Below, piece by piece: positions 1 through 64,000 of a stretch of DNA of 64,000 nucleotides (the stretch's first letter is position 1; every line of letters starts with the position of its first letter). A model generated the notes under the pieces. It searched no databases, was not told the DNA's origin, and saw only the letters and a program-made list of their open reading frames with translations. Origin of the DNA: Phycisphaerae bacterium (GTDB lineage: Bacteria > Planctomycetota > Phycisphaerae > UBA1845 > Fen-1342); assembly GCA_963675745.2 (NCBI GenBank), contig CAXXWX010000023.1, positions 1 through 64,000 on the forward strand. The letters are read 5' to 3'. The translations under genes and the position numbers were made by a program.

Positions 1-387
<387 letters not shown>

Positions 388-558
388 GACGTCACCTCCT
401 CTGCGGCATGTTGCAGAAGTGTTAGATGCACCCTCGGGGCTGCGCCGCCATGCCGCAGCCGCCTCCGTTAGCCCTATTTGGTCACCCGGGCCACCCACTG
501 CGGGCCAGGTCAGACAAGGGAACGCATCAATATAGCGGCGATCATGCTAAACCGTCAA
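388..558 (-). promoter_or_regulatory. rpsB sigma70 promoter and structured 5' leader
   Basis: TTGACG (558-553)-N18-TATATT (534-529). The ~135-nt leader has hairpins GGCTGCG..CGCAGCC and CTTCTGC..GCAGAGG, the latter overlapping the SD. Confidence 0.7.
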
Positions 559-785
559 GAGCAGGCGCCGACCGCCAGAGCAGGTCACAGCGGTTACATT
601 CTCGGATAACGTCGCGCGGGGCAAGCGTGGGCCGGGTGTCACGCCTGCCAATCCGTCGTATTGGGCCAAAAACGGCGAGTGAGCGGCCAGACCGGCAGTA
701 CGGGAGTGGTTGCGATACACGGGATTACCCGCGGTGGTGCCGCCTGACCGGGATGCTCGGAGCGGCGCGGCGGCCGCCCGCCGGC

Positions 786-1272
786 TCAACCGGTCGCGTT
801 CCTCAGCGACGCACACGCCGCCCCTGATCGCGGGCGTCAACCACGTCAGGCACTTGCGACAGAGGTCGGGCGAGTCCATCAACCACAGCACGAGGGTATC
901 GCGGGCGATTCCGGCACCACATCTGGAGATAAGCAGATTGGGGTGGTCTTCGTACACCTTGAGCCGCAGCAATTCGCCAAAGCCGGGCAGTCGGCGCTCG
1001 ATCAGGGGTTCGAGTACGTCCGGTGTCACGTCGTCCTGCGCGATCTCAGTGCCGCCAATCGCGATGAACAAATCACAGCGACCGATCCACGTGTCGGCGG
1101 CGTGTCGGATCGCCGCCCGATCGCGCGCAATCGTGGCGCGGTGAATAAGGCTCGCGTCGAGTGATGGGAGCTCCTCGACAATGGCGGCTGCGCTGCGTTG
1201 AGCGCCATGATCCGCCACGCCCTCGTTGCACACACTCAAGATTACGGCGCGATCTTGGCATGCGCGCATCAT
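786..1272 (-). CDS. MogA/MoaB-family molybdenum cofactor biosynthesis protein (probable +1 frameshift near the 3' end)
   Basis: GGT..DDVTPD...LIERRLPGFGE...ISR.GAGI motifs. Removing one base of the run at 821-824 ends the protein at ..PAIRAACASLRNATG* (161 aa); otherwise it reads through to 547, over the rpsB promoter. Confidence 0.75.
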
Positions 1273-1423
1273 ATCACGATGCCAGGGCTGGATGTTGGCT
1301 TCTTGTCGACATCTGCGTTGACCACCCACGCAACAACGCGTGCGGCAGGCAGACCGTGGGATTCCGAGCCGGTGCCCCCGCCGCCGGCCATCGCCGCGCT
1401 GGATCGTGTTCCAGAGAATCAGG

Positions 1424-2125
1424 TCAAGGGCCCAGTGCAGGAGCGGTTGGGAGCGTCATGGGTGCATCGGGTATGAAACGCGCGCCCGCGGGCTTACGCA
1501 ACACCGCCGGCACGCCACCGACCCGTGTGCCGGGCGTCACGTCGGTGATGACCACAGCTCCGGGCTCAACGATGGCCTGACGCCCGACGCGTCGACCTGG
1601 GATTACGCACGCCCCGATTCCCAAATGGGCCAGATCGTCAACGCTGACGCCACCCGCCAGCCGCACCGCCGGATCAAGAAACACGCCGATCCCAAGCTGG
1701 TTGTCGTGCTCGATGATGCTGCCGGGCGACAGTACGCTGTGATCACCCAGGACGGCGTGTACGCAGACCATCACGCGCGCCCCGATGATCACATGCTTGC
1801 CGGTGATGGCCGATGGCGAGATCATGGCCAGTGGATGGATTGCCGACGCCAGTCGCGCGCCGCGCGCTTCCAGCTCACGCGCGATTCGAATGCGGGTCTC
1901 ATTATCTCCGATCGCGACAACAACATGGTCGATGCCGCGCGCTTTCAAGGCCGGCCATTGCTCGGCCCCTCCACACACCGCCAGCTCGTCAAGCACCAGC
2001 CCGTGCTTTTCGACGGCCGAGTCGAGGTACGCGGCGGGACGATACGCGTTCCCCTGGCGTAGGATGTCGCACACCATGCGCCCCAGGCCGCTCGCCCCGT
2101 AAATAGCCACGTTCACCGCCGACAT
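1424..2125 (-). CDS. NeuD/PglD-family sugar O-acetyltransferase (hexapeptide repeat)
   Basis: IYGASGLG Rossmann start, VVAIGDNETR, IHPLAMISPSA, IIEHDN, LbH repeats, GVPA ending. Confidence 0.9.
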   Translation of the reverse strand: MSAVNVAIYGASGLGRMVCDILRQGNAYRPAAYLDSAVEKHGLVLDELAVCGGAEQWPALKARGIDHVVVAIGDNETRIRIARELEARGARLASAIHPLAMISPSAITGKHVIIGARVMVCVHAVLGDHSVLSPGSIIEHDNQLGIGVFLDPAVRLAGGVSVDDLAHLGIGACVIPGRRVGRQAIVEPGAVVITDVTPGTRVGGVPAVLRKPAGARFIPDAPMTLPTAPALGP

Positions 2126-2302
2126 ATCGCTAATATCGGCAGGCTGACGGCGGTCGGCCGCGGCGGGCGCGGGATTTCGCGGTATTGATGGGCATGGTGT
2201 ATCCACGACCACGCGCGCGTGTGACGTCACGCATCATGTGTTAAGATGGTTATAGGTCGGCGTGGCGTGGGCCGCGCGGACCTCGTTACCAGGGAGGTGA
2301 TC

Positions 2303-2869
2303 ATGGCCAGGCTTTGCTTTCTTGCCCCGCTCGTCTTCATAGCCGTAATCGGCATGGTGCAACCAGAGGCAGGCGAATCAACAACTGACACGGACGCGAC
2401 CACAACGCAGGCGACCGGCGCGGCTCCGGAGACGGAGCAACCGGCGCGATCGCCTGGTAAGCCTTTTCAGGAAGACATCTTACGTACGCTGCTCAACGCG
2501 CGCGAGGCACCAACCATGATCGCGCCGCAGAATCCTGACGCCGTGAACGTCACGCCCACGGCCAATGAGGGCTCGGCGCGCGGGCAAAACGCGCTGCTCA
2601 TGGTCGAAGGCACAATGATCGTGGAACGGCCGGGTAGGCTCGCGCTTGCCGATGGCAAGGCGGAAATCTCGCTGCGCCTGAGCGACGGACGGCGCACGGT
2701 CACGATGCAGATCCTGCCCAATAGCCTGCTGGAGGCGATGGAGGCCGAGGCCCATTCGGGCACACCCGAGTTTGTCGTATCGGGCGAGATAACGACATAC
2801 CATGGAAGGAATTACCTGTTTCTTCACAAGGTGATTCGACGCGTTGGCCACGGGAATCTGGCTCCGTGA
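2303..2869 (+). CDS. Exported hypothetical protein
   Basis: SD GGAGG before ATG 2303; hydrophobic N-terminus; compact C-terminal domain (ILPNSLLEAME..FVVSGEITTYHGRNYL). Confidence 0.75.
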   Translation: MARLCFLAPLVFIAVIGMVQPEAGESTTDTDATTTQATGAAPETEQPARSPGKPFQEDILRTLLNAREAPTMIAPQNPDAVNVTPTANEGSARGQNALLMVEGTMIVERPGRLALADGKAEISLRLSDGRRTVTMQILPNSLLEAMEAEAHSGTPEFVVSGEITTYHGRNYLFLHKVIRRVGHGNLAP

Positions 2870-3110
2870 AGATAGGGTAACTGGGGACTTCTGGTTAAAT
2901 TTGTCGATAATCTGATAATTGAAGTCACACTTTATTCTTACCCTATACCGCAATATGTGGATATCAGATCTGCCGGGCACACGTTTTCTCGATTCCGGGA
3001 TGAACCGCTTCTGAGGGTAGTTACCTATAAAACGCCCGTATTAACATTAGCAGTTCACAATAGTTAAAATAACACGCCCCGCCCCATAACGACATGTGTT
3101 ATAACTGCTT
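2870..3110 (+). promoter_or_regulatory. AT-rich regulatory region with direct/inverted repeats and an extended -10
   Basis: Sharp AT enrichment. IR ATAGGGTAA (2872-2880)/TTACCCTAT (2938-2946). Direct repeats TAGTTA-N2/3-ATAA(A/C)ACGCCC at 3018-3037 and 3061-3079. TGtTATAAC at 3097-3105. Confidence 0.6.
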
Positions 3111-3423
3111 GTGTCAGGTGAGCGCAGCTCGATACTCGCGGCACCGCAGCCCGTCGCTCGCACCTGACATGGCACATGTGGATCCCGGTCGATAGAGCTC
3201 AGGGACGGGCTGCGGACGGCCGACTGCATCGGTTAAGAAAGGATGCTTCGCCGATGCATTTCTTACGCCCCGATTCTGGGGCACTGCGGATGCGTTTCCG
3301 GGTGAATTCGACACCGTCGACGTCCCGCCATCAAGATGGCGCAACAGCACGCTTGACCTTGGTGGCCCCCTCGCTCGAAACCAACCCCCAAAAGGACGTC
3401 AGGGTTGAATTCGCCCTCTTTTT
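3111..3423 (+). ncRNA. Candidate structured non-coding RNA of unknown family
   Basis: Dense complementary segments (listed in findings), G-U pairs favouring the + strand, upstream extended -10, terminal hairpin plus U-run, and no credible ORF. Confidence 0.5.
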
Positions 3424-5234
3424 GCGCGCAGCTCGCGGAGCATAAGCAACCGGCAAGTCCAGGAGTGCGTCTCGCGAACGTGTTCGGCCACGCGCGTCAG
3501 GCGCTGCGCGAGCACCGACGGTCGCGCGGCCCTGCTTGCGCACAGCGCACGCAGATCCTTTGCCCCGGCGAAGGTGTCAAAGTCCTGCCGCGGGTCGAAT
3601 ACACCGCCCAGGCTCTCACGCCGCAGCCGGCCACCGGGAGTGTGCATGGCAATCCGCCAGCCGCGGGCGGCAGCCTCCAGTAGTTCGCCGCTCAACGGGT
3701 CCGGGAGGCTGGGAAAAGCAACAAGTCCCGGCTCGGCGGCAGGCTGTAGATTCAGGGCGGTGGAAAGGCAATCCGACAACACCCGCAGCTTTGCCGAGGC
3801 CTGAGGCCCCCAGCCGCGCCCGACGACCCAGACGGCATCCGCCTGCCGCGTCAGAACGTCACTGATCCGGCGCAGAGTCACCGCCGGCACCAGCACGAAC
3901 TCGATCAAACGCAGGAATCCGCTACGCAGCGACTCTTCGCCAAGCCGAATGCCGCTGGTGCGGCTGGCGGTGGCAAGCAGGGTCTCGGGCTCGCGCACGT
4001 CGGCGCGTTCCCAGCGCTGCTCGACGGTCTGGCGCAGTTGCTTCCAAAGCAGTTTGTGCGTGGGCTGCTCGATTCCACAGGCAGCTTCGGAGTCGTTCGG
4101 CAGGTCGCCGACCAGCATCAGCGCCCCTGCCTCCTTCGCCGATGATTGGTGTGCAAGCCCCGAATCGCCGCAGGCCCAATAGAACGAATGGAGGCTTTCG
4201 TCGCCCGCACCAGCGCGACGGAGCGCTTGCTCGATCATCGGGCTGGCGGCCAGATGGATATCATCACCGGGACCAAGCTCCGCGGGAATGTCATCTCGAC
4301 GCAAGTGCCAGACGAAGCGCGCTCCCCGGGCGGCGTACGGAATCTGCGCGTGTGCCGAGCCGATGTTGATGGTCATGGTGGGCGCGAAATTGCTCAGCAG
4401 TTCGCACGCGCTTAGCACGTGGCCATCCAACGGCGAGTCGAGCACCGCGCGCGTTGCCTCCCAGCCGATCGCGTGGGCGGCACGCTCCAACTCCGCGGTC
4501 AAACGGTGGACGCGCGCATCAGGCGTCAGCGCCACGAGTGCCAGACGCTCACCGGCGCCCGGCGCCGGGCTTACCTTGGCGCGAAGGTCCTCCATGCGGC
4601 GGGCACGCGATGTCAGCACCGCCGCGTTCACCGCTTCACAGATTTCGCGCACGCGGTCGAGGTGTTTGGCCGACAGGTTCGGCAGCCGCAGGATGTTCCC
4701 CGGCGGCAAGAGACCCGGGTATCGTTCCAACAACTCGACCAGGTGGGCACGATCGTCGGCGGTGCTCACGATATGGCAGCGATGCTCTCGGAGCGCGCAA
4801 TCAAGGGGCCGAATGCGCAATACGGCCGCAATCACGCTCAGATCCTGCTCAAACACGAAGACGGCCACGTGTTGCGGCAAACGCTCGAGCAGCGAAGCGA
4901 GCTCCACGCCCGAGGCGAGCGCCGGCAGCGTGGCATTGAAATTTCCGCGGTCGTAATCTCTCAGGAGTGCCTCGGCGCGACGTTGGGGGATTGCCGACCC
5001 TCCCAGCCACCGGGGCGCTTCGCCGCCGGCCTCGATGCGCCAGTTCATAGCCCCATCGAGGGCCAGCGCCGGACGGTAGTGTGAAGGCAATTCGAAATCC
5101 GCGAGGCGCGCGGCCAGTTGCGGATGCGTCTCAGCGAGGGCCGCGTGATTGCGCTGCCGGATTTCGCCGTCGAGCGTCGCCGGGCGCAGGGCATCAAGCA
5201 ATGTCAAATCGACGGTATCGCCGGTCGCGCTCAT
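3399..5234 (-). CDS. Putative glycosyltransferase (Maf/DUF115-like N-terminus, CgeB/GT-B-like C-terminus)
   Basis: N-terminal RNHAALAETHPQLAARL and VFVFEQD resemble Maf-like proteins; C-terminal AEHVRETHSWTCRL resembles the CgeB-type ending. Confidence 0.55.
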   Translation of the reverse strand: MSATGDTVDLTLLDALRPATLDGEIRQRNHAALAETHPQLAARLADFELPSHYRPALALDGAMNWRIEAGGEAPRWLGGSAIPQRRAEALLRDYDRGNFNATLPALASGVELASLLERLPQHVAVFVFEQDLSVIAAVLRIRPLDCALREHRCHIVSTADDRAHLVELLERYPGLLPPGNILRLPNLSAKHLDRVREICEAVNAAVLTSRARRMEDLRAKVSPAPGAGERLALVALTPDARVHRLTAELERAAHAIGWEATRAVLDSPLDGHVLSACELLSNFAPTMTINIGSAHAQIPYAARGARFVWHLRRDDIPAELGPGDDIHLAASPMIEQALRRAGAGDESLHSFYWACGDSGLAHQSSAKEAGALMLVGDLPNDSEAACGIEQPTHKLLWKQLRQTVEQRWERADVREPETLLATASRTSGIRLGEESLRSGFLRLIEFVLVPAVTLRRISDVLTRQADAVWVVGRGWGPQASAKLRVLSDCLSTALNLQPAAEPGLVAFPSLPDPLSGELLEAAARGWRIAMHTPGGRLRRESLGGVFDPRQDFDTFAGAKDLRALCASRAARPSVLAQRLTRVAEHVRETHSWTCRLLMLRELRAKRGRIQP

Positions 5235-5386
5235 CAGCGTTGCGTCTGGTAGATCGCCATCGCCAGGATGAAGAGGAACATGAGTCCGTAGAGAATGCCG
5301 AACACGATCAGTGGCGTGCGCGAGCGGCGCTGCTCGGTTCCGAAGGGGGCGTTCGAGGTGTTGTTGTCAGTGCGCGGTTCGCTCAT
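5234..5386 (-). CDS. Small 50-aa single-pass membrane protein
   Basis: MSEPRTDNNTSNAPFGTEQRRSRTPLIVFGILYGLMFLFILAMAIYQTQR*. Starts 6 nt after the AI-2E stop; its stop overlaps the next ATG (TGATG). Confidence 0.7.
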   Translation of the reverse strand: MSEPRTDNNTSNAPFGTEQRRSRTPLIVFGILYGLMFLFILAMAIYQTQR

Positions 5387-5392
5387 GCGAAA

Positions 5393-6541
5393 CTACCCTG
5401 TCTGGTCGTGGTCGGCGCCGGGCGGCTCCGGGGGATCGGTGGCATCCGGCGAGGCGGCCAACCGTTTGATCTCAGGCAGCACGTACTCGCCGCCCAGCGC
5501 CTTGAGCGTACTGGCGATCGGGATCGAGAGCAACATGCCGAGCAGGCCGGCGACTTCGGCGCCGATCAGCAGGGCCACGATCGTGGTGACCGGGTGCAAA
5601 CCCGAGGTTCTGGCGGAGAAGTACGGGTAGAGCACGAACGATTCCAGCCCCTGCACAACGACGAATACCACCATCGCCAGGGCCACCGGGGCCGCCCAGG
5701 TGTCGGGAGAGTGGGCGTAGGTCACGAGCAAGACCGGCGGCAGCACGGCCATCGGTAGGAAAGGAACCAGGTTCAGCACCGCGACCGCAGCGCCAAACGG
5801 CAGACTGTACGGCACGCCGACCACCAGCCAGCCGATGCCGGTCAGCAGACCGACGATCACGCACACGACGGCCCGGCCGCGGAAGAACTCGGCGGTTTTC
5901 TCGTCGATCAGCTTTACGGTGTGGACAATGGTGGGCCGGTACGCCGCCGGTAGATGATCGCGCACCGCCGCCACCATGGCGTCGAATTGCCAGAGAAAGA
6001 AGAAGGCGAACATTGGGATGAGGATCAGGGCCGTCAGCAGAGAGCTGATACTCGAAAAGACCTGTCCCGCCAGTGAGACCTTCGACCAGGCGCTGGGGGC
6101 CTGGCCGCGCAACCATTGTGCCATCAACGAGTCGGCTTCGTGGTCGGAGGTCGCCTGTGTCGTTGCGGGCGCGTCCAGAAGACCTGGATACGTGTCGGTG
6201 ATCCACGCCTGGGTGCTCTCTATGTAGCCGGGCAGTGAATCCACCAGATTGCGGATCTGAATCTCCGCGGCCGTGCCCAGCAACAGCACACTGAACGTGA
6301 CCAGGATGAAACCGACGATGTATAAGCCCACCAGGGCGGTCAGCCGTTTGAATCCACGGCGTTCGATGACGCTGATGACGGGATTCAGTATGTACGCCAG
6401 CGCGAAGGAGACCGCCAGCAACGTCAACACGCCGTAGAGCATCCGGCAAAGCCAGACCAGCAGCACGGCGCCGGCGATAAGCGCCAGGAACCTGGCCCAG
6501 CGCTGGGCATTCTCGGACAGAGGTGGCAGATAGTCCTTCAT
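5393..6541 (-). CDS. AI-2E family transporter
   Basis: LAYILNPVIS, about 8 TM segments, QGLESFVLYP, GLHPVTTIVALLIGAEVAGLLGMLLSIP. Confidence 0.93.
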   Translation of the reverse strand: MKDYLPPLSENAQRWARFLALIAGAVLLVWLCRMLYGVLTLLAVSFALAYILNPVISVIERRGFKRLTALVGLYIVGFILVTFSVLLLGTAAEIQIRNLVDSLPGYIESTQAWITDTYPGLLDAPATTQATSDHEADSLMAQWLRGQAPSAWSKVSLAGQVFSSISSLLTALILIPMFAFFFLWQFDAMVAAVRDHLPAAYRPTIVHTVKLIDEKTAEFFRGRAVVCVIVGLLTGIGWLVVGVPYSLPFGAAVAVLNLVPFLPMAVLPPVLLVTYAHSPDTWAAPVALAMVVFVVVQGLESFVLYPYFSARTSGLHPVTTIVALLIGAEVAGLLGMLLSIPIASTLKALGGEYVLPEIKRLAASPDATDPPEPPGADHDQTG

Positions 6542-6821
6542 CGATTGCCCTCGAGATAGAAGCGGTCCGCGTCAGGCCCGCATCATACGTGAGCAAGCCG
6601 GTTGGTGGCAGTGGCCGGCCGAATTCGTCGCCGCGTACCGTTTTCCAAACGCCGGCAAGCCCGGCCTCAGCGACGGGATGAGGCACTCAGCGGCGGGACG
6701 GCGGGCCGGGTGGCAGGCGGATAAACCGTGCCGCGGGCCCGCACTGCCATTGACCGCCCACCCGCCCCCCCGATAATGTCCGGAGTCGCATTCTTCTGGT
6801 CACGAGCGTGGGACGCACATT

Positions 6822-9776
6822 TTGGCGCGGTCTGCTTCAAAACTGCCTGTATTGCCGCCGACTGAGCTCCCGGCACAAGCCGGCGCAGCGCTGATGAGGG
6901 GCGTGCGGCCGGGTGTGGTTGCGTTGCTGGCCGCCTTGGCCATGGTCACGGGCGGTCTCGGCCAGTATGCCCCGGTCTACGACGAGCCCGACGAACCGCT
7001 GCTGCCCGAGTACATCGAAACCAGCGATATCGAGATGCGCGGCAAGTACGTGCGTGAGATGCGCATCTCCGATGACCTGATGGTGCTCCAGTTCAACGGG
7101 CGGTTTCGGCTGACGTTTGGCCACCGCGAGCTGTCTGCCACCAACGCGGTGGTGTGGATCGAGGCACGTCGCACCGCCGAGGAGGGCCGGCATTACTTCG
7201 AGGCGTCCGTCTACCTCTCTGAAGATGCGGAGATCGTTGAGCCGGGCGGGACGTTTGTGCAGGATCGTGTGTTGTACGTCAGCAGCCTGCGCACCTTCGG
7301 CCAGATAGTGAAATTCCACGATCACCGCGTTTCCGATGATCTCACGCGCCTGCCGCTGTACCAGCAGGCACAGCGCGTGCGCGAGTTTTATGAACAGACC
7401 GGAGAGCCCACGACCGGTCCCGACGTGGTGCGGCTGGCCGACCTGGTCGCTTTTCAGCCGGGCAAGCCGCCGGCGGTGATCCGCTATCGCCTGCGCGACC
7501 TCGAGCCCGCCGAGACCGACGACGGGCAAACCGTGCTGGTCTCGACCGGCGGCGTATATTTCTCACGCTCCGGTGCCGCGGATGCTCCGGTGCTGGAGAT
7601 CGGTGCCGAGCGGTGCGTTATTTTCCTGGGACGGGGCGGCGATGACGATGAGGAGCTGTCCGAGGCTGACGTCGATGGGGAACTGGCCGAAGATTCCGGC
7701 GCGCGCTGGCAATCGGAGCTTCAGGATCGGCTGAACGCCGTCTATCTTGAAGGTGACGTCACGCTTTCGCTGGGCGCCAGTTTTGTGCGCGCGGAGCGGC
7801 TGTTTTACGACTTCGGCAACGAGCGGGCGCTGATTCTGGACGCGGTCTTCCGCACGGAGTTCCCCGAGCGCAACATCCCGCTGTATGTTCGCGCGGCCGA
7901 GATCAGACAGTCGTCGGCCCGGCAGTTTTCGGCGCTGGATGCCCGCGTAACCACCGATGAGTTTTACACGCCGCACTATCACATCGGCGCCGAAGAAATC
8001 GAGATCTACGACCGCACGCCGCGTGACGATCTGGGTCGTTCGCGGACGCCGGTGGCCGGCACGTTCACGTTGTTGAATGCGACGTACAACATTGAGGGCG
8101 TGCCGATTGCCTGGTGGCCGTACGCGCGCGGTGACTTTGAAACCAGTGAGCAACTGCTGCGCCGCCTGGCTACCGGCTATAGCAGTGACTATGGCGCGTC
8201 ATTCGAATCAAGCTGGTATTTATTCGGTCTGCTGGGCGTCGAACGCCCGCCCGGATACGACGCAACCCTGCGGCTGGACTATTTCTCCAAGCGCGGGCCG
8301 GCCGCCGGCATCGACGCGGACTATGACCGCGAGAATTACTTCGGCCTCTTCCGCAGCTATTTCATACAGGACGATGGCGAGGACGACCTCGGCCCGCTGC
8401 GGCGCCATGAGGAAGAACCCGACACCAACCAGCGCGGACGCGTGCTCTGGCGCCACAAGCAGCAGCTCGCCAACAATTGGGAAGCGCAGCTCGAGCTGAG
8501 TTGGATCAGTGATCCATACTTCCTCGAAACCTACGAGCGCTCCGAGTATTGGGAAGGCAAGGAGCAGGAGACGGCAATCTACCTCAAGCGGACCGGTGAC
8601 ACGGACGCGCTCACCCTGCTCGCCAACTGGCGCATGCTCGAGTATCTCACGCAGACCGAGCACCTGCCCGACCTGACCTACCGGCGTATTGGAGACCTCT
8701 GGTTCGATCCGGTCGTGCTGTACCATGAATCGCGTGTCGGCGTGGTGCGCTATCGAACCGATGACCGCCGGTTCTTTGATCACCCCAAGTGGACCAACGA
8801 TACCCCATCCAACGCGACGTTCCGCACGGACTTTCGCCAGGAAGCCGAACTGCCGCTGAAGCTCGGGCCGGTCAACATTGTGCCCTTCGCGACCGTGCGC
8901 GGTACGTTCTGGGATGAACAACCGCTGGATAGGGGCAGCCTGTGGCGCGGGTTTGGCCTGTACGGCGTCCGGGGAAGCACGATCTTCCACCGCGTCTTCG
9001 AGGATTTGCGCTCTGAGCTGTTCGACATCAACGGCATTCGACACATCGTCAAGCCGGACTTCGCGGCGTGGTGGTCGCACTCGAATACGCGCAGCGAGCA
9101 CATCTATCCGTTCGACGAGGGGATCGAGACGATTGACGATTTTCACGGTGCCACGTTCGGCCTGCACCAGGTCTGGCAGACGCGACGCGGCATCGGTGAT
9201 CAGCGGCGCATCGTCGATCTGTTGACGGTCAATCTGGAAACCGGTTTCTTCGGCGAAGGCCAGCCTAACGAGAGCACCCTCGGCTATGCCAACATCCTGC
9301 GGCCCGAGGACAGCCGCACGAACAACTACTTCTCGGGTGACGTGATCTATCGCATCAGCGACACGACCAGCCTGCTGTATGACTTCAATATCGACCTCAA
9401 TGACTGGCGCTTCGATCGACACAACGTGTCGCTCGCCGTCGAACGCCTGCCGCGCCTCGCGTACATCATTGGTGCCCGCTACGCCGGTGATATCGACTAC
9501 GCCGTGCTCGGCGGCGGCTTCAACTACAAGCTGAATGAGAAGCACATCGTCACGTATCGCAACTGGTTCGACGTGGACCGTGGGCGCATCGGCGAAATCT
9601 CCGTCGCGTACGTGCGCAAGCTGCCGCGCTGGTACGTCGCCGTAAACTTCGAGTGGGATGAGGTTTTCGACGACGTGACCATCACGGTCTCGGTCTGGCC
9701 CGAGGGCATCCCCGAGTGGACAATCGGCTCGCGCAGGTTCAGCGGCCTTGGCACCACGACCGGCATTCGCCCGTAA
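6822..9776 (+). CDS. lptD: LPS-assembly outer-membrane protein LptD (start uncertain)
   Basis: Signal peptide; OstA-like beta-jellyroll (VYLEGDV..AERLFYDF; ARVTTDEF..PHY); beta-barrel with LRLDYFSKRGPAAG, ISDPYFLETY, RHIVKP. Confidence 0.8.
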   Translation: MARSASKLPVLPPTELPAQAGAALMRGVRPGVVALLAALAMVTGGLGQYAPVYDEPDEPLLPEYIETSDIEMRGKYVREMRISDDLMVLQFNGRFRLTFGHRELSATNAVVWIEARRTAEEGRHYFEASVYLSEDAEIVEPGGTFVQDRVLYVSSLRTFGQIVKFHDHRVSDDLTRLPLYQQAQRVREFYEQTGEPTTGPDVVRLADLVAFQPGKPPAVIRYRLRDLEPAETDDGQTVLVSTGGVYFSRSGAADAPVLEIGAERCVIFLGRGGDDDEELSEADVDGELAEDSGARWQSELQDRLNAVYLEGDVTLSLGASFVRAERLFYDFGNERALILDAVFRTEFPERNIPLYVRAAEIRQSSARQFSALDARVTTDEFYTPHYHIGAEEIEIYDRTPRDDLGRSRTPVAGTFTLLNATYNIEGVPIAWWPYARGDFETSEQLLRRLATGYSSDYGASFESSWYLFGLLGVERPPGYDATLRLDYFSKRGPAAGIDADYDRENYFGLFRSYFIQDDGEDDLGPLRRHEEEPDTNQRGRVLWRHKQQLANNWEAQLELSWISDPYFLETYERSEYWEGKEQETAIYLKRTGDTDALTLLANWRMLEYLTQTEHLPDLTYRRIGDLWFDPVVLYHESRVGVVRYRTDDRRFFDHPKWTNDTPSNATFRTDFRQEAELPLKLGPVNIVPFATVRGTFWDEQPLDRGSLWRGFGLYGVRGSTIFHRVFEDLRSELFDINGIRHIVKPDFAAWWSHSNTRSEHIYPFDEGIETIDDFHGATFGLHQVWQTRRGIGDQRRIVDLLTVNLETGFFGEGQPNESTLGYANILRPEDSRTNNYFSGDVIYRISDTTSLLYDFNIDLNDWRFDRHNVSLAVERLPRLAYIIGARYAGDIDYAVLGGGFNYKLNEKHIVTYRNWFDVDRGRIGEISVAYVRKLPRWYVAVNFEWDEVFDDVTITVSVWPEGIPEWTIGSRRFSGLGTTTGIRP

Positions 9777-9792
9777 CGTCGCGCCGGGCGCG

Positions 9793-9798
9793 TATAAT
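9793..9798 (+). promoter_or_regulatory. -10 box TATAAT of a probable leaderless promoter
   Basis: TATAAT-GCCCTC-ATG with no SD; identical context at 45894. Confidence 0.65.
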
Positions 9799-9804
9799 GC
9801 CCTC

Positions 9805-10530
9805 ATGGAGTCCCTTGTCCCCGAGTTTCACTCCGATGTTCCCTTCCCGCTTCTGCGCACCGAGACGGGAGCTTGTCCGTACTTGCCCGACCGCGAGATG
9901 AGCCTGTTGATCGCGCTGGTCAGTGGTATCAGCGGTGATCACTATCGCCACCTGATGGACAAGCGCTTCCGGCGCACCGGCACCGTGTACTACCGGCCGG
10001 ACTGTCCGGCGTGCCAGGCGTGTGTGCCGATTCGCGTGCCGGTTGCGCGCTTCGTGCCGAGCCGGTCGCAAACTCGTGCCGCGCGGCGTAACGCCGATGT
10101 GTGCGTCACGGAGGGCGACCAGTGCGTTGACGATGAGCACTATGACCTGTTCCGTCGCTACCAGCTTGCCCGCCACGCGGGCCAGATGCTGGAGGCGCGC
10201 GCCGAGTTCGAGGAGTTTCTCGGCTCATCGTTGCTGGAGTCATTTGAGCCGGCTTTTCGGCTGGCCGGGCGTCTGATCGCCGTCTCGGTGCTTGATTGCT
10301 GCGCGGACGCGTTGTCATCCGTGTACTGCTATTATGATCCTGACGAACCGCGACGGAGTCTGGGTGTGTACACCGGGCTCCAGGAAATCGAAGCGTGTCG
10401 CCGCCGTGGACTCGATTACTGGTACATCGGCTATCACATCGCCGGCTGCCGCAAGATGGAATACAAGGCGCGCTTCCGGCCGTGTGAATTGCTCCAGCCG
10501 GATGGCACGTGGCGCACAATCGACCAGTAG
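9805..10530 (+). CDS. Arginyl-tRNA--protein transferase family (Ate/Bpt aspartate/glutamate leucyltransferase)
   Basis: CPYLP, FRRTG..YRPDC..C.AC.PIRV, SSVYCYYDP...SLG, YIGY.I.GC.KM.YKARFRP. Confidence 0.93.
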   Translation: MESLVPEFHSDVPFPLLRTETGACPYLPDREMSLLIALVSGISGDHYRHLMDKRFRRTGTVYYRPDCPACQACVPIRVPVARFVPSRSQTRAARRNADVCVTEGDQCVDDEHYDLFRRYQLARHAGQMLEARAEFEEFLGSSLLESFEPAFRLAGRLIAVSVLDCCADALSSVYCYYDPDEPRRSLGVYTGLQEIEACRRRGLDYWYIGYHIAGCRKMEYKARFRPCELLQPDGTWRTIDQ

Positions 10531-10572
10531 AGACCACGGGGCGCGACTGATACGTCGCGATGTGAGCCTGGC

Positions 10573-11061
10573 ATGTCAGCACGATCAGAGATCAACCTGG
10601 TTGAGGCCCACACTCCCGCGCGCGTGCCGTTGGTCCGCGCGTTGTTTGAGGAGTATGCCGCCTGGCTCGGCCAGGATCTGTGCTTCCAGGGCTATGCGGC
10701 GGAGCTGGCGAGGCTGCCGGGTGACTACGCCCCGCCGCGCGGGGCCCTGCTGCTCGCCGAAGTTGGCGGTGCAACCGCGGGGTGCGTTGCCTTGCGCAGC
10801 TTTGACGGCGACACGTGCGAGATGAAACGCCTATACGTGCGTGGTGGCTTTCGAGGACGGGGTGTGGGCCGGGCACTCGCCGTGGCAGTCATCGAGCGCG
10901 CGCGGGACATCGGCTATGCCAGGATGTGCCTCGACACACTGGCGACGGAGCAATTGGCGGCCGCGAACCGGCTGTACGAATCGCTCGGTTTTCACGACAT
11001 ACCGTCCTATTACGGCAATCCCATACCCACAGCCCGCTACATGGCGCTGGATCTGACGTGA
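10573..11061 (+). CDS. GNAT N-acetyltransferase
   Basis: DLCFQGY..EL..LPGDY, CEMKRLYV...RGRGVGR, LYESLGF. Confidence 0.93.
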   Translation: MSARSEINLVEAHTPARVPLVRALFEEYAAWLGQDLCFQGYAAELARLPGDYAPPRGALLLAEVGGATAGCVALRSFDGDTCEMKRLYVRGGFRGRGVGRALAVAVIERARDIGYARMCLDTLATEQLAAANRLYESLGFHDIPSYYGNPIPTARYMALDLT

Positions 11062-11215
11062 GCGGACGGTCTCGCTTTATCCACTTGGCAAGCCGCCGGC
11101 CGACAGGTGGGGATGTTCGCCCTTTCCGCATAGAATGTCGCACTTATCTGGTTGGGAAGTGTGTGGCGTGAATGCGCCACAGCGCACGACATGGACAACT
11201 GATGGGAATGCGAAA

Positions 11216-12460
11216 GTGAACACGAAAACCGCCGAAGCGGGACGCCGGGGTGACGAGGCACGGTCTGACTGTTGGGTCAGGCTAACGCTTACAGATACTG
11301 GGAAACTCGATATCGACCTGCACACCAAGGTCGAAGTGATGTACGGCGACACGACGCGCGCGCTGGTGCGCGATGTACTGGCCGGGCTGGGGGTTACCAG
11401 CGCCAAGGTTGAAATGGAAGACGCCGGCGCGCTGCCGTTCGTGCAGATGGCCCGCCTCGAAGCCGCGGTCCGGCGTTTGGTGGGCGCGGGTGGCTCAGCC
11501 GCTGGCGAAGCGAGTGATGCGGGGCCGACCGGCTCACCGACCTCCGAATACCTCCCCGAGTTTGAACCCCACGCCCAGTATGCGACCGATCGCGAGCGTT
11601 TTCGGCGATCGCGACTGTATCTACCGGGAAACGAACCGAAGTTCATGCTTAACGCCGGGCTGCACCAGCCGGACGCGGTCATCCTGGACCTCGAGGATTC
11701 GGTGGCGCCGCCGGTGAAAGACGAGTCCCGGGTGCTGGTGCGTAACGCGCTGCGCGCTCTCGACTTTAGCGGATGTGAGCGCATGGTGCGCATTAACCAG
11801 GGCCGGCGCGGGCTGGACGACCTTGGATTCATCGTGCCGCACAACGTGCATGTGATCCTGATCCCGAAGGTTGAAGACCCGGCCCAGGTGCAGCAGGTCG
11901 ACCGACGCGTCGGCGAGATTCTGGCGGAGCACGGCATCGACCGCCCCGTCTACCTGATGCCGATCGTCGAGAGCGCCCGCGGCGCGATCAAGGCGTTTGA
12001 CATCGCCTGCGCTTCGCCCAACAACTGCGCGCTGACGATCGGGCTCGAGGACTACACGGCGGATATCTGCACACAGCGCACGGATGAGGGACGCGAGAGC
12101 TTCTGGGCACGCAGCCAGGTCGTGAATGCCGCCCGCGCCGCGGGACTTCAGCCCATCGACACGGTGTTTTCCGACGTCAACGACATGGCCGGCTTGAGAG
12201 CGAGCGTATTGGAAGCCAAGGGGCTGGGCTTTGACGGCAAGGGCTGCATCCACCCGCGTCAGATTCAGGTTATTCACGAGGCATTCGCGCCGTCGGAGCA
12301 GGAGCTGGACAAGGCCCGCAGGATCGTGGCGGCTTTCGACGATGCCCAGGCCAGGGGTCTCGGCGCCGTATCGCTGGGTAGCAAGATGATCGACCCGCCA
12401 GTGGTCAAACGCGCTCAGCGCGTCGTGCGGCAAGCCGAAGCGATGGGGATGTTGCCGTGA
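11216..12460 (+). CDS. Citrate lyase acyl-carrier (CitD-like) fused to CitE/HpcH-family acyl lyase
   Basis: N-terminal AG..RSD.....MYGD..R.....L..LGV......EDAGAL.....ARLEAA (CitD); C-terminal RRSRLYLPGN, LDLEDSV, VRIN, LEDY, GFDGKGCIHP, MIDPPVVKRA (CitE). Confidence 0.88.
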   Translation: MNTKTAEAGRRGDEARSDCWVRLTLTDTGKLDIDLHTKVEVMYGDTTRALVRDVLAGLGVTSAKVEMEDAGALPFVQMARLEAAVRRLVGAGGSAAGEASDAGPTGSPTSEYLPEFEPHAQYATDRERFRRSRLYLPGNEPKFMLNAGLHQPDAVILDLEDSVAPPVKDESRVLVRNALRALDFSGCERMVRINQGRRGLDDLGFIVPHNVHVILIPKVEDPAQVQQVDRRVGEILAEHGIDRPVYLMPIVESARGAIKAFDIACASPNNCALTIGLEDYTADICTQRTDEGRESFWARSQVVNAARAAGLQPIDTVFSDVNDMAGLRASVLEAKGLGFDGKGCIHPRQIQVIHEAFAPSEQELDKARRIVAAFDDAQARGLGAVSLGSKMIDPPVVKRAQRVVRQAEAMGMLP

Positions 12461-12567
12461 GTTGCGCGCGGGAGCCGTGAGTTGCGCGGGGGCCATGAGT
12501 CGCGCCGGGGCCGCGAGTCGCGCCTGGGCCGTGAATTGCGCGCGGGGGCCGTAAGTTGCGCGCGGGT
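12454..12567. repeat. Six degenerate 18-20-bp tandem units (GCCGTGAGTTGCGCGCGGG)
   Basis: Read directly; the first unit contains the citE stop codon. Confidence 0.85.
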
Positions 12568-12695
12568 CACGCCGGTGATCGTGGATTAGTGTTGCGGGTG
12601 TGGCAGTGGCAGCGTGGCAGTGTTGTAGTGTGGCACTGTGGCATTGAGTTCTGGGGTTTTGGATTTCGTGTATCGGTGTTGGGCTTTCGGCGTTC

Positions 12696-12776
12696 GGCGG
12701 CGCTGGGTTGTGGCATTGGGCGGCGCTGGGCTGTGGCGGTGGGCGGCGCTGGGCTGTGGCGGTGGGCGGCGCTGGG
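12696..12776. repeat. 23-bp tandem repeat x3.5 (GGCGGCGCTGGGCTGTGGCGGTG)
   Basis: Units start at 12696, 12719, 12742 and 12765. Confidence 0.9.
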
Positions 12777-12804
12777 TTTTGGGGTCCGGCTGTCGGACTT
12801 CGGC

Positions 12805-12957
12805 TTTCAGGTCTCAAATTTGGGATTTCAGATCTCAGATTTCGGATCTCAGGTTTGAGATTTTGGATCTCAGTTTCTTGCCGCCCGGTGTGCGGCTGGT
12901 CCGCCGCGGCCGTTGCCTCTTCTCCTGAAATCTGAAAACTGAAATCTGAAAACTCAG
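12805..12957. repeat. Two heptamer arrays in inverted orientation (TTTCAGA-like x~10; CTGAAAW x4)
   Basis: Arrays at about 12805-12873 and 12926-12957, separated by a GC-rich ~50-bp spacer. Confidence 0.85.
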
Positions 12958-12980
12958 TCCCACAGCCGGAGGATCCCCTC

Positions 12981-13220
12981 TTGAACCAGCGCGCCTTGGC
13001 AGACGACGCGCGACGGGCATCCGCCGGTGACGCGGACGCGCTTCAGCGGCTGATCGTGCATTGCCACGACACGCTTCGCCGCGCGGTTGCCGGCGGCGCC
13101 GCCGCCGCACTGGCCCACCGCATCGACCCCGACGACGTGCGCCAGCAAGTCTACGTGGCGGCGTTTGAGGCGATGGTGTCGCCAAGCGGCGGCCGGTCGG
13201 CACCGGCAGATGGCGGCTAA
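12981..13220 (+). pseudogene. Truncated ECF sigma-70 factor (N-terminus/region 2 only)
   Basis: A.AGDADALQRLI...HDTLRRAV......L..RIDPDDVRQQVYVAAF. SD GGAGG before TTG. Stops after 79 aa with no region 4. Confidence 0.65.
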
Positions 13221-13338
13221 CGCCGAGGCCGGCGGCCCCTTCCGCGCTTGCCTGTCATCCGATGAGCCGGCATCATTGTTGCCGGCGGTGCCCGGCGCGC
13301 GGATCGTTCGCCATCGGGCCCGACAGCCGGAGAAGACC

Positions 13339-14409
13339 ATGTTCAAAAAAAAGCACCCGCCGGTGGGCTCCAAACCCGGCACGCTCATGGTCCACGCGCA
13401 CGCTGAGCCGCCGGCTATCAGGGTGATGAAGTTCAAACCGGATCACCTTGAGGAACACGAGGTGGTTTCGGTTGGCGAACTGAAGGGTCTGCTGGAAGCC
13501 AACGCGGTCTGCTGGATCGATGTGCAGGGGCTCGGCGATGAGCAGGTTCTGCGAAAGCTGGCCGACCTGTTCTCCATTCATCCGTTGGCGTTGGAAGATG
13601 TCGTTAACGTGCCCCAGCGCCCCAAGGTCGAGTGTTTCGAGGAACACACGCTATGCATTACGCGGATGGCGCTGCTGCGCGACGAAACGATCGAACGCGA
13701 GCAGGTCAGCATTTTCATCGGCCCGCACTATGTGCTCACGTGCCAGGAACGCAGCGGCGACGTTTTTGATCCGGTCCGCAACCGAATCCGGCAGGGTGGT
13801 CCGGTCATCCGCAGCTCCGGCCCGAGTTACCTCGCATACGCGCTGCTGGACGCGGTCATCGACGGGTACTACCCGATCATGGAGATGTTCGGCGAGAAGC
13901 TCGAGTATTTTGAGGACGAGATTGCAGCCAACCCCCAACCGGCGATCCTGCACAGGATTCAACAGGTGAAACGCGACCTGCTGGCGCTGCGCCGAGCGAT
14001 CTGGCCACAGCGCGAGGCGATCAACACACTGATTCGTGATGAGAATCCGCTCATCACCGACGCCGTGCGCGTGTACCTGCGTGACTGCTATGACCACTGC
14101 GTGCAGATAATGGACGCGGTGGAGACGTACCGCGAATTGGCTGGCGGCCTGATGGACGTATATCTCTCGAGTGTCGGCAACCGCCAGAACGAAGTCATGA
14201 AGGTTCTGACGATCATGGCCAGCATCTTCATCCCACTTACGTTTCTGGCCGGTATCTACGGGATGAACTTCGAGACCATGCCGGAGCTGCACTATCCCTG
14301 GGCCTATCCACTGCTTCTGGCCGTCATGGCGGTGCTGGCAGCCGGGATGATCTGGTATTTCCGTCACAAGGGTTGGCTTGGCGGCCGACCACCCGCGCGT
14401 CGGGGGTAG
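13339..14409 (+). CDS. corA: Magnesium/cobalt transporter CorA
   Basis: HPLALEDVVNVPQRPKVE, NEVMKVLT, GIYGMNF..MPEL signature. Confidence 0.97.
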   Translation: MFKKKHPPVGSKPGTLMVHAHAEPPAIRVMKFKPDHLEEHEVVSVGELKGLLEANAVCWIDVQGLGDEQVLRKLADLFSIHPLALEDVVNVPQRPKVECFEEHTLCITRMALLRDETIEREQVSIFIGPHYVLTCQERSGDVFDPVRNRIRQGGPVIRSSGPSYLAYALLDAVIDGYYPIMEMFGEKLEYFEDEIAANPQPAILHRIQQVKRDLLALRRAIWPQREAINTLIRDENPLITDAVRVYLRDCYDHCVQIMDAVETYRELAGGLMDVYLSSVGNRQNEVMKVLTIMASIFIPLTFLAGIYGMNFETMPELHYPWAYPLLLAVMAVLAAGMIWYFRHKGWLGGRPPARRG

Positions 14410-14586
14410 GAGAGCCAACGCCGCGCTCACGCCGAATCCGATTGGACCTCGGCCTCAGGCTGGCGATCCAGATCGGTCCGGCGGAGAATGGTGCCGGCTG
14501 GATATTGGCAGTGTACGTGCATTTAATGACGGGTCTTCGCCAGCGATAGCCGCTGCGTGGAGGAAATGATCACCATGCGACTTTCA

Positions 14587-17500
14587 ATGAGAGCGGGCGG
14601 CAGAATGCGGTTTGGCCCTCTGCACGCGCTGGTCCTCCTGTTGGTCAGCGTGGCCGCCGCCCAGCAGCCACAGGAGACGACCACCGGCGAGGCCCAGACG
14701 CAGCCCACGGCGGCAACGCAGCCGACCGGCCCGCAAGCGTCGCTTTCGGTGAGCGAACTCCAGTTGCATCTGAAGCAGGTGATGGATGCGGCGGATCTCA
14801 CCGAAGACATCCAGTCAAAAGCGGCCGGCCTGTACACGCAGGCCATCCAACAGCTCGAAACCGCGGAGCAGTGGGCCGCCAAAGCGCTGGAGTACGAAAC
14901 GGAGCGACAGAAAGCCCCTGAGACACTCAGCGCTATCCAGGCGGAACTGGTAACGCCGCTGGGCGAACCGACGCCGGACGTGCCCGCAGATGCCACGCGT
15001 GCCGATCTGGAGCAACGTCTCCGCCAGGTGCAGAGCGACCTGGAAGCCGAGAAAAAAGGCCTCGCCGACTGGGAACGCGAACGCGACCGGCGCACGACAA
15101 GGCGCAAGGAGATTCCGGAACTGCTGACGGCCGCCAAGTCGCGCCTGCAAGCGCTGGTTGAAACGCCGGCGCCCCCCGAGGGGGAACAGTCAGCCGTCGT
15201 CCGCTTAGCGCAGCAGGCCTTCAATCAGACACGGCGTCTGGCCATCGAGCGCGAGATCGAGGCCTACAACGGTGAGCTGCTCAGCTACGATGCGCGGCGT
15301 GACCTGCTGCAGGCTCGGCTGGATCGGGCTGCTCGACGCGTTGCGCAAACCGAAAAGCTCGCCGGCGCCTGGCAGGCGCTGGTCCAGGACCGGGCGCGCC
15401 AGGAGTCGGAACTGGCCCTGCGCGAGGCGCGCGAGCAGTTGAAACGCGCGCATCCCGCCATCCGGCCGTTTGCCGAGGAACGTGAAACGCTGGCGCTGCG
15501 CGCCAAGCAGTTGCAGCCCGAGATCAAGGACACCGACGCGCGGGTGGCCGAGACCGAAGCCCTCCTCGCCCAGGTAACGCAGGATTTCGACAAGATAACC
15601 CGACGGGTGAATGCGACCGGGCTGACCAACGCCATCGGCCAGTTGCTGCGCAAGCATCGCGGCAGTCTCCCCAGCCTGCGCCCCTTCGAGCGGAATCTCC
15701 GTCAGCGTAAGGACCGGATCAGCGCCGTCCACCTCGCGATGATGGAACTCGAGGATCGGCGCGCCGAGTTGATGAATACCGACGCGATTGTCACCGACAT
15801 CATGGCGTCGGCCGACACCGATACCAGCGAAGACCGGCGAGCGCTGACCCACCAGGCCGCGGAAGAGACCATTGCCGCCCTGCGCGCCGATACGGTGCTG
15901 CTGTGGAAGGAATACGATCGGCTCTTCGACAAGCTGGTCGATCTTGACAGCAAGGAACGTGACCTCGTCAAGAAGATTCAGCGCTTTGACGAGTACGTTG
16001 ACGAGAAAATCCTCTGGATCAAGAGCGGCACGCTGCCCGACGTGGCTGACATCCGGCACGGTCACGAGGCCCTCGAGTGGCTGCTGAAGCCGGCGAACTG
16101 GATGGAAGTCATCAGGTCGGCCGGCGGGACTCTTCGCGCCAGCGCGGGCCCGACAGTGGCGGGCCTGATGATACTCCTCGCAATCTGGCTGGCATCACCA
16201 CGGCTGCTGCGCCTGGTCCGTGAAGCCGGCGAGACAGCGCCCAAGCCGTCCGAGGACAGCATGGGCCGGACCATCGGAGTGCTGCTCGCGACGTGCGGCC
16301 TGGCCGTGCGCTGGCCGGTGACGCTCTGGTTTGCCGGGTGGATCATCTCGTCGCCATTCGATGCGACTGACTTTTCAAAGGCAATCGCCAGCGGCGTCAA
16401 CGCAACCGCCATCATCGTGCTCACACTTCAGTCACTGCGGCAATTGGCCCGGCGCAACGGTCTGGCTGAAAAGCACTTCCGCTGGAATGCCCGGTCTTTG
16501 AAGGTGCTGAAGCGGCATCTCGCCTGGCTGACGACCGCCCTCGTCCCGACGTTTTTCATCTGCGGTACGCTGGAAGCGCAGGCAATCGAGGCGGCGCGAG
16601 ACTCGCTGGGCCGACTTGCGTTCGTCGTCGCATTTGTGGCCATCACGTTGTTTTTGCAGCGTGTGTTGCGGCCGGCGGGCCCGATCCTGGGCCCGGCACT
16701 TCAGCGGCGACGGGGTAGCTGGTTGGACCGCCTGCGACACGTCTGGTATCTGCTGGCGCTGGCCCTGCCGATTTCGCTGGTGATCGCCGCCATTCTGGGA
16801 TACTTCTACACGGCGGAATATCTGGGCGTCCGATTCATCGAGAGCGTGTGGCTGCTCCTCGGGTTGATTGTGCTGCGCGCCCTGGTGGAGCGCGCGCTCC
16901 TGCTGCACACGCGTCACAGCGCGCTGGCCGAAGCCCGTAAACGTGACCTGGTGCGCCGCCAGCAACTGGAAGGTGAGTCGGCGGCGCCCGCCGAGCAGGA
17001 GGTTATCACCGCCCCCGAAACCAAGCTTGACGTCGCGGTGATCAACAAGCAGACGCTGCAAATGGTGCGCGTGATCATGACCATCGTGGGAGTGGCAGCG
17101 CTATGGGGAATCTGGGCGGATGCCCTGCCGGCGCTGGGTGTGTTTCGCGAGGTAACGCTCTGGTCAACCACACAGCAGGCCTCCGAAACAGTGCCCACGG
17201 CGGAAGGCGGCACGCAGGTGAACGAGTACACCAAGACCGTTCCGATCACACTGGCCAACCTCGGGATCGCCGGCCTTGTGGCAATCATCACAATCGTCGT
17301 CGTCAAGAACATCACGGGCTTCCTGGAGTTCGCCATTTTGCAGCGACTGCCGATCGATGCCGGCGGCCGACTCGCCGCCACGGCGATTACGCGCTACGTG
17401 ATAGTTGTCGTCGGGACGATTGTGGCGTTCGGTCAGATTGGCGTGGGGTGGTCCAAGGTGCAATGGCTGATTGCCGCCATGACGGTCGGCCTGGGCTTTG

Positions 17501-18078
17501 GTTTACAGGAGATCTTCGCGAACCTCGTTTCCGGTCTGATGCTGCTGTTCGAACGCCCGATTCGCATCGGGGACACGGTTACAGTCGGTGACGTCAACGG
17601 CACGGTGACCCAGATCCGCACGCGCGCGACGACGATCGTCGGGTGGGACCGAAAGGAGCTGATCATTCCCAACAAGGAGTTCATCACCGGCAACGTCGTG
17701 AACTGGACACTGTCGGACTCGGTGCTCCGCCTGATCATACCGGTCGGGATTGCCTACGGCTCTGACACGCAGTTGGCGCGCGAAGTGCTCACCCGGATTG
17801 TCTGTAATCACCCGAACGTGCTCCCCGATCCGCCGTCACGCATTATCTTCATGTCTTTTGGTGACAGCTCACTGAACTTCGAAGTGCGCGTACACATCGG
17901 GACGATCGACCACTACATGTCCACGCTCGACGAGATCAATAACGCCATCGATCTGGAGTTCCGCAAGGCCGGCATCGAGATCGCGTTCCCGCAGCGCGAC
18001 ATCCACGTACGGTCGATTCACGACGTGCTACCAATCGCCGGTGACAGCGCGAAGGCCGCCAAACGCGGCGACACATGA
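14587..18078 (+). CDS. Large MscS-family mechanosensitive channel (MscK/KefA-like; start uncertain)
   Basis: Signal peptide, long periplasmic coiled coil, TM block, WSKVQWLIAAMTVGLGFGLQEIFAN..SGL.LLFERPIRIGD, IAFPQRDIH. Confidence 0.93.
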   Translation: MRAGGRMRFGPLHALVLLLVSVAAAQQPQETTTGEAQTQPTAATQPTGPQASLSVSELQLHLKQVMDAADLTEDIQSKAAGLYTQAIQQLETAEQWAAKALEYETERQKAPETLSAIQAELVTPLGEPTPDVPADATRADLEQRLRQVQSDLEAEKKGLADWERERDRRTTRRKEIPELLTAAKSRLQALVETPAPPEGEQSAVVRLAQQAFNQTRRLAIEREIEAYNGELLSYDARRDLLQARLDRAARRVAQTEKLAGAWQALVQDRARQESELALREAREQLKRAHPAIRPFAEERETLALRAKQLQPEIKDTDARVAETEALLAQVTQDFDKITRRVNATGLTNAIGQLLRKHRGSLPSLRPFERNLRQRKDRISAVHLAMMELEDRRAELMNTDAIVTDIMASADTDTSEDRRALTHQAAEETIAALRADTVLLWKEYDRLFDKLVDLDSKERDLVKKIQRFDEYVDEKILWIKSGTLPDVADIRHGHEALEWLLKPANWMEVIRSAGGTLRASAGPTVAGLMILLAIWLASPRLLRLVREAGETAPKPSEDSMGRTIGVLLATCGLAVRWPVTLWFAGWIISSPFDATDFSKAIASGVNATAIIVLTLQSLRQLARRNGLAEKHFRWNARSLKVLKRHLAWLTTALVPTFFICGTLEAQAIEAARDSLGRLAFVVAFVAITLFLQRVLRPAGPILGPALQRRRGSWLDRLRHVWYLLALALPISLVIAAILGYFYTAEYLGVRFIESVWLLLGLIVLRALVERALLLHTRHSALAEARKRDLVRRQQLEGESAAPAEQEVITAPETKLDVAVINKQTLQMVRVIMTIVGVAALWGIWADALPALGVFREVTLWSTTQQASETVPTAEGGTQVNEYTKTVPITLANLGIAGLVAIITIVVVKNITGFLEFAILQRLPIDAGGRLAATAITRYVIVVVGTIVAFGQIGVGWSKVQWLIAAMTVGLGFGLQEIFANLVSGLMLLFERPIRIGDTVTVGDVNGTVTQIRTRATTIVGWDRKELIIPNKEFITGNVVNWTLSDSVLRLIIPVGIAYGSDTQLAREVLTRIVCNHPNVLPDPPSRIIFMSFGDSSLNFEVRVHIGTIDHYMSTLDEINNAIDLEFRKAGIEIAFPQRDIHVRSIHDVLPIAGDSAKAAKRGDT

Positions 18079-18162
18079 CCATCCCGCGCGCCGCCGAGGC
18101 TGCGACACCAGGGCAGCAAGCGGCGCTGAGACTGGACGAGACCTCGCGCAACTCGCGCTGGT

Positions 18163-21100
18163 TTATTCCGCAGCGCGTTCGAAATCCGGGTCGGCGAGTC
18201 CGAGTCTCCACCTGGCCTGCTTGATGGCGCAATAGCAGGTTGGCACGACAAGAACAGTGACCAGCGCGACGAGCATGCCGCCGAAGATCGGGAGCGCCAT
18301 CGGCACCATCACGTCGCTGCCGCGGCCGGTTGTGAGAAGAACCGGCGTCAGGGCGGCCAGCGTTGTGAAGGTGGTCATCAATGTCGGACGGATGCGTCGC
18401 AGGCCGGCCCGGACCACGTGGTCTTCGATATCTTCGTAGCGCCTGACCTTGTTGCGGCGAAAGGTCTGGTCGAGATAGGTGCCGATGACAATGCCGTCGT
18501 CAACGGCGATCCCGAACAGGGCGATGAAGCCGACCCACACCGCGACGGTCAGGTACATGTTGTCACCGGGGAACGGCCGGTCCATCAGGCCGGCGGTGTA
18601 GAGTGCGTCCTGCAATTGCGGCCACCAGTCGAGCAGGATGAACCCGCCCGAGAACGCAACCGGAATCGCCAGGAAGATCACCAGGGTCAGCGACCAGCGC
18701 TTGAACTGAAGGTAGATCAGCAGGAAATTGATCAGCAGCACCAGTGGTACGAGGATCGCCAGGCGGTTCCTGGCCCGGATGTTGCGCTCGTAGCTGCCGG
18801 CCCAGCGCAGGTGGTAACCCTCGGGCAATTCCAGTTCGCCATTGATGATGGCCTCGTCGATCAGACGCTGGCCGTTGCGGACCAGCGTCGTCTCATCGAC
18901 GCCCTGGCTGCTCATCGTTACATAGCTGACATACTTCGCGCCTTCGCGGCGAACGCTCATCGGCCCGGTCACGCGCTGGATGTCGGCGACCATGCCGATC
19001 GGAATCTGTGCCCCGCTCGGCGTTGGCACCAGGATGCGCTGAAGGTCCGGCACGTCGTCGCGCAGCTCGCGCTCGTAGCGGATGCGCACGGGATAGCGGT
19101 CAAGGCCTTCATACGTGGTGGTCAGGTTTTTGCCGCCGATGGCGACTTCGATCACCTGCTGCACGTCCGCAATGTTCACGCCATAACGGGCGATCGCCTC
19201 GCGATCGATCTGGAACTCCAGGTACGGTTTGCCGCTGATGCGGATGGCGTTTATGGCCGTGGCGTTGTCGAGACGCGCACGCAGAAGCTGCTCGATTTTG
19301 ACGGCGAGCTCTTCGCACCGCGCGACACTGTCGCCGTAGACCTTGATTCCGATCTTGGCATTGAGACCGGTGCTGAGCATTTCGATCCGCGTGCGGATCG
19401 GTTGGAGCTGTACTGATGGCAGCACGCCGGGGAAGCTACCCGCGTCTCTGATATCTTCCCAGATCTCATCCGTCGTGCGCTTGCGCTGCATGCCGAAGAA
19501 CTCGGGATCATCGACTATCGGCCACGCCGCGCGCGGCTTGAGCAGAATCATCGTCTCGAGCATACCGACCGGCGCGGGATCGAGCGGCGACTCGGTGCGG
19601 CCCAGCTTACCGACAACCAGGTCGACCTCTGGAATCCGGGCGAACTGGACATCCTGCTTTTGCATAACGTCCATTACCGTATTGAGCGAGCCCGCGGGCA
19701 GCACGCTGGGCATGTATAGGAAGTCGCCCTCGTCCAACGGTGGCATGAATTCCTGACCAATACCCCGCTGATCGAGCAGCGGCTGGAGCAGCGCAAAATC
19801 GCTGTATGAGCCGGTCGGCGTGGGCGTGAGAACTGACGCGACTACCGCATCGTTGCGACCGACGACGTCCGCGCGGTCAAGCAGAAACGCCGCGATCACG
19901 AAGACGCCGACGGCGAGGATGCGTTTGAACCACGACGGCCGGATGGCGTTTGGTGTCGCCGGTGACCGACGTAAGCTGGTCACAGCGCGCGCGGTATCAA
20001 ACAGCAGCGGGATCAGCACCAACCCCACCACCGCGGCCATACCCAGATGCAGCCAGCGCGCGGCCGTCCAGGTGACCGGGGACAAGCCGACCCGCTCCAA
20101 CGGCCAGACCAGCACGCGCAGCAGCGGTCCCCAGCCGAGCCAGATGCCGAGGCCCCAGACCACGCATGCCGCGGGCACGGCGAGGAAGGCCGCCTTGTGG
20201 TGCAAGACCCAGCGCAACGTTGGCTCGTAAACCCAGTGGATAAACCGGCTGGTCGGGTTCCGCTCGATCGGCTTGATCCGCTCGCGCAGAGTAAGGAAAA
20301 CCACCAGCGCGGCCGTTATGCCAACCACGATCGTAGTGAACAGCGATGACCATCCTAGATAGGCCTTGGTGGCGTTGGTAAACGCGAGCAGCTGTGGATG
20401 CAACGCGCCGGCGTTGGCCCATACGACGGCAAGCGCGGCACCGAACGCGATTGAAACAGCGATGGCCGACGGCAGCCGCGTGCGACGACTACGAAGCAGC
20501 ACGGAAGCCAACGGCGGGACCACCGTCAGCGCGAGAATCACAGCGCCGACCATGCAGAACGTCTTCGTCCACGCCAGCGGCGTGAACAGCTTCGCGGCCT
20601 GACCTTCGAGGAAAAACACCGGAACGAACGAGATCACCGTCGTGCTGATCGCCGTGAGAATCGCCGAACCGACCTCACCCGCGGCCTCGTGGACGAGTTC
20701 GCCCCGGCGGCCCTGGTCGATGATTTCACGCGGCCGCCCCCGGGCGTCCAGCTCAACACGCATGTATTCGTCGCGATGCTCGGTGAGGTACTGGTAGATG
20801 TTCTCCAGCATCACGATGCCCATGTCGACCATGGTGCCGATGGCGATGGCGATGCCGGCCAGGCTCATGATGTTGCTGGGCAGCTTGAGGGCTTGCATGC
20901 AGATGAACGCAAACAGCACGGCCAGCGGCAGCGTGACCGCGATGACCAGGCTGCTGCGGAAGTGCAGCAAAAAAAGCACCACCGCCACGATCGTGATCGC
21001 CAGTTCCTGGGTGAGCGCGGCGGTCAGCGTACTCATGGTCTCACTGATCAGTTTCGAGCGATCATAAAACGCGTTGATGCGCACGCCGGGAGGCAGGCCG

Positions 21101-22233
21101 CGTTCAACAACGTCGATCTTGTCCTTCGCGTGTTCGATGACGTTGAGCGGGTTTGCACCGAATCGCATCGTGACCGCGCCGCCCACCGCCTCGGCGCCCA
21201 TCTTGTCCAGCGCGCCCCGGCGAAAGTCCGGCCCGACCCTGACCGTCGCAACCTGATGTAAATACACCGGCGTGCCGTCGGCGGCGTTAATGGCGATGTT
21301 CTCGATGTCGCGGACGACGGCTTCTTCGCGCGTGGACCGGTCGGCGGCGCTCCGCCGCGCGTCTCCGAGAAACCCGACGCCGCGAACGAGAATCTCCATC
21401 CCGTTCTCTTCCACGACCTTGGCGCCGACATCGATGTTCGCGTTATTGACCGCCGCTACGAGCTGCGCGAGCCGTATCTCGAAGGCCCGCATCGCTTCGG
21501 GATTCACGTCGATCTGGTACTGGCGCACATAGCCGCCGATGCTGGCGACCTCACTGACGCCCGGGACGCTCTCCAGGGCGAGCTTTACGTCGAAGTCCTG
21601 GATGCTGCGCAAGCGGTCGAGCGGGAGTTGGCTGAAGACCAGCGGTCGGGCGCTGACCGGGTCGGTGTAGGGTTCGGCCGCATCGATGGTCGCCGCCAAC
21701 CGCGGGTCGCTCTCGACAAGCGCCGACCGCGACGCGCTGGTCAACACGCCGTCCTCGTCAAAGCGCAGCCCCGGGCGCTCCGGTGAATACCAGCCGTTCT
21801 CGACGGTGTACCAGAAGACCTGCCCGAGCGCGGTCGCGTCCGGCCCCAGCCGTGGCAAAACGCCGGCGGGGAGCTGGCCCTGTGCCACGTTCAGTCTCTC
21901 AAGCACGCGACTGCGTGCCCAGTAGAACTCGGCGTCATCGGTGAAGACAACGTAGACAATGGACCAGCCGAAGCCGCTTGTCGCGCGTATCTCCTTGACG
22001 TCGGGCACGCCCTGTAACGCGACGGTGAGTGGATAGGTCACCTGCTCATCCACGTCCTTCGGGCTGCGGCCCATCCAGTCGCTAAAGACGATCACCTGGT
22101 TCTCGGCGATGTCCGGGATGGCATCCTTCGGGTTCCGCTCAAACGCCCGCCAGCCGAAGACAGCGAGTGCCCCGACCAGAATCAACGCCAGCAAGGGAGT
22201 CCGCAGAAACGTGCGAATGAGTCCGTTAATCAT
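18163..22233 (-). CDS. cusA: CusA/SilA-type heavy-metal efflux RND permease
   Basis: DAIPDIAENQVIV, LGPDATALG, AIAIGTMVD, and Met-triad contexts LYMPS / PAPVGMLET / RIEMLSTG. Confidence 0.92.
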   Translation of the reverse strand: MINGLIRTFLRTPLLALILVGALAVFGWRAFERNPKDAIPDIAENQVIVFSDWMGRSPKDVDEQVTYPLTVALQGVPDVKEIRATSGFGWSIVYVVFTDDAEFYWARSRVLERLNVAQGQLPAGVLPRLGPDATALGQVFWYTVENGWYSPERPGLRFDEDGVLTSASRSALVESDPRLAATIDAAEPYTDPVSARPLVFSQLPLDRLRSIQDFDVKLALESVPGVSEVASIGGYVRQYQIDVNPEAMRAFEIRLAQLVAAVNNANIDVGAKVVEENGMEILVRGVGFLGDARRSAADRSTREEAVVRDIENIAINAADGTPVYLHQVATVRVGPDFRRGALDKMGAEAVGGAVTMRFGANPLNVIEHAKDKIDVVERGLPPGVRINAFYDRSKLISETMSTLTAALTQELAITIVAVVLFLLHFRSSLVIAVTLPLAVLFAFICMQALKLPSNIMSLAGIAIAIGTMVDMGIVMLENIYQYLTEHRDEYMRVELDARGRPREIIDQGRRGELVHEAAGEVGSAILTAISTTVISFVPVFFLEGQAAKLFTPLAWTKTFCMVGAVILALTVVPPLASVLLRSRRTRLPSAIAVSIAFGAALAVVWANAGALHPQLLAFTNATKAYLGWSSLFTTIVVGITAALVVFLTLRERIKPIERNPTSRFIHWVYEPTLRWVLHHKAAFLAVPAACVVWGLGIWLGWGPLLRVLVWPLERVGLSPVTWTAARWLHLGMAAVVGLVLIPLLFDTARAVTSLRRSPATPNAIRPSWFKRILAVGVFVIAAFLLDRADVVGRNDAVVASVLTPTPTGSYSDFALLQPLLDQRGIGQEFMPPLDEGDFLYMPSVLPAGSLNTVMDVMQKQDVQFARIPEVDLVVGKLGRTESPLDPAPVGMLETMILLKPRAAWPIVDDPEFFGMQRKRTTDEIWEDIRDAGSFPGVLPSVQLQPIRTRIEMLSTGLNAKIGIKVYGDSVARCEELAVKIEQLLRARLDNATAINAIRISGKPYLEFQIDREAIARYGVNIADVQQVIEVAIGGKNLTTTYEGLDRYPVRIRYERELRDDVPDLQRILVPTPSGAQIPIGMVADIQRVTGPMSVRREGAKYVSYVTMSSQGVDETTLVRNGQRLIDEAIINGELELPEGYHLRWAGSYERNIRARNRLAILVPLVLLINFLLIYLQFKRWSLTLVIFLAIPVAFSGGFILLDWWPQLQDALYTAGLMDRPFPGDNMYLTVAVWVGFIALFGIAVDDGIVIGTYLDQTFRRNKVRRYEDIEDHVVRAGLRRIRPTLMTTFTTLAALTPVLLTTGRGSDVMVPMALPIFGGMLVALVTVLVVPTCYCAIKQARWRLGLADPDFERAAE

Positions 22234-24169
22234 CGCCGGCCTCCTGTGCGGAGGCTCTGGCTATCCGCTGCTGGATGCCGGCAGGTAGCTTCGGGATCAA
22301 CTCCCCGGGGTCGGCGAGGAACTTGTCATCGCAGCCCCAACAGCAGAAGTAGACCCGCACGCCCTTGTACTCGATGAAAACGTCGGGGTTGATCGCACCG
22401 CCCATCACCGGACAGAGTGTTTGAGTCGGAGGATCGGCCTTTGACTGGTCACTCGATGGGCCAGCGCCGTCAGGCGCGCGTGCGCCGAACAGACTCGGCT
22501 TTCCGGCGAGTTGCATCTGGCTGTCGATGGCGAAATTGCCGCGCGTGACCACCCGCTCGCCGTCGCTGAGGCCGGCGAGAATCGGGTACCACTCCCGGTC
22601 ACCCTCGCCGCGCGCCAGCGGACCGACGGTCACCTCGACAGCGCGGTATGTGCCGGGCGTCGTCTCTACGTACACGAGCGCCCGCTCGCCGGTCTGCATC
22701 ACCGCCTCGCGCGGCACGGAGAGGATTGGCACAGCCTCGGTCGGTGGAGTGTAGTGCGGCAGGTCTTCGACGCGCACCATGTCCATCTCGCAGATCACGC
22801 AGATATCCGGCTGATCCGCGGTCTCCCACGGGTGCATCGGACAGGCGTAGGCACCGCCGGGCGCGGGGACCACGCCGCGTCCGCCGCGTCCGAGCTGCGC
22901 ATCGATATACGCCGTCACCCACATGTCGGGCTTGAGGCGCAGCGCGGGGTTGTCGACGTGGATGCGCACCGAGACCGTGCGGGTCTGTGGCGCCACGCGC
23001 GGATCGATGAACACGATCTCGCCGGTGAATACTTCGCCCGGCAGAGAGCGCGTCGTCACGCGCACCTGCTGGAACGGTTTGACCCAGGGTAGATCCGCCT
23101 CATAGAGATCGACGAGCAGCCACAGGTGCGTGAGGTCGGCGATCGTGTAGAGCGCGTCACCGGTCTTCACGTACATACCTTCCATCATGTGCTTCTCGAC
23201 GACGGTTCCGCCGATGGGCGCGTACACGACCAGGTGCGTCTGAGGCTCGCCGCTGCGTGCGACGGCCTGAATCTGTGCGTCGGTGACGCCCAGCAGTTCG
23301 AGCTTGCGTTTTGCCGAGTGGAGCACCTGTTCGCTGCTGCGTCGCGACACGGCGGTCTGTGCCTCGCGGGATGTGCCCACGGCCCGCAGCGCCTGGATAT
23401 ATTCCTCTTGCGCGGATAGCAGTTCGGGACTGTAGATTTCGACCAGGTGATCGCCCCTGCTGACCGTCATGCCGGTGAAGTCGGCGAACAGCTTGTCGAT
23501 CCGGCCATCGGTCCACGCGCTGGCCATCTTGTAACGCGTCTCGTCAAAACCGACGTGACCGACCGCGCGAACTCGCCTGTGCAGCAGGCGCGGCTCCGCG
23601 GGCTCTGTCGCGACCTCGGCCAGTCGCCGGGCGCGGTCACTGAGCTTGATTTCGTAATCCCCGGTGCCTTCTCCTCCGGTGTCCACGCGCTCACGCCTCA
23701 TTCCGCACACCGGGCAGCGACTGTCGGGATCGGAACTGCCCTGATCGCCGCACTCCGGCATCGTGCAGCGGTACCAGGCCGGCTGCGCGCGTGCGCCGGC
23801 GGTGGGACCGCCAGCTTGGTGCTCGTGACTTGTCGCGCCCGGCATGGCAGTCGTGCTCGTCGGTTTCACGCCTGGCTCATCACTGCCAACGTACCTGGGG
23901 ACCAGCTCCATGCCGCAGATAGGGCAGTCGCCCGGTTGGTCCTGCTGAATCTCGGGGTGCATCGTGCATGTCCAGTAGTCGATGGCCGGCTCAAGCGAAA
24001 CGTGCATCGGCGTTGCCGCCCCGCCCGGCACAGTCAGCCGGCCGGCGGCCGTGGACATCCGCCACGTGGCCCAGCATGCGAAAGCGCCAAGCGCGCCGAG
24101 CAGGATCGCCCAGCGCACCACCACGCCGCGGAGTTTTCTGATCGTCGCAGGAGCAATCTCATGGCTCAT
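22226..24169 (-). CDS. cusB: CusB-type periplasmic adaptor with heavy-metal-binding and YHS domains
   Basis: CTMHPEI....PGDCPICGMEL, IYSPELLSAQEEY, LKPDM, C-terminal CPVMGG...VYFCC.GC (YHS). Confidence 0.9.
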   Translation of the reverse strand: MSHEIAPATIRKLRGVVVRWAILLGALGAFACWATWRMSTAAGRLTVPGGAATPMHVSLEPAIDYWTCTMHPEIQQDQPGDCPICGMELVPRYVGSDEPGVKPTSTTAMPGATSHEHQAGGPTAGARAQPAWYRCTMPECGDQGSSDPDSRCPVCGMRRERVDTGGEGTGDYEIKLSDRARRLAEVATEPAEPRLLHRRVRAVGHVGFDETRYKMASAWTDGRIDKLFADFTGMTVSRGDHLVEIYSPELLSAQEEYIQALRAVGTSREAQTAVSRRSSEQVLHSAKRKLELLGVTDAQIQAVARSGEPQTHLVVYAPIGGTVVEKHMMEGMYVKTGDALYTIADLTHLWLLVDLYEADLPWVKPFQQVRVTTRSLPGEVFTGEIVFIDPRVAPQTRTVSVRIHVDNPALRLKPDMWVTAYIDAQLGRGGRGVVPAPGGAYACPMHPWETADQPDICVICEMDMVRVEDLPHYTPPTEAVPILSVPREAVMQTGERALVYVETTPGTYRAVEVTVGPLARGEGDREWYPILAGLSDGERVVTRGNFAIDSQMQLAGKPSLFGARAPDGAGPSSDQSKADPPTQTLCPVMGGAINPDVFIEYKGVRVYFCCWGCDDKFLADPGELIPKLPAGIQQRIARASAQEAGDD

Positions 24170-25664
24170 CTTCAGTATCTCCAGTCCGCGCAGCCGCATC
24201 GGCGGCGCTGCGAAGCAGTTGCAGACCGACCTCGCGCTGCAAGTCGGCGAAGGCGGTTTCGAGATCCACGGTTTCGCGGTGGCGCATCAGCTCAAAGTCG
24301 AGCCAGCGCCGCCAGTTGTCGATCAGTGAGAGGAAATCCGTCTCGCCGGACTGATACGCGGTCAGCGTCACCTCGTAGGTCTGCCGCGACTGCGGAATCA
24401 ACTCGGCTTCGAGGACGTGCAGGGAGTGCTCCTGCGCTTCGATGCGTGACCACGCATCGAATATGCGGAAGGCGACCAGGTTCTCTGTCGAACGCAGCTC
24501 GCTTTGCGTTGCCAGCAGGCGCTGCCGGGCTTCGCGCTTGGCCGCCTCGATGCGCTGCGACCAGATCGGGATGTTCATCTGCACCGTGAGAGCCCAGTTG
24601 TCGTCGCCGACCTCGCTCTTGCGGTTGATCGCCGGCCGTGTTCCGGTCTGCCAGTTGATGGGCGGGATGAACGGCTCGCGCGGCTCGACGTAGTTCCATT
24701 CGACCCCTACCGTGACGTCGGGCCAGTAGCCCAGGTTGGCGAGTTCGACCCGCTCGCGGTCGCGCTCAATCTGTTCGCGGAGTGCCGCCAACTCGGGATT
24801 GTGATCGGCGGCCAGCGCGACGAGATTCTCGACGCCGGTGCGGACCATCCGTACATCGACCGGCTTCGTCGTCGGGACTTCGCGCCGCGCCACTTGGTCG
24901 GTCAGTTGGTTCAGGGCGGCGACGGCTGACGACCGGCGCGTCTGGTAGCGGTGCTCATCATCGCGGAGCTTTGCCAGTTCGGTTTGCACGCGCAGCAGGT
25001 CCTGCTGCTGCACCTTGCCGACCTGGTACTGGGTACCGACCACGCGCTCCAGGTCTTCGAGCAGACGTCGATTGTCGCGCGCGAGCTCCACGTAGCGGTC
25101 AAGCCGATAGATCTGCCAGTACGCGCGCTCCACATCCGCGATGACCTGCACGCGCCTGGCGTTCAGCCGCTCAAGGGCCATGCGCGTTTCGGCGGCGGCC
25201 ATATTGCCGGCGCGTTCCAGCTTCGCCAGGAGCGGAATGGTCTGGGCAATGCCGAGCGTGAAATACATGTCGCCGGCCGCCGTCTGAATCGGCTCGGGCC
25301 GCACGACGCTGCGCACCAGCGGGTCGGGCAGTGAGGTAACCTGGGGAATGCGTTCGAGTTTGGCGCGGGCCTCGGCCATGGCGGCCTGGAGGCCCGGGTT
25401 GCACTCCAGCGCCTCTCGAATGTAGTGATCAACGGGGCCGCTCGGGCCGTCGCCCGGAATCACGTCCTCACGGGTTGGTGAAGGCGCTTTGCCCGCCTGT
25501 CTCACGACCAGCGGTGCGCGGCGGCGCTGCCAATCCTGGATGGCGCCGTCAACATCCCGCCGCGCATGTTCGTATGTTGTGCAGCCCGTGATGAACGCTC
25601 CGGCGCTGATCAGTGCGAGCCACGCCAAGTGGGCGAATCCTCGCGTGCCGGATTTCTTGCGCAT
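24159..25664 (-). CDS. TolC/CusC-family outer-membrane efflux lipoprotein
   Basis: Lipobox AFITGC; OEP repeats (ALECNPGL, LPDP, Y.SG..DFLSLID); SD GGAGG. Confidence 0.92.
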   Translation of the reverse strand: MRKKSGTRGFAHLAWLALISAGAFITGCTTYEHARRDVDGAIQDWQRRRAPLVVRQAGKAPSPTREDVIPGDGPSGPVDHYIREALECNPGLQAAMAEARAKLERIPQVTSLPDPLVRSVVRPEPIQTAAGDMYFTLGIAQTIPLLAKLERAGNMAAAETRMALERLNARRVQVIADVERAYWQIYRLDRYVELARDNRRLLEDLERVVGTQYQVGKVQQQDLLRVQTELAKLRDDEHRYQTRRSSAVAALNQLTDQVARREVPTTKPVDVRMVRTGVENLVALAADHNPELAALREQIERDRERVELANLGYWPDVTVGVEWNYVEPREPFIPPINWQTGTRPAINRKSEVGDDNWALTVQMNIPIWSQRIEAAKREARQRLLATQSELRSTENLVAFRIFDAWSRIEAQEHSLHVLEAELIPQSRQTYEVTLTAYQSGETDFLSLIDNWRRWLDFELMRHRETVDLETAFADLQREVGLQLLRSAADAAARTGDTEDEP

Positions 25665-25806
25665 GATCCTTCCTCCACGGCAAGACGCCGCGCTGGGCAC
25701 CGCCAGGCGGCGTCGCGATTCAGTTTGGATTTGCTACTGGTACAAACTGGGCGCGTGATGACTCGCTACGCGTAATGCGCGGCGAGACGCGCCGGGGTGG
25801 AAGGAA

Positions 25807-26190
25807 TCAAATGAGGAGGACAACCGTGGTGAGCAGTGGAATCGCCGGGGGTGGGCCGTGTGGCCAGTTGTGGTTGCGGTCCGCGCACGCGGGAGACGCC
25901 ACGGGGGCCGCCTTGGGGGTCGTCAGCACCAGGACCAGAGTGGGCCGTTCCGGGCCGGGGGCCGGGGCATCGGGCAATCCGAGCGGGGTGTCAGCGCAGG
26001 TACACAATCCGCGCCGGTCGGGCACACGTTGCCGGTCCGGCTGGGCCGGCGCTTGGCACCCGCAGTTGCACGCGCCCGCCGCGCAGCAACAGCAGCGGGT
26101 CGGCGCAGCTCCACGCTTGACGGGCGGACTCGGAACGAACGGAATCAGCGGCCCGGCGAGCTGCGCAAGGATGAGGATTGCGGCAATCAT
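25807..26190 (-). CDS. Cys-rich 127-aa upstream ORF (DUF2946/CruR-like) with a C-terminal HGPPP motif
   Basis: Hydrophobic N-terminus, CCCC..CNCGC..CTC, HGPPP 12 residues before the end. TATAAT lies 9 nt upstream of the ATG. Confidence 0.7.
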   Translation of the reverse strand: MIAAILILAQLAGPLIPFVPSPPVKRGAAPTRCCCCAAGACNCGCQAPAQPDRQRVPDRRGLCTCADTPLGLPDAPAPGPERPTLVLVLTTPKAAPVASPACADRNHNWPHGPPPAIPLLTTVVLLI

Positions 26191-26524
26191 GACCGTCTGA
26201 TTATAGCCGGCATGTGTGGAGAGGCCGCCGTGCGATGACCGATTCTTAGACAAGTAAGCTGTCGCTGCCCATGAGTGCCTTGTGAAGCGAGGTGTTCCGA
26301 TATTCCAAGCGCTGGCGCGCCGTCTCGGCGCTTCGCTTCCATCCGCCCGGCTGATTCTGTATCCTCTGAGTAGCCGGCGGGAACCCCGTGATCCCCATTA
26401 CAAAGCGCGGCGGCCGGCATCTTTGACGGCGCTGAACACACCATCTCCGGAGGCGGCTGGCAGTGCTAAATCCGTACACGCAACCGCATCGTGCCCCCAG
26501 GCCGCCAACCTCGATCAGGAGTTT

Positions 26525-27397
26525 ATGATGCCCGTCCCGGACAGAAACCGAGTGGTCCTGCTGCTTGCGGCAGCCAGCGCGCATTTGATGCTCTGGACCG
26601 CGGCCGAAGCGAGCAGCGTCAAGCCGATGACCGTCGAGACGCTCGCCGATCACTCCGGCCAGGTCGTTGTCGGGACGGTAGCGTCGGTGCGGTCATATTG
26701 GGCGACCGACCCCCGCCGCATCGAGTCCGAGATCACCCTGGCGGAGGTCGAGTACCTGAAGGGGCGGCTGCCCGGCTCTCAGAGCACCTTCTCGTTTATC
26801 GCGCCCGGCGGCGAAGTCGACGAAGTGCGGATGACGGTCTGCTGTGCCCCGGAGTTTCAGGTGGGCGAGAAGTGGATCCTGTTCCTGCTGCCATCATACA
26901 GAACCTACCCGGTCGTCGGGATCTACCAGGGCGCATTCCTGGTGCGACCGGATGAGGACGGCATCGAGCGCATCGTGTCGCGCCGGCACGGACGGGAGGA
27001 GCCCGTCACCGGCATCGACTCTGATGGTTTCATCCAGCACGGCTTACGTGGTGGCGGGCGCGCGCCGGCCCATGTGCTGCAAACCAGAAACGTGCGCGTG
27101 TTGACGCCGGCCGAGACGACCGGGGCGCGGCCGGCGGTGAGTTATGAGGACTTCGTGACCCGGCTACGGCCCGTGCTACAGGCCAGCCGCGATCACAAAC
27201 TGACCGAGCCGGCCGGCCGGCGGATTCTCGTGGAGTATCGCGCCGTGCCGCTTCAGCCGTCGCGGCTGCAACGCGCGCTCGACGAGGCCAACGCTGGACA
27301 GCCCGCCCGGGATCTGCCCCGCGGGCTTGATGCCGCCATCGAGGAACATGCGACACCGCGCGCCAGCGGCTCGCCGGATGCGGAGGTGACGCCATGA
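26525..27397 (+). CDS. Secreted hypothetical protein (metalloprotease-associated)
   Basis: SD AGGAG; signal peptide; VVVGTVASVRSYW..EVEYLKG..GGEV..PEFQVGE..LFL beta-rich domain; ATGA overlap with the next gene. Confidence 0.8.
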   Translation: MMPVPDRNRVVLLLAAASAHLMLWTAAEASSVKPMTVETLADHSGQVVVGTVASVRSYWATDPRRIESEITLAEVEYLKGRLPGSQSTFSFIAPGGEVDEVRMTVCCAPEFQVGEKWILFLLPSYRTYPVVGIYQGAFLVRPDEDGIERIVSRRHGREEPVTGIDSDGFIQHGLRGGGRAPAHVLQTRNVRVLTPAETTGARPAVSYEDFVTRLRPVLQASRDHKLTEPAGRRILVEYRAVPLQPSRLQRALDEANAGQPARDLPRGLDAAIEEHATPRASGSPDAEVTP

Positions 27398-30300
27398 GAG
27401 CGGCCTCTCGCATACTCCTGGCCGGCGCGGTCTCACTCAGCGTGACCTTCATCGGCGGCGACTACGCGCGCGGGTTCTCATATTTCTCCTACGGCGGCTA
27501 CACGGTGATCTGGTCCGGCGGCCAGAGCCTGCGTTATCTGTCGCCCACCACTTTTGCGGAAGGCAGCGAGCCCGACACCCTGCTGCTGGCATCCATGGGA
27601 CAATGGAGCAGTGTGTGGGGGAGCGGCTTTCAGTATTACTACTACCGCCTGACTGAAGACCCGGTAATCGACAACTACGATGGCTACAGCGACACGGCCG
27701 CCGTGCCGGCCGAATGGCTCGACCCGGGCGTCCTCGGCGTAACCTACATGGTCAGCTCGGCCGACCTCTGGTACGACATGGACATCCTGTTCGCCGACGT
27801 ACCGGACAACACCGGCTGGCATATGCTGACCAATCCCGACTGCGAGGTTACGCGCAGCCCCGCGCCGGACAATGGGTATTCATTCTACCTGGTTGCCCTC
27901 CACGAGCTCGGTCACGGGATCGGGCTCGGGCACGACCCGATCGGCAACGAGCCGCCAGGCAGTCCGTGGTTCATCGGCACCATGAACCCGGGGTATCCGG
28001 CGGGCGGGCCAATCGGCGATGAAAATGTCATCGAACTGCACACCGACGATCGCCGTGGCACACGTTTTTTGTATGCGGGCACGCCCGAGGCGGTCGTAGA
28101 CCTGGGCAACGCCAGCTATTGCGCGCAGGGGCCGACGCTGGGCAAGGTGGTGCCGCTTTTCGTTGAGCCGGCCACCATCACCCCCGGACAGGAACTGACC
28201 GCCTGGTCGGTGATTGAGAACCTGGGCACGGTCGGCGTGACTGACGTACGGCAGGGCTTCTATCTGTCCACCGAGACACCGATCGACCCGAATGACATGC
28301 TGCTGGGCGATGTGCTCTGGGATCTGCCGTCGGATGGCGGCTACGAGTTCAGCGTCGGCATCGACATGCCCGATCTGGTCGCCGGCACGTACTACTTCGG
28401 CTCTATTCTCGACGATCTCAACGAGGTCACAGAGGAGTACGAAGACAACAACCGCTCGACCTATTGCGACCCGTTGGAGATTGCCCAGGCGGTGCCGAGC
28501 TTTCAGCCGTTCAGCCAGCACGTTATCACCTGCGACGTGCCATTCATCGGGCCGACGCCCGTGGTGGACTATCCCATCAACATGGCGCCGATCACCTGGA
28601 GCCTGGACAATCCTCAGCCGGGCATGACCGTTGACCCGAACACCGGGGTGATCCACTGGCCCAGCCCGATCAAGTCGCCGTTCATCTACGAGATCGATCT
28701 GCGGGCAACGAACGATGCCGGCAGTTCGATCCAGACGCTCGAGCTCGGCGTGCACCAGGCGGCACCGGCCATCGTCGCCATCGCGAACCACCCCACGCCT
28801 TGCGGCGCCGACTACACCGGGCCGACACCGCAGCTCACCGCGCCGGACTGCATGGCACCAATCCTCAACTGGTCGCTGGTAACCGGCCCGCCCGACATGA
28901 CCATCAACAGCAGCTCGGGTGTGGTCTTCTGGCCCGACGCGGTGCCGGACTCCGGCCCTTACCAGGTGACGATCAGGGCCATCAACGACGTCGGCGAGGC
29001 GACCGAATCCTGGCTGCTGTACATCGCGTCGGCCGAGGGCGACCTGGATGCCAGCGGCGTCGTGGACCTGGACGACGTGGACCTGTTCATGCCGTGCGTG
29101 GCGGGCCCGGGCGTGACCATTCCGGGCGGGTGTGTCTGTGCCGATTTCGACCAGGATGAAGACGTTGATATCGCGGATTACGCGCGCCTGATGACGACCT
29201 TCAGCGGCACCGCCATACCGGAAGGTGCCTGCTGCTTTGACGACGGTAATTGCAGCGTGCTGACGGCGGCCACCTGTTACACGCTGGGCGGATTCTATCA
29301 GGGCGATGGGACGACCTGCGCCACGGTGAGTTGCCAGGGAGCCTGTTGCTTCTATACCGGCGGATGTTTGAACTTCACACTGGCGAACTGTGATATCGCC
29401 GGCGGCACATTCCAGGGCATGGGCACGCTGTGCGGTGACCTCACCTGTCCGCCCGCCGGCCAAGGGGCCTGCTGCTGGCCGAATGAGACTTGCAGCATCG
29501 CCACGGCCGCGGACTGCGCGGCGGGTGGCGGTGAGTTTCAGGGAGCGGGAATCTCCTGCGAGATCGCTGATTGCAGCACGCCGATCGGCGCATGCTGCCA
29601 CATTGACGGCGTGTGTTCGGAAGACACCGAGGATGCGTGTCTCGCGACCAGCGGGACCTACATGGGCGATGGGACAACCTGCACCGCGAACCTGTGTGAC
29701 GGTGCCTGTTGTTACCCTGACGGCAGTTGCCTGGATCTGAACGTGAACGACTGCGCCACCAGCGCCGGCACGTTTGAAGGACCGGACACGAGCTGTGCGA
29801 CGTTCACTTGTCCGGTGGAGACCGTCGGGGCGTGCTGTCACACTGACGAAACCTGCACCGAGGAGACCGAGACGCGTTGCGCGGGCTTTGGCGGCAGCTA
29901 CCAGGGTGACAACACCACCTGCGCGGCCGCTGATTGCAGCGCCGCGGCGCAGGGCGCCTGCTGTCTGCCGAATGAGAGTTGTGTCGTGGTCACGCCGGAA
30001 GCGTGCGCGTGGCAAGGCGGCACCTTCCTCGGGGCCGGCGTGAGTTGCACCGGCGTCGACTGTGGGCTCTCCGAGACGGGTGCCTGCTATGATCCGGTCG
30101 ACTGGAGCTGCACGGTCACGGGGCCGGGCATCTGCACGGCGCTGGGCGGCACGTATGAAGGCGCGGGCACCACCTGCGCAGGTACGCTCGCCCCCGAGTA
30201 CAGCAACGTGATCGCCACGCCGACCACGTTCTATCCGCCGGGCGCCGCGTCGGCGATGGCCGACGACATGACGCTCGCCGGCACCGCCCGCGGGCTGACG

Positions 30301-31650
30301 TATTATGACCTCGCGGTCTTCGGCACCGGCGGTGGAACCTACAGCGTCACCGCGGCGCTCTATGACGATTGCCCCGGCGACGGCGGCACGCTGATCGCCG
30401 ACACGCAGGCGACCTGGTCGGCCATACCGGCAGATGATTACATCTACACGCTCTCGGCCGATCTCTCGGGCGACCCGATCCGCCTGCCGGACACCGTCTG
30501 GATGGTGGTGACCTTCTCGACCGCGAACTCCGGCTGGGTGCAAGCCGAGGCCGCCGAGACCGGCTTCACCGACGATCTGTTCGGCGAAGATGACCCGCCC
30601 TGGGGATGCGATTTCTGGTTCGGCGGCCCACCCAATGACTACGCCGGCTTCTGGGCGAACATCCAGTGCGTGGAGCTGCCCGAGGCGGTGGGTGCCTGTT
30701 GCCACTCCGATCAGAGCTGTACCGAGGGCACGATCTCGGCATGTGATGCGGCCGGTGGTATGTTCATGGGCGAGGATACCACGTGCGCCACGGTGGATTG
30801 CACCGGCCTGGATCTTGGGGCGTGCTGTGATGTGGTTGACTGGGGCTGCACCATCACCAACGCGGCCGACTGTGCGGCGGCCGGCGGGAGTTTCGACGGC
30901 GTCGGCACGACGTGCAACGCCGCCTGCCCGGAGTATCAGAACGAGATCGACCCGGTCACCCTCTCATACAATCCCGGCCAGCCGATGGCCGATGACATCA
31001 CGCTGGCCGGCAGCGCGCGCGACCTGGCGTATTACGAGATCGCGGTCTATGGCGGCGGCGGCGGGACGTTTGATTTGTCCGCCGCGTTCTATGACGGATC
31101 GCCGTGCAGCGGCGGCGTGCAGATTCCCGCCAGCCTGGCCAGCGGCTATGGACTACCGGATGGGCAGGTGCTGAACCTGACGGTCGCGCTGCCGACGCCG
31201 GTGACGCTGCCCGACAACCCGTGGCTGGTGGTCGAGTTCTCGAACGCGTACGCCGGCTGGATCGTCGCCGAGCAGGCCGAGGTCGGCTCGACGACGGACA
31301 ACTTCGCGATGGCGAGTTGGGACGGGCAGCAGTGGAGTTGGGCGTGCGATTACCAGGTAGAGGACCCGCCCAACGATCCGCACGCCGGCTTCTGGACGAA
31401 TGTCCAGTGCATCGAGGCCGGCAAACGCCAGCCGACACGCGGGCGGCCGCTCGTCACGGTGACGCCGATGAACGTGCCCGCCGGCGCACTGCGGCTGGCG
31501 GACCCGCGCAGCGGCGGACGACAAGTCGCGGAGCCCGTGAGACTGCTCGGCGCGGCACCGCGAGGCGAACGGAGGATTCAAACCACGCAACAATGGCTGG
31601 CCGACTCGCCGGTCCTGGCACCATCGCCGGCAAACCGCCACCGCCGTTGA
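27394..31650 (+). CDS. Secreted matrixin-like (metzincin) metalloprotease with CARDB-like, 2 Ig/cadherin-like, dockerin-like EF-hand, 10 GACC Cys repeats and 2 repeated beta-rich modules
   Basis: HELGHGIGLGH at 27901-27933 plus Met-turn GTMNP; GDLDASGVVD..D / ADFDQDEDVD; GACC-x5-C-x7-C repeats. Confidence 0.85.
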   Translation: MRAASRILLAGAVSLSVTFIGGDYARGFSYFSYGGYTVIWSGGQSLRYLSPTTFAEGSEPDTLLLASMGQWSSVWGSGFQYYYYRLTEDPVIDNYDGYSDTAAVPAEWLDPGVLGVTYMVSSADLWYDMDILFADVPDNTGWHMLTNPDCEVTRSPAPDNGYSFYLVALHELGHGIGLGHDPIGNEPPGSPWFIGTMNPGYPAGGPIGDENVIELHTDDRRGTRFLYAGTPEAVVDLGNASYCAQGPTLGKVVPLFVEPATITPGQELTAWSVIENLGTVGVTDVRQGFYLSTETPIDPNDMLLGDVLWDLPSDGGYEFSVGIDMPDLVAGTYYFGSILDDLNEVTEEYEDNNRSTYCDPLEIAQAVPSFQPFSQHVITCDVPFIGPTPVVDYPINMAPITWSLDNPQPGMTVDPNTGVIHWPSPIKSPFIYEIDLRATNDAGSSIQTLELGVHQAAPAIVAIANHPTPCGADYTGPTPQLTAPDCMAPILNWSLVTGPPDMTINSSSGVVFWPDAVPDSGPYQVTIRAINDVGEATESWLLYIASAEGDLDASGVVDLDDVDLFMPCVAGPGVTIPGGCVCADFDQDEDVDIADYARLMTTFSGTAIPEGACCFDDGNCSVLTAATCYTLGGFYQGDGTTCATVSCQGACCFYTGGCLNFTLANCDIAGGTFQGMGTLCGDLTCPPAGQGACCWPNETCSIATAADCAAGGGEFQGAGISCEIADCSTPIGACCHIDGVCSEDTEDACLATSGTYMGDGTTCTANLCDGACCYPDGSCLDLNVNDCATSAGTFEGPDTSCATFTCPVETVGACCHTDETCTEETETRCAGFGGSYQGDNTTCAAADCSAAAQGACCLPNESCVVVTPEACAWQGGTFLGAGVSCTGVDCGLSETGACYDPVDWSCTVTGPGICTALGGTYEGAGTTCAGTLAPEYSNVIATPTTFYPPGAASAMADDMTLAGTARGLTYYDLAVFGTGGGTYSVTAALYDDCPGDGGTLIADTQATWSAIPADDYIYTLSADLSGDPIRLPDTVWMVVTFSTANSGWVQAEAAETGFTDDLFGEDDPPWGCDFWFGGPPNDYAGFWANIQCVELPEAVGACCHSDQSCTEGTISACDAAGGMFMGEDTTCATVDCTGLDLGACCDVVDWGCTITNAADCAAAGGSFDGVGTTCNAACPEYQNEIDPVTLSYNPGQPMADDITLAGSARDLAYYEIAVYGGGGGTFDLSAAFYDGSPCSGGVQIPASLASGYGLPDGQVLNLTVALPTPVTLPDNPWLVVEFSNAYAGWIVAEQAEVGSTTDNFAMASWDGQQWSWACDYQVEDPPNDPHAGFWTNVQCIEAGKRQPTRGRPLVTVTPMNVPAGALRLADPRSGGRQVAEPVRLLGAAPRGERRIQTTQQWLADSPVLAPSPANRHRR

Positions 31651-31845
31651 GCGGAAGCAGCGGCCGACGTCGCCATCGGCCGTCGAGCACACGAAACGCC
31701 CGCGTGCCAGGCACGCAATGTAACGGCCGGCGCCCCGCCGGCCGTCGAAAACTGGAAGCGTTGTCTCGTGCCGACGGCCTGCGAGGCGCAGGCCGCTACT
31801 CGGCTCTGGCACCTGACTGTCGGCACCGGCATGAGGGAAGGAAGC

Positions 31846-33306
31846 ATGGAGCACGACCACGCGCTGCAAAGCCTGATTCGCCGAACAGCTCTCGTGTTGA
31901 TTGGCGTTGCGTGTCTGACATCGGTCCCCCTGCCCGCCCAGGAGATCAAGACCGCCGACGAACTTGGCCTGTACGGCATCTCACCGGCGGCGCGGGTACT
32001 CGTTCTGGCAAGCGATCCCACACTCGAACCGGTCGAGCCGGCTGACCAAACCTGGATTGCCGGCGCAAGTCTGCCCGCGTTCCATGGAATGGGTTTCGAA
32101 CAAACCACGCGGACCATCTCGGACCGTGGTGACCGGGCCGGCTGCCCGGACGAGGGCTTTGCCTCCCGAGCCTACGCCCGCGACAGCGGAAATGACTGGC
32201 CCTGGCTGCCGGCCAACACGCTCGTCGCCGACGACCTGACGCTCGAAGCCGGTGACTGGGTCATCGGTTGTTATGACGTGCTGATCTATGCCGACAACGA
32301 CGCCGCCTACGGCTGCAACGTCAGCCGCACGGTCACTGTGCGGGCTTACGATGCGTGCAACGGCAACCTCATCCCCGGCTCACAGGAGAGCTGGTCCGTA
32401 CCGCCGCACGGCGGACCGGTGCTGCTGACGGGCGTGACGAACATCGACTTTCCAGCGTCGGGCACGATCTGGTTCGGCCTGACCACCAGCATCGACAAGT
32501 GCGACGGCTGGTATCTCGGCCAGACGCAGTACGAAGGCTCGACGACCAACGTCTTTCAGCTTGCTACGGACTGCGGGGCCTGCATCAATCCACCGACGTG
32601 CAGTCCCTGGTCCGGGTTCATCGCGGTGCTCTATGGCTGCACGTTGCCGACGTTCAGCAGCCAGCCGGCCGACGCCGATATCTGCACCGGCGGCTGGCAC
32701 CAGTTCTGCGTCAATGTCAACGGCAGCGGGACGATTGACTACCAGTGGCAGTTGAACGAGGGTGACATAACCGGGGCGACATCGCCGTGTTACGTCGCGA
32801 CGCAGGCCGGTTCGTACCGGTGCGTCGTGACCGACGACTGCGGCACCTCGATCAGCAACAGCGCTACGCTGACGCTGAAGACCGGGCCGACGATTACCGG
32901 GCAACCTGTCGGCGGAACGGCCTGCGCCACTCATCCGCACGAACTTTGCGCAGCGGCCGACGCGATCGGGGAACTGCACTATCAGTGGAAACGCAACGGC
33001 CTGACGATCATCGGCGCAACCTCGGCGTGCTATCAGGCCGGCGACCCCGGGGCCTATACCTGCGTGCTGACCGATGACTGCGGCTCGACGACCAGCGACG
33101 TCGCCGATGTGCTGGTGGCCACGCCCGACACCGGTGATTTTGACGGGAACGGTCAAGCCGATTGGGCGGACTGGAATCTGCTGAGCGATTGCATGAGCGG
33201 GCCGCAGTCCGCCGTGGCGCCGGGTTGCGAGTGTACCGACGCCGACAGCGATCTCGACGCCGACGTGCCGGACTTCGCGGTCCTGCAAGCGGGCTTCGAC
33301 AGCTGA
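31846..33306 (+). CDS. Secreted protein: beta-rich module + 2 Ig-like domains + C-terminal dockerin-like EF-hand pair
   Basis: Signal peptide; YQW..N...I.GAT..CY....G.Y.CV.TDDCG twice; GDFDGNGQAD / DADSDLDAD. Confidence 0.8.
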   Translation: MEHDHALQSLIRRTALVLIGVACLTSVPLPAQEIKTADELGLYGISPAARVLVLASDPTLEPVEPADQTWIAGASLPAFHGMGFEQTTRTISDRGDRAGCPDEGFASRAYARDSGNDWPWLPANTLVADDLTLEAGDWVIGCYDVLIYADNDAAYGCNVSRTVTVRAYDACNGNLIPGSQESWSVPPHGGPVLLTGVTNIDFPASGTIWFGLTTSIDKCDGWYLGQTQYEGSTTNVFQLATDCGACINPPTCSPWSGFIAVLYGCTLPTFSSQPADADICTGGWHQFCVNVNGSGTIDYQWQLNEGDITGATSPCYVATQAGSYRCVVTDDCGTSISNSATLTLKTGPTITGQPVGGTACATHPHELCAAADAIGELHYQWKRNGLTIIGATSACYQAGDPGAYTCVLTDDCGSTTSDVADVLVATPDTGDFDGNGQADWADWNLLSDCMSGPQSAVAPGCECTDADSDLDADVPDFAVLQAGFDS

Positions 33307-33337
33307 CGCGACAAGTGCGGAGCGGGAGAGACTAAAC

Positions 33338-35284
33338 ATGAGCGCTAACGTTCTTGCAGCGGTGTGCCACGGCTCTGTGAGCCGTGTTTCTCTCAGCGCA
33401 ACGCAGCACGGCTCACAGAGCCGTGGCACACGCCGACTTTTGCTGGACAGTGCGACACGTGGCACACGCGTGCTTGCAGCCCTGCTGGCGGTCGCCGTTG
33501 TGGCGCCGGTGGCCCGCGCCCAATGCGAAGCCGACTGGGATACGTCGGTCGGCAACTCCGGCCTCAATTCGACCGTGTGGAGTCTGCACGCGGTGAACGA
33601 CGCCTCGGCCATCGGCCCGGCACTCTACGCCGGCGGCCAGTTCAGTTCTGCCGGCGGCACGGCGGCGAAGAACATCGCCATGTGGGACGGCAGCTCGTGG
33701 TCACCGCTGGGCACCGGTGCCGAGAACGGCGGCGTGGTGTACGCGATGGCCGCCAAGGACGGAGTGTTGTACGCCGGCGGCGCGTTCGGGAACATGGGCG
33801 GCCTCGCCGGCACCAAGCGCATCGCCAAGTGGGACGGCAGCACCTGGTCGGACGTCGGCGGCGGCATGGCCGACAACAACGCCGGCATCCGCGCCATGGT
33901 CTTCTGGGACGACGATCTTTACGTCGGCGGCTACCTCAATGAAATCGGCGGCGTCACCGCTCATAAGCTCGCCAAGTGGGACGGCGCCGCCTGGTCCGCA
34001 CTGACCGGCGACCCGCTCGGCAGCACCGACGTCGTCGACGCGCTGGCCGTGTGTGACGATGGCAGCGGCACGGCGCTGTACGTCGGCGGCGAGTTCGCCA
34101 GCGCCGGCGGCGACGCCTATGCCGCCAACGTCTTCCGCTGGGACGGCACGAGCGTCAGGCCGCTCGGCCGCGGCACCAACGACCATGTCGAAGCCCTGGT
34201 CGCCTGGAACGGCGATCTGTACGTCGGCGGCCACTTCAACCGCGTTTACCAAACCGACGGCACCGAGGTCGTCGCCAACAAGATCGCCCGCTGGGACGGC
34301 ACGAGTTGGCATGCGCTCGGCACCGGTTTGAACTCCGTCTCGTCGTATCACGTCTGGGCCTTAGGTGTGTTCGATGACGGCGCCGGCGAGGCGCTGTACG
34401 CCGGCGGGAGCTTCACAACCGCCGGCGGCGTGACCGTGCGAAACCTGGCCCTTTGGGACGGCGCCTGGCACAACGTCGATTCGGCCGACTTGAACGGATA
34501 TGTCTACGCGTTGAGCACGTCCACTTACGACGGCGGGCTGTACGCCGGCGGCACGTTCACTACGTCGGGCACGCCCAGCGCCAGCCGGATCGTCCGCTGG
34601 GGCGGGCCGCTGCCGGTTTCGCCTATCAACGTGGACGCCGATCCGAACACGATTACCGAGGGCGAGTCGTCCACGCTGTCGGCCTCGGTCGCCGGCGCGA
34701 CAATCTACTGGTACACCGACGGCTGCGGCCAGACGCTGGTCGGCACCGGCGACGTGCTGGTCGTCAACCCGGCTGAGACGACCACCTACTACGCGCAGGC
34801 TCACGACGGCACCTGCTGGAGCTACGCTCGTGACGCGGTCACGGTCACGGTGCTCTGCGCCACGCCGACGATCACGACGCAGCCGATCGGCGGCGTTTTC
34901 TGCACCGGCCACGACCACGAGCTCTGCGTCACGGCTGAGGGCAGCGGCGAATTGCACTACCAGTGGAAGCGCAACGGCCTGGCCCTGATCGGCGCGACGG
35001 CGTCCTGCTATGCCGCCAGTCAGGCCGGCACGTATTCATGCACCGTGAGCGACGATTGCGGGCCAACCGACAGTGACACCGCCCAGGTCGCCGAGGCATC
35101 ACCGGATGCGGGTGACTTCGACGGCGACAGCGACACCGACTTCGCCGACTTCGGCCAACTCACAGACTGCCTCGAAGGCCCGAATAGCGGCGTCGCCGCA
35201 GGCTGCGAATGCGTCGACGTTAACACCGACGGCCAGATCGACGTCACCGACTTCGCGGAATTGCAGCCACTGTTCACCGGCTGA
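33338..35284 (+). CDS. Secreted beta-propeller protein with Ig-like domains and C-terminal dockerin-like domain
   Basis: About 6 LYxGGxF....IAxWDGxxW repeats; Ig_7-like VNPAETTTYYA; GDFDGDSDTD / DVNTDGQID. Confidence 0.85.
   Translation: MSANVLAAVCHGSVSRVSLSATQHGSQSRGTRRLLLDSATRGTRVLAALLAVAVVAPVARAQCEADWDTSVGNSGLNSTVWSLHAVNDASAIGPALYAGGQFSSAGGTAAKNIAMWDGSSWSPLGTGAENGGVVYAMAAKDGVLYAGGAFGNMGGLAGTKRIAKWDGSTWSDVGGGMADNNAGIRAMVFWDDDLYVGGYLNEIGGVTAHKLAKWDGAAWSALTGDPLGSTDVVDALAVCDDGSGTALYVGGEFASAGGDAYAANVFRWDGTSVRPLGRGTNDHVEALVAWNGDLYVGGHFNRVYQTDGTEVVANKIARWDGTSWHALGTGLNSVSSYHVWALGVFDDGAGEALYAGGSFTTAGGVTVRNLALWDGAWHNVDSADLNGYVYALSTSTYDGGLYAGGTFTTSGTPSASRIVRWGGPLPVSPINVDADPNTITEGESSTLSASVAGATIYWYTDGCGQTLVGTGDVLVVNPAETTTYYAQAHDGTCWSYARDAVTVTVLCATPTITTQPIGGVFCTGHDHELCVTAEGSGELHYQWKRNGLALIGATASCYAASQAGTYSCTVSDDCGPTDSDTAQVAEASPDAGDFDGDSDTDFADFGQLTDCLEGPNSGVAAGCECVDVNTDGQIDVTDFAELQPLFTG
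33362..33431. repeat. REP/REPIN-like 25-bp perfect inverted repeat inside a CDS
   Basis: GTGTGCCACGGCTCTGTGAGCCGTG (33362-33386) and its exact reverse complement (33407-33431); each arm is itself a hairpin. Confidence 0.9.
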
Positions 35285-35347
35285 GATAGTGACAGGAAAC
35301 GCCCGTTCCCACGGGAGATCACACGCAGGGGCACGTGGGCGGCCGCG

Positions 35348-36433
35348 TCAATACACGCATTCGTGGGCGGCGGCGGCGTAGTGGTGCAGGTTTTCTTCGG
35401 GCGTCTCGAAGAAGTGATCGCTCGGCGACATGATGTAGCCGCCGCCCGGGCCGTATTGCTCGAAAAGGGTGAACACTTCCGCGCGGATCTCGTCGCGCGT
35501 GCCGATGTCGAGTACCTGGAACTGGTTTATGCCCCCGATCAGGCAGACCCGCCCGCCAATACGCTGCTTGATCTCGGCCGGGCGCGCGTCGCCGCCCATG
35601 CTTGGCGGCGTCAGCGTTTCACTGGCGTCGCAGCCGTTCTCGACAATCTGATCGAGGATCGGCATCATCCCGCCGCAGGTGTGATACACGACCGGCAGGC
35701 CGACCGCGTGGAGCGCGTCGTGTTGCTCGCGGTCGTATGGCAGGCAGAACTCTCTGTGCAGCTTCGGCGACACGCACGTGCTCGAACCGGCGCCGCCGCC
35801 GGTCTCGATCAGGTCATAGCGGGTATCGGCCAGCGACTGCTCGATGAACTGGAGCTTCTGTTTCTGGAGCACGCGCAGAAACCGGTGTACCCAATCGGGG
35901 TCACGGCGGGCGGCGAGGATCAGGTTTTGCATGCCGTACAACTCGCAGGCGTCCTGCCAGCAGCCGCCCTGAATGCCGGGAACAAAGCCGCGCAGGATGC
36001 CCGCGTCACCAAGCTCGTCATAAGCCACCCGCACCCGCCGCTTGTCCAATAGCGGCACCGGCCGGTACTTGTCGAGCAAGTCGATATCGTCGGGGCGTTT
36101 GATGAGATGTTCGGTGATCCAGGCGGTCGGGGGCCGCTGCTCGGCGGTCGTGGAGAGCGTGCCGCCGGGCGTGTGAACGATGGTCTGGCGCACAGCGTGG
36201 CCGCCGGGGCTGGTGCTCGCGCGCGTCTCCACGCGCCAGTCGGGCGCTGGGCGCTCGATCAGCGGGCAGCACGGAATTGCGGCGTCGAGGCCGAAGTGCT
36301 TAAACGCCGCCAGCGCCGACATGCCGTGCAGGTGGGTGTTCAGATGGTAATCCTGCCACTGGTGGACCGAGGCGGGCACACGATCGGGTTTCTCACGCCG
36401 TAAGGCCGTTAGCATGCGCTGTTTGCCGGTCAT
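35348..36433 (-). CDS. Uroporphyrinogen decarboxylase-superfamily protein (MtaA/CmuA-like methyltransferase fold)
   Basis: MTGKQRMLTALRREKPDRVP, SPKLHREFCLPY, YHTCG, GGINQ, GPGGGYIMSPSDH. Confidence 0.85.
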   Translation of the reverse strand: MTGKQRMLTALRREKPDRVPASVHQWQDYHLNTHLHGMSALAAFKHFGLDAAIPCCPLIERPAPDWRVETRASTSPGGHAVRQTIVHTPGGTLSTTAEQRPPTAWITEHLIKRPDDIDLLDKYRPVPLLDKRRVRVAYDELGDAGILRGFVPGIQGGCWQDACELYGMQNLILAARRDPDWVHRFLRVLQKQKLQFIEQSLADTRYDLIETGGGAGSSTCVSPKLHREFCLPYDREQHDALHAVGLPVVYHTCGGMMPILDQIVENGCDASETLTPPSMGGDARPAEIKQRIGGRVCLIGGINQFQVLDIGTRDEIRAEVFTLFEQYGPGGGYIMSPSDHFFETPEENLHHYAAAAHECVY

Positions 36434-36602
36434 CCGCCGCTTCTCCATGGGCCGTCGCAACGTGGGCGTTCGCCGAATCGGCATCATAGCGAATCGGCGT
36501 GTTCCCGACCGTTTGCCGCGAACACTGATCCGTCGATACAATGCCGCCGGGCTGCGGGTACGGCTTGAGTATGTGGCGGCTGACCGGGAATCGGAGTATG
36601 GC

Positions 36603-39600
36603 GTGACGATACGGCGGACAATCGACCTGACCGGTGACGGTTGGCGTCTGTGGCGCGACACCGAGGCCGAGTGGGAGCATGACACGCTCTACCTTCCTCC
36701 CGTCGACCAGGAGATCCTGCCTGTGCGCCCGCCATCGGGCGGTTGGGCCGCGCTCGACGAGATCGGCACGGACGTGCATGTGCCGGGCACCGTCGAGGAA
36801 CACCACTGGCGTGAAGACGGCGATTGCCGCGGCGTGAGCTGGTGGTGGCGCACGATCAGCCTGCCCGCCGACATCGCCGGCGCGCGCGTGCTGCTCCAAT
36901 TTGACTCCGTTCGCCTGCGGGCCGAGGTGTTCCTCGATCAGCGGCTCGTCGGATACGACGTGATCGGTAACACGCCCTTCGAGATCGACCTGACGGGACA
37001 GGTCGAACCCGGGGCCGCGTGCCAACTCGCCATCCGCATCACCAATCCCGGCGGCAAATTCACCTGGGAAGACAACAAGGTCATCCGCTGGGGTGACTAT
37101 TCGTTTCCCGCCTGCCACGGGTTTGGCGGCATCACCGGCGGCGTACGCCTGGTGATTGTCGACCCCGTGCACGTGAAGGACGTGTTCGTCCGCAACACGC
37201 CTACCCCCACGGATATCGATGTCGATTGCACACTTCTGAATTCGAGCGACGTCACCAGCCGGCAGGACGTGCGTATTCAGATCATACCGCTCACCGAACC
37301 CGCGCGGCCGGTTTACGATCAGACGCTGAGCGCGACGGTGCTCGTGCCCGGTGAGCAGGTGATCACGCAGTCGATCTCGGTCCGCGACGCGCACCTCTGG
37401 AGTCCTGACCGGCCCAACCTCTACATATGCCGCATCACGCTCTCCAACGGCGACGTACACGACACGCGCTTTGGCTTTCGCTGGTTCGCCGTGCAGGGCA
37501 TCGGTGAAAAGGCGGTGTTTCGTCTGAACGGCAAGCGCATCGTGCTGCGCACCGCGATCAGTTGGGGATTCTGGCCGGGCAACGGCATCTTCCCGACCCC
37601 GGCAGGGGCCGAGCGCCAGGTGCGGTTGGCCAAGCGTTTTGGGCTGAACATGCTCAGCTTTCACCGCTGCATCGGCCAACCGGCGGTGCTCGATCGCGCC
37701 GATGAGCTGGGCCTGCTGCTTTATGAAGAGCCCGGCGGGTATACGGCCGATGGCGGTGACACATTCTGCTTTGCCTGGGCGCGCGAGAAGCTGCTGCGCA
37801 TGGTCAAGCGCGACCGCAATCATCCCGCGTTGGTGATCTACAACCTGATCAACGAGGAGACCTGCGATCCCGCCGTTCGCCATAAGAGCGACATGCGCGC
37901 TGTGCACGCGCTCGATCCCACGCGCGCGCTGACGTACACGTCGAGCTGGCACTCAGACGGCCACGATGCCAAAAAGCTGCACATGCTGCCGTACGATGAC
38001 CAGCAGCACACGCTGGGCTGGAGCGACTACCACCATGCCGCCGGCCCCGGCACCTACCGCGACGAGTTCTACAACGGTCCGAGCGACTATCGACTGTACT
38101 GCGAAAACAGGGGTGAGATCGTCTTCCGCGGCGAAGAAGGCGCCATCGGCGTGCCGCCGCGCCTGGAACTGATCGCCCGAGCGCTTGAGAACGCGCCCGA
38201 CGGCTGGGATGGTGCCGCGTATCGCCGGTGGTACCAGGCCTTCGCCGACTACCTCGACAAGAAGAAGCTGCGCGAGTGCTTCCCCACGGTGGACGCGCTG
38301 ACGCAGAGCCTGGGCAACATCGCGTATTACTATCACGGCCGCATGATCGAAAACGCGCGCATCGGCAACAACACCGATGCGTACACCATCAACGGCTGGG
38401 AGTCGGAGAAGATCGAGAACCACTCCGGCATCGTCGATTGCTTCCGCAACCCCAAGGGCAACCCGCAACTGCTGGCGTATTACAACCAGCCGCTCTATGT
38501 CGCGGTCAAGCTGCGCACCAAGATCACGCACGCGCCGGCCAGCGTGGTCGCCGACTTTCATATCGTCAACGAAGTGAATCTCCACGGGCCGCACACCCTC
38601 TCGGTCTGGCTTGAAGACGCCGCCCATGCCCAGCTCTGGATGCAGGATTACCCCGTCAACGTCAGCGGCGGCGACACCTACGGCGAACTGCTCGCCGAAC
38701 GCATTCAAATCAGCGTGACCGCGGGGCCCGGCACCTGCACGGTGGCCGCCGAGCTGCGCGACAGCCACGGGCGCGTGGTGGCCGTGGGCCGCGATACGCT
38801 GCTGGTCGTGGATTGGCGCGGCGTGCGGGTACCGATCGGCGGGGCCCTGCTCGACAGCAGCGGTCAACTCGACACGTTTCTGGTCCGCAATAAAGACGCC
38901 GAGTTGCTGCGCTATAACCGCAAGTTGGCCCCACTGAGTTACGTCGTGGTCGGAGACTTCAACCCGATCCCGCGCGATCGGATTCCCGCCGAGTGTTTCA
39001 CAACCAAGGACGGCAAACACACGGGCCTCTCGGGCCAGTATTACCACAAAACCGACCTCACCAAGCCCAGCGCGCGGCGTGTTGATGCCGACATCCACAT
39101 CGACGCCGTCGTGCAGGATCCGGCCTCTGTGGTTCCGGGTGTGCCGACCACGGCGAAGGACTTCAGCGTGCGTTGGCAGGGCCTGCTCAAGGCACCGCAG
39201 AGCGGTAACTTCATCTTTCACGCCGAGACCGACGACGGGCTGCGCATGTGGGTCGGTGATCAACTCGTGATTGACGACTGGCGCGAGTACGCCTGGTGGC
39301 ACGAAGACCGGCCGCTGCTCGTACATGGCAAGCGCCTGCGCCTGGAGGAGGGCCAGGTGTACCCGGTCAAGATCGAGTATTGGCAGGCCGGCGGCGAGGG
39401 ACAGCTCAAGCTCTATTGGACCACACCCTCCGACCTGACCGCCACCGGCGCGATCGCACATGATCTGATACGGCGGGTTCACGACGACGGTACCACGCTC
39501 ATAATCCTCGACCACACCTGGTGCTGGGCCCAGTTGCTCGGCGAACTCGGCGCGATCAAGTACCACGGCTGGCTGCACGGTAAACGCCATTGGCTCGGCA

Positions 39601-39947
39601 GCAACTTCTTCGTCCGCGCCCACCCGCTGTTCGCCGACCTGCCCGCCAACAAGGGCATGAGCTGGCGTTATCAGGAGTTTGCCGAGTACGGCGCCAAGCG
39701 CTACGGGCTGATGCTCGAGGATGAAGAGGCGGTGGTTGGGATCGTCTCGGACCACCAGCACGCCGTCGGCACGGCGGTCGGCATCGTTCGTTACGGCCGC
39801 GGGCGCATTGTGCTGTCGACGCTGAATGTCCTGGAGAAGCTCAACGACCCGCGCGGGCCGTGCGAGGTGGTGCGCAAAGTGTTCTGCAATTACCTGGCCT
39901 ACGCCGGCGCGCACGCGCCGTCCGATGCGCAAGACGACACTCAGTAA
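36603..39947 (+). CDS. Glycoside hydrolase family 2 protein with PA14 domain
   Basis: VPGTVE, GVSWWWR, LWSPDRPNLY, RFGFRWF, RDRNHPALVIYNLINE; PA14 FSVRWQG..TDDGLR..VKIEYWQ. GTG start with SD GGAG. Confidence 0.88.
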   Translation: MTIRRTIDLTGDGWRLWRDTEAEWEHDTLYLPPVDQEILPVRPPSGGWAALDEIGTDVHVPGTVEEHHWREDGDCRGVSWWWRTISLPADIAGARVLLQFDSVRLRAEVFLDQRLVGYDVIGNTPFEIDLTGQVEPGAACQLAIRITNPGGKFTWEDNKVIRWGDYSFPACHGFGGITGGVRLVIVDPVHVKDVFVRNTPTPTDIDVDCTLLNSSDVTSRQDVRIQIIPLTEPARPVYDQTLSATVLVPGEQVITQSISVRDAHLWSPDRPNLYICRITLSNGDVHDTRFGFRWFAVQGIGEKAVFRLNGKRIVLRTAISWGFWPGNGIFPTPAGAERQVRLAKRFGLNMLSFHRCIGQPAVLDRADELGLLLYEEPGGYTADGGDTFCFAWAREKLLRMVKRDRNHPALVIYNLINEETCDPAVRHKSDMRAVHALDPTRALTYTSSWHSDGHDAKKLHMLPYDDQQHTLGWSDYHHAAGPGTYRDEFYNGPSDYRLYCENRGEIVFRGEEGAIGVPPRLELIARALENAPDGWDGAAYRRWYQAFADYLDKKKLRECFPTVDALTQSLGNIAYYYHGRMIENARIGNNTDAYTINGWESEKIENHSGIVDCFRNPKGNPQLLAYYNQPLYVAVKLRTKITHAPASVVADFHIVNEVNLHGPHTLSVWLEDAAHAQLWMQDYPVNVSGGDTYGELLAERIQISVTAGPGTCTVAAELRDSHGRVVAVGRDTLLVVDWRGVRVPIGGALLDSSGQLDTFLVRNKDAELLRYNRKLAPLSYVVVGDFNPIPRDRIPAECFTTKDGKHTGLSGQYYHKTDLTKPSARRVDADIHIDAVVQDPASVVPGVPTTAKDFSVRWQGLLKAPQSGNFIFHAETDDGLRMWVGDQLVIDDWREYAWWHEDRPLLVHGKRLRLEEGQVYPVKIEYWQAGGEGQLKLYWTTPSDLTATGAIAHDLIRRVHDDGTTLIILDHTWCWAQLLGELGAIKYHGWLHGKRHWLGSNFFVRAHPLFADLPANKGMSWRYQEFAEYGAKRYGLMLEDEEAVVGIVSDHQHAVGTAVGIVRYGRGRIVLSTLNVLEKLNDPRGPCEVVRKVFCNYLAYAGAHAPSDAQDDTQ

Positions 39948-39973
39948 GAGGCCACGGTGCGGCGCGCCGCATC

Positions 39974-41035
39974 CTACGGAGACGGCGCGGGCTGTGACGT
40001 TGGTGTGTCGGGCTGGAGCGCGGCCGGGAGGTAGTCCGTCAGCGGCCGAATGGTGGCTACCATCCTCAGCGTGGCCTTCAAATAGGCGAACGACAGAGTC
40101 TGGTCGGTGGTCAATACTTCAGCCGAGATAAGCAGGATTATGTCCGGAGTCGGGGCGGCCACGACGTACTGTTGGCCCTTCTTCTCGGTTTCCCCCTGCT
40201 TGCCCGTGCGCGGGACTGTCAGCAGCTTTGTGGCCATCGCTTTGATGCCACAGCGCACCGGCTGAAACTCCGGTGGCGTCTCGAGCTTGTTGGCCTTGGC
40301 GATACCCGCCGCGAAATTCTTGACGTGCTCCTCAAAGGCGAGCTCACCCGGATGCCGGATGATGTTGACGCCGAGCAGATACTCAGGCTTGTTTGTGACG
40401 TAGTTACGAATCTCGAACCTGAGCTGCTGCGATGGACTGGGTGACTTCATCCGACGCAGCGGCGCAACCGTCACAAACCCCACCTTTGCCTCTGGAACCG
40501 GCGTGACTTCGGCCCGCAGCTTCAAGAACTCGTGTGGCGGCTGGGGCTCGCCCAGACGCACACTCTCGGCAAAACGATTGAAGAGCGCGTCGCGCTGGAC
40601 CAGACCACTGGTGCGCTTGCGGGCCACGATAAAATAGCGGCCGTGCTGCGCGATCAACCAGTCGTCGTGCAGTTTGTCCGTCATAGGGGCTGACAACTGC
40701 TTTGTGGGCAGGCCGGCGAGCTTGACATCCGAGTCACTCGCCTTGGTATCGAACTTGCGTTCGAGATCCTCAATCGCCGTGTCGAGATCACCCCGCCGAA
40801 TGGGCAGAACCTCTATCATGAAGATCGAGTCGATCTTCCTGGCATCCTCCAGACCTTCCGGGTTCGCCCAGCGGCACACCTCGGATTCGTTTTGCTCGAG
40901 GACGCTGATCCAACCTTCCGGCGGCGTTGCAGCCACGCCGAAATAAGGGTAACTGACTTCCTCGGCCGCCTGAAGCAGCGTCGCGCCGCCACACAACCAA
41001 CCCGCCATGAGAACAACTGCCAGCCTCTGCCACAT
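39974..41035 (-). CDS. Secreted hypothetical protein
   Basis: SD GGAGGAG; signal peptide MWQRLAVVLMAGWLCGGATLLQA; no family recognised. Confidence 0.75.
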   Translation of the reverse strand: MWQRLAVVLMAGWLCGGATLLQAAEEVSYPYFGVAATPPEGWISVLEQNESEVCRWANPEGLEDARKIDSIFMIEVLPIRRGDLDTAIEDLERKFDTKASDSDVKLAGLPTKQLSAPMTDKLHDDWLIAQHGRYFIVARKRTSGLVQRDALFNRFAESVRLGEPQPPHEFLKLRAEVTPVPEAKVGFVTVAPLRRMKSPSPSQQLRFEIRNYVTNKPEYLLGVNIIRHPGELAFEEHVKNFAAGIAKANKLETPPEFQPVRCGIKAMATKLLTVPRTGKQGETEKKGQQYVVAAPTPDIILLISAEVLTTDQTLSFAYLKATLRMVATIRPLTDYLPAALQPDTPTSQPAPSP

Positions 41036-41199
41036 TCGTGTAGCTCCTCCAATCAGGTTCGCGCGCCGGCCACAGCGGCATGTCACGGCAGCGCCCGCAT
41101 GGAAGGTTAACAGCAACCTCGCCACAGCGACAGCGCCGACGCCGTCGCCAGACCGTTCGTTCGATGTCCGATCGGGCAATTATCAGTACACTATCGCGC

Positions 41200-42162
41200 A
41201 TGTGCGAGCTGATGTTAACCACCTGGTCATGGGGCACGCTGGCGAATGCAGCCGGCATGCCAATCCTGACGGCCGGCGGCGACGCGCTTGATGCGGTCGT
41301 AGCGGGCGCCACAGCGGTCGAAGACGAGGAATCGGTGGATTCGGTCGGCGTCGGCGGGATGCCCGACTTTGAGGGACACGTATCACTGGATGCGTGTGTC
41401 ATGACGGCTCCACACCGTTGCGGCGCCGTCGCCGGCATCCGCGGTTATCCCCACCCGACGGCGATCGCCCGGCGCGTGATGGAGCGAACCAACCATATTC
41501 TGCTGGTAGGTGACGGGGCCGCGCAATTCGCCACCCGCGAGGGCTTCGAGCAGCGCGAGCTATTGACGGAGCCAACCCGCGCGAAATGGCAGGCCTGGCG
41601 CGCGCACCTGGACGCCGCCGGTTATCCGCCATACAGCGGCTGGCACCCGCCCCGCAACGTCGAGGAGCCAGACAAGTTCCCCGCGCCGCCATCGGCGAAA
41701 AGGGGTGAGCCACCGACGCACGACACCGTCGGGCTGCTGGCCCGCGACAGCGCCGGCACGCTCGCCGGGGCCTGTTCGACCAGCGGCATGGCCCTGAAAG
41801 TGCCGGGGCGCGTCGGCGACTCGCCGATCCTCGGCCACGGCCTGTACGTGGACCAGCGCGTCGGCGCCGCCGTCGCCACCGGCAATGGCGAGCTCATCAT
41901 GGGCGTCTGCGCGGCTTTTCTCGCCGTCGAGCTCATGAGGCGGGATTCTGCGCCGGAGGATGCCTGCGTCGGCGTATTACGACGCGTCGCGGAGTGCTAC
42001 GAATTGCGCGGCGACGAACAGGTCGCCCTGATCGCGATTGCATCCGCCGCCAACGGAGGCCACTGGGCCGGCGCGGCGTTGCGCCCCGGGTTCAGTTATG
42101 TGGTTTCGGATGCAAGCGGAACCCGCCGCGCCGATCCGCACTTCGTGCTACTGCCCGACTGA
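41200..42162 (+). CDS. N(4)-(beta-N-acetylglucosaminyl)-L-asparaginase / isoaspartyl peptidase (Ntn hydrolase)
   Basis: SVGVGGMPD, LDACVM, HDTVG autocleavage site, STSG...KVPGRVGDSPI.G.G, ATGNGE. Confidence 0.92.
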   Translation: MCELMLTTWSWGTLANAAGMPILTAGGDALDAVVAGATAVEDEESVDSVGVGGMPDFEGHVSLDACVMTAPHRCGAVAGIRGYPHPTAIARRVMERTNHILLVGDGAAQFATREGFEQRELLTEPTRAKWQAWRAHLDAAGYPPYSGWHPPRNVEEPDKFPAPPSAKRGEPPTHDTVGLLARDSAGTLAGACSTSGMALKVPGRVGDSPILGHGLYVDQRVGAAVATGNGELIMGVCAAFLAVELMRRDSAPEDACVGVLRRVAECYELRGDEQVALIAIASAANGGHWAGAALRPGFSYVVSDASGTRRADPHFVLLPD

Positions 42163-42492
42163 ATCATGCTCATGCGGTTTCGTGGGTTTCTTTCGCGCGC
42201 GCCAGTCGCTGATCAGCAGCCAGAGCATCACGGCGACGCACGCGGCCTTCCAGACCAGCAGCCACCACGGACGCCACCACGCGCCGGTCCCCGCCTCGAC
42301 GATGTCAGACAAACCGAAGGCGAAAAATGTCGCGGCACCTATCCAGCAGCGCCGGCGCGCCGCCCCGGTCTGGCGGAATGCGAAGTACGCCAGCGCCAGC
42401 GCGATCAGCCACCAGACCAGCGCCTCGACATTGTTCCCCTGTCGGTGAATGTCAGCGCCGAGCAGAAGCAGCCCGGCGTGGCTATTGATCAC
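42148..42492 (-). CDS. Small membrane protein
   Basis: Three hydrophobic helices; N..EA.VW, FFAFGLSDIVE..TGAWWRPWWLL.WK; GTGA overlap with the gmhA stop. Confidence 0.7.
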   Translation of the reverse strand: MINSHAGLLLLGADIHRQGNNVEALVWWLIALALAYFAFRQTGAARRRCWIGAATFFAFGLSDIVEAGTGAWWRPWWLLVWKAACVAVMLWLLISDWRARKKPTKPHEHDSVGQ

Positions 42493-43052
42493 GCCAACGC
42501 CTCTTCGACGCGCTCGCAGATGTAGTGGTACACCAGCTCATGCGCCTCCTGGATACGATCGGACGCGCCGTGCTGGACGCGCAGGATGCAGTCACAAAAC
42601 GGGGCCAGCTCACCGCCGGATGCACCGGTGAAACCGATGATCATGGCCCCGAACGTCCGCGCGGTTTTGGCCGCGGCGATGATGTTGGGGGAATTGCCGC
42701 TGGTGCTCAGCAGCCAGACGACGTCGCCGGTGTCGAGCAGACCCTCGAGTTGGCGCGCGAAGATCTGGTCATAGCCCAGGTCGTTGGCGATTGCGGTGAG
42801 CGTAGATGAGTCGGTGGTAAGCGCCAGCGCCGGCTGCGCGATGCGTTCGAGCTTAAAACGCCCCAGCAGTTCGCAGGCAATGTGCTGGGCGTCGGCGGCG
42901 CTGCCGCCGTTGCCGATCGTATACACGCGTCGCCCGGCACGCATGCAGTTGACGATCGCCTCGATCATGTGCTCGATCTCGTGCGCGCTCTTTTCGACCG
43001 CGGCAACCGCCCGCTGATGTTCTTCCAGGACTGTCTTCAGTTCGCGACTCAT
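42489..43052 (-). CDS. gmhA: Phosphoheptose isomerase
   Basis: GNGGSAADAQH, TAIANDLGY..IFARQ, STSGNS, RIQEAH. Confidence 0.96.
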   Translation of the reverse strand: MSRELKTVLEEHQRAVAAVEKSAHEIEHMIEAIVNCMRAGRRVYTIGNGGSAADAQHIACELLGRFKLERIAQPALALTTDSSTLTAIANDLGYDQIFARQLEGLLDTGDVVWLLSTSGNSPNIIAAAKTARTFGAMIIGFTGASGGELAPFCDCILRVQHGASDRIQEAHELVYHYICERVEEALA

Positions 43053-43078
43053 CGGTTCCGTCCGCCCTGCCCGCCCCG

Positions 43079-44557
43079 TTACACTCCGGCCCGGATTTTC
43101 TCCAGCTCCGCAGTGGTGCTATACCCTTCAACCAGCTCGATCAACTCAACGCGGCCGCCGCGCGACTCGACAAACTCCTGCCCGATGACCCCCTTGCCAG
43201 CCCAGTCTGCGCCCTTGACCAGTATCTCCGGCGCGAGCTGCTCGATGAGCCACCCCGGATCCGGCTGTTCGAACAGCACGACGTAATCGACGGTCTCCAG
43301 CGCGGCCAGCAGGCGCACGCGATCTTCCTGGCGTCGAATCGGTCGATCATCACCCTTGTTCAGAGCGCGCACCGAGGCGTCGCTGTTCACGCCGACCACG
43401 AGCATGCTCCCGAGCGCCTTGGCTTTTTCGAGCAGCTCGACGTGTCCCGGGTGCAGGATGTCGAAGCACCCGTTGGTGAAGACCACCGTTTCGCCGCGCA
43501 GTCGGCGGGCATCGAGTTCGCCGCGCAGCTCGGTAACGCCGCGCAGCTTGCCGCGCAACGTGTCCTTGCCGCGGCGCAGATCGTCACGCACCTCATCGAG
43601 CGCGATGGGCACGCAGCCGAACTTGCTGACCTCCAGCCCACCGGCCACATTGGCCAGTGGCACAACCTGTTCGAAACCGGCACCGGCCGCGACCGCGACG
43701 GCGGCAATGGCCAGCACGGCGTCTCCCGCGCCGGTGTTGTCGTATACCGCCCGCGGCGTCGTGGGGAACCGCTTAAGCCCACCGCCGCGCTGTACGAGCA
43801 GCGCGCCGTCACGGCCCAGCGTGACGATGACCGCCTCGAGGTCGAGTTGCTTGACCAGCCGCGTGGCGGCATCCGGCAGTTGCTCATCGGTCAACGCCGA
43901 TCCAACGCCGATCTCAAGTTCAGCGCGATTCGGGGTGAGCACGGTAGCGCCGGCGTATTTCTTCCAGTCCGGCTGCCGGCACGGGTCTACCAGCACAGGT
44001 ATCCCGCGCGCCCGGGCCGCCTCGATCAGCATATTGCACAGCGACGGCGACAGCAGCCCCTTCGCGTAGTCTTCCAGGCAGATGGCCTCGACGCGGTCGA
44101 GCATCTCGGTCACGCGCGTCAGAAAGCGCTGGGTGTCAGCTTTCGACGGCGCCGCCGTCAGCTCATCGTCCACGCGCAGAATCTGTTGCCGGTGGCGATG
44201 CTCGGCCAAGCCGACCAAGCGCGTTTTCGTGATCGTCGGCCGGTCGCCGACGGAAAGCACGCCGCCGGTATCCACGCCCACCGCGCTGAGCAATTGCCGC
44301 ACGAGTTCGCCGGCCGGGTCCTCTCCGACCAGACCGCAGCAAAGCGTCTCAGCGCCCAGCGCGGCCAGGTTGGAAGCAACCGAGCCCGCCCCGCCGACGC
44401 GGTCCTGGCGTTCGACAACCTGTAGCACCGGCACGGGAGCTTCGGGGCTGATGCGCGTCGCGTCACCGAAGATGTACCGGTCGAGCATCAGGTCGCCGAC
44501 CAGCAGTACGCGCCGGCCGGGAAATCGATCGACAAGCTTCAGCAGTTCATCGGGCAT
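43079..44557 (-). CDS. hldE: Bifunctional heptose 7-phosphate kinase / heptose 1-phosphate adenylyltransferase
   Basis: GDLMLDRY..G...RISPEAPVP, GAGD, TNGCFDILHPGH, GYSTT. Confidence 0.96.
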   Translation of the reverse strand: MPDELLKLVDRFPGRRVLLVGDLMLDRYIFGDATRISPEAPVPVLQVVERQDRVGGAGSVASNLAALGAETLCCGLVGEDPAGELVRQLLSAVGVDTGGVLSVGDRPTITKTRLVGLAEHRHRQQILRVDDELTAAPSKADTQRFLTRVTEMLDRVEAICLEDYAKGLLSPSLCNMLIEAARARGIPVLVDPCRQPDWKKYAGATVLTPNRAELEIGVGSALTDEQLPDAATRLVKQLDLEAVIVTLGRDGALLVQRGGGLKRFPTTPRAVYDNTGAGDAVLAIAAVAVAAGAGFEQVVPLANVAGGLEVSKFGCVPIALDEVRDDLRRGKDTLRGKLRGVTELRGELDARRLRGETVVFTNGCFDILHPGHVELLEKAKALGSMLVVGVNSDASVRALNKGDDRPIRRQEDRVRLLAALETVDYVVLFEQPDPGWLIEQLAPEILVKGADWAGKGVIGQEFVESRGGRVELIELVEGYSTTAELEKIRAGV

Positions 44558-44595
44558 TCAACACGCATTTCGCTACGAGCCGCCCCCGGCGCACC

Positions 44596-45756
44596 TCACA
44601 CGCAAGCGCATACCTGCTTGGCGGCATCCGTCAGATCGCTCGCCGTACGCAAACCGGCGACGTTCGCTTCGTCGAGCATCTTGCGCGCGGCCTCGACATT
44701 GGTGCCCTCCAGCCGCACCACGACCGGCACGCTGAAGCCCACCTGTTGGGCCGCCTGAATCAGAGCGTCGGCGATCACGTCGCACTTGGCGATGCCGCCG
44801 AAGATGTTGACCAGGACGGCCTTGACCTGTTTGTCGGCGAGAATGATCTTGAAGGCCTCGACAGCAGCCTCCACCGTGACGCCGCCCCCCACGTCGAGGA
44901 AGTTGGCGGGTTCGCCGCCGTGCAGTTTGATCATGTCCATGGTGGCCATCGCGAGCCCGGCCCCGTTGACCAGACACCCGATGTTGCCGTCCAGCGCGAT
45001 GTAGCTCAGCTCATGCGCCTTGGCGGCCAACTCGGCCGGGTTCTCTTCGGATTTGTCGAAGAGGGCCTGAATATCCTCGTGACGAAAGACCGCGTTGTCG
45101 TCGAAGTTGAACTTTGCGTCGATTGCCAGAATCTCGCCGTCGGGCGTTTGTACGAGCGGGTTTATCTCAGCCAGCGAGCAATCCTTCTGGATGAACAGCC
45201 GGGCGAGCTTGACCATCAGGCCGGCGGCGGCCTTGGCCTGCGCGCCGGTCAGGCCGATCTCGGCAGCCAGCGCCTGTGCCTGAAACGGCTGCAAGCCCAG
45301 GTGTGCGTCAAACCACGCCTTTTTGATCGCATCCGGGTTACGTGCGGCGACCTCTTCGATCTCCACGCCACCCTCGGCGCTGGCCATCATGACCGGGACG
45401 CGCTTCGCGCGGTCCACCACTACGCCGACGTAGTATTCGTGCGCTATATCGACGGCGGCCGCGAGCAGAATCTTGCGCACGCGCACACCCTGGGGCCCGG
45501 TCTGCTTCGAGACCATCGGCTCAGCGAACATCCGCCGCGCATGTTGCTCGGCCTCTTCGGCGGACTTGACGAGTTTGACGTAGCCGGCCTTACCACGTCC
45601 GCCGGCGTGTACTTGTGCCTTGACCACGACCGTGTCGGCGCCGACGCGCGAATACGCGGCCGCGGTCTCTCCCGCATCGCTGATGACTTCACTGGCAGGC
45701 ACGGGCACACCGGCCTGCTTCAACAACTCCCGCCCCTGATATTCGTGGACCTTCAT
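44596..45756 (-). CDS. sucC: Succinate--CoA ligase subunit beta
   Basis: [49 protein letters not shown]. Confidence 0.96.
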
Positions 45757-45893
45757 CCGGACCGCTCCCAATACCTACTGTGTGACATTCATGTTCCCTG
45801 GACAAGGAAACTACGGAGTTTACCAGCAAGGGGCGCGACACGCCAATCTGCCACCGTGCCCGGGCCTCCGGCGCGCGATCGTCGACCACACGG

Positions 45894-45899
45894 TATAAT
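45894..45899 (+). promoter_or_regulatory. -10 box TATAAT of a probable leaderless rarA promoter
   Basis: TATAAT-GCCCTC-ATG with no SD. Confidence 0.65.
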
Positions 45900-45905
45900 G
45901 CCCTC

Positions 45906-47252
45906 ATGGATCTCTTCGCCGAGCAAGAGCGCCAGGCCCTGAAGCGAGTGCAGCCCCTGGCCGTGCGCATGCGACCGCGCAGCCTGGACGAGATCGTCGG
46001 GCAGCCGGCGCTCATCGGCGAAGGCAAGCTGCTCAGGCGCCTGCTCGAAGGCGATTGCCTGACGAGTGCCATCCTCCACGGCCCGCCGGGCTGCGGGAAA
46101 ACCACGCTGGCGCACGTGATCGCCACACACACCAAAGCGGCCTGGGAAGCGCTTCACGCCGCCGAGGCCGGGGTAAAGGATGTTCGAGCGGCGGGCGCCC
46201 GCGCTCGCGATCGGCTGCTGGGCGACGGGCAACGGACCGTGCTCTTCCTCGACGAGATTCACCGTTTCAATCGGGCTCAGCAGGACTCGCTGCTGCGCGA
46301 CGTGGAAGAGGGTGTTCTGATTCTCATCGGCGCCACCACGGAAAACCCGTATTTCACGGTCAACAGCCCGCTGATCTCTCGCAGCCATCTTTTTCAACTG
46401 GAGCCGCTCGGCGAGGATGATCTTATCGCCTTGATGCGACGGGCACTTGCCGATCACAAGCGCGGACTGGGCCGCTTCGAGCCGACTTGTGATGAAGACG
46501 CCCTGCGTCTGCTCGCAGCGCGTGTCGCCGGCGACGCGCGCCGCGCTCTGACGGCGCTCGAGACAGCGGTCACATCGGAGCACGCGGCCGGCCGCCCCCC
46601 ACGCGTCACCGTACCGATCATCGCCGAGTCACTGCAACGCACGGCCCTGACTTCCGATCGCGACGGCGACACGCACTACAACCTGGCTTCCGCGCTGATC
46701 AAGAGCATGCGCGGCAGCGACCCCGATGCCGCCGTCTACTGGCTCGCGCGCATGCTCGAAGGCGGCGAAGACCCGCGCTTTATCGCCCGTCGGATTGCCA
46801 TCTGTGCTTCGGAGGATATCGGCAATGCCGATCCGCAAGCGCTGGTCGTGGCCGCCGCGACCCAGCAGGTCGTGAACCTGGTCGGCCTGCCGGAATGTCA
46901 GCTTGCTCTGGCGCAGGCCGCCATCTACCTGGCGTGCGCGCCGAAGTCCAACTCGGTCACGCGTGCCATCGGCGCCGCGCGTGAGGATGTGCGCACACAG
47001 CCCCCGTTAGCCGTTCCGCCCCACTTGCGTGACACGCATGCCGCCGGTACGCGGAACGCCGCCGACGGAACGGGTTATCGCAACCCGCACGATTTCCCCA
47101 ACGCTTATTGCGCCCAGGACTACCTGCCACGGCCCAGAACGTATTACAATCCAACCAGGCACGGAGACGAGGCGCGTCTGGCGAACTTGCTGCGCGAGCG
47201 AAGGAGCGGCACGACCGGACGTCTTTCCACGCCATCGAAGAGCGAGCAGTGA
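45906..47252 (+). CDS. rarA: Replication-associated recombination protein A (AAA+)
   Basis: PLAVRMRP, GPPGCGKTT, DEIHRFN..QQD, IGATTENP, SALIKSMRGSDPDA. Confidence 0.96.
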   Translation: MDLFAEQERQALKRVQPLAVRMRPRSLDEIVGQPALIGEGKLLRRLLEGDCLTSAILHGPPGCGKTTLAHVIATHTKAAWEALHAAEAGVKDVRAAGARARDRLLGDGQRTVLFLDEIHRFNRAQQDSLLRDVEEGVLILIGATTENPYFTVNSPLISRSHLFQLEPLGEDDLIALMRRALADHKRGLGRFEPTCDEDALRLLAARVAGDARRALTALETAVTSEHAAGRPPRVTVPIIAESLQRTALTSDRDGDTHYNLASALIKSMRGSDPDAAVYWLARMLEGGEDPRFIARRIAICASEDIGNADPQALVVAAATQQVVNLVGLPECQLALAQAAIYLACAPKSNSVTRAIGAAREDVRTQPPLAVPPHLRDTHAAGTRNAADGTGYRNPHDFPNAYCAQDYLPRPRTYYNPTRHGDEARLANLLRERRSGTTGRLSTPSKSEQ

Positions 47253-47830
47253 CTAAGAAGGAAGCTCGTAAAGAACTGCGCAAACGACTCGCCGCTATGT
47301 CGGCGGAACGCATTCAGCAACGTAGCTTGCAAGCGTGTGATCTGCTGCGCCTGCAGACCGAGTATCTGAGCGCGGATGTGATCATGATCTTCCTGGCCGG
47401 CGCGCACGAGGTTGACACGACCTCGCTGGCCCAGGCGGCCTGGGGAGACATGAAGTGCGTACTGGCCCCACGGGTCTCCTGGGAGCAGCGTCGCATGCTG
47501 CCCATCGAGATCCGCTCCATGGCCAGTGATGTTACTGACGGCGTTTTGGGTATCCGCGAACCGATCGACGGCATGCCGGTACCCGTAGCGGATATTGACC
47601 TGGTCGTGGTGCCGGGGTTGGGGTTTGACCTGAACGGCAATCGCCTGGGACGCGGGCGTGGCTTTTACGACCGGTTCCTCGCACACCGGGACTTTCGCGC
47701 CGTGGCTTGCGGATTGGCTTTCGAGGAACAGGTCATGCCCCAGGTTCCGGCCGATGAAACCGACGTACCCCTTGACATGCTGCTCACCGACACGACGGTA
47801 CGCCGCTTTAAGAGATCGCGGAGAACCTGA
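47249..47830 (+). CDS. 5-formyltetrahydrofolate cyclo-ligase
   Basis: K.ELRK, IDLVVVPGLGFD..GNRLGRG.GFYDRFL; GTGA overlap with the rarA stop. Confidence 0.95.
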   Translation: MTKKEARKELRKRLAAMSAERIQQRSLQACDLLRLQTEYLSADVIMIFLAGAHEVDTTSLAQAAWGDMKCVLAPRVSWEQRRMLPIEIRSMASDVTDGVLGIREPIDGMPVPVADIDLVVVPGLGFDLNGNRLGRGRGFYDRFLAHRDFRAVACGLAFEEQVMPQVPADETDVPLDMLLTDTTVRRFKRSRRT

Positions 47831-47833
47831 ACG

Positions 47834-49513
47834 ATGAGCGCTGCCATTGGGCGTCGCCGTTATCTGACGAATTTCGAACCCCACCGACTGCCGCACCTGT
47901 TCACGGATGTGCTGGTGCTTGGCTCGGGTGTCGCCGGGTTGCGCGCCGCGATCGCCGCCGCCGATACCTGCGATGTCCTGCTGGTAACCAAGGATACGGC
48001 GGAGCAGACGAACACTGTCCGCGCGCAGGGCGGAGTTGCGGCGGCCATCGGCCCCGAGGACAGTCCTGACGCGCACGCCGGCGACACACTCGAGGTGGGT
48101 TGCGGTCTGGGACATCCTGAAATCGTCCACCATGTTGTCGAACAGGCACCCCGCCTGATCCGAGAGTTGACCGACTGGGGCGCGCAGTTCGACGTTGAAA
48201 AGCAGAGTCTGGCCCGCGGACGCGAAGGCGGTCATGGCCGCGCGCGGATTATCCACGCCAACGGTGACGCCACCGGTCGCGAGTTTATGCGCGTCTTGCT
48301 CGATCGCGCACGCCGTAACCCGCGCATCCGCATCTTCGAGCACTGCTTCAGCATCGACATTCTGACACTCGACGGCGAGGCCGTCGGCGCGGTGACCTTC
48401 AGTCCCAAGTATGGCCACCAGATGTTCTGGGCAACGACGACAATACTCGCCACCGGCGGTTGCGGCCGTGCATATCGTGAGTCCACCAACGCCCTCGTGG
48501 CCACCGGCGATGGAGCGGCGATGGCGTTCCGCGCGGGAGCGACACTGCGCGATATGGAGATGGTCCAGTTTCACCCCACGACCCTCTATGTCGCCGGCGC
48601 CACCCGCGCCCTGATCAGCGAAGCGGTGCGCGGTGAAGGCGCACTGCTGTGTCATCGCGACGGACGCCGCTTCATGTCCGACTATCATCAGCAAGGTGAA
48701 CTGGCGCCGCGCGACGTGGTCAGTCGCGCCATAACCACCGAGATGCAGCGCGAGAACACGCCCTGCGTGTACCTCGATGTACGCGAGTTCCCCCGCGGTC
48801 GCTTCGCACAGCGCTTTCCGAATCTGAGCCGCATGTGCCTGGACGTCGGCATCGATCCTGAGCACAACCTGATTCCCGTGCGCCCGAGCGCACACTATGT
48901 AATCGGCGGCGTGGTGACCGACCTTCAGGCCCGAACGACCCTGGGCGGACTACTGGCCTGCGGCGAGGTGGCTTCGAGCGGTTTGCACGGCGCCAACCGG
49001 CTGGCCAGTAACTCATTGCTCGAAGGGCTGGTCATGGGTGAGCGGGCCGGACAGACGGCGGCCGAGCGCGCCGCGCGTCAGACCCGTATTGAGCGCCCCC
49101 ACCTGGTCAGTCATTTGGCGCCCGCCTCGGCCCGTACCGAGCTCAATCTCGAAGACATTGCCAACAGCCTGCGCAGCGTGATGTCGCGCAACGTGGCGGT
49201 TGAACGCTCCGCCGATCGCCTGCGCGAGACAATGGAGATCATCGATTTCTGGGCGCGCTACACGCTCGACAAGGTCTTTGACGAGCCCGGCGACTGGGAG
49301 ATCCAGAACCTGCTGACGCTCGCGTGCTGTATCGCCCGTGCCGCCGCCACGCGCAATGAATCGCGCGGCGTACACTACCGGATTGACGCTCCACAGACGT
49401 CGGCGCAGTGGCAATGCCACATCGACCTCAAGCGGCGCGACAACGAAATGCAGGTCAGCACCTCGCCCGTCCCGGCCGATCCACCGGCGGCGCGGGCAGA
49501 TAGTGGTGACTAA
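47834..49513 (+). CDS. nadB: L-aspartate oxidase
   Basis: GSGVAGL, AQGGVAA, EGGH...RI.H, QFHPT, LISEAVRGEG, GLHGANRLASNSLLEGLV, ESRG.HYR. Confidence 0.96.
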   Translation: MSAAIGRRRYLTNFEPHRLPHLFTDVLVLGSGVAGLRAAIAAADTCDVLLVTKDTAEQTNTVRAQGGVAAAIGPEDSPDAHAGDTLEVGCGLGHPEIVHHVVEQAPRLIRELTDWGAQFDVEKQSLARGREGGHGRARIIHANGDATGREFMRVLLDRARRNPRIRIFEHCFSIDILTLDGEAVGAVTFSPKYGHQMFWATTTILATGGCGRAYRESTNALVATGDGAAMAFRAGATLRDMEMVQFHPTTLYVAGATRALISEAVRGEGALLCHRDGRRFMSDYHQQGELAPRDVVSRAITTEMQRENTPCVYLDVREFPRGRFAQRFPNLSRMCLDVGIDPEHNLIPVRPSAHYVIGGVVTDLQARTTLGGLLACGEVASSGLHGANRLASNSLLEGLVMGERAGQTAAERAARQTRIERPHLVSHLAPASARTELNLEDIANSLRSVMSRNVAVERSADRLRETMEIIDFWARYTLDKVFDEPGDWEIQNLLTLACCIARAAATRNESRGVHYRIDAPQTSAQWQCHIDLKRRDNEMQVSTSPVPADPPAARADSGD

Positions 49514-49547
49514 GGCGGTTTCAACAACAATCCGTTGCCCATACGCG

Positions 49548-49700
49548 GGTGGGGCGGGCGTCCCGCCCGCCTATGTACGGCTTTCGTCGAAGTCGGGCGA
49601 GACGCCCGACCCACCCCGACAGTGTAAGCCACCGCGTCTTTACTGAGACCGGGCTAGAAGCTATCCCAAAACCCGCGTGCCACCGGTTCTCAACCGGCGA
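49548..49700. repeat. REP-like palindrome cluster between convergent genes
   Basis: GGTGG+hairpin at 49548-49571 with an inverted partner at 49592-49615; GTGCCAC+hairpin at 49677-49699. Confidence 0.8.
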
Positions 49701-49928
49701 ATCTCGGGAAACTCCACTGGATACAGGCCCATTTCCGGACGCCGCTGCGCGAAGCCAGCCCCCCCCATGAGAACTGGCCGCGCGCATATTGCGGCGCTCG
49801 CGGCGCATGGCGCCAGCAATCACCCTAACAACGATCCCGGCAGTCTTGTATCAGGTAAACACCTGGATGTGTGGCCATATTCCGCAAATGTAAACGGGAC
49901 AACCGGCGCCGAGGTGGTCGCCCTCGGT

Positions 49929-51812
49929 TCAAGCGCTGCGACCGCTGACACCCGCCGGAACGATGCCGGCCTTGGGCTTTTGCGCGCCCAGCTTCACGAA
50001 CACATCATCGTAGCCACGTTGCAGGAAGTCGCGCGACATGTGGAGATTGATGTGGTCCCAGGGGAGTACCTCGTCGAACGATCGCTCACGATGTGCGTAA
50101 AAGTCCGGATCAACGCCGGTCTTGTCGTACGCGACCTGCCAGTGACGCGCGTCAAACTTCTCGGTCCAGGCTTCGAGACGGGCCCCGCTCTTCCAGGCGG
50201 CGTAAATCACCGGCCCCAAACGCCGATCACCACGCGCCAGCACCGCTTCGAGCACGGATTGCTCCGGTCCGTGCGTACGCAGCTTGACACTGGTCTTCTT
50301 ACGACGTGCGTGTGCGGCCAGCATGTCGCGCACCTCGCGAAAGTACTCCGCGCGCGGCTGGGCCATCCACTGGAGCGGCGTGAACGGCTTGGGCACCAGC
50401 CAACTCACTGAGGCGGAAACCGCGGCCGGCCCTTTGTTAAGCTTACGCCGTTCATCACTTACGCTGCGGGCCAATTCCCAGATGCCGTGGATGTCCTCCT
50501 CGCGTTCGCCGGGAAACCCCGCCATGAAGTAGAGCTTGACGCGGCTCCAGCCGGCCTCATAGGCGGCGCGGACGCCGTCGAGCAGATTCACGTCGACGAC
50601 ACGCTTGCGAATGGCACGCCGCATATCGTCGCGCGCCGCCTCGGCGGCGACGGTCAGGCTGCCCTTGCGCACGCCGCTCACCAGCCAGGGAATGCTGGCA
50701 AGCATCTTGTCGACGCGCAGCGAAGGCAGGCTGAGATTCACGTGCCGCGGGGCGAATCGCTCATTCATGCGCTCGGCAAGGGCCCGCAGTTGCGGATAGT
50801 CGCCGGTCGAAAGCGACAATAACGCAATCTCGTCATGCCCGGTCGCCCAATACATGCTCTCAGCAATCTCCAGCAGACGATCGACCGAACGCAGCTTCAG
50901 CGGGCGCTTGGTATACCCTGCGTGACAGAAACGACAAACCTGAGGACAGCCACGCATGATCTCGATCGCGATGCGGTCGTGTACGGGCGGGATCCACGGC
51001 ACAATCGGCCTGAGTGGAACGGGGTCGTGCTCGAAATCAGTCGTGTGGCAGCGCGCGATCCGCGCCGGCAGGCCTGCCTGGCGCGGCCTGAGCTCGGCAA
51101 GTGTGCCATCGGCGTTGTAGAACGGCTCGTACAGGTTTGGCGCATAGATCCAGGGAAGCCGGCGCGCCATGAGCAGGATCATCTCGCGCCGCGGCACACC
51201 CGCTTGCTTGTATTCGCGGACAGCCTCCAGGATCGCGGTCATGGCCGGCTCACCGTCACCAATCACCACCAGGTCAAGAAACTCCGCGACGGGTTCCGGG
51301 TTGTCAGCCTGGGGCCCGCCGGCGATGACCAGCGGGTGCGCGTCGGTGCGATCGTCGCTGCGCAACGGAATGCCGGCCAGGTCCAGCATTGTGAGCAGAT
51401 TGGTGAAACACAGTTCAAACTGAAGCGAGACCCCGAGGATGTCGGCGTCGGCAACCGGCTGGCGCGTGTCGAGCGTAAAGAGCGGGAGGTTGCGATCACG
51501 CAGGACCTGCTCGGCGTCGGTCCAGGGGCAATAGACGCGTTCGGCACATACGCCGGGCGTATGGTTACACAGCCAGTAGAGCACCTGAAGGCCGACGTGC
51601 GAGGTGGCGATGCTGTAAACGTCGGGGAACGCAAGGGCTACGCGCACCTCGGCGCGTTGCCAGTCACCGGCGCGCGGCAACTGGTTGACCTCCCCGCCGA
51701 TGTACTGCGCCGGCCGCTCCACTCGTGGCAGAAGTTCGGCCGATACCCGGTCGGCGAGCGACGTGTTGGAGTAGTTTTCGCCTTTCATCCGGTCTACGTG
51801 CTCCGATTGCAT
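49929..51812 (-). CDS. TIGR03960-type B12-binding radical SAM protein (start uncertain)
   Basis: VERPAQYIGGE, FPDVY, EIMRGCPQVCRFCHAG (CxxxCxxC), SLPSLR, KLYFM.G.P.E, PKPFTP.QW. Confidence 0.92.
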   Translation of the reverse strand: MQSEHVDRMKGENYSNTSLADRVSAELLPRVERPAQYIGGEVNQLPRAGDWQRAEVRVALAFPDVYSIATSHVGLQVLYWLCNHTPGVCAERVYCPWTDAEQVLRDRNLPLFTLDTRQPVADADILGVSLQFELCFTNLLTMLDLAGIPLRSDDRTDAHPLVIAGGPQADNPEPVAEFLDLVVIGDGEPAMTAILEAVREYKQAGVPRREMILLMARRLPWIYAPNLYEPFYNADGTLAELRPRQAGLPARIARCHTTDFEHDPVPLRPIVPWIPPVHDRIAIEIMRGCPQVCRFCHAGYTKRPLKLRSVDRLLEIAESMYWATGHDEIALLSLSTGDYPQLRALAERMNERFAPRHVNLSLPSLRVDKMLASIPWLVSGVRKGSLTVAAEAARDDMRRAIRKRVVDVNLLDGVRAAYEAGWSRVKLYFMAGFPGEREEDIHGIWELARSVSDERRKLNKGPAAVSASVSWLVPKPFTPLQWMAQPRAEYFREVRDMLAAHARRKKTSVKLRTHGPEQSVLEAVLARGDRRLGPVIYAAWKSGARLEAWTEKFDARHWQVAYDKTGVDPDFYAHRERSFDEVLPWDHINLHMSRDFLQRGYDDVFVKLGAQKPKAGIVPAGVSGRSA

Positions 51813-52049
51813 ACGGCCTGACATTCTACGGCCATCCACACTCCGGTGGGTGGAACTCATCCGTAAGTACAAATCCTGATGTCAAAAAGCGGCGTTTTCA
51901 CAAGTTGTTGTTGCATATCGTACCGAATTGGTGCATTATCGAGTTGGGCCGAGGGGGCGTGAGTTCAGCCGCGGGACGACAGTTGCCGAAACTGTCGTCC
52001 CGCCTCCTTTTTATATACGAGTGCCGTTGCCAATTCGCCGGTTCCGCAT

Positions 52050-53096
52050 TCACAAAACCAGCATCGCATCGCCAAAGCTGTAGAAGCGGTAGCGCTTAGC
52101 GATAGCCGCCCGGTACGCCGCGCGCACTTGCTCAGACGTGGCAAAGGCCATAACCAGCGCCAGCAGCGTACTCTCCGGCAGGTGAAAGTTGGTCAACAGG
52201 ACATCAACGTTGGTGAACTCGTAGGGCGGGTAGATAAAGATGTCGGTCCAGCCGGCGCGCCTCTCCTCACTCGCGGACTCGTCGCCGATGGTCAGTGGGA
52301 GCGATTCGAGCACGCGCGCCGAAGTCGTGCCAACCGCGACAATACGGCGTCCCGACGCGCGGGCCGCGTGCAGCCGTGCGAGCGTGTCGCCGGCGATTTC
52401 AAACCACTCGGAGTGCATGTCGTGATCGGCAAGGTCATCGACGACCACCGGCTGAAATGTGCCGACGCCCACGTGCAGCGTTACCGACACGCGCTGCACG
52501 CCCAGCTCATCCAACCGGCGCAGCAGCTCCTCCGTAAAGTGCAGCCCGGCGGTTGGAGCCGCAATCGCACCGGCCCTGCGAGCGTAGACCGTCTGGTAGC
52601 GCGCGCGATCAGCGGCATCCGGGCCCGAGTCACGATTGATGTAAGGCGGCAGCGGTGTTCGCCCAACCGTCTCCAGCCACGCCACCGGCTCGATCGCGCG
52701 CGAAGGACGCACCGCCCACTCACCACGCGCATGCCGCTCCAACAGGTCGAGCGCAACGTCACTATTCTCACACGCCAACCGCTCGCCCTGTTTGAGCCGC
52801 GCCGACGGCTTCAGCAGAACATGCCATGCGCCGTCATCGCCGCCGCGCAGGAACAGCGCCTCGACCACTCCGCCCGTGGCCCGGCGGCAGAAAAACCGAG
52901 CCTGCACAACCCGCGTATCGTTCACTACCAGACAATCACCCGGCTGAAGGTACTCGGCGATGTCGCGAAACACGCGGTGTTCGATTCGCCCGGTGCCGCG
53001 GTCGAGCACGAGTAAGCGCGACGCATCGCGCGGCTCGACCGCCTGCTGCGCGATGAGCTCGGGGGGCAGGGTGTAGCTCAGATCAGAACGTTGCAT
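52050..53096 (-). CDS. queA: S-adenosylmethionine:tRNA ribosyltransferase-isomerase
   Basis: LPPELIAQ, NDTRV, PLPPYI, YQTVYA, AAPTAGLHFT, TNFHLPES, YRFYSFGDAM. Confidence 0.97.
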   Translation of the reverse strand: MQRSDLSYTLPPELIAQQAVEPRDASRLLVLDRGTGRIEHRVFRDIAEYLQPGDCLVVNDTRVVQARFFCRRATGGVVEALFLRGGDDGAWHVLLKPSARLKQGERLACENSDVALDLLERHARGEWAVRPSRAIEPVAWLETVGRTPLPPYINRDSGPDAADRARYQTVYARRAGAIAAPTAGLHFTEELLRRLDELGVQRVSVTLHVGVGTFQPVVVDDLADHDMHSEWFEIAGDTLARLHAARASGRRIVAVGTTSARVLESLPLTIGDESASEERRAGWTDIFIYPPYEFTNVDVLLTNFHLPESTLLALVMAFATSEQVRAAYRAAIAKRYRFYSFGDAMLVL

Positions 53097-53185
53097 TTGT
53101 CCTCGCGTTCGATTGCCGGATGTCATCGATAACGTGCTATGATAGCGGCAGTTTCGAGCGACCCCATCGCGTGCGGGCCCAGCCT

Positions 53186-54349
53186 ATGGACGAAAAGGTG
53201 ATTGTTCGCGACCAGTGCGTGTGCGGGCGGCGTTATCGCGTGCGCCATCCGCACGTGGGATTCACGTTTGCCTGCCCACAATGCCACCGGTCGATCACGA
53301 TCACCAGGGCCGATATAGAAATCGCCGAGCCCGACGTCGGAGATGCGCCGGTTTTCCACGAAGACCCCGAAGAACGCGTCCTGCTGGAGGCGATCCCGAT
53401 CGGTGATGACATCGTGCGCCTGGCTGATCACGGTGCCGGCAAAGGCCCCACCGGGCGAGTCGAGTACGAGACCGGCGAGGCAGCCGTCCTCGGCGCGCTC
53501 GGCGGAATCCCGCTGCTGAACGATGAGTCGGACATCGAAGACGCGCCGCGCTCAAAGCTGCGGCCCACCACGGCGCCCATCGAGCGACAGCGCACATTCC
53601 TGGAGGATCTCTGCGCAAGTTCCTACCTCGCCGGCGAACCCGGAAACCTCGTGAAGCTGGGCGTCACCGCCGCCGGCTGTGCCGTCACCTGGGCCTTCGG
53701 GCAGTTGTGGATCTCAGCGCTGGGCAACTTCCCCGGCGTTTTCATGTTTGGAATGCTGCTATATGCCGTCGCCGGGATTGCGGTGGCCATGTACGTCTTG
53801 CAGCTCTTCTGGCAGATAGTGGGCGAGACCGCGTCGGGTGAGGATGTGTTTTCGTGGGCGCCGAGCAACTGGGATCTGTGGAACAACCTGCTCCAGCCGG
53901 TCGGATGGCTGCTGACGATTACGATCCTGTGTGGCACGCCGCTATGGGCCGTAACCGCCTGGTGCCCGCCGATATATCCTGTCAAGCTATTGGCACAAGC
54001 GGCGGCCTTGCTGATCGGTTCGCTGTTTTGGCCGGTCGCGGTGATGTCCGTGTCGATCGGACAGTCGATTCTGTTCGTGCGGCCCGACTGGCTGATCCGC
54101 TGCATCATCGGCATCGGCCCCGTGTACGTGCTGCCGTGGGTGCTGGTGCTGGCCATGTTTGCGGCGTGGGGTGCATTTCTAGGCTTCAATCCGCCGGTGG
54201 ATCAGTTCGGCATGGCCGCGCTGCTGGTATATCTCACAGCCTACCCCCTGGCCGCCTGCCTCTGGCACATGTTCTTCGGCTACGTGACGTTTCGTACCAT
54301 GGGCCTGCTGTATCGCCACTTCTCAAAACGCTTTCCATGGGATCTATAG
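53186..54349 (+). CDS. Membrane protein with N-terminal Zn-ribbon
   Basis: CVCG...CPQC N-terminus, acidic linker, about 6 TM helices, GLLYRH ending. Confidence 0.75.
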   Translation: MDEKVIVRDQCVCGRRYRVRHPHVGFTFACPQCHRSITITRADIEIAEPDVGDAPVFHEDPEERVLLEAIPIGDDIVRLADHGAGKGPTGRVEYETGEAAVLGALGGIPLLNDESDIEDAPRSKLRPTTAPIERQRTFLEDLCASSYLAGEPGNLVKLGVTAAGCAVTWAFGQLWISALGNFPGVFMFGMLLYAVAGIAVAMYVLQLFWQIVGETASGEDVFSWAPSNWDLWNNLLQPVGWLLTITILCGTPLWAVTAWCPPIYPVKLLAQAAALLIGSLFWPVAVMSVSIGQSILFVRPDWLIRCIIGIGPVYVLPWVLVLAMFAAWGAFLGFNPPVDQFGMAALLVYLTAYPLAACLWHMFFGYVTFRTMGLLYRHFSKRFPWDL

Positions 54350-54485
54350 CGGACGCCGGGTCGGCCCACGCCGCCGGGAGTCTTTCCGGTCCGGCCTCGG
54401 GCGCGTATAGTTAATTGTTCTGCGATGCGCGCGGCGCCCATGCAGACACGCGACGGATGCGACACGGAACTTGATTGGCTATTCC

Positions 54486-56559
54486 ATGGACGACTTATCG
54501 AAGCTACGAAACATCGGCATCGCCGCTCACATCGATGCCGGCAAGACGACCACCACCGAGCGCGTGCTGTATTACAGCGGCACGACGCACAAGATGGGCG
54601 AGGTCGACGACGGCACGACGATCACCGATTTCGATACCGAGGAGCAGCAGCGCGGCATCACGATCTACAGCGCGGCGGTGTCGTTTGACTGGCGGGACTG
54701 CCGAGTCAACCTGATCGATACGCCTGGGCACGTCGACTTCACGGCGGAGGTTGAGCGGGCCCTGCGGGTTCTCGACGGCGCCGTCGTGGTGTTCGACGCC
54801 AAAGAAGGCGTGGAGGCCCAGTCGGAGACGGTCTGGCGCCAGGCGAACAAGTACAAAGTCCCCCGGCTATGCCTGATCAACAAGATGGACAAGACCGGAG
54901 CGGATTTCTACCACGCGCTGGCCACGGTGCGCGCCCGCTTAGGCGCAAACCCCATCGCCGTCCATATGCCCATCGGGTACGAAAGCAGCTTTCACGGCTT
55001 TGTCGATCTGATCACGATGAAAATGGTGACGTGCGAGGCGGGCACGGATGGGCGCAAGTTCTCGGTCAGCGACATACCGGCGGAATTGCTGGACCAGGCT
55101 CGGCAGCAGCGCACGATCATGGAGGAAAAGGTCGCCGAGATTGATGAAGCCCTGATGCACAAGTACGTCGAGGGTGAGCCGCTCGAAGACGACGAAATCA
55201 GGGCGGCCCTGCGGCGCGGAACACTGAGTCTCGAATGCCAGCCCACCTTCTGTGGCTCGGCGTTGAAGTACATTGGCATTCAGGCCGTGCTCGATGGAGT
55301 GTGTGATTTTCTGCCGTCGCCGCTGGATGTCCCGCCGGTAACCGGGCACGACCCCGAGAAACCGGACAAAATCCTGTCGCGCAAATGCGATCCGGGCGAG
55401 CCGCTGGCGGCGCTGGTGTTCAAGATAGTCGCCGACTCGCACAGCGACCTGCACTTCATTCGCGTGTATTCGGGCAAGCTCAAGGCCGGCTCGCGCGTGC
55501 GCAACGTTCGTACGCAGAAGAAGGAAAACGTCCCCACGCTCTATCGCATCTTCGCAAAACGCCGCGAGCAGGTGAAGGAGGTCGGTCCGGGCGAGATTGT
55601 GGCCGCTGTCGGGCTGAAGGGCTCGTTGACCGGCGACACGCTGTGCGACAACCGCGGCGCGGTGCTGTTGGAGCAGATCGAGTTTCCCGAGACGGTGATC
55701 AGCATGGCGATCGAGCCCAAACTGACCACTGACCGTGACAAGCTGGTGACCGCGCTGGACCTGCTCTCGCGCAGCGACCCCACGTTTGAATATCGCGACA
55801 ACCCCGAGACCAGCCAAACGCTGATTTCAGGAATGGGCGAACTGCACCTCGAAGTGATGTGTCACCGCCTGGCGCGCGACATGAACGTCCCCGTCCGCAT
55901 CGGCAGGCCGCGCGTCGCATACCGCGAAACGGTCAAGGGCCGCGGGGAGGCTGTCGGACAACTCGTCCGGCAGGCCGGCGGGCGCAGCCAGTTTGCGGTC
56001 GTAAAGCTGCGCGTCGAGCCGTTTGAGCCCGAGCCCGGCCAGGAAGCATTTCCAGTTCGTAAACGAACTGCCCGCCGACACAATCCGCAGCGTCTTCCTG
56101 CCGCCGATCGCTCAGGCCGTGCGCGATGTGGCCCGCAGTGGCCCGCTGGGTTCCTATCCGCTGATCAACGTGCGCGCGACGCTGATCGGCGCCGAAGAAC
56201 GCCCCGACGAGTCATCGGAGATCGCGTTTGAGAGCGCGGCGACAATGGCGTTTAACAAGGCGGTCGAAGCCGCCGGCCCCGTATTGCTCGAGCCAATCAT
56301 GAAGATCGAAGTTGTAACGCCCGAGGATTACTTCGGCGCTATCAACGGCGATCTGATGACGCGCCGGGCGGTGATTACGGCGACGACCATGCGCGGCCAG
56401 AATCACGTAATCTCGGCCGAGGCCCCCTTGAGCACGATGTTCGGCTACGCGACGCAGATTCGCTCGCTATCGCAAGGGCGAGCATCGTACGCCATGGAGC
56501 CCAGCCGCTACGAAGCCATGCCGCCCGATCTCGCACAGAAGGCGCTCGGCATCATGTAG
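54486..56559 (+). CDS. fusA: Elongation factor G paralogue (EF-G2-like), split by a +1 frameshift at ~56044-56051
   Basis: AHIDAGKTT, RGITI, DTPGHVDF, NKMD, SGMGELHL in the first frame; LLEPIMKIEV..P, MFGYAT.IRS.SQGR in the second. Joined length is 690 aa. Confidence 0.9.
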
Positions 56560-56594
56560 GCGTCGCGGCGGACATCGCGCTGGAGAGTCAGGCA

Positions 56595-57816
56595 ATGGTC
56601 ACGGAACTCGCGCAGGAGTCATGGCGCCTGCCGCCGCTGGATCCATCCGAGTGCGGCCCGCTGGCGGATTTCCCACGGCTGTCAGACGCGGAGAAGCACG
56701 CCGTCTGGGACGCATATGCCGAGGGTAATCCGACACGCGTGCCCGTCACGCTGGGGCTCAACAACCGCGTGTTCGTGTTGGAACAGGCATACAACGTTGA
56801 GGGGCTGACCTACGAGAGCATCTTCTCCGACGCGGAGGCCATGCTGATCGCGCAGTTGCGCGCGAATTACCTCGTGCGCTGCCGCCATCACCTCTTCTGC
56901 GATTTGCCGACCGAGCTGCCCGAGTCCTGGGAAGTGTCGCCTTATTTCCAGAACGTCTACGAGTCGGCCGCGTTTGGCGCGCCGATTTCCTGCGGCGCGA
57001 ATGACGTGCCCGCCGCCACGCCGAACCTCGATGACGATAACAAGCACTTCGGTCTTTGACGTGGATATTGACCACCCGCTTGAACTCGGCGTGTACAAGA
57101 CCGGCATCGAGATGACGCATGCGATGCGGAAGATCGCCGACAGCCTGACGTTCTTCGGCCGTCCGATCGAGGTGCGGCCCTACGCGGAGCTGGTCAGCGA
57201 CGGGCCGCTGACAAACGCCTTGAATCTGCGCGGCGCGGGCATCTTCCGTGATCTGAAGCGTGACCCGGAATACGCCCACCAGTTGTTTGATTTCATCGTG
57301 GAAGCGGGGATCAAGCGCGTGCGCGCGTTTCTTGAACACTGGGACCTGCCGGAACCCGACCAGGTTTGGTTCGCCGACGATGCCGTCGCAAACATCGGCA
57401 CCGAGCAATACCGCGAGTTTGTGCTGCCCTACCACCGCAAATGGTATAACGCGCTGGACCCGCGGCGGGACAGGATTCGCGGGATGCACCTGTGCGGCGA
57501 CGCGACGCGCCACTTCAAGCTGATACGCGATGAGCTGGGCATCAGCGCGTTCGACACAGGTTACCCGGTTGACTTCGGCGCGCTGCGCCGGGAGTTGGGA
57601 CCGCGTGTCGAGATTGCCGGCGGTGTGGAAGTGCCGCTGCTCATGGGCGCGACGCCCGGCGAGGTTTACGATCGCACGACGGCAATCCTGTCATCGGGAG
57701 TCTGCGAGGGCGACCGGTTCATCCTGCGCGAAGGCAACAACCTGCCTCCCGGTGTTCCCTGGGCCAACCTGGCGGCCATGTACAAGGCGGCCTTCGACTT
57801 CGGCGCAGCGGGCTGA
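56595..57816 (+). CDS. URO-D-superfamily protein, split by a +1 frameshift at ~57048
   Basis: ORFs 56595..57059 and 56974..57816 join (..DDNKHSVFDVDI..) after deleting one T. GPLTNALNLRG, ADDA, YREFVLPYH, HLCG. Confidence 0.8.
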
Positions 57817-57818
57817 TC

Positions 57819-59324
57819 ATGCGCCCCGCCGGCACCGGTCCTCATTCGGAAACCACTTCCGCGAAAGCGGCGGAGGTGACGCCCGCCTGGAGTCGCTGGG
57901 CCGCGTGCGTGGTGTTCGCCGGCGCGGTTTGGATGGCGTTCGTTGCGTTTCGACACCTGGGGGCCGAGTTTACGCTGGCCAAGCCGTGGGCGATGCTGAT
58001 CGAGCTGGCCATCGGCCTGATCGTGGTGCCTCCCGCACTGCGGACGTTTCGCGGCGCGGCGCGCTCGGATCGGCCGGCCGAGCCGGTGTTCCTGGTCGTG
58101 TGTATCGCCGTTTTCGCAGTCACCCGTCTGCTCATGCTGCGCCTGATCCCGACGCTGCCCACCTCGGACTTCGCGGCCTATCACGATCTCGCTCAATTGC
58201 TGGCAAGCGGCGCGCCGCTCCCACCAGATGGCGCGCGTCCGCTGTTTTTCGCCTGGGGCTACTCGTTGTTGCTCGCGCCGTGGTATGCCGTGCTCGGCGA
58301 TGGGTTGATTGTCGCCAAGCTGCTCAACCTCGCCGCGGGTATCGCCGCATTGCTGCTGCTCTATCCGCTGGCGAAAGCGGCCGGCGGAATGGCGGTCGGG
58401 CGCGGCGCGGTGATTCTGTATATTCTCTGGCCCGCGCAGCTTTTTCTGACACCCGTGCTGGCCTCAGAGCACTGCGCGCTGTTGTTCTGCCTGGCGGGCC
58501 TGCTATGTGCGCTGGCGGTGATCCAGCGTCAGCGGAACGTGGGGCTGTCACTCGTCGGCGGTTTGAGCCTGGGTTTGGCATGTGTGCTGCGTCCGGCCCT
58601 CGGCGTCGTTCTGCCGGTCACCCTGCTTGTGATCTTGACGTACACGCCGCGCCGGCGCGCGGCGCTGGTTGCCGTCGGCGTGTGGGTGATCGCATTTGCC
58701 GGAATCCAGGCGGGATGTCGCGGTTATGTCCAGTCCGTATATCAGCGCTGGCCGCCCACGGTCGCCTGGTGGAATCTGATGGCGGGTATGAGCTACGAGG
58801 CGCGCGGCCAATGGAACCAGCCGGATGCCGACGCGTTTTTCTCCCGCGCAACACCCGCCCTGCGCGACCGGTTCGCGCGCACACAGATATTTCATCGCGC
58901 CGCACACCTGGGCTGGCGCTGGCCCAATCACATCCGCCGTAAGCTCGAATTGTTGTGGGGCGACAATTACTACGGCCTCTGGTGGGCGACGCGCGAACTG
59001 GGCGACACACCAACGCGCCCGTGGCTCGAAAGCCAGTTGCCGCGGCTGTTCACGTGGTCGCAGATGCTGCACCTGGCCAGCGTCATTTTGTGCGCGCGGG
59101 GGCTCTACCTTGCGTTTCGCCGACCGCACGGCGCCGCCGTCACGCTGATGCTGCTTTTAATACTCAGCGGCACGGCGTTGCACGGCGTGTTCGAAACACA
59201 ATCACGCTACAGCCACGTGTTTGCCATCGGGGCACTGCTCTTCGCGGCAATGGGATTGGTCGGCACACCCCCAACGCAGTGCCCCGAGCATCGGCGACGG
59301 GGCGATCAGCAGTCTGAGTGTTAG
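57819..59324 (+). CDS. Polytopic membrane glycosyltransferase (GT-C/PMT-like)
   Basis: P.SDFAAY..LA, GYSLLLA, LASE, LRP, ETQSRY; about 11 TM helices. Confidence 0.75.
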   Translation: MRPAGTGPHSETTSAKAAEVTPAWSRWAACVVFAGAVWMAFVAFRHLGAEFTLAKPWAMLIELAIGLIVVPPALRTFRGAARSDRPAEPVFLVVCIAVFAVTRLLMLRLIPTLPTSDFAAYHDLAQLLASGAPLPPDGARPLFFAWGYSLLLAPWYAVLGDGLIVAKLLNLAAGIAALLLLYPLAKAAGGMAVGRGAVILYILWPAQLFLTPVLASEHCALLFCLAGLLCALAVIQRQRNVGLSLVGGLSLGLACVLRPALGVVLPVTLLVILTYTPRRRAALVAVGVWVIAFAGIQAGCRGYVQSVYQRWPPTVAWWNLMAGMSYEARGQWNQPDADAFFSRATPALRDRFARTQIFHRAAHLGWRWPNHIRRKLELLWGDNYYGLWWATRELGDTPTRPWLESQLPRLFTWSQMLHLASVILCARGLYLAFRRPHGAAVTLMLLLILSGTALHGVFETQSRYSHVFAIGALLFAAMGLVGTPPTQCPEHRRRGDQQSEC

Positions 59325-59352
59325 CTACGGGCCGAACGCACGATGGCACCGC

Positions 59353-59577
59353 GCCGGTCGCTCACGCTTGCGGTTCTGCTCAGCCGCTGCTCTTGAGCCG
59401 GGTGCCACATGCCGACGGCCGTTTGCGTCGGCATACGGAGACCCCAAGCTGCTCGACCATGGGGGCGGTCCCACCGAACGAAAAAGTCCACAAGCGCGTC
59501 GATGTCGCCGCTGCTCTCGAGCAGTACGATAGCCGGACTGGTGCCGCAGAAGGCACTGCTTGAGAGCAGTGGCACAC
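59353..59577. repeat. REP-like palindrome cluster between convergent genes
   Basis: GTGCCAC+ATGCCGACG..CGTCGGCAT (59402-59434); CACTGCT-TGAG-AGCAGTG-GCACAC (59554-59577); degenerate copies near 59383 and 59504. Confidence 0.75.
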
Positions 59578-59595
59578 CGCGCCGGTCGTCGTGTG

Positions 59596-60840
59596 CTATT
59601 CCTCATCGTCGCGATGGGCGAATGGCGGCGGTGAGAGCAACATCGGGCGGCGCTGCGCGACGTTCAGCAGTAGACCCAGCGCGATGAAATTCGCCCACAG
59701 GCTGCTGCCGCCGGCGCTGACGAACGGCAGCGTCATGCCGGTGATCGGGGCCTGGCCGATGGTCATACACATGTTGAGCAGGGCCTGCGCCACGATCATG
59801 ACTATCACGCCGATGGCCAGCAGCCGTCCGAACGGGTCGTTGGTTACCAGCGAGACCTCCGTGCCAAACAGCACAATCACGCCGTAGGCTAGGATCACCA
59901 GCAGACAGCCCAGCAGCCCCCACTGGTGACCGATGATGGCGAAGATGAAGTCGTTATGCTCTTCGGGGAGGAGCTCGTGCTCGATGAATACGCCGTGGCC
60001 GAACCCCTGGCCGAAGATGCCGCCGGTGCCCAGCGCGATCTTCGACTGCCGTAACTGGTAACCCTGGTCCATGTGCCAGCGTTCGTCGTCGATACCTTGC
60101 TTGAACACGACCTGAATGCGCTGCCGTTGATAGTCCTTCATTCCCCAGAAATAAAACGCCGGCAGACAGGCGGCTCCGACAACGATAATCAACGCCAGGT
60201 GCCGCAAACGCGCGCCGGCGACGAACAGCATCGCGAACAGCACCGGCAGCAGCATCAGCAGTGTGCCCAGGTCCGGCTGCCGGAGGATCAGCAGCATCGG
60301 TCCTAGCGTGAGCAGAAAAGGCGGGATCAGTCCCGGCAACCGCCGATACGAACTGCGAAAACGCAGGTAGCGGGCGAGCGCCAGGATCAGCGCCGGCTTC
60401 ATGAACTCGGACGGCTGAATCGATATCAACCCGCCAAACTCGATCCAGCGCCGCGTGTTTCTGCGCACCGGGATCATGGGCAGATCGAAGTGACGATCGA
60501 TGACCAAAAGCAGCAGCAGAAAGATGACAATGCCGTAAATGAGAAACGCATAGCGTCCAATCTTCTGATAGCTCGGTACGAGCGTGATCAGCATGAGCGC
60601 GATGCCCGTTACAAAGTAGATCCCCTGGCGCACGGTGGTGCGTTGGAGCGCCGCTTTCAGGCCGGCACTCGCCGTCACGTCGCCATCTCCATCGGTGCGT
60701 GTCTGGACAACCGGCTCGGTTGCGTCGCGCGTGCGGTCTGTGGCATCGATGGCAAACAGGCCCACGGTGGTCAGAAAGAGCACCGGCAGGGCCACCGCCC
60801 ACCCGAGTCGCGTCAAGTTCAGAGAAGAGCGTGGAGGCAT
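59596..60840 (-). CDS. rodA: SEDS peptidoglycan polymerase RodA
   Basis: RRWI, IQPSEFMK, QPDLGT, YQRQRI, GYQLRQSKIALGTGG, LPEEHNDFIF, PITGMTLPFVSAGGSS; directly downstream of pbp2. Confidence 0.92.
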   Translation of the reverse strand: MPPRSSLNLTRLGWAVALPVLFLTTVGLFAIDATDRTRDATEPVVQTRTDGDGDVTASAGLKAALQRTTVRQGIYFVTGIALMLITLVPSYQKIGRYAFLIYGIVIFLLLLLVIDRHFDLPMIPVRRNTRRWIEFGGLISIQPSEFMKPALILALARYLRFRSSYRRLPGLIPPFLLTLGPMLLILRQPDLGTLLMLLPVLFAMLFVAGARLRHLALIIVVGAACLPAFYFWGMKDYQRQRIQVVFKQGIDDERWHMDQGYQLRQSKIALGTGGIFGQGFGHGVFIEHELLPEEHNDFIFAIIGHQWGLLGCLLVILAYGVIVLFGTEVSLVTNDPFGRLLAIGVIVMIVAQALLNMCMTIGQAPITGMTLPFVSAGGSSLWANFIALGLLLNVAQRRPMLLSPPPFAHRDDEE

Positions 60841-60848
60841 TGGAAAGA

Positions 60849-60946
60849 AGTTGTCAGTTGGCAGTTGGCAGTTGTCAGTTGGCAGTTGTCAGTTGGCAGT
60901 TGTCAGTTGGCAGTTATCAGTTGGCAGTTATTAGTGGTCGGTGGTC
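60849..60946. repeat. Heptamer tandem array, 14 units (AGTTGGC/AGTTGTC)
   Basis: Read directly; fills the pbp2-rodA spacer. Confidence 0.95.
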
Positions 60947-60955
60947 TGCTGTCGG

Positions 60956-63085
60956 CTAGGGCTCCTGTTGGTTTTCCAGTATCCATTCCGCGATCTGTTT
61001 GCCTACTGGCGATGCGACGCGTCCGCCGCTGCCGCCTAGCTCGATAACCACGCTGATGGCGTAGCTTCGGCCCGTCGGGCGCTCACCGCGAGGCGTGGCT
61101 TTCGGCTGGGTAAAGCCCATGAACCAGGCGTGCGTGGCCAACTCGCCGGGCAAGACATCTGGGAAGCGCTCGTAGGCGCGCCAGCCGACGACCTCGGGTT
61201 TGGGCTCGTCAAACTGTGCCAGCGCGTCAGGCTTGGTAGGGGCGATGACCTCCTCACGGCGGCCATCCGGCCACTGCACGGTGAACTTACGGCTGATGAT
61301 CAACGGCGGCGTCTGTGCCGAGCCGGTCTTGCCGCACAACTCGTATTGCGGGTCGTCGATCTTCGCGAACTTGGCGGTGCCGCTGTCATTTACGACGCGC
61401 CACATGCCGCGGCGCAGCACGCGCACGGCGCTCTCGTCAAACTGGATCGGCGCCGCGTCAACCGGGTTGATCCAGTTTCCCTCGGCGTCGTATACCAGCC
61501 GCACCGGCTCCCAGCGCCCACTCGCGATCGACGCGGCCACGTTGGCGACTTGCAGCGGCGTTGCGTTTACCTCACCCTGGCCAATCGCCCAGTTCCACGG
61601 GTCGGCAGGCTGCGCTTCCGGCGCGGAGGGCCGGTGGCGCGCCAACCACTCTGCATCCGGACAGACACCCGCCGTCTCCTCGATCAGGCCCGTGCCGGCC
61701 GTGCGGCCGAAACCGAACTGCGAAAACCAGTGGCACAGCCGATCGGCACCCAGCCGGCCGCCCACCTTGAAGAAGTAGATATTGCACGAGTTGCGGATGG
61801 CCGTCTCGGCGTCCTGCGGCCCGTGCATGCGCCGATACTGCTTGTAGTACCAGCAGCGAAACCGGTCCGGCCGGGCCGGCAGGAGAAACCCCGTGCAGTT
61901 GATGGTCTCGGTCGGCGCGATCTTGTGATCAGACAGACCGCCGACCAGCGTGATCGCCTTACACGTCGATCCCGGCGGATACGCCTTCTGCACAGCCCGA
62001 AACAGCGTTGGCAGACGACGCGTATCCTGTCGCAGACGCGTGTACTCCTCGCGAAACGTGTCGTAGTGATAGCCGGGATAGCTGGCCAGCGCCAAGACCT
62101 CGCGCGTCGCGACGTCAATGACAACCGCCGACGCGCCGGCCTTGGCCGGCAGATCACTGTCTTCGACGGCGGCGCGCAGCAACTCGGTAACCTGCGCCTG
62201 CGTCTCGCCGTCAATCGTCAGGTAAACGTCGGTACCGCGCACCGGCTCGATGCGCCCCAGTTCACCGCCCGCGTAGTCAACCTCGATGCGCCCGCGCGTG
62301 CCGCGCAGCTCGGTCTCGGCCAAACGCTCGACCCCCGACACGCCGCAAGACTGCCCCGGCCGCAGCGCGCGCAGCTCATCATCGCGAAGCGAGTCGTTTG
62401 CGATCATCTCGGCACTGGCTTGGCCGGTACGGCCCAGAATGTGACAGAACGCGTCGGCATCGTGCGACAGGCGCCTTGAAGACGGCACGATCGCCAGCCA
62501 CGGATAGTGGTCGAGCTCTAGCCGCGCGGCCAGCACCGTCTCCTCATCGATCCCGGTCAGCACCGGGTGAAACCAGGTTTCCTCCAGGATGCGCTGGCGC
62601 CGCCCCGCGTGTGCCTCGACGTTACGGCGAATCAGCTCGACGCGGCGCCGCAAAGCCTCCGCCCGCTCGACCACCTCGCCGGCGGGCAGACCGGTGAGCG
62701 CTTCGATCTCCTGCCACATGGCGCTTATGTCACGCTGGAGCTTCGCGACAATGTCGTCAGTCTTCATCGACGTCGGATAGTCGCCACGCTCGCGCAGGCC
62801 GCGCGCCACGCGCCGCAGATAGCTCTCTCGATTCGTAAACGTCAGAACCTCATATCGAACGCTGATGTCAAAGGCGGGCTCGTCGGTCAGCAGTGGCCGG
62901 CCCCGGCGATCGTAGATGCCCCCGCGCGGCGCCGGCAGGTCGGTCGGCTTCTGAGTCAGGATGCGCGCGGCGAGGGCGTCAAACTCGGCCGCCCGCACCA
63001 CCTGCAACTCGCCCAGCCGCAGCGCAATCACGACGGCCAGCGCCGTAAGAATCGCCAGAAACCATGCCAGCCTTCTGCGGTACAT
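60956..63085 (-). CDS. mrdA: Class B penicillin-binding protein 2
   Basis: N-terminal TM, PAPRGGIYDR, G.SGVE, PGSTCK (SxxK), SCN (SxN), KTG, HAWF. Confidence 0.9.
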   Translation of the reverse strand: MYRRRLAWFLAILTALAVVIALRLGELQVVRAAEFDALAARILTQKPTDLPAPRGGIYDRRGRPLLTDEPAFDISVRYEVLTFTNRESYLRRVARGLRERGDYPTSMKTDDIVAKLQRDISAMWQEIEALTGLPAGEVVERAEALRRRVELIRRNVEAHAGRRQRILEETWFHPVLTGIDEETVLAARLELDHYPWLAIVPSSRRLSHDADAFCHILGRTGQASAEMIANDSLRDDELRALRPGQSCGVSGVERLAETELRGTRGRIEVDYAGGELGRIEPVRGTDVYLTIDGETQAQVTELLRAAVEDSDLPAKAGASAVVIDVATREVLALASYPGYHYDTFREEYTRLRQDTRRLPTLFRAVQKAYPPGSTCKAITLVGGLSDHKIAPTETINCTGFLLPARPDRFRCWYYKQYRRMHGPQDAETAIRNSCNIYFFKVGGRLGADRLCHWFSQFGFGRTAGTGLIEETAGVCPDAEWLARHRPSAPEAQPADPWNWAIGQGEVNATPLQVANVAASIASGRWEPVRLVYDAEGNWINPVDAAPIQFDESAVRVLRRGMWRVVNDSGTAKFAKIDDPQYELCGKTGSAQTPPLIISRKFTVQWPDGRREEVIAPTKPDALAQFDEPKPEVVGWRAYERFPDVLPGELATHAWFMGFTQPKATPRGERPTGRSYAISVVIELGGSGGRVASPVGKQIAEWILENQQEP

Positions 63086-63122
63086 TCGTGACGCTCGCTA
63101 TCCTCTCGCGGCGCCGCCGCGA

Positions 63123-63794
63123 TTATCGCCTTGCGACGTTGACCAGCACCGGCGTCAATACGTTCATCTTGTGCTGATGCAGATCCTGAAAGCCCGCCTG
63201 CTCGATCATGCGTCGAACTTCGTGCCATTTGGCATGCCGCACGTGGCGCTCGATGTTGGCCACGAACAGCTCGAAGATGATCCAGCCAATGATGTTGTCT
63301 CGAAATCCGTCGAGCAGCAGCAACAGACCGCCCGGCCGCAACACTCGGTAAAACTCGCTGATTGCCCGCTCCGGATGCGGGTAGTGGTGAAACGAATTGC
63401 AGCATGTAACCACGTCAAAGCCGGAATCATCAACCGGCAGGTGCTCGGCGTCACCCTGGATCGCCGAGAGCTTGTCGCTGGTTTCAAGCCGCGCGAACTT
63501 GTCGGAAGCCTGGGCCACCATCGCACCGGAGTAGTCCAGGCCGACCAGTCGCTGTGCGTGGGGAAGCCGCGACAGCAGCGCCAGCAACGTGCCGGTGCCA
63601 CAGCCGATGTCGAGCGCACTGAACGGGGCCGGGCCGCGGCGCTGTTGCCAGCGCAGGATGTGCTCCTGACAAGCACGCACACAGGGGAAGAACAGCAGTT
63701 CGTTCAACCATGAGCGATCGTACGACAGGGCCCACTTTTCGAACTGCCGCCGCGCGTGTGCCTTGGCCTCGGTTGAGGAAGCATGTGCGGGCAT
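63123..63794 (-). CDS. Class I SAM-dependent methyltransferase
   Basis: LDIGCGTG, GLDYSGAM, GDAEHLP, SFHHYP, RVLRPGG. Confidence 0.92.
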   Translation of the reverse strand: MPAHASSTEAKAHARRQFEKWALSYDRSWLNELLFFPCVRACQEHILRWQQRRGPAPFSALDIGCGTGTLLALLSRLPHAQRLVGLDYSGAMVAQASDKFARLETSDKLSAIQGDAEHLPVDDSGFDVVTCCNSFHHYPHPERAISEFYRVLRPGGLLLLLDGFRDNIIGWIIFELFVANIERHVRHAKWHEVRRMIEQAGFQDLHQHKMNVLTPVLVNVARR

Positions 63795-64000
63795 GTAAGC
63801 GCCATCCCTAGCGTGATTGTCAATCAGTTTATGCACCTAGCGGCCGACGTTGCCGTCGGCCGTTTGGCCGGTAAGAAACCGTTCCACAATCAAGACTGTA
63901 CCAGCCATCGCCCGCGATCGTTCCAGACAGTTATCGCAAGCGCCACCTTGCATCGACCACACAGGGTAACGACACTATGCATGGTTGGAAACCGCAGCGC

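Follow-up and report, generated by a model that had tools for sequence, protein, structure and literature searches.

A Conserved Structured RNA with Two Predicted CsrA-Binding Hairpins and a Rod with a C-Rich Strand in a Family of Phycisphaerae

The window, a stretch of 64,000 nucleotides from a Phycisphaerae bacterium (genome G000), carries at positions 3111-3423 of the + strand a real, conserved structured RNA gene without an Rfam family, whose product is predicted to be a small RNA (sRNA). Judging from the sequence comparisons, the RNA is probably a Csr/Rsm-type decoy of CsrA in bacteria that encode FliW. A preliminary description of this DNA had proposed an unannotated structured non-coding RNA on this strand, and family-wide conservation, covariation, G-U changes, a conserved -10 region, a terminal U-run, the single copy and the lack of an Rfam match all support it.

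Conservation and Strand of the RNA Gene

BLAST with positions 3090-3430 gave a match for 37 of the 60 other genomes from the same Phycisphaerae family (f1) and for none of 40 genomes from other families. A covariance model of 39 aligned rows, run over 72 f1 genomes, matched 67 of them at one syntenic locus each (in two pieces in G059, which has an insertion of about 130 nt at the linker hairpin d). Outside f1, the full model found no convincing match in 145 genomes of the class with only 13-27 candidates scored per genome, a match in G223 being chance-like. The element is single-copy in G000, and dispersed copies of the MITE or REP kind, as considered in the preliminary description, were not seen.

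A fold of the 313-nt + strand was better than those of shuffles (z -3.16, 0/100 as good); the - strand gave z -2.26, with 5/100 shuffles as good. In an unfitted MAFFT alignment, the nested structure of 50 pairs was 86.8% paired and had double-sided changes in 35 of the 50 pairs, which exceeded all 500 shuffles and, by a wide margin, slid-structure controls (29-42%); both the shuffles and the slid controls ignore kinship among the rows. Another 34 model-aligned matches were 87.6% paired with 43 double-sided pairs, in an alignment that was fitted to the model; 8 of these rows repeat ones from the training set. Since many of the one-sided changes were to G-U, the + strand can be fixed as the RNA strand.

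Rfam gave zero matches at E<=10 over positions 2500-4000 and none at 10 homolog loci, apart from one unrelated chance match. The preliminary description could not match the element to the hallmarks of tRNA, tmRNA, RNase P, SRP or 6S RNA, and this held. The tRNA and tmRNA search of the window found none; tmRNA, SRP and RNase P are each located elsewhere in G000, with none at 3111-3423, and the true 6S lies at C26:801495-801680, RF00013 having no match at the element. The element is therefore an additional RNA. No description of it was found in the literature, subscription papers and supplementary motif catalogues being largely outside the scope of that search, so an unnamed prior listing is possible.

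Two ANGGAN Hairpins in the 5' Domain

The 5' domain on the + strand consists of helix P1 (3186-3191/3217-3222) around the P2 hairpin (3196-3211), together spanning 3186-3222, and of the P3 hairpin with an internal loop (3225-3258), all supported by covariation. P1, P2 and the two ANGGAN loops are missing from the structure list of the preliminary description. The loop of P2 forms the first CsrA-type site (3201-3206) and the loop of P3 the second (3239-3244), in which the GGA has an unpaired probability of 0.98. Both hexaloops fitted ANGGAN in all rows (39/39 and 39/39), with A1, G3, G4 and A5 invariant and N2 and N6 free, and the spacing between the two loops was 36-42 nt (39 rows). The pairs closing these loops covary, that of P3 being A-G in G000 and C-G in most homologs. 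Among 25 loci outside the training set, 24 kept both loops, the second being read by eye. G021 has lost both hairpins and kept the rod and csrA. In G000 the predicted minimum free energy (MFE) fold hides the first site, the GGA being unpaired with a probability of 0.26.

As stated in a 2020 review, the ANGGAN hexaloop is a high-affinity RsmE/CsrA site with contacts to the A and the GGA, and one CsrA dimer bridges sites 10-63 nt apart (PMC7652899), a range that includes the spacing of 36-42 nt seen here. The function, which the preliminary description had given as unknown, is narrowed by the invariant hexaloops of both hairpins to predicted CsrA binding. Between this domain and the rod, hairpin d (3267-3282, +) lies in a variable linker and differs among homologs in length and sequence.

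Variable Leader and Lineage-Specific Helices

The 5' leader (3111-3175, +) is variable, with a sequence conserved no further than the sister genome G001. It can form stem a (3111-3124/3155-3170; duplex energy -20.2 kcal/mol), and the loop of this stem holds a strand (3144-3155) complementary to 3204-3215 over a perfect 12 bp (helix b; -26.2), base 3155 being common to a and b. The pairing of the 3' strand of b (3204-3215, +) with the leader would break P1/P2 and hide the first site. Nested folds of G000 reached -133.4 kcal/mol with b vs -126.2 kcal/mol with a, P1 and P2. A counterpart of stem a, altered in sequence, is present in G001.

Pairing of the leader with the 3' arm of P2 was strong in G000 (-38.2) and in G001 (-29.8) of the same genus, and weak in G003 (-11.7), also of that genus. 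When cognate and swapped partners were compared in 39 other homologs (5 of the 44 loci, including G000 and G001, being left out), the mean z was 0.07 and none fell below -2, and b was rejected as a feature of the whole family. Helices a and b may form an H-type pseudoknot or a switch in one sub-lineage, in G000 and G001 only. For the pairing called c, the stem (3225-3232/3251-3258) had -12.2, and the 7-nt loop match had only -3.5 with zero linker after the stem; as a family feature, pseudoknot c was not supported (permutation p of 0.065, with helices averaging 4.49 vs 4.35 bp). All pairings a to e of the preliminary description, with the 27-nt bulge at 3367-3393 and the U-run at 3417-3423, are present in the sequence. 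The fold shared by the family is nested (P1/P2, P3 and the rod) and not the multi-pseudoknot that had been proposed from them, which stays plausible for a and b in two genomes of one genus.

Promoter and Neighbouring Genes

An extended -10 box of the TG-n-TAnnn[T] type lies at about 3095-3106 (+), with the final T replaced by C in G000 (TATAAC). By regex, 37 of the 44 homologs were assigned a box of the TG-n-TAnnnT type in their upstream region, a few of the assignments being off-register. Further upstream, a sigma-70-like candidate with -35 and -10 elements was found at 3041-3070 (+; 1 found, 0.6 expected by chance), and the homologs are likewise A/T-conserved at its -10 position (columns -43..-38), which suggests a second promoter. 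The claim that the RNA has its own promoter is supported by the conserved -10 region. A promoter PWM run over G000 gave no clear regulon. About 10-17 nt 5' of the -10 box, a CCGATAAGAA-like motif recurs in the promoters of the homologs, possibly the site of a regulator. The idea that the upstream CCGATAA motif belongs to a sigma-28 promoter was rejected, since the motif stands 12 nt from the TAAA box and the consensus spacing for sigma-28 is about 15 nt. The intergenic region at 2870-3110 is AT-rich and contains DnaA-box-like words (e.g., 2957-2965).

The upstream gene (2246-2869, +) encodes a planctomycete hypothetical protein of 207 aa and is syntenic in 28 of 30 loci. Homologs of this protein, often in a two-repeat form, occur in 118 of 121 genomes of the order, and it belongs to no Pfam or NCBIfam family. 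The downstream gene (3399-5234, -; 611 aa) is convergent and overlaps the last ~25 nt of the RNA. Convergent downstream genes were identified in 20 of 30 loci, 14 from one common family and 6 from that of G000, so that this gene is not a fixed neighbour. The preliminary description had placed the 3' end antisense to a glycosyltransferase; the overlap is there, and the protein, with zero Pfam or NCBIfam matches, is glycosyltransferase-like by Atlas look-alikes only (PF13524, 0.97). The fixed upstream neighbour, the convergent downstream gene and the conserved -10 box together indicate a standalone sRNA gene.

CsrA, FliW and Flagellin

The csrA gene is present in 71 of 72 f1 genomes and in 5/5 genomes of the sister families f3 and f6, in which rod homologs also occur; f3 genomes carry two csrA genes. 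Planctomycetes are listed among the phyla expected to use FliW in an earlier study (PMC4682653), and fliW was found in 147 of 150 genomes of the order, adjoining csrA in 28 of 30 loci. The one csrA of G000 lies within a flgL-like-fliW-csrA-flagellin cluster, and its RNA-binding residues L4 and R44 are present. The Shine-Dalgarno (SD) sequence of flagellin carries the same ANGGAN site, [AT]CANGGANG, in 29 of 31 csrA loci, and this site occurs near the start of 25 of the 3813 genes of G000 (home-made calls).

The flagellin leaders (L032:1787-1818, L250-L279) have a near-invariant 30-nt ribosome-binding region with a CsrA site, and no obvious sigma-28 promoter was found between csrA and flagellin. 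In the conserved csrA leaders (L032:1465-1503, L250-L279), two overlapping GGA motifs lie over the SD. The GCATCGGC further upstream in the csrA leader has exactly the sequence of P3's 5' arm and can form a fold that covers the start codon; autoregulation is likely, and a shared origin with P3 is possible.

G000 contains 26 intergenic pairs of ANGGAN hairpins within 70 nt, many of them from a REP-like repeat. This REP/BIME-like intergenic family has 74 hairpins, 1 of them inside a called gene (e.g., C14:22957-23217, C26:356167-358545). About 33 have ANGGAN loops, many being ANGGAT, and their orientation leans to the strand of the upstream gene (24 vs 11); when transcribed, they could be incidental CsrA sites.

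The 3' Rod and Its C-Rich Strand

The rod (+) is built of a terminal stem (3300-3312/3404-3416), a middle stem (3319-3325/3394-3400) and an upper stem (3327-3335/3358-3366), all with covariation, and a U-run (3417-3423, +) follows the terminal stem as in an intrinsic terminator. Between the upper and middle stems lies an unpaired C-rich strand (3367-3393, 27 nt, +) with the invariant core CUCGCUC. The bubble is one-sided in f1, with 27-35 nt on this strand vs 1-4 nt on the opposite side. Across three families no element is more invariant than CUCGCUC, which is kept where the hairpins are lost. It resembles an anti-SD sequence, and 11 of 39 rows have an extra CCUCC 3' of the core.

Several candidates for the bulge were rejected. 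Antisense pairing with 23S rRNA helix 38 was no better than that of shuffles; the same was found for rRNA in general, tmRNA, 6S, SRP and RNase P. Pairing with the 5' end of tmRNA (-26.3) was not significant against shuffles (mean -22.4, best -27.9). A 7-nt match to tRNA T-loops was set aside because the invariance sits in the upstream CUCGCUC and not in the bases facing the T-loop. No small peptide is conserved, the frames being split 26/8/6 over three frames with 8 lacking a start (n=48). The bulge 17-mer was also seen in a different conserved non-coding-looking element, without the rod, at loci in Acidobacteria (L048, L063, L078, L100, L129, L136).

Sister Families and Modularity

Searches with a model of the rod alone recovered homologs in 39/39 f1, 6/6 f3 and 4/27 f6 genomes, often two per genome, and a widened rod model found them in 7/27 f6 genomes and in 0/31 f2 and 0/38 f7 genomes. 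No convincing match was obtained in the class and phylum samples, where 13-27 candidates were scored per genome. In another family of the class, L461 (G183:C106:33650-33765) is a possible distant rod (E 8e-4), located 3' of what by eye is a capsid-like ORF.

Within 330 nt upstream, 15 f3/f6 rods together had 39 ANGGAN hairpins, against a dinucleotide-shuffle mean of 2.55 (max 7) and none in antisense orientation. The rule applied also admits an A-G closing pair, and the chance-like G371 match and the second rod of the G062 tandem were left out. Four further confident rods had 4, 0, 2 and 2 such hairpins upstream, the zero belonging to an f6 rod. In the sister families there were 1-6 ANGGAN hairpins per gene and often two gene copies. 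At L442 (G062:C30:69139-69541), two tandem rods flank an ANGGAN hairpin.

A hairpin-only pattern search was too loose (196/200 matched) and pointed to loci in f5, where in three genomes (L502, L503, L504) the hairpin domain lacks the rod and precedes a conserved hypothetical gene. This rod-less domain may serve as a leader under CsrA control or as a sponge of reduced length. Exact-pattern scans of genome contigs gave many chance matches in other phyla, without the rod. Because the hairpins occur without the rod in f5 and the rod without the hairpins in G021, the two domains can be regarded as separable modules.

Possible Function and Alternative Explanations

According to the decoy model, an independent transcript of about 310-345 nt would be made from a sigma-70-type promoter, starting at 3111 (or ~3077) and ending at ~3423. 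One CsrA dimer would bridge both loops in f1, and more dimers could be bound in f3 and f6. CsrA would thereby be pulled off the leaders of flagellin, csrA and other genes, relieving repression, and the decoy would work in parallel to the Flagellin-FliW-CsrA loop. The rod would be a separable module that terminates the transcript, makes it more stable and keeps the C-rich strand accessible to another partner, for which a protein (such as a factor of RNA decay or RNA binding) or the ribosome-binding site of an mRNA is most likely. In G000 and G001 only, the leader helix b could close the first site as a possible built-in switch.

CsrB has about 18 CsrA sites, and the two sites in f1 would therefore give a low sponge capacity unless the RNA is abundant. 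Moreover, CsrA binding cannot be the whole story, since G021 has no hairpins, an f6 rod has no hairpins, f5 has no rod and the bulge is the most invariant part. Also speaking against a decoy are the predicted hiding of the first site in G000, the A-G pair that closes its second loop, and the further paired ANGGAN hairpins of that genome, many of them REP-like. Somewhat tentatively, the RNA might be described as a modular two-part RNA of one Phycisphaerae order, in which a CsrA-sponge domain independent of the gammaproteobacterial Csr sRNAs stands alongside FliW and is fused to a partner-recruiting rod that couples CsrA sequestration to another signal, with a leader-pseudoknot switch in one genus.

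The best surviving alternative is that the RNA has a dual function, in which the rod's C-rich strand has the leading role, through base-pairing to ribosome-binding sites or contact with a protein, and CsrA is not titrated but acts as a stabiliser or matchmaker, as with McaS and GadY or with SR1 of Bacillus subtilis, where pairing is assisted by CsrA. The invariance of CUCGCUC across three families, its survival of hairpin loss, and the anti-SD-like core with its occasional CCUCC would fit such a role. However, no convincing target of the bulge was found in G000, where the longest complement in a genome-wide search was 14 nt and flagellin and csrA ranked only 2243 and 2271 among the start regions of the 3813 called genes, and the increase to as many as 6 hairpins in the sister families is what a sponge would predict. 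We consider this explanation unlikely, though worth keeping beside the decoy.

Much less credit can be given to the rod as a mimic of the open promoter for RNA polymerase, as in 6S or Ms1. The RNA shares with Ms1, whose architecture is outlined in PMC9130861, a length of ~300 nt, a long rod, a large unpaired strand and extra hairpins. Canonical 6S is nevertheless found elsewhere in G000, and the bubble, with 1-4 nt facing 27-35 nt in f1, is strongly asymmetric. The likeness to Ms1 was rejected: RF02566 had no match at the locus, and six real Ms1-family sequences gave no nhmmer match to the model.

An equally poor prospect is a cis-acting element, either an attenuator or switch with an antiterminator formed by the bulge and the terminal stem's 5' strand, or a 3' UTR of the upstream gene. 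That 5' strand fits G-R-G-Y-G-R in 45 of 48 rows, a figure from a regex that itself imposed part of the pattern, and this hints at an alternative pairing with UCGCUC; the upstream gene is also fixed in f1. On the other hand, a separate promoter is conserved, 27 loci of the upstream gene in other families have no such RNA 3' of it, and with a downstream gene that is convergent where identified (20/30 loci) there is nothing to attenuate.

A remnant of a REP, MITE or other DNA-level repeat is largely refuted, the many ANGGAT loops of the REP-like family in G000 notwithstanding, by the single copy, the one syntenic locus in 67 of 72 genomes, the compensatory and G-U changes and stems unlike those of the REP hairpins. 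Still less can be said for a target RNA of ANTAR proteins, a kind of RNA whose dual hexaloops have A at position 1 and G at position 4 as both hexaloops do here: this is largely refuted because G3 and A5 are invariant as well, the hairpins do not overlap the terminator, and no ANTAR domain was found in G000, G031, G004 or G062, whereas two actinobacterial controls were positive.

Comparison with Known Systems

By its sequence features, the predicted decoy RNA appears to resemble the Csr/Rsm sRNAs while standing outside all Rfam Csr families. Like CsrB, CsrC, RsmX, RsmY and RsmZ, it is a standalone sRNA with ANGGAN hexaloop hairpins and an intrinsic terminator in a genome with csrA, and as with CsrB and CsrC there are paralogous copies, here in the sister families f3 and f6. 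Unlike them, it has no Rfam similarity (the CsrB, CsrC, RsmY, PrrB_RsmZ and RsmX models found no match), and the f1 RNA has only two sites, set in long covarying helices, with an extra conserved rod. The host of the present RNA is a planctomycete with FliW. In the gammaproteobacterial Csr circuit, these sRNAs are transcribed under the control of BarA/UvrY (GacS/GacA).

The E. coli base-pairing sRNAs McaS and GadY, which carry two or more GGA motifs and bind CsrA according to the 2020 review (PMC7652899), are similar in having few CsrA-type sites and a second putative functional region. No sequence relation to them was seen, and no mRNA target was found for the second region of our RNA.

The flgL-like-fliW-csrA-flagellin cluster, whose flagellin SD is overlapped by a CsrA site, resembles the Hag-FliW-CsrA system of B. 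subtilis and the flaA leader of Campylobacter. According to PMC7366521, no dedicated sRNA antagonist is known for those systems, and antagonism of CsrA by sRNA and by FliW is described there as mutually exclusive; the 2020 review leaves it to be determined if any species uses FliW and sRNAs jointly (PMC7652899). In contrast to those systems, the family of G000 has a candidate sRNA antagonist, and with 67 of 72 genomes and the sister families it provides a concrete family-wide candidate for FliW and an sRNA acting together. The question is thereby made testable with one small protein and one transcript, and the rod adds a further conserved RNA motif to the comparison.
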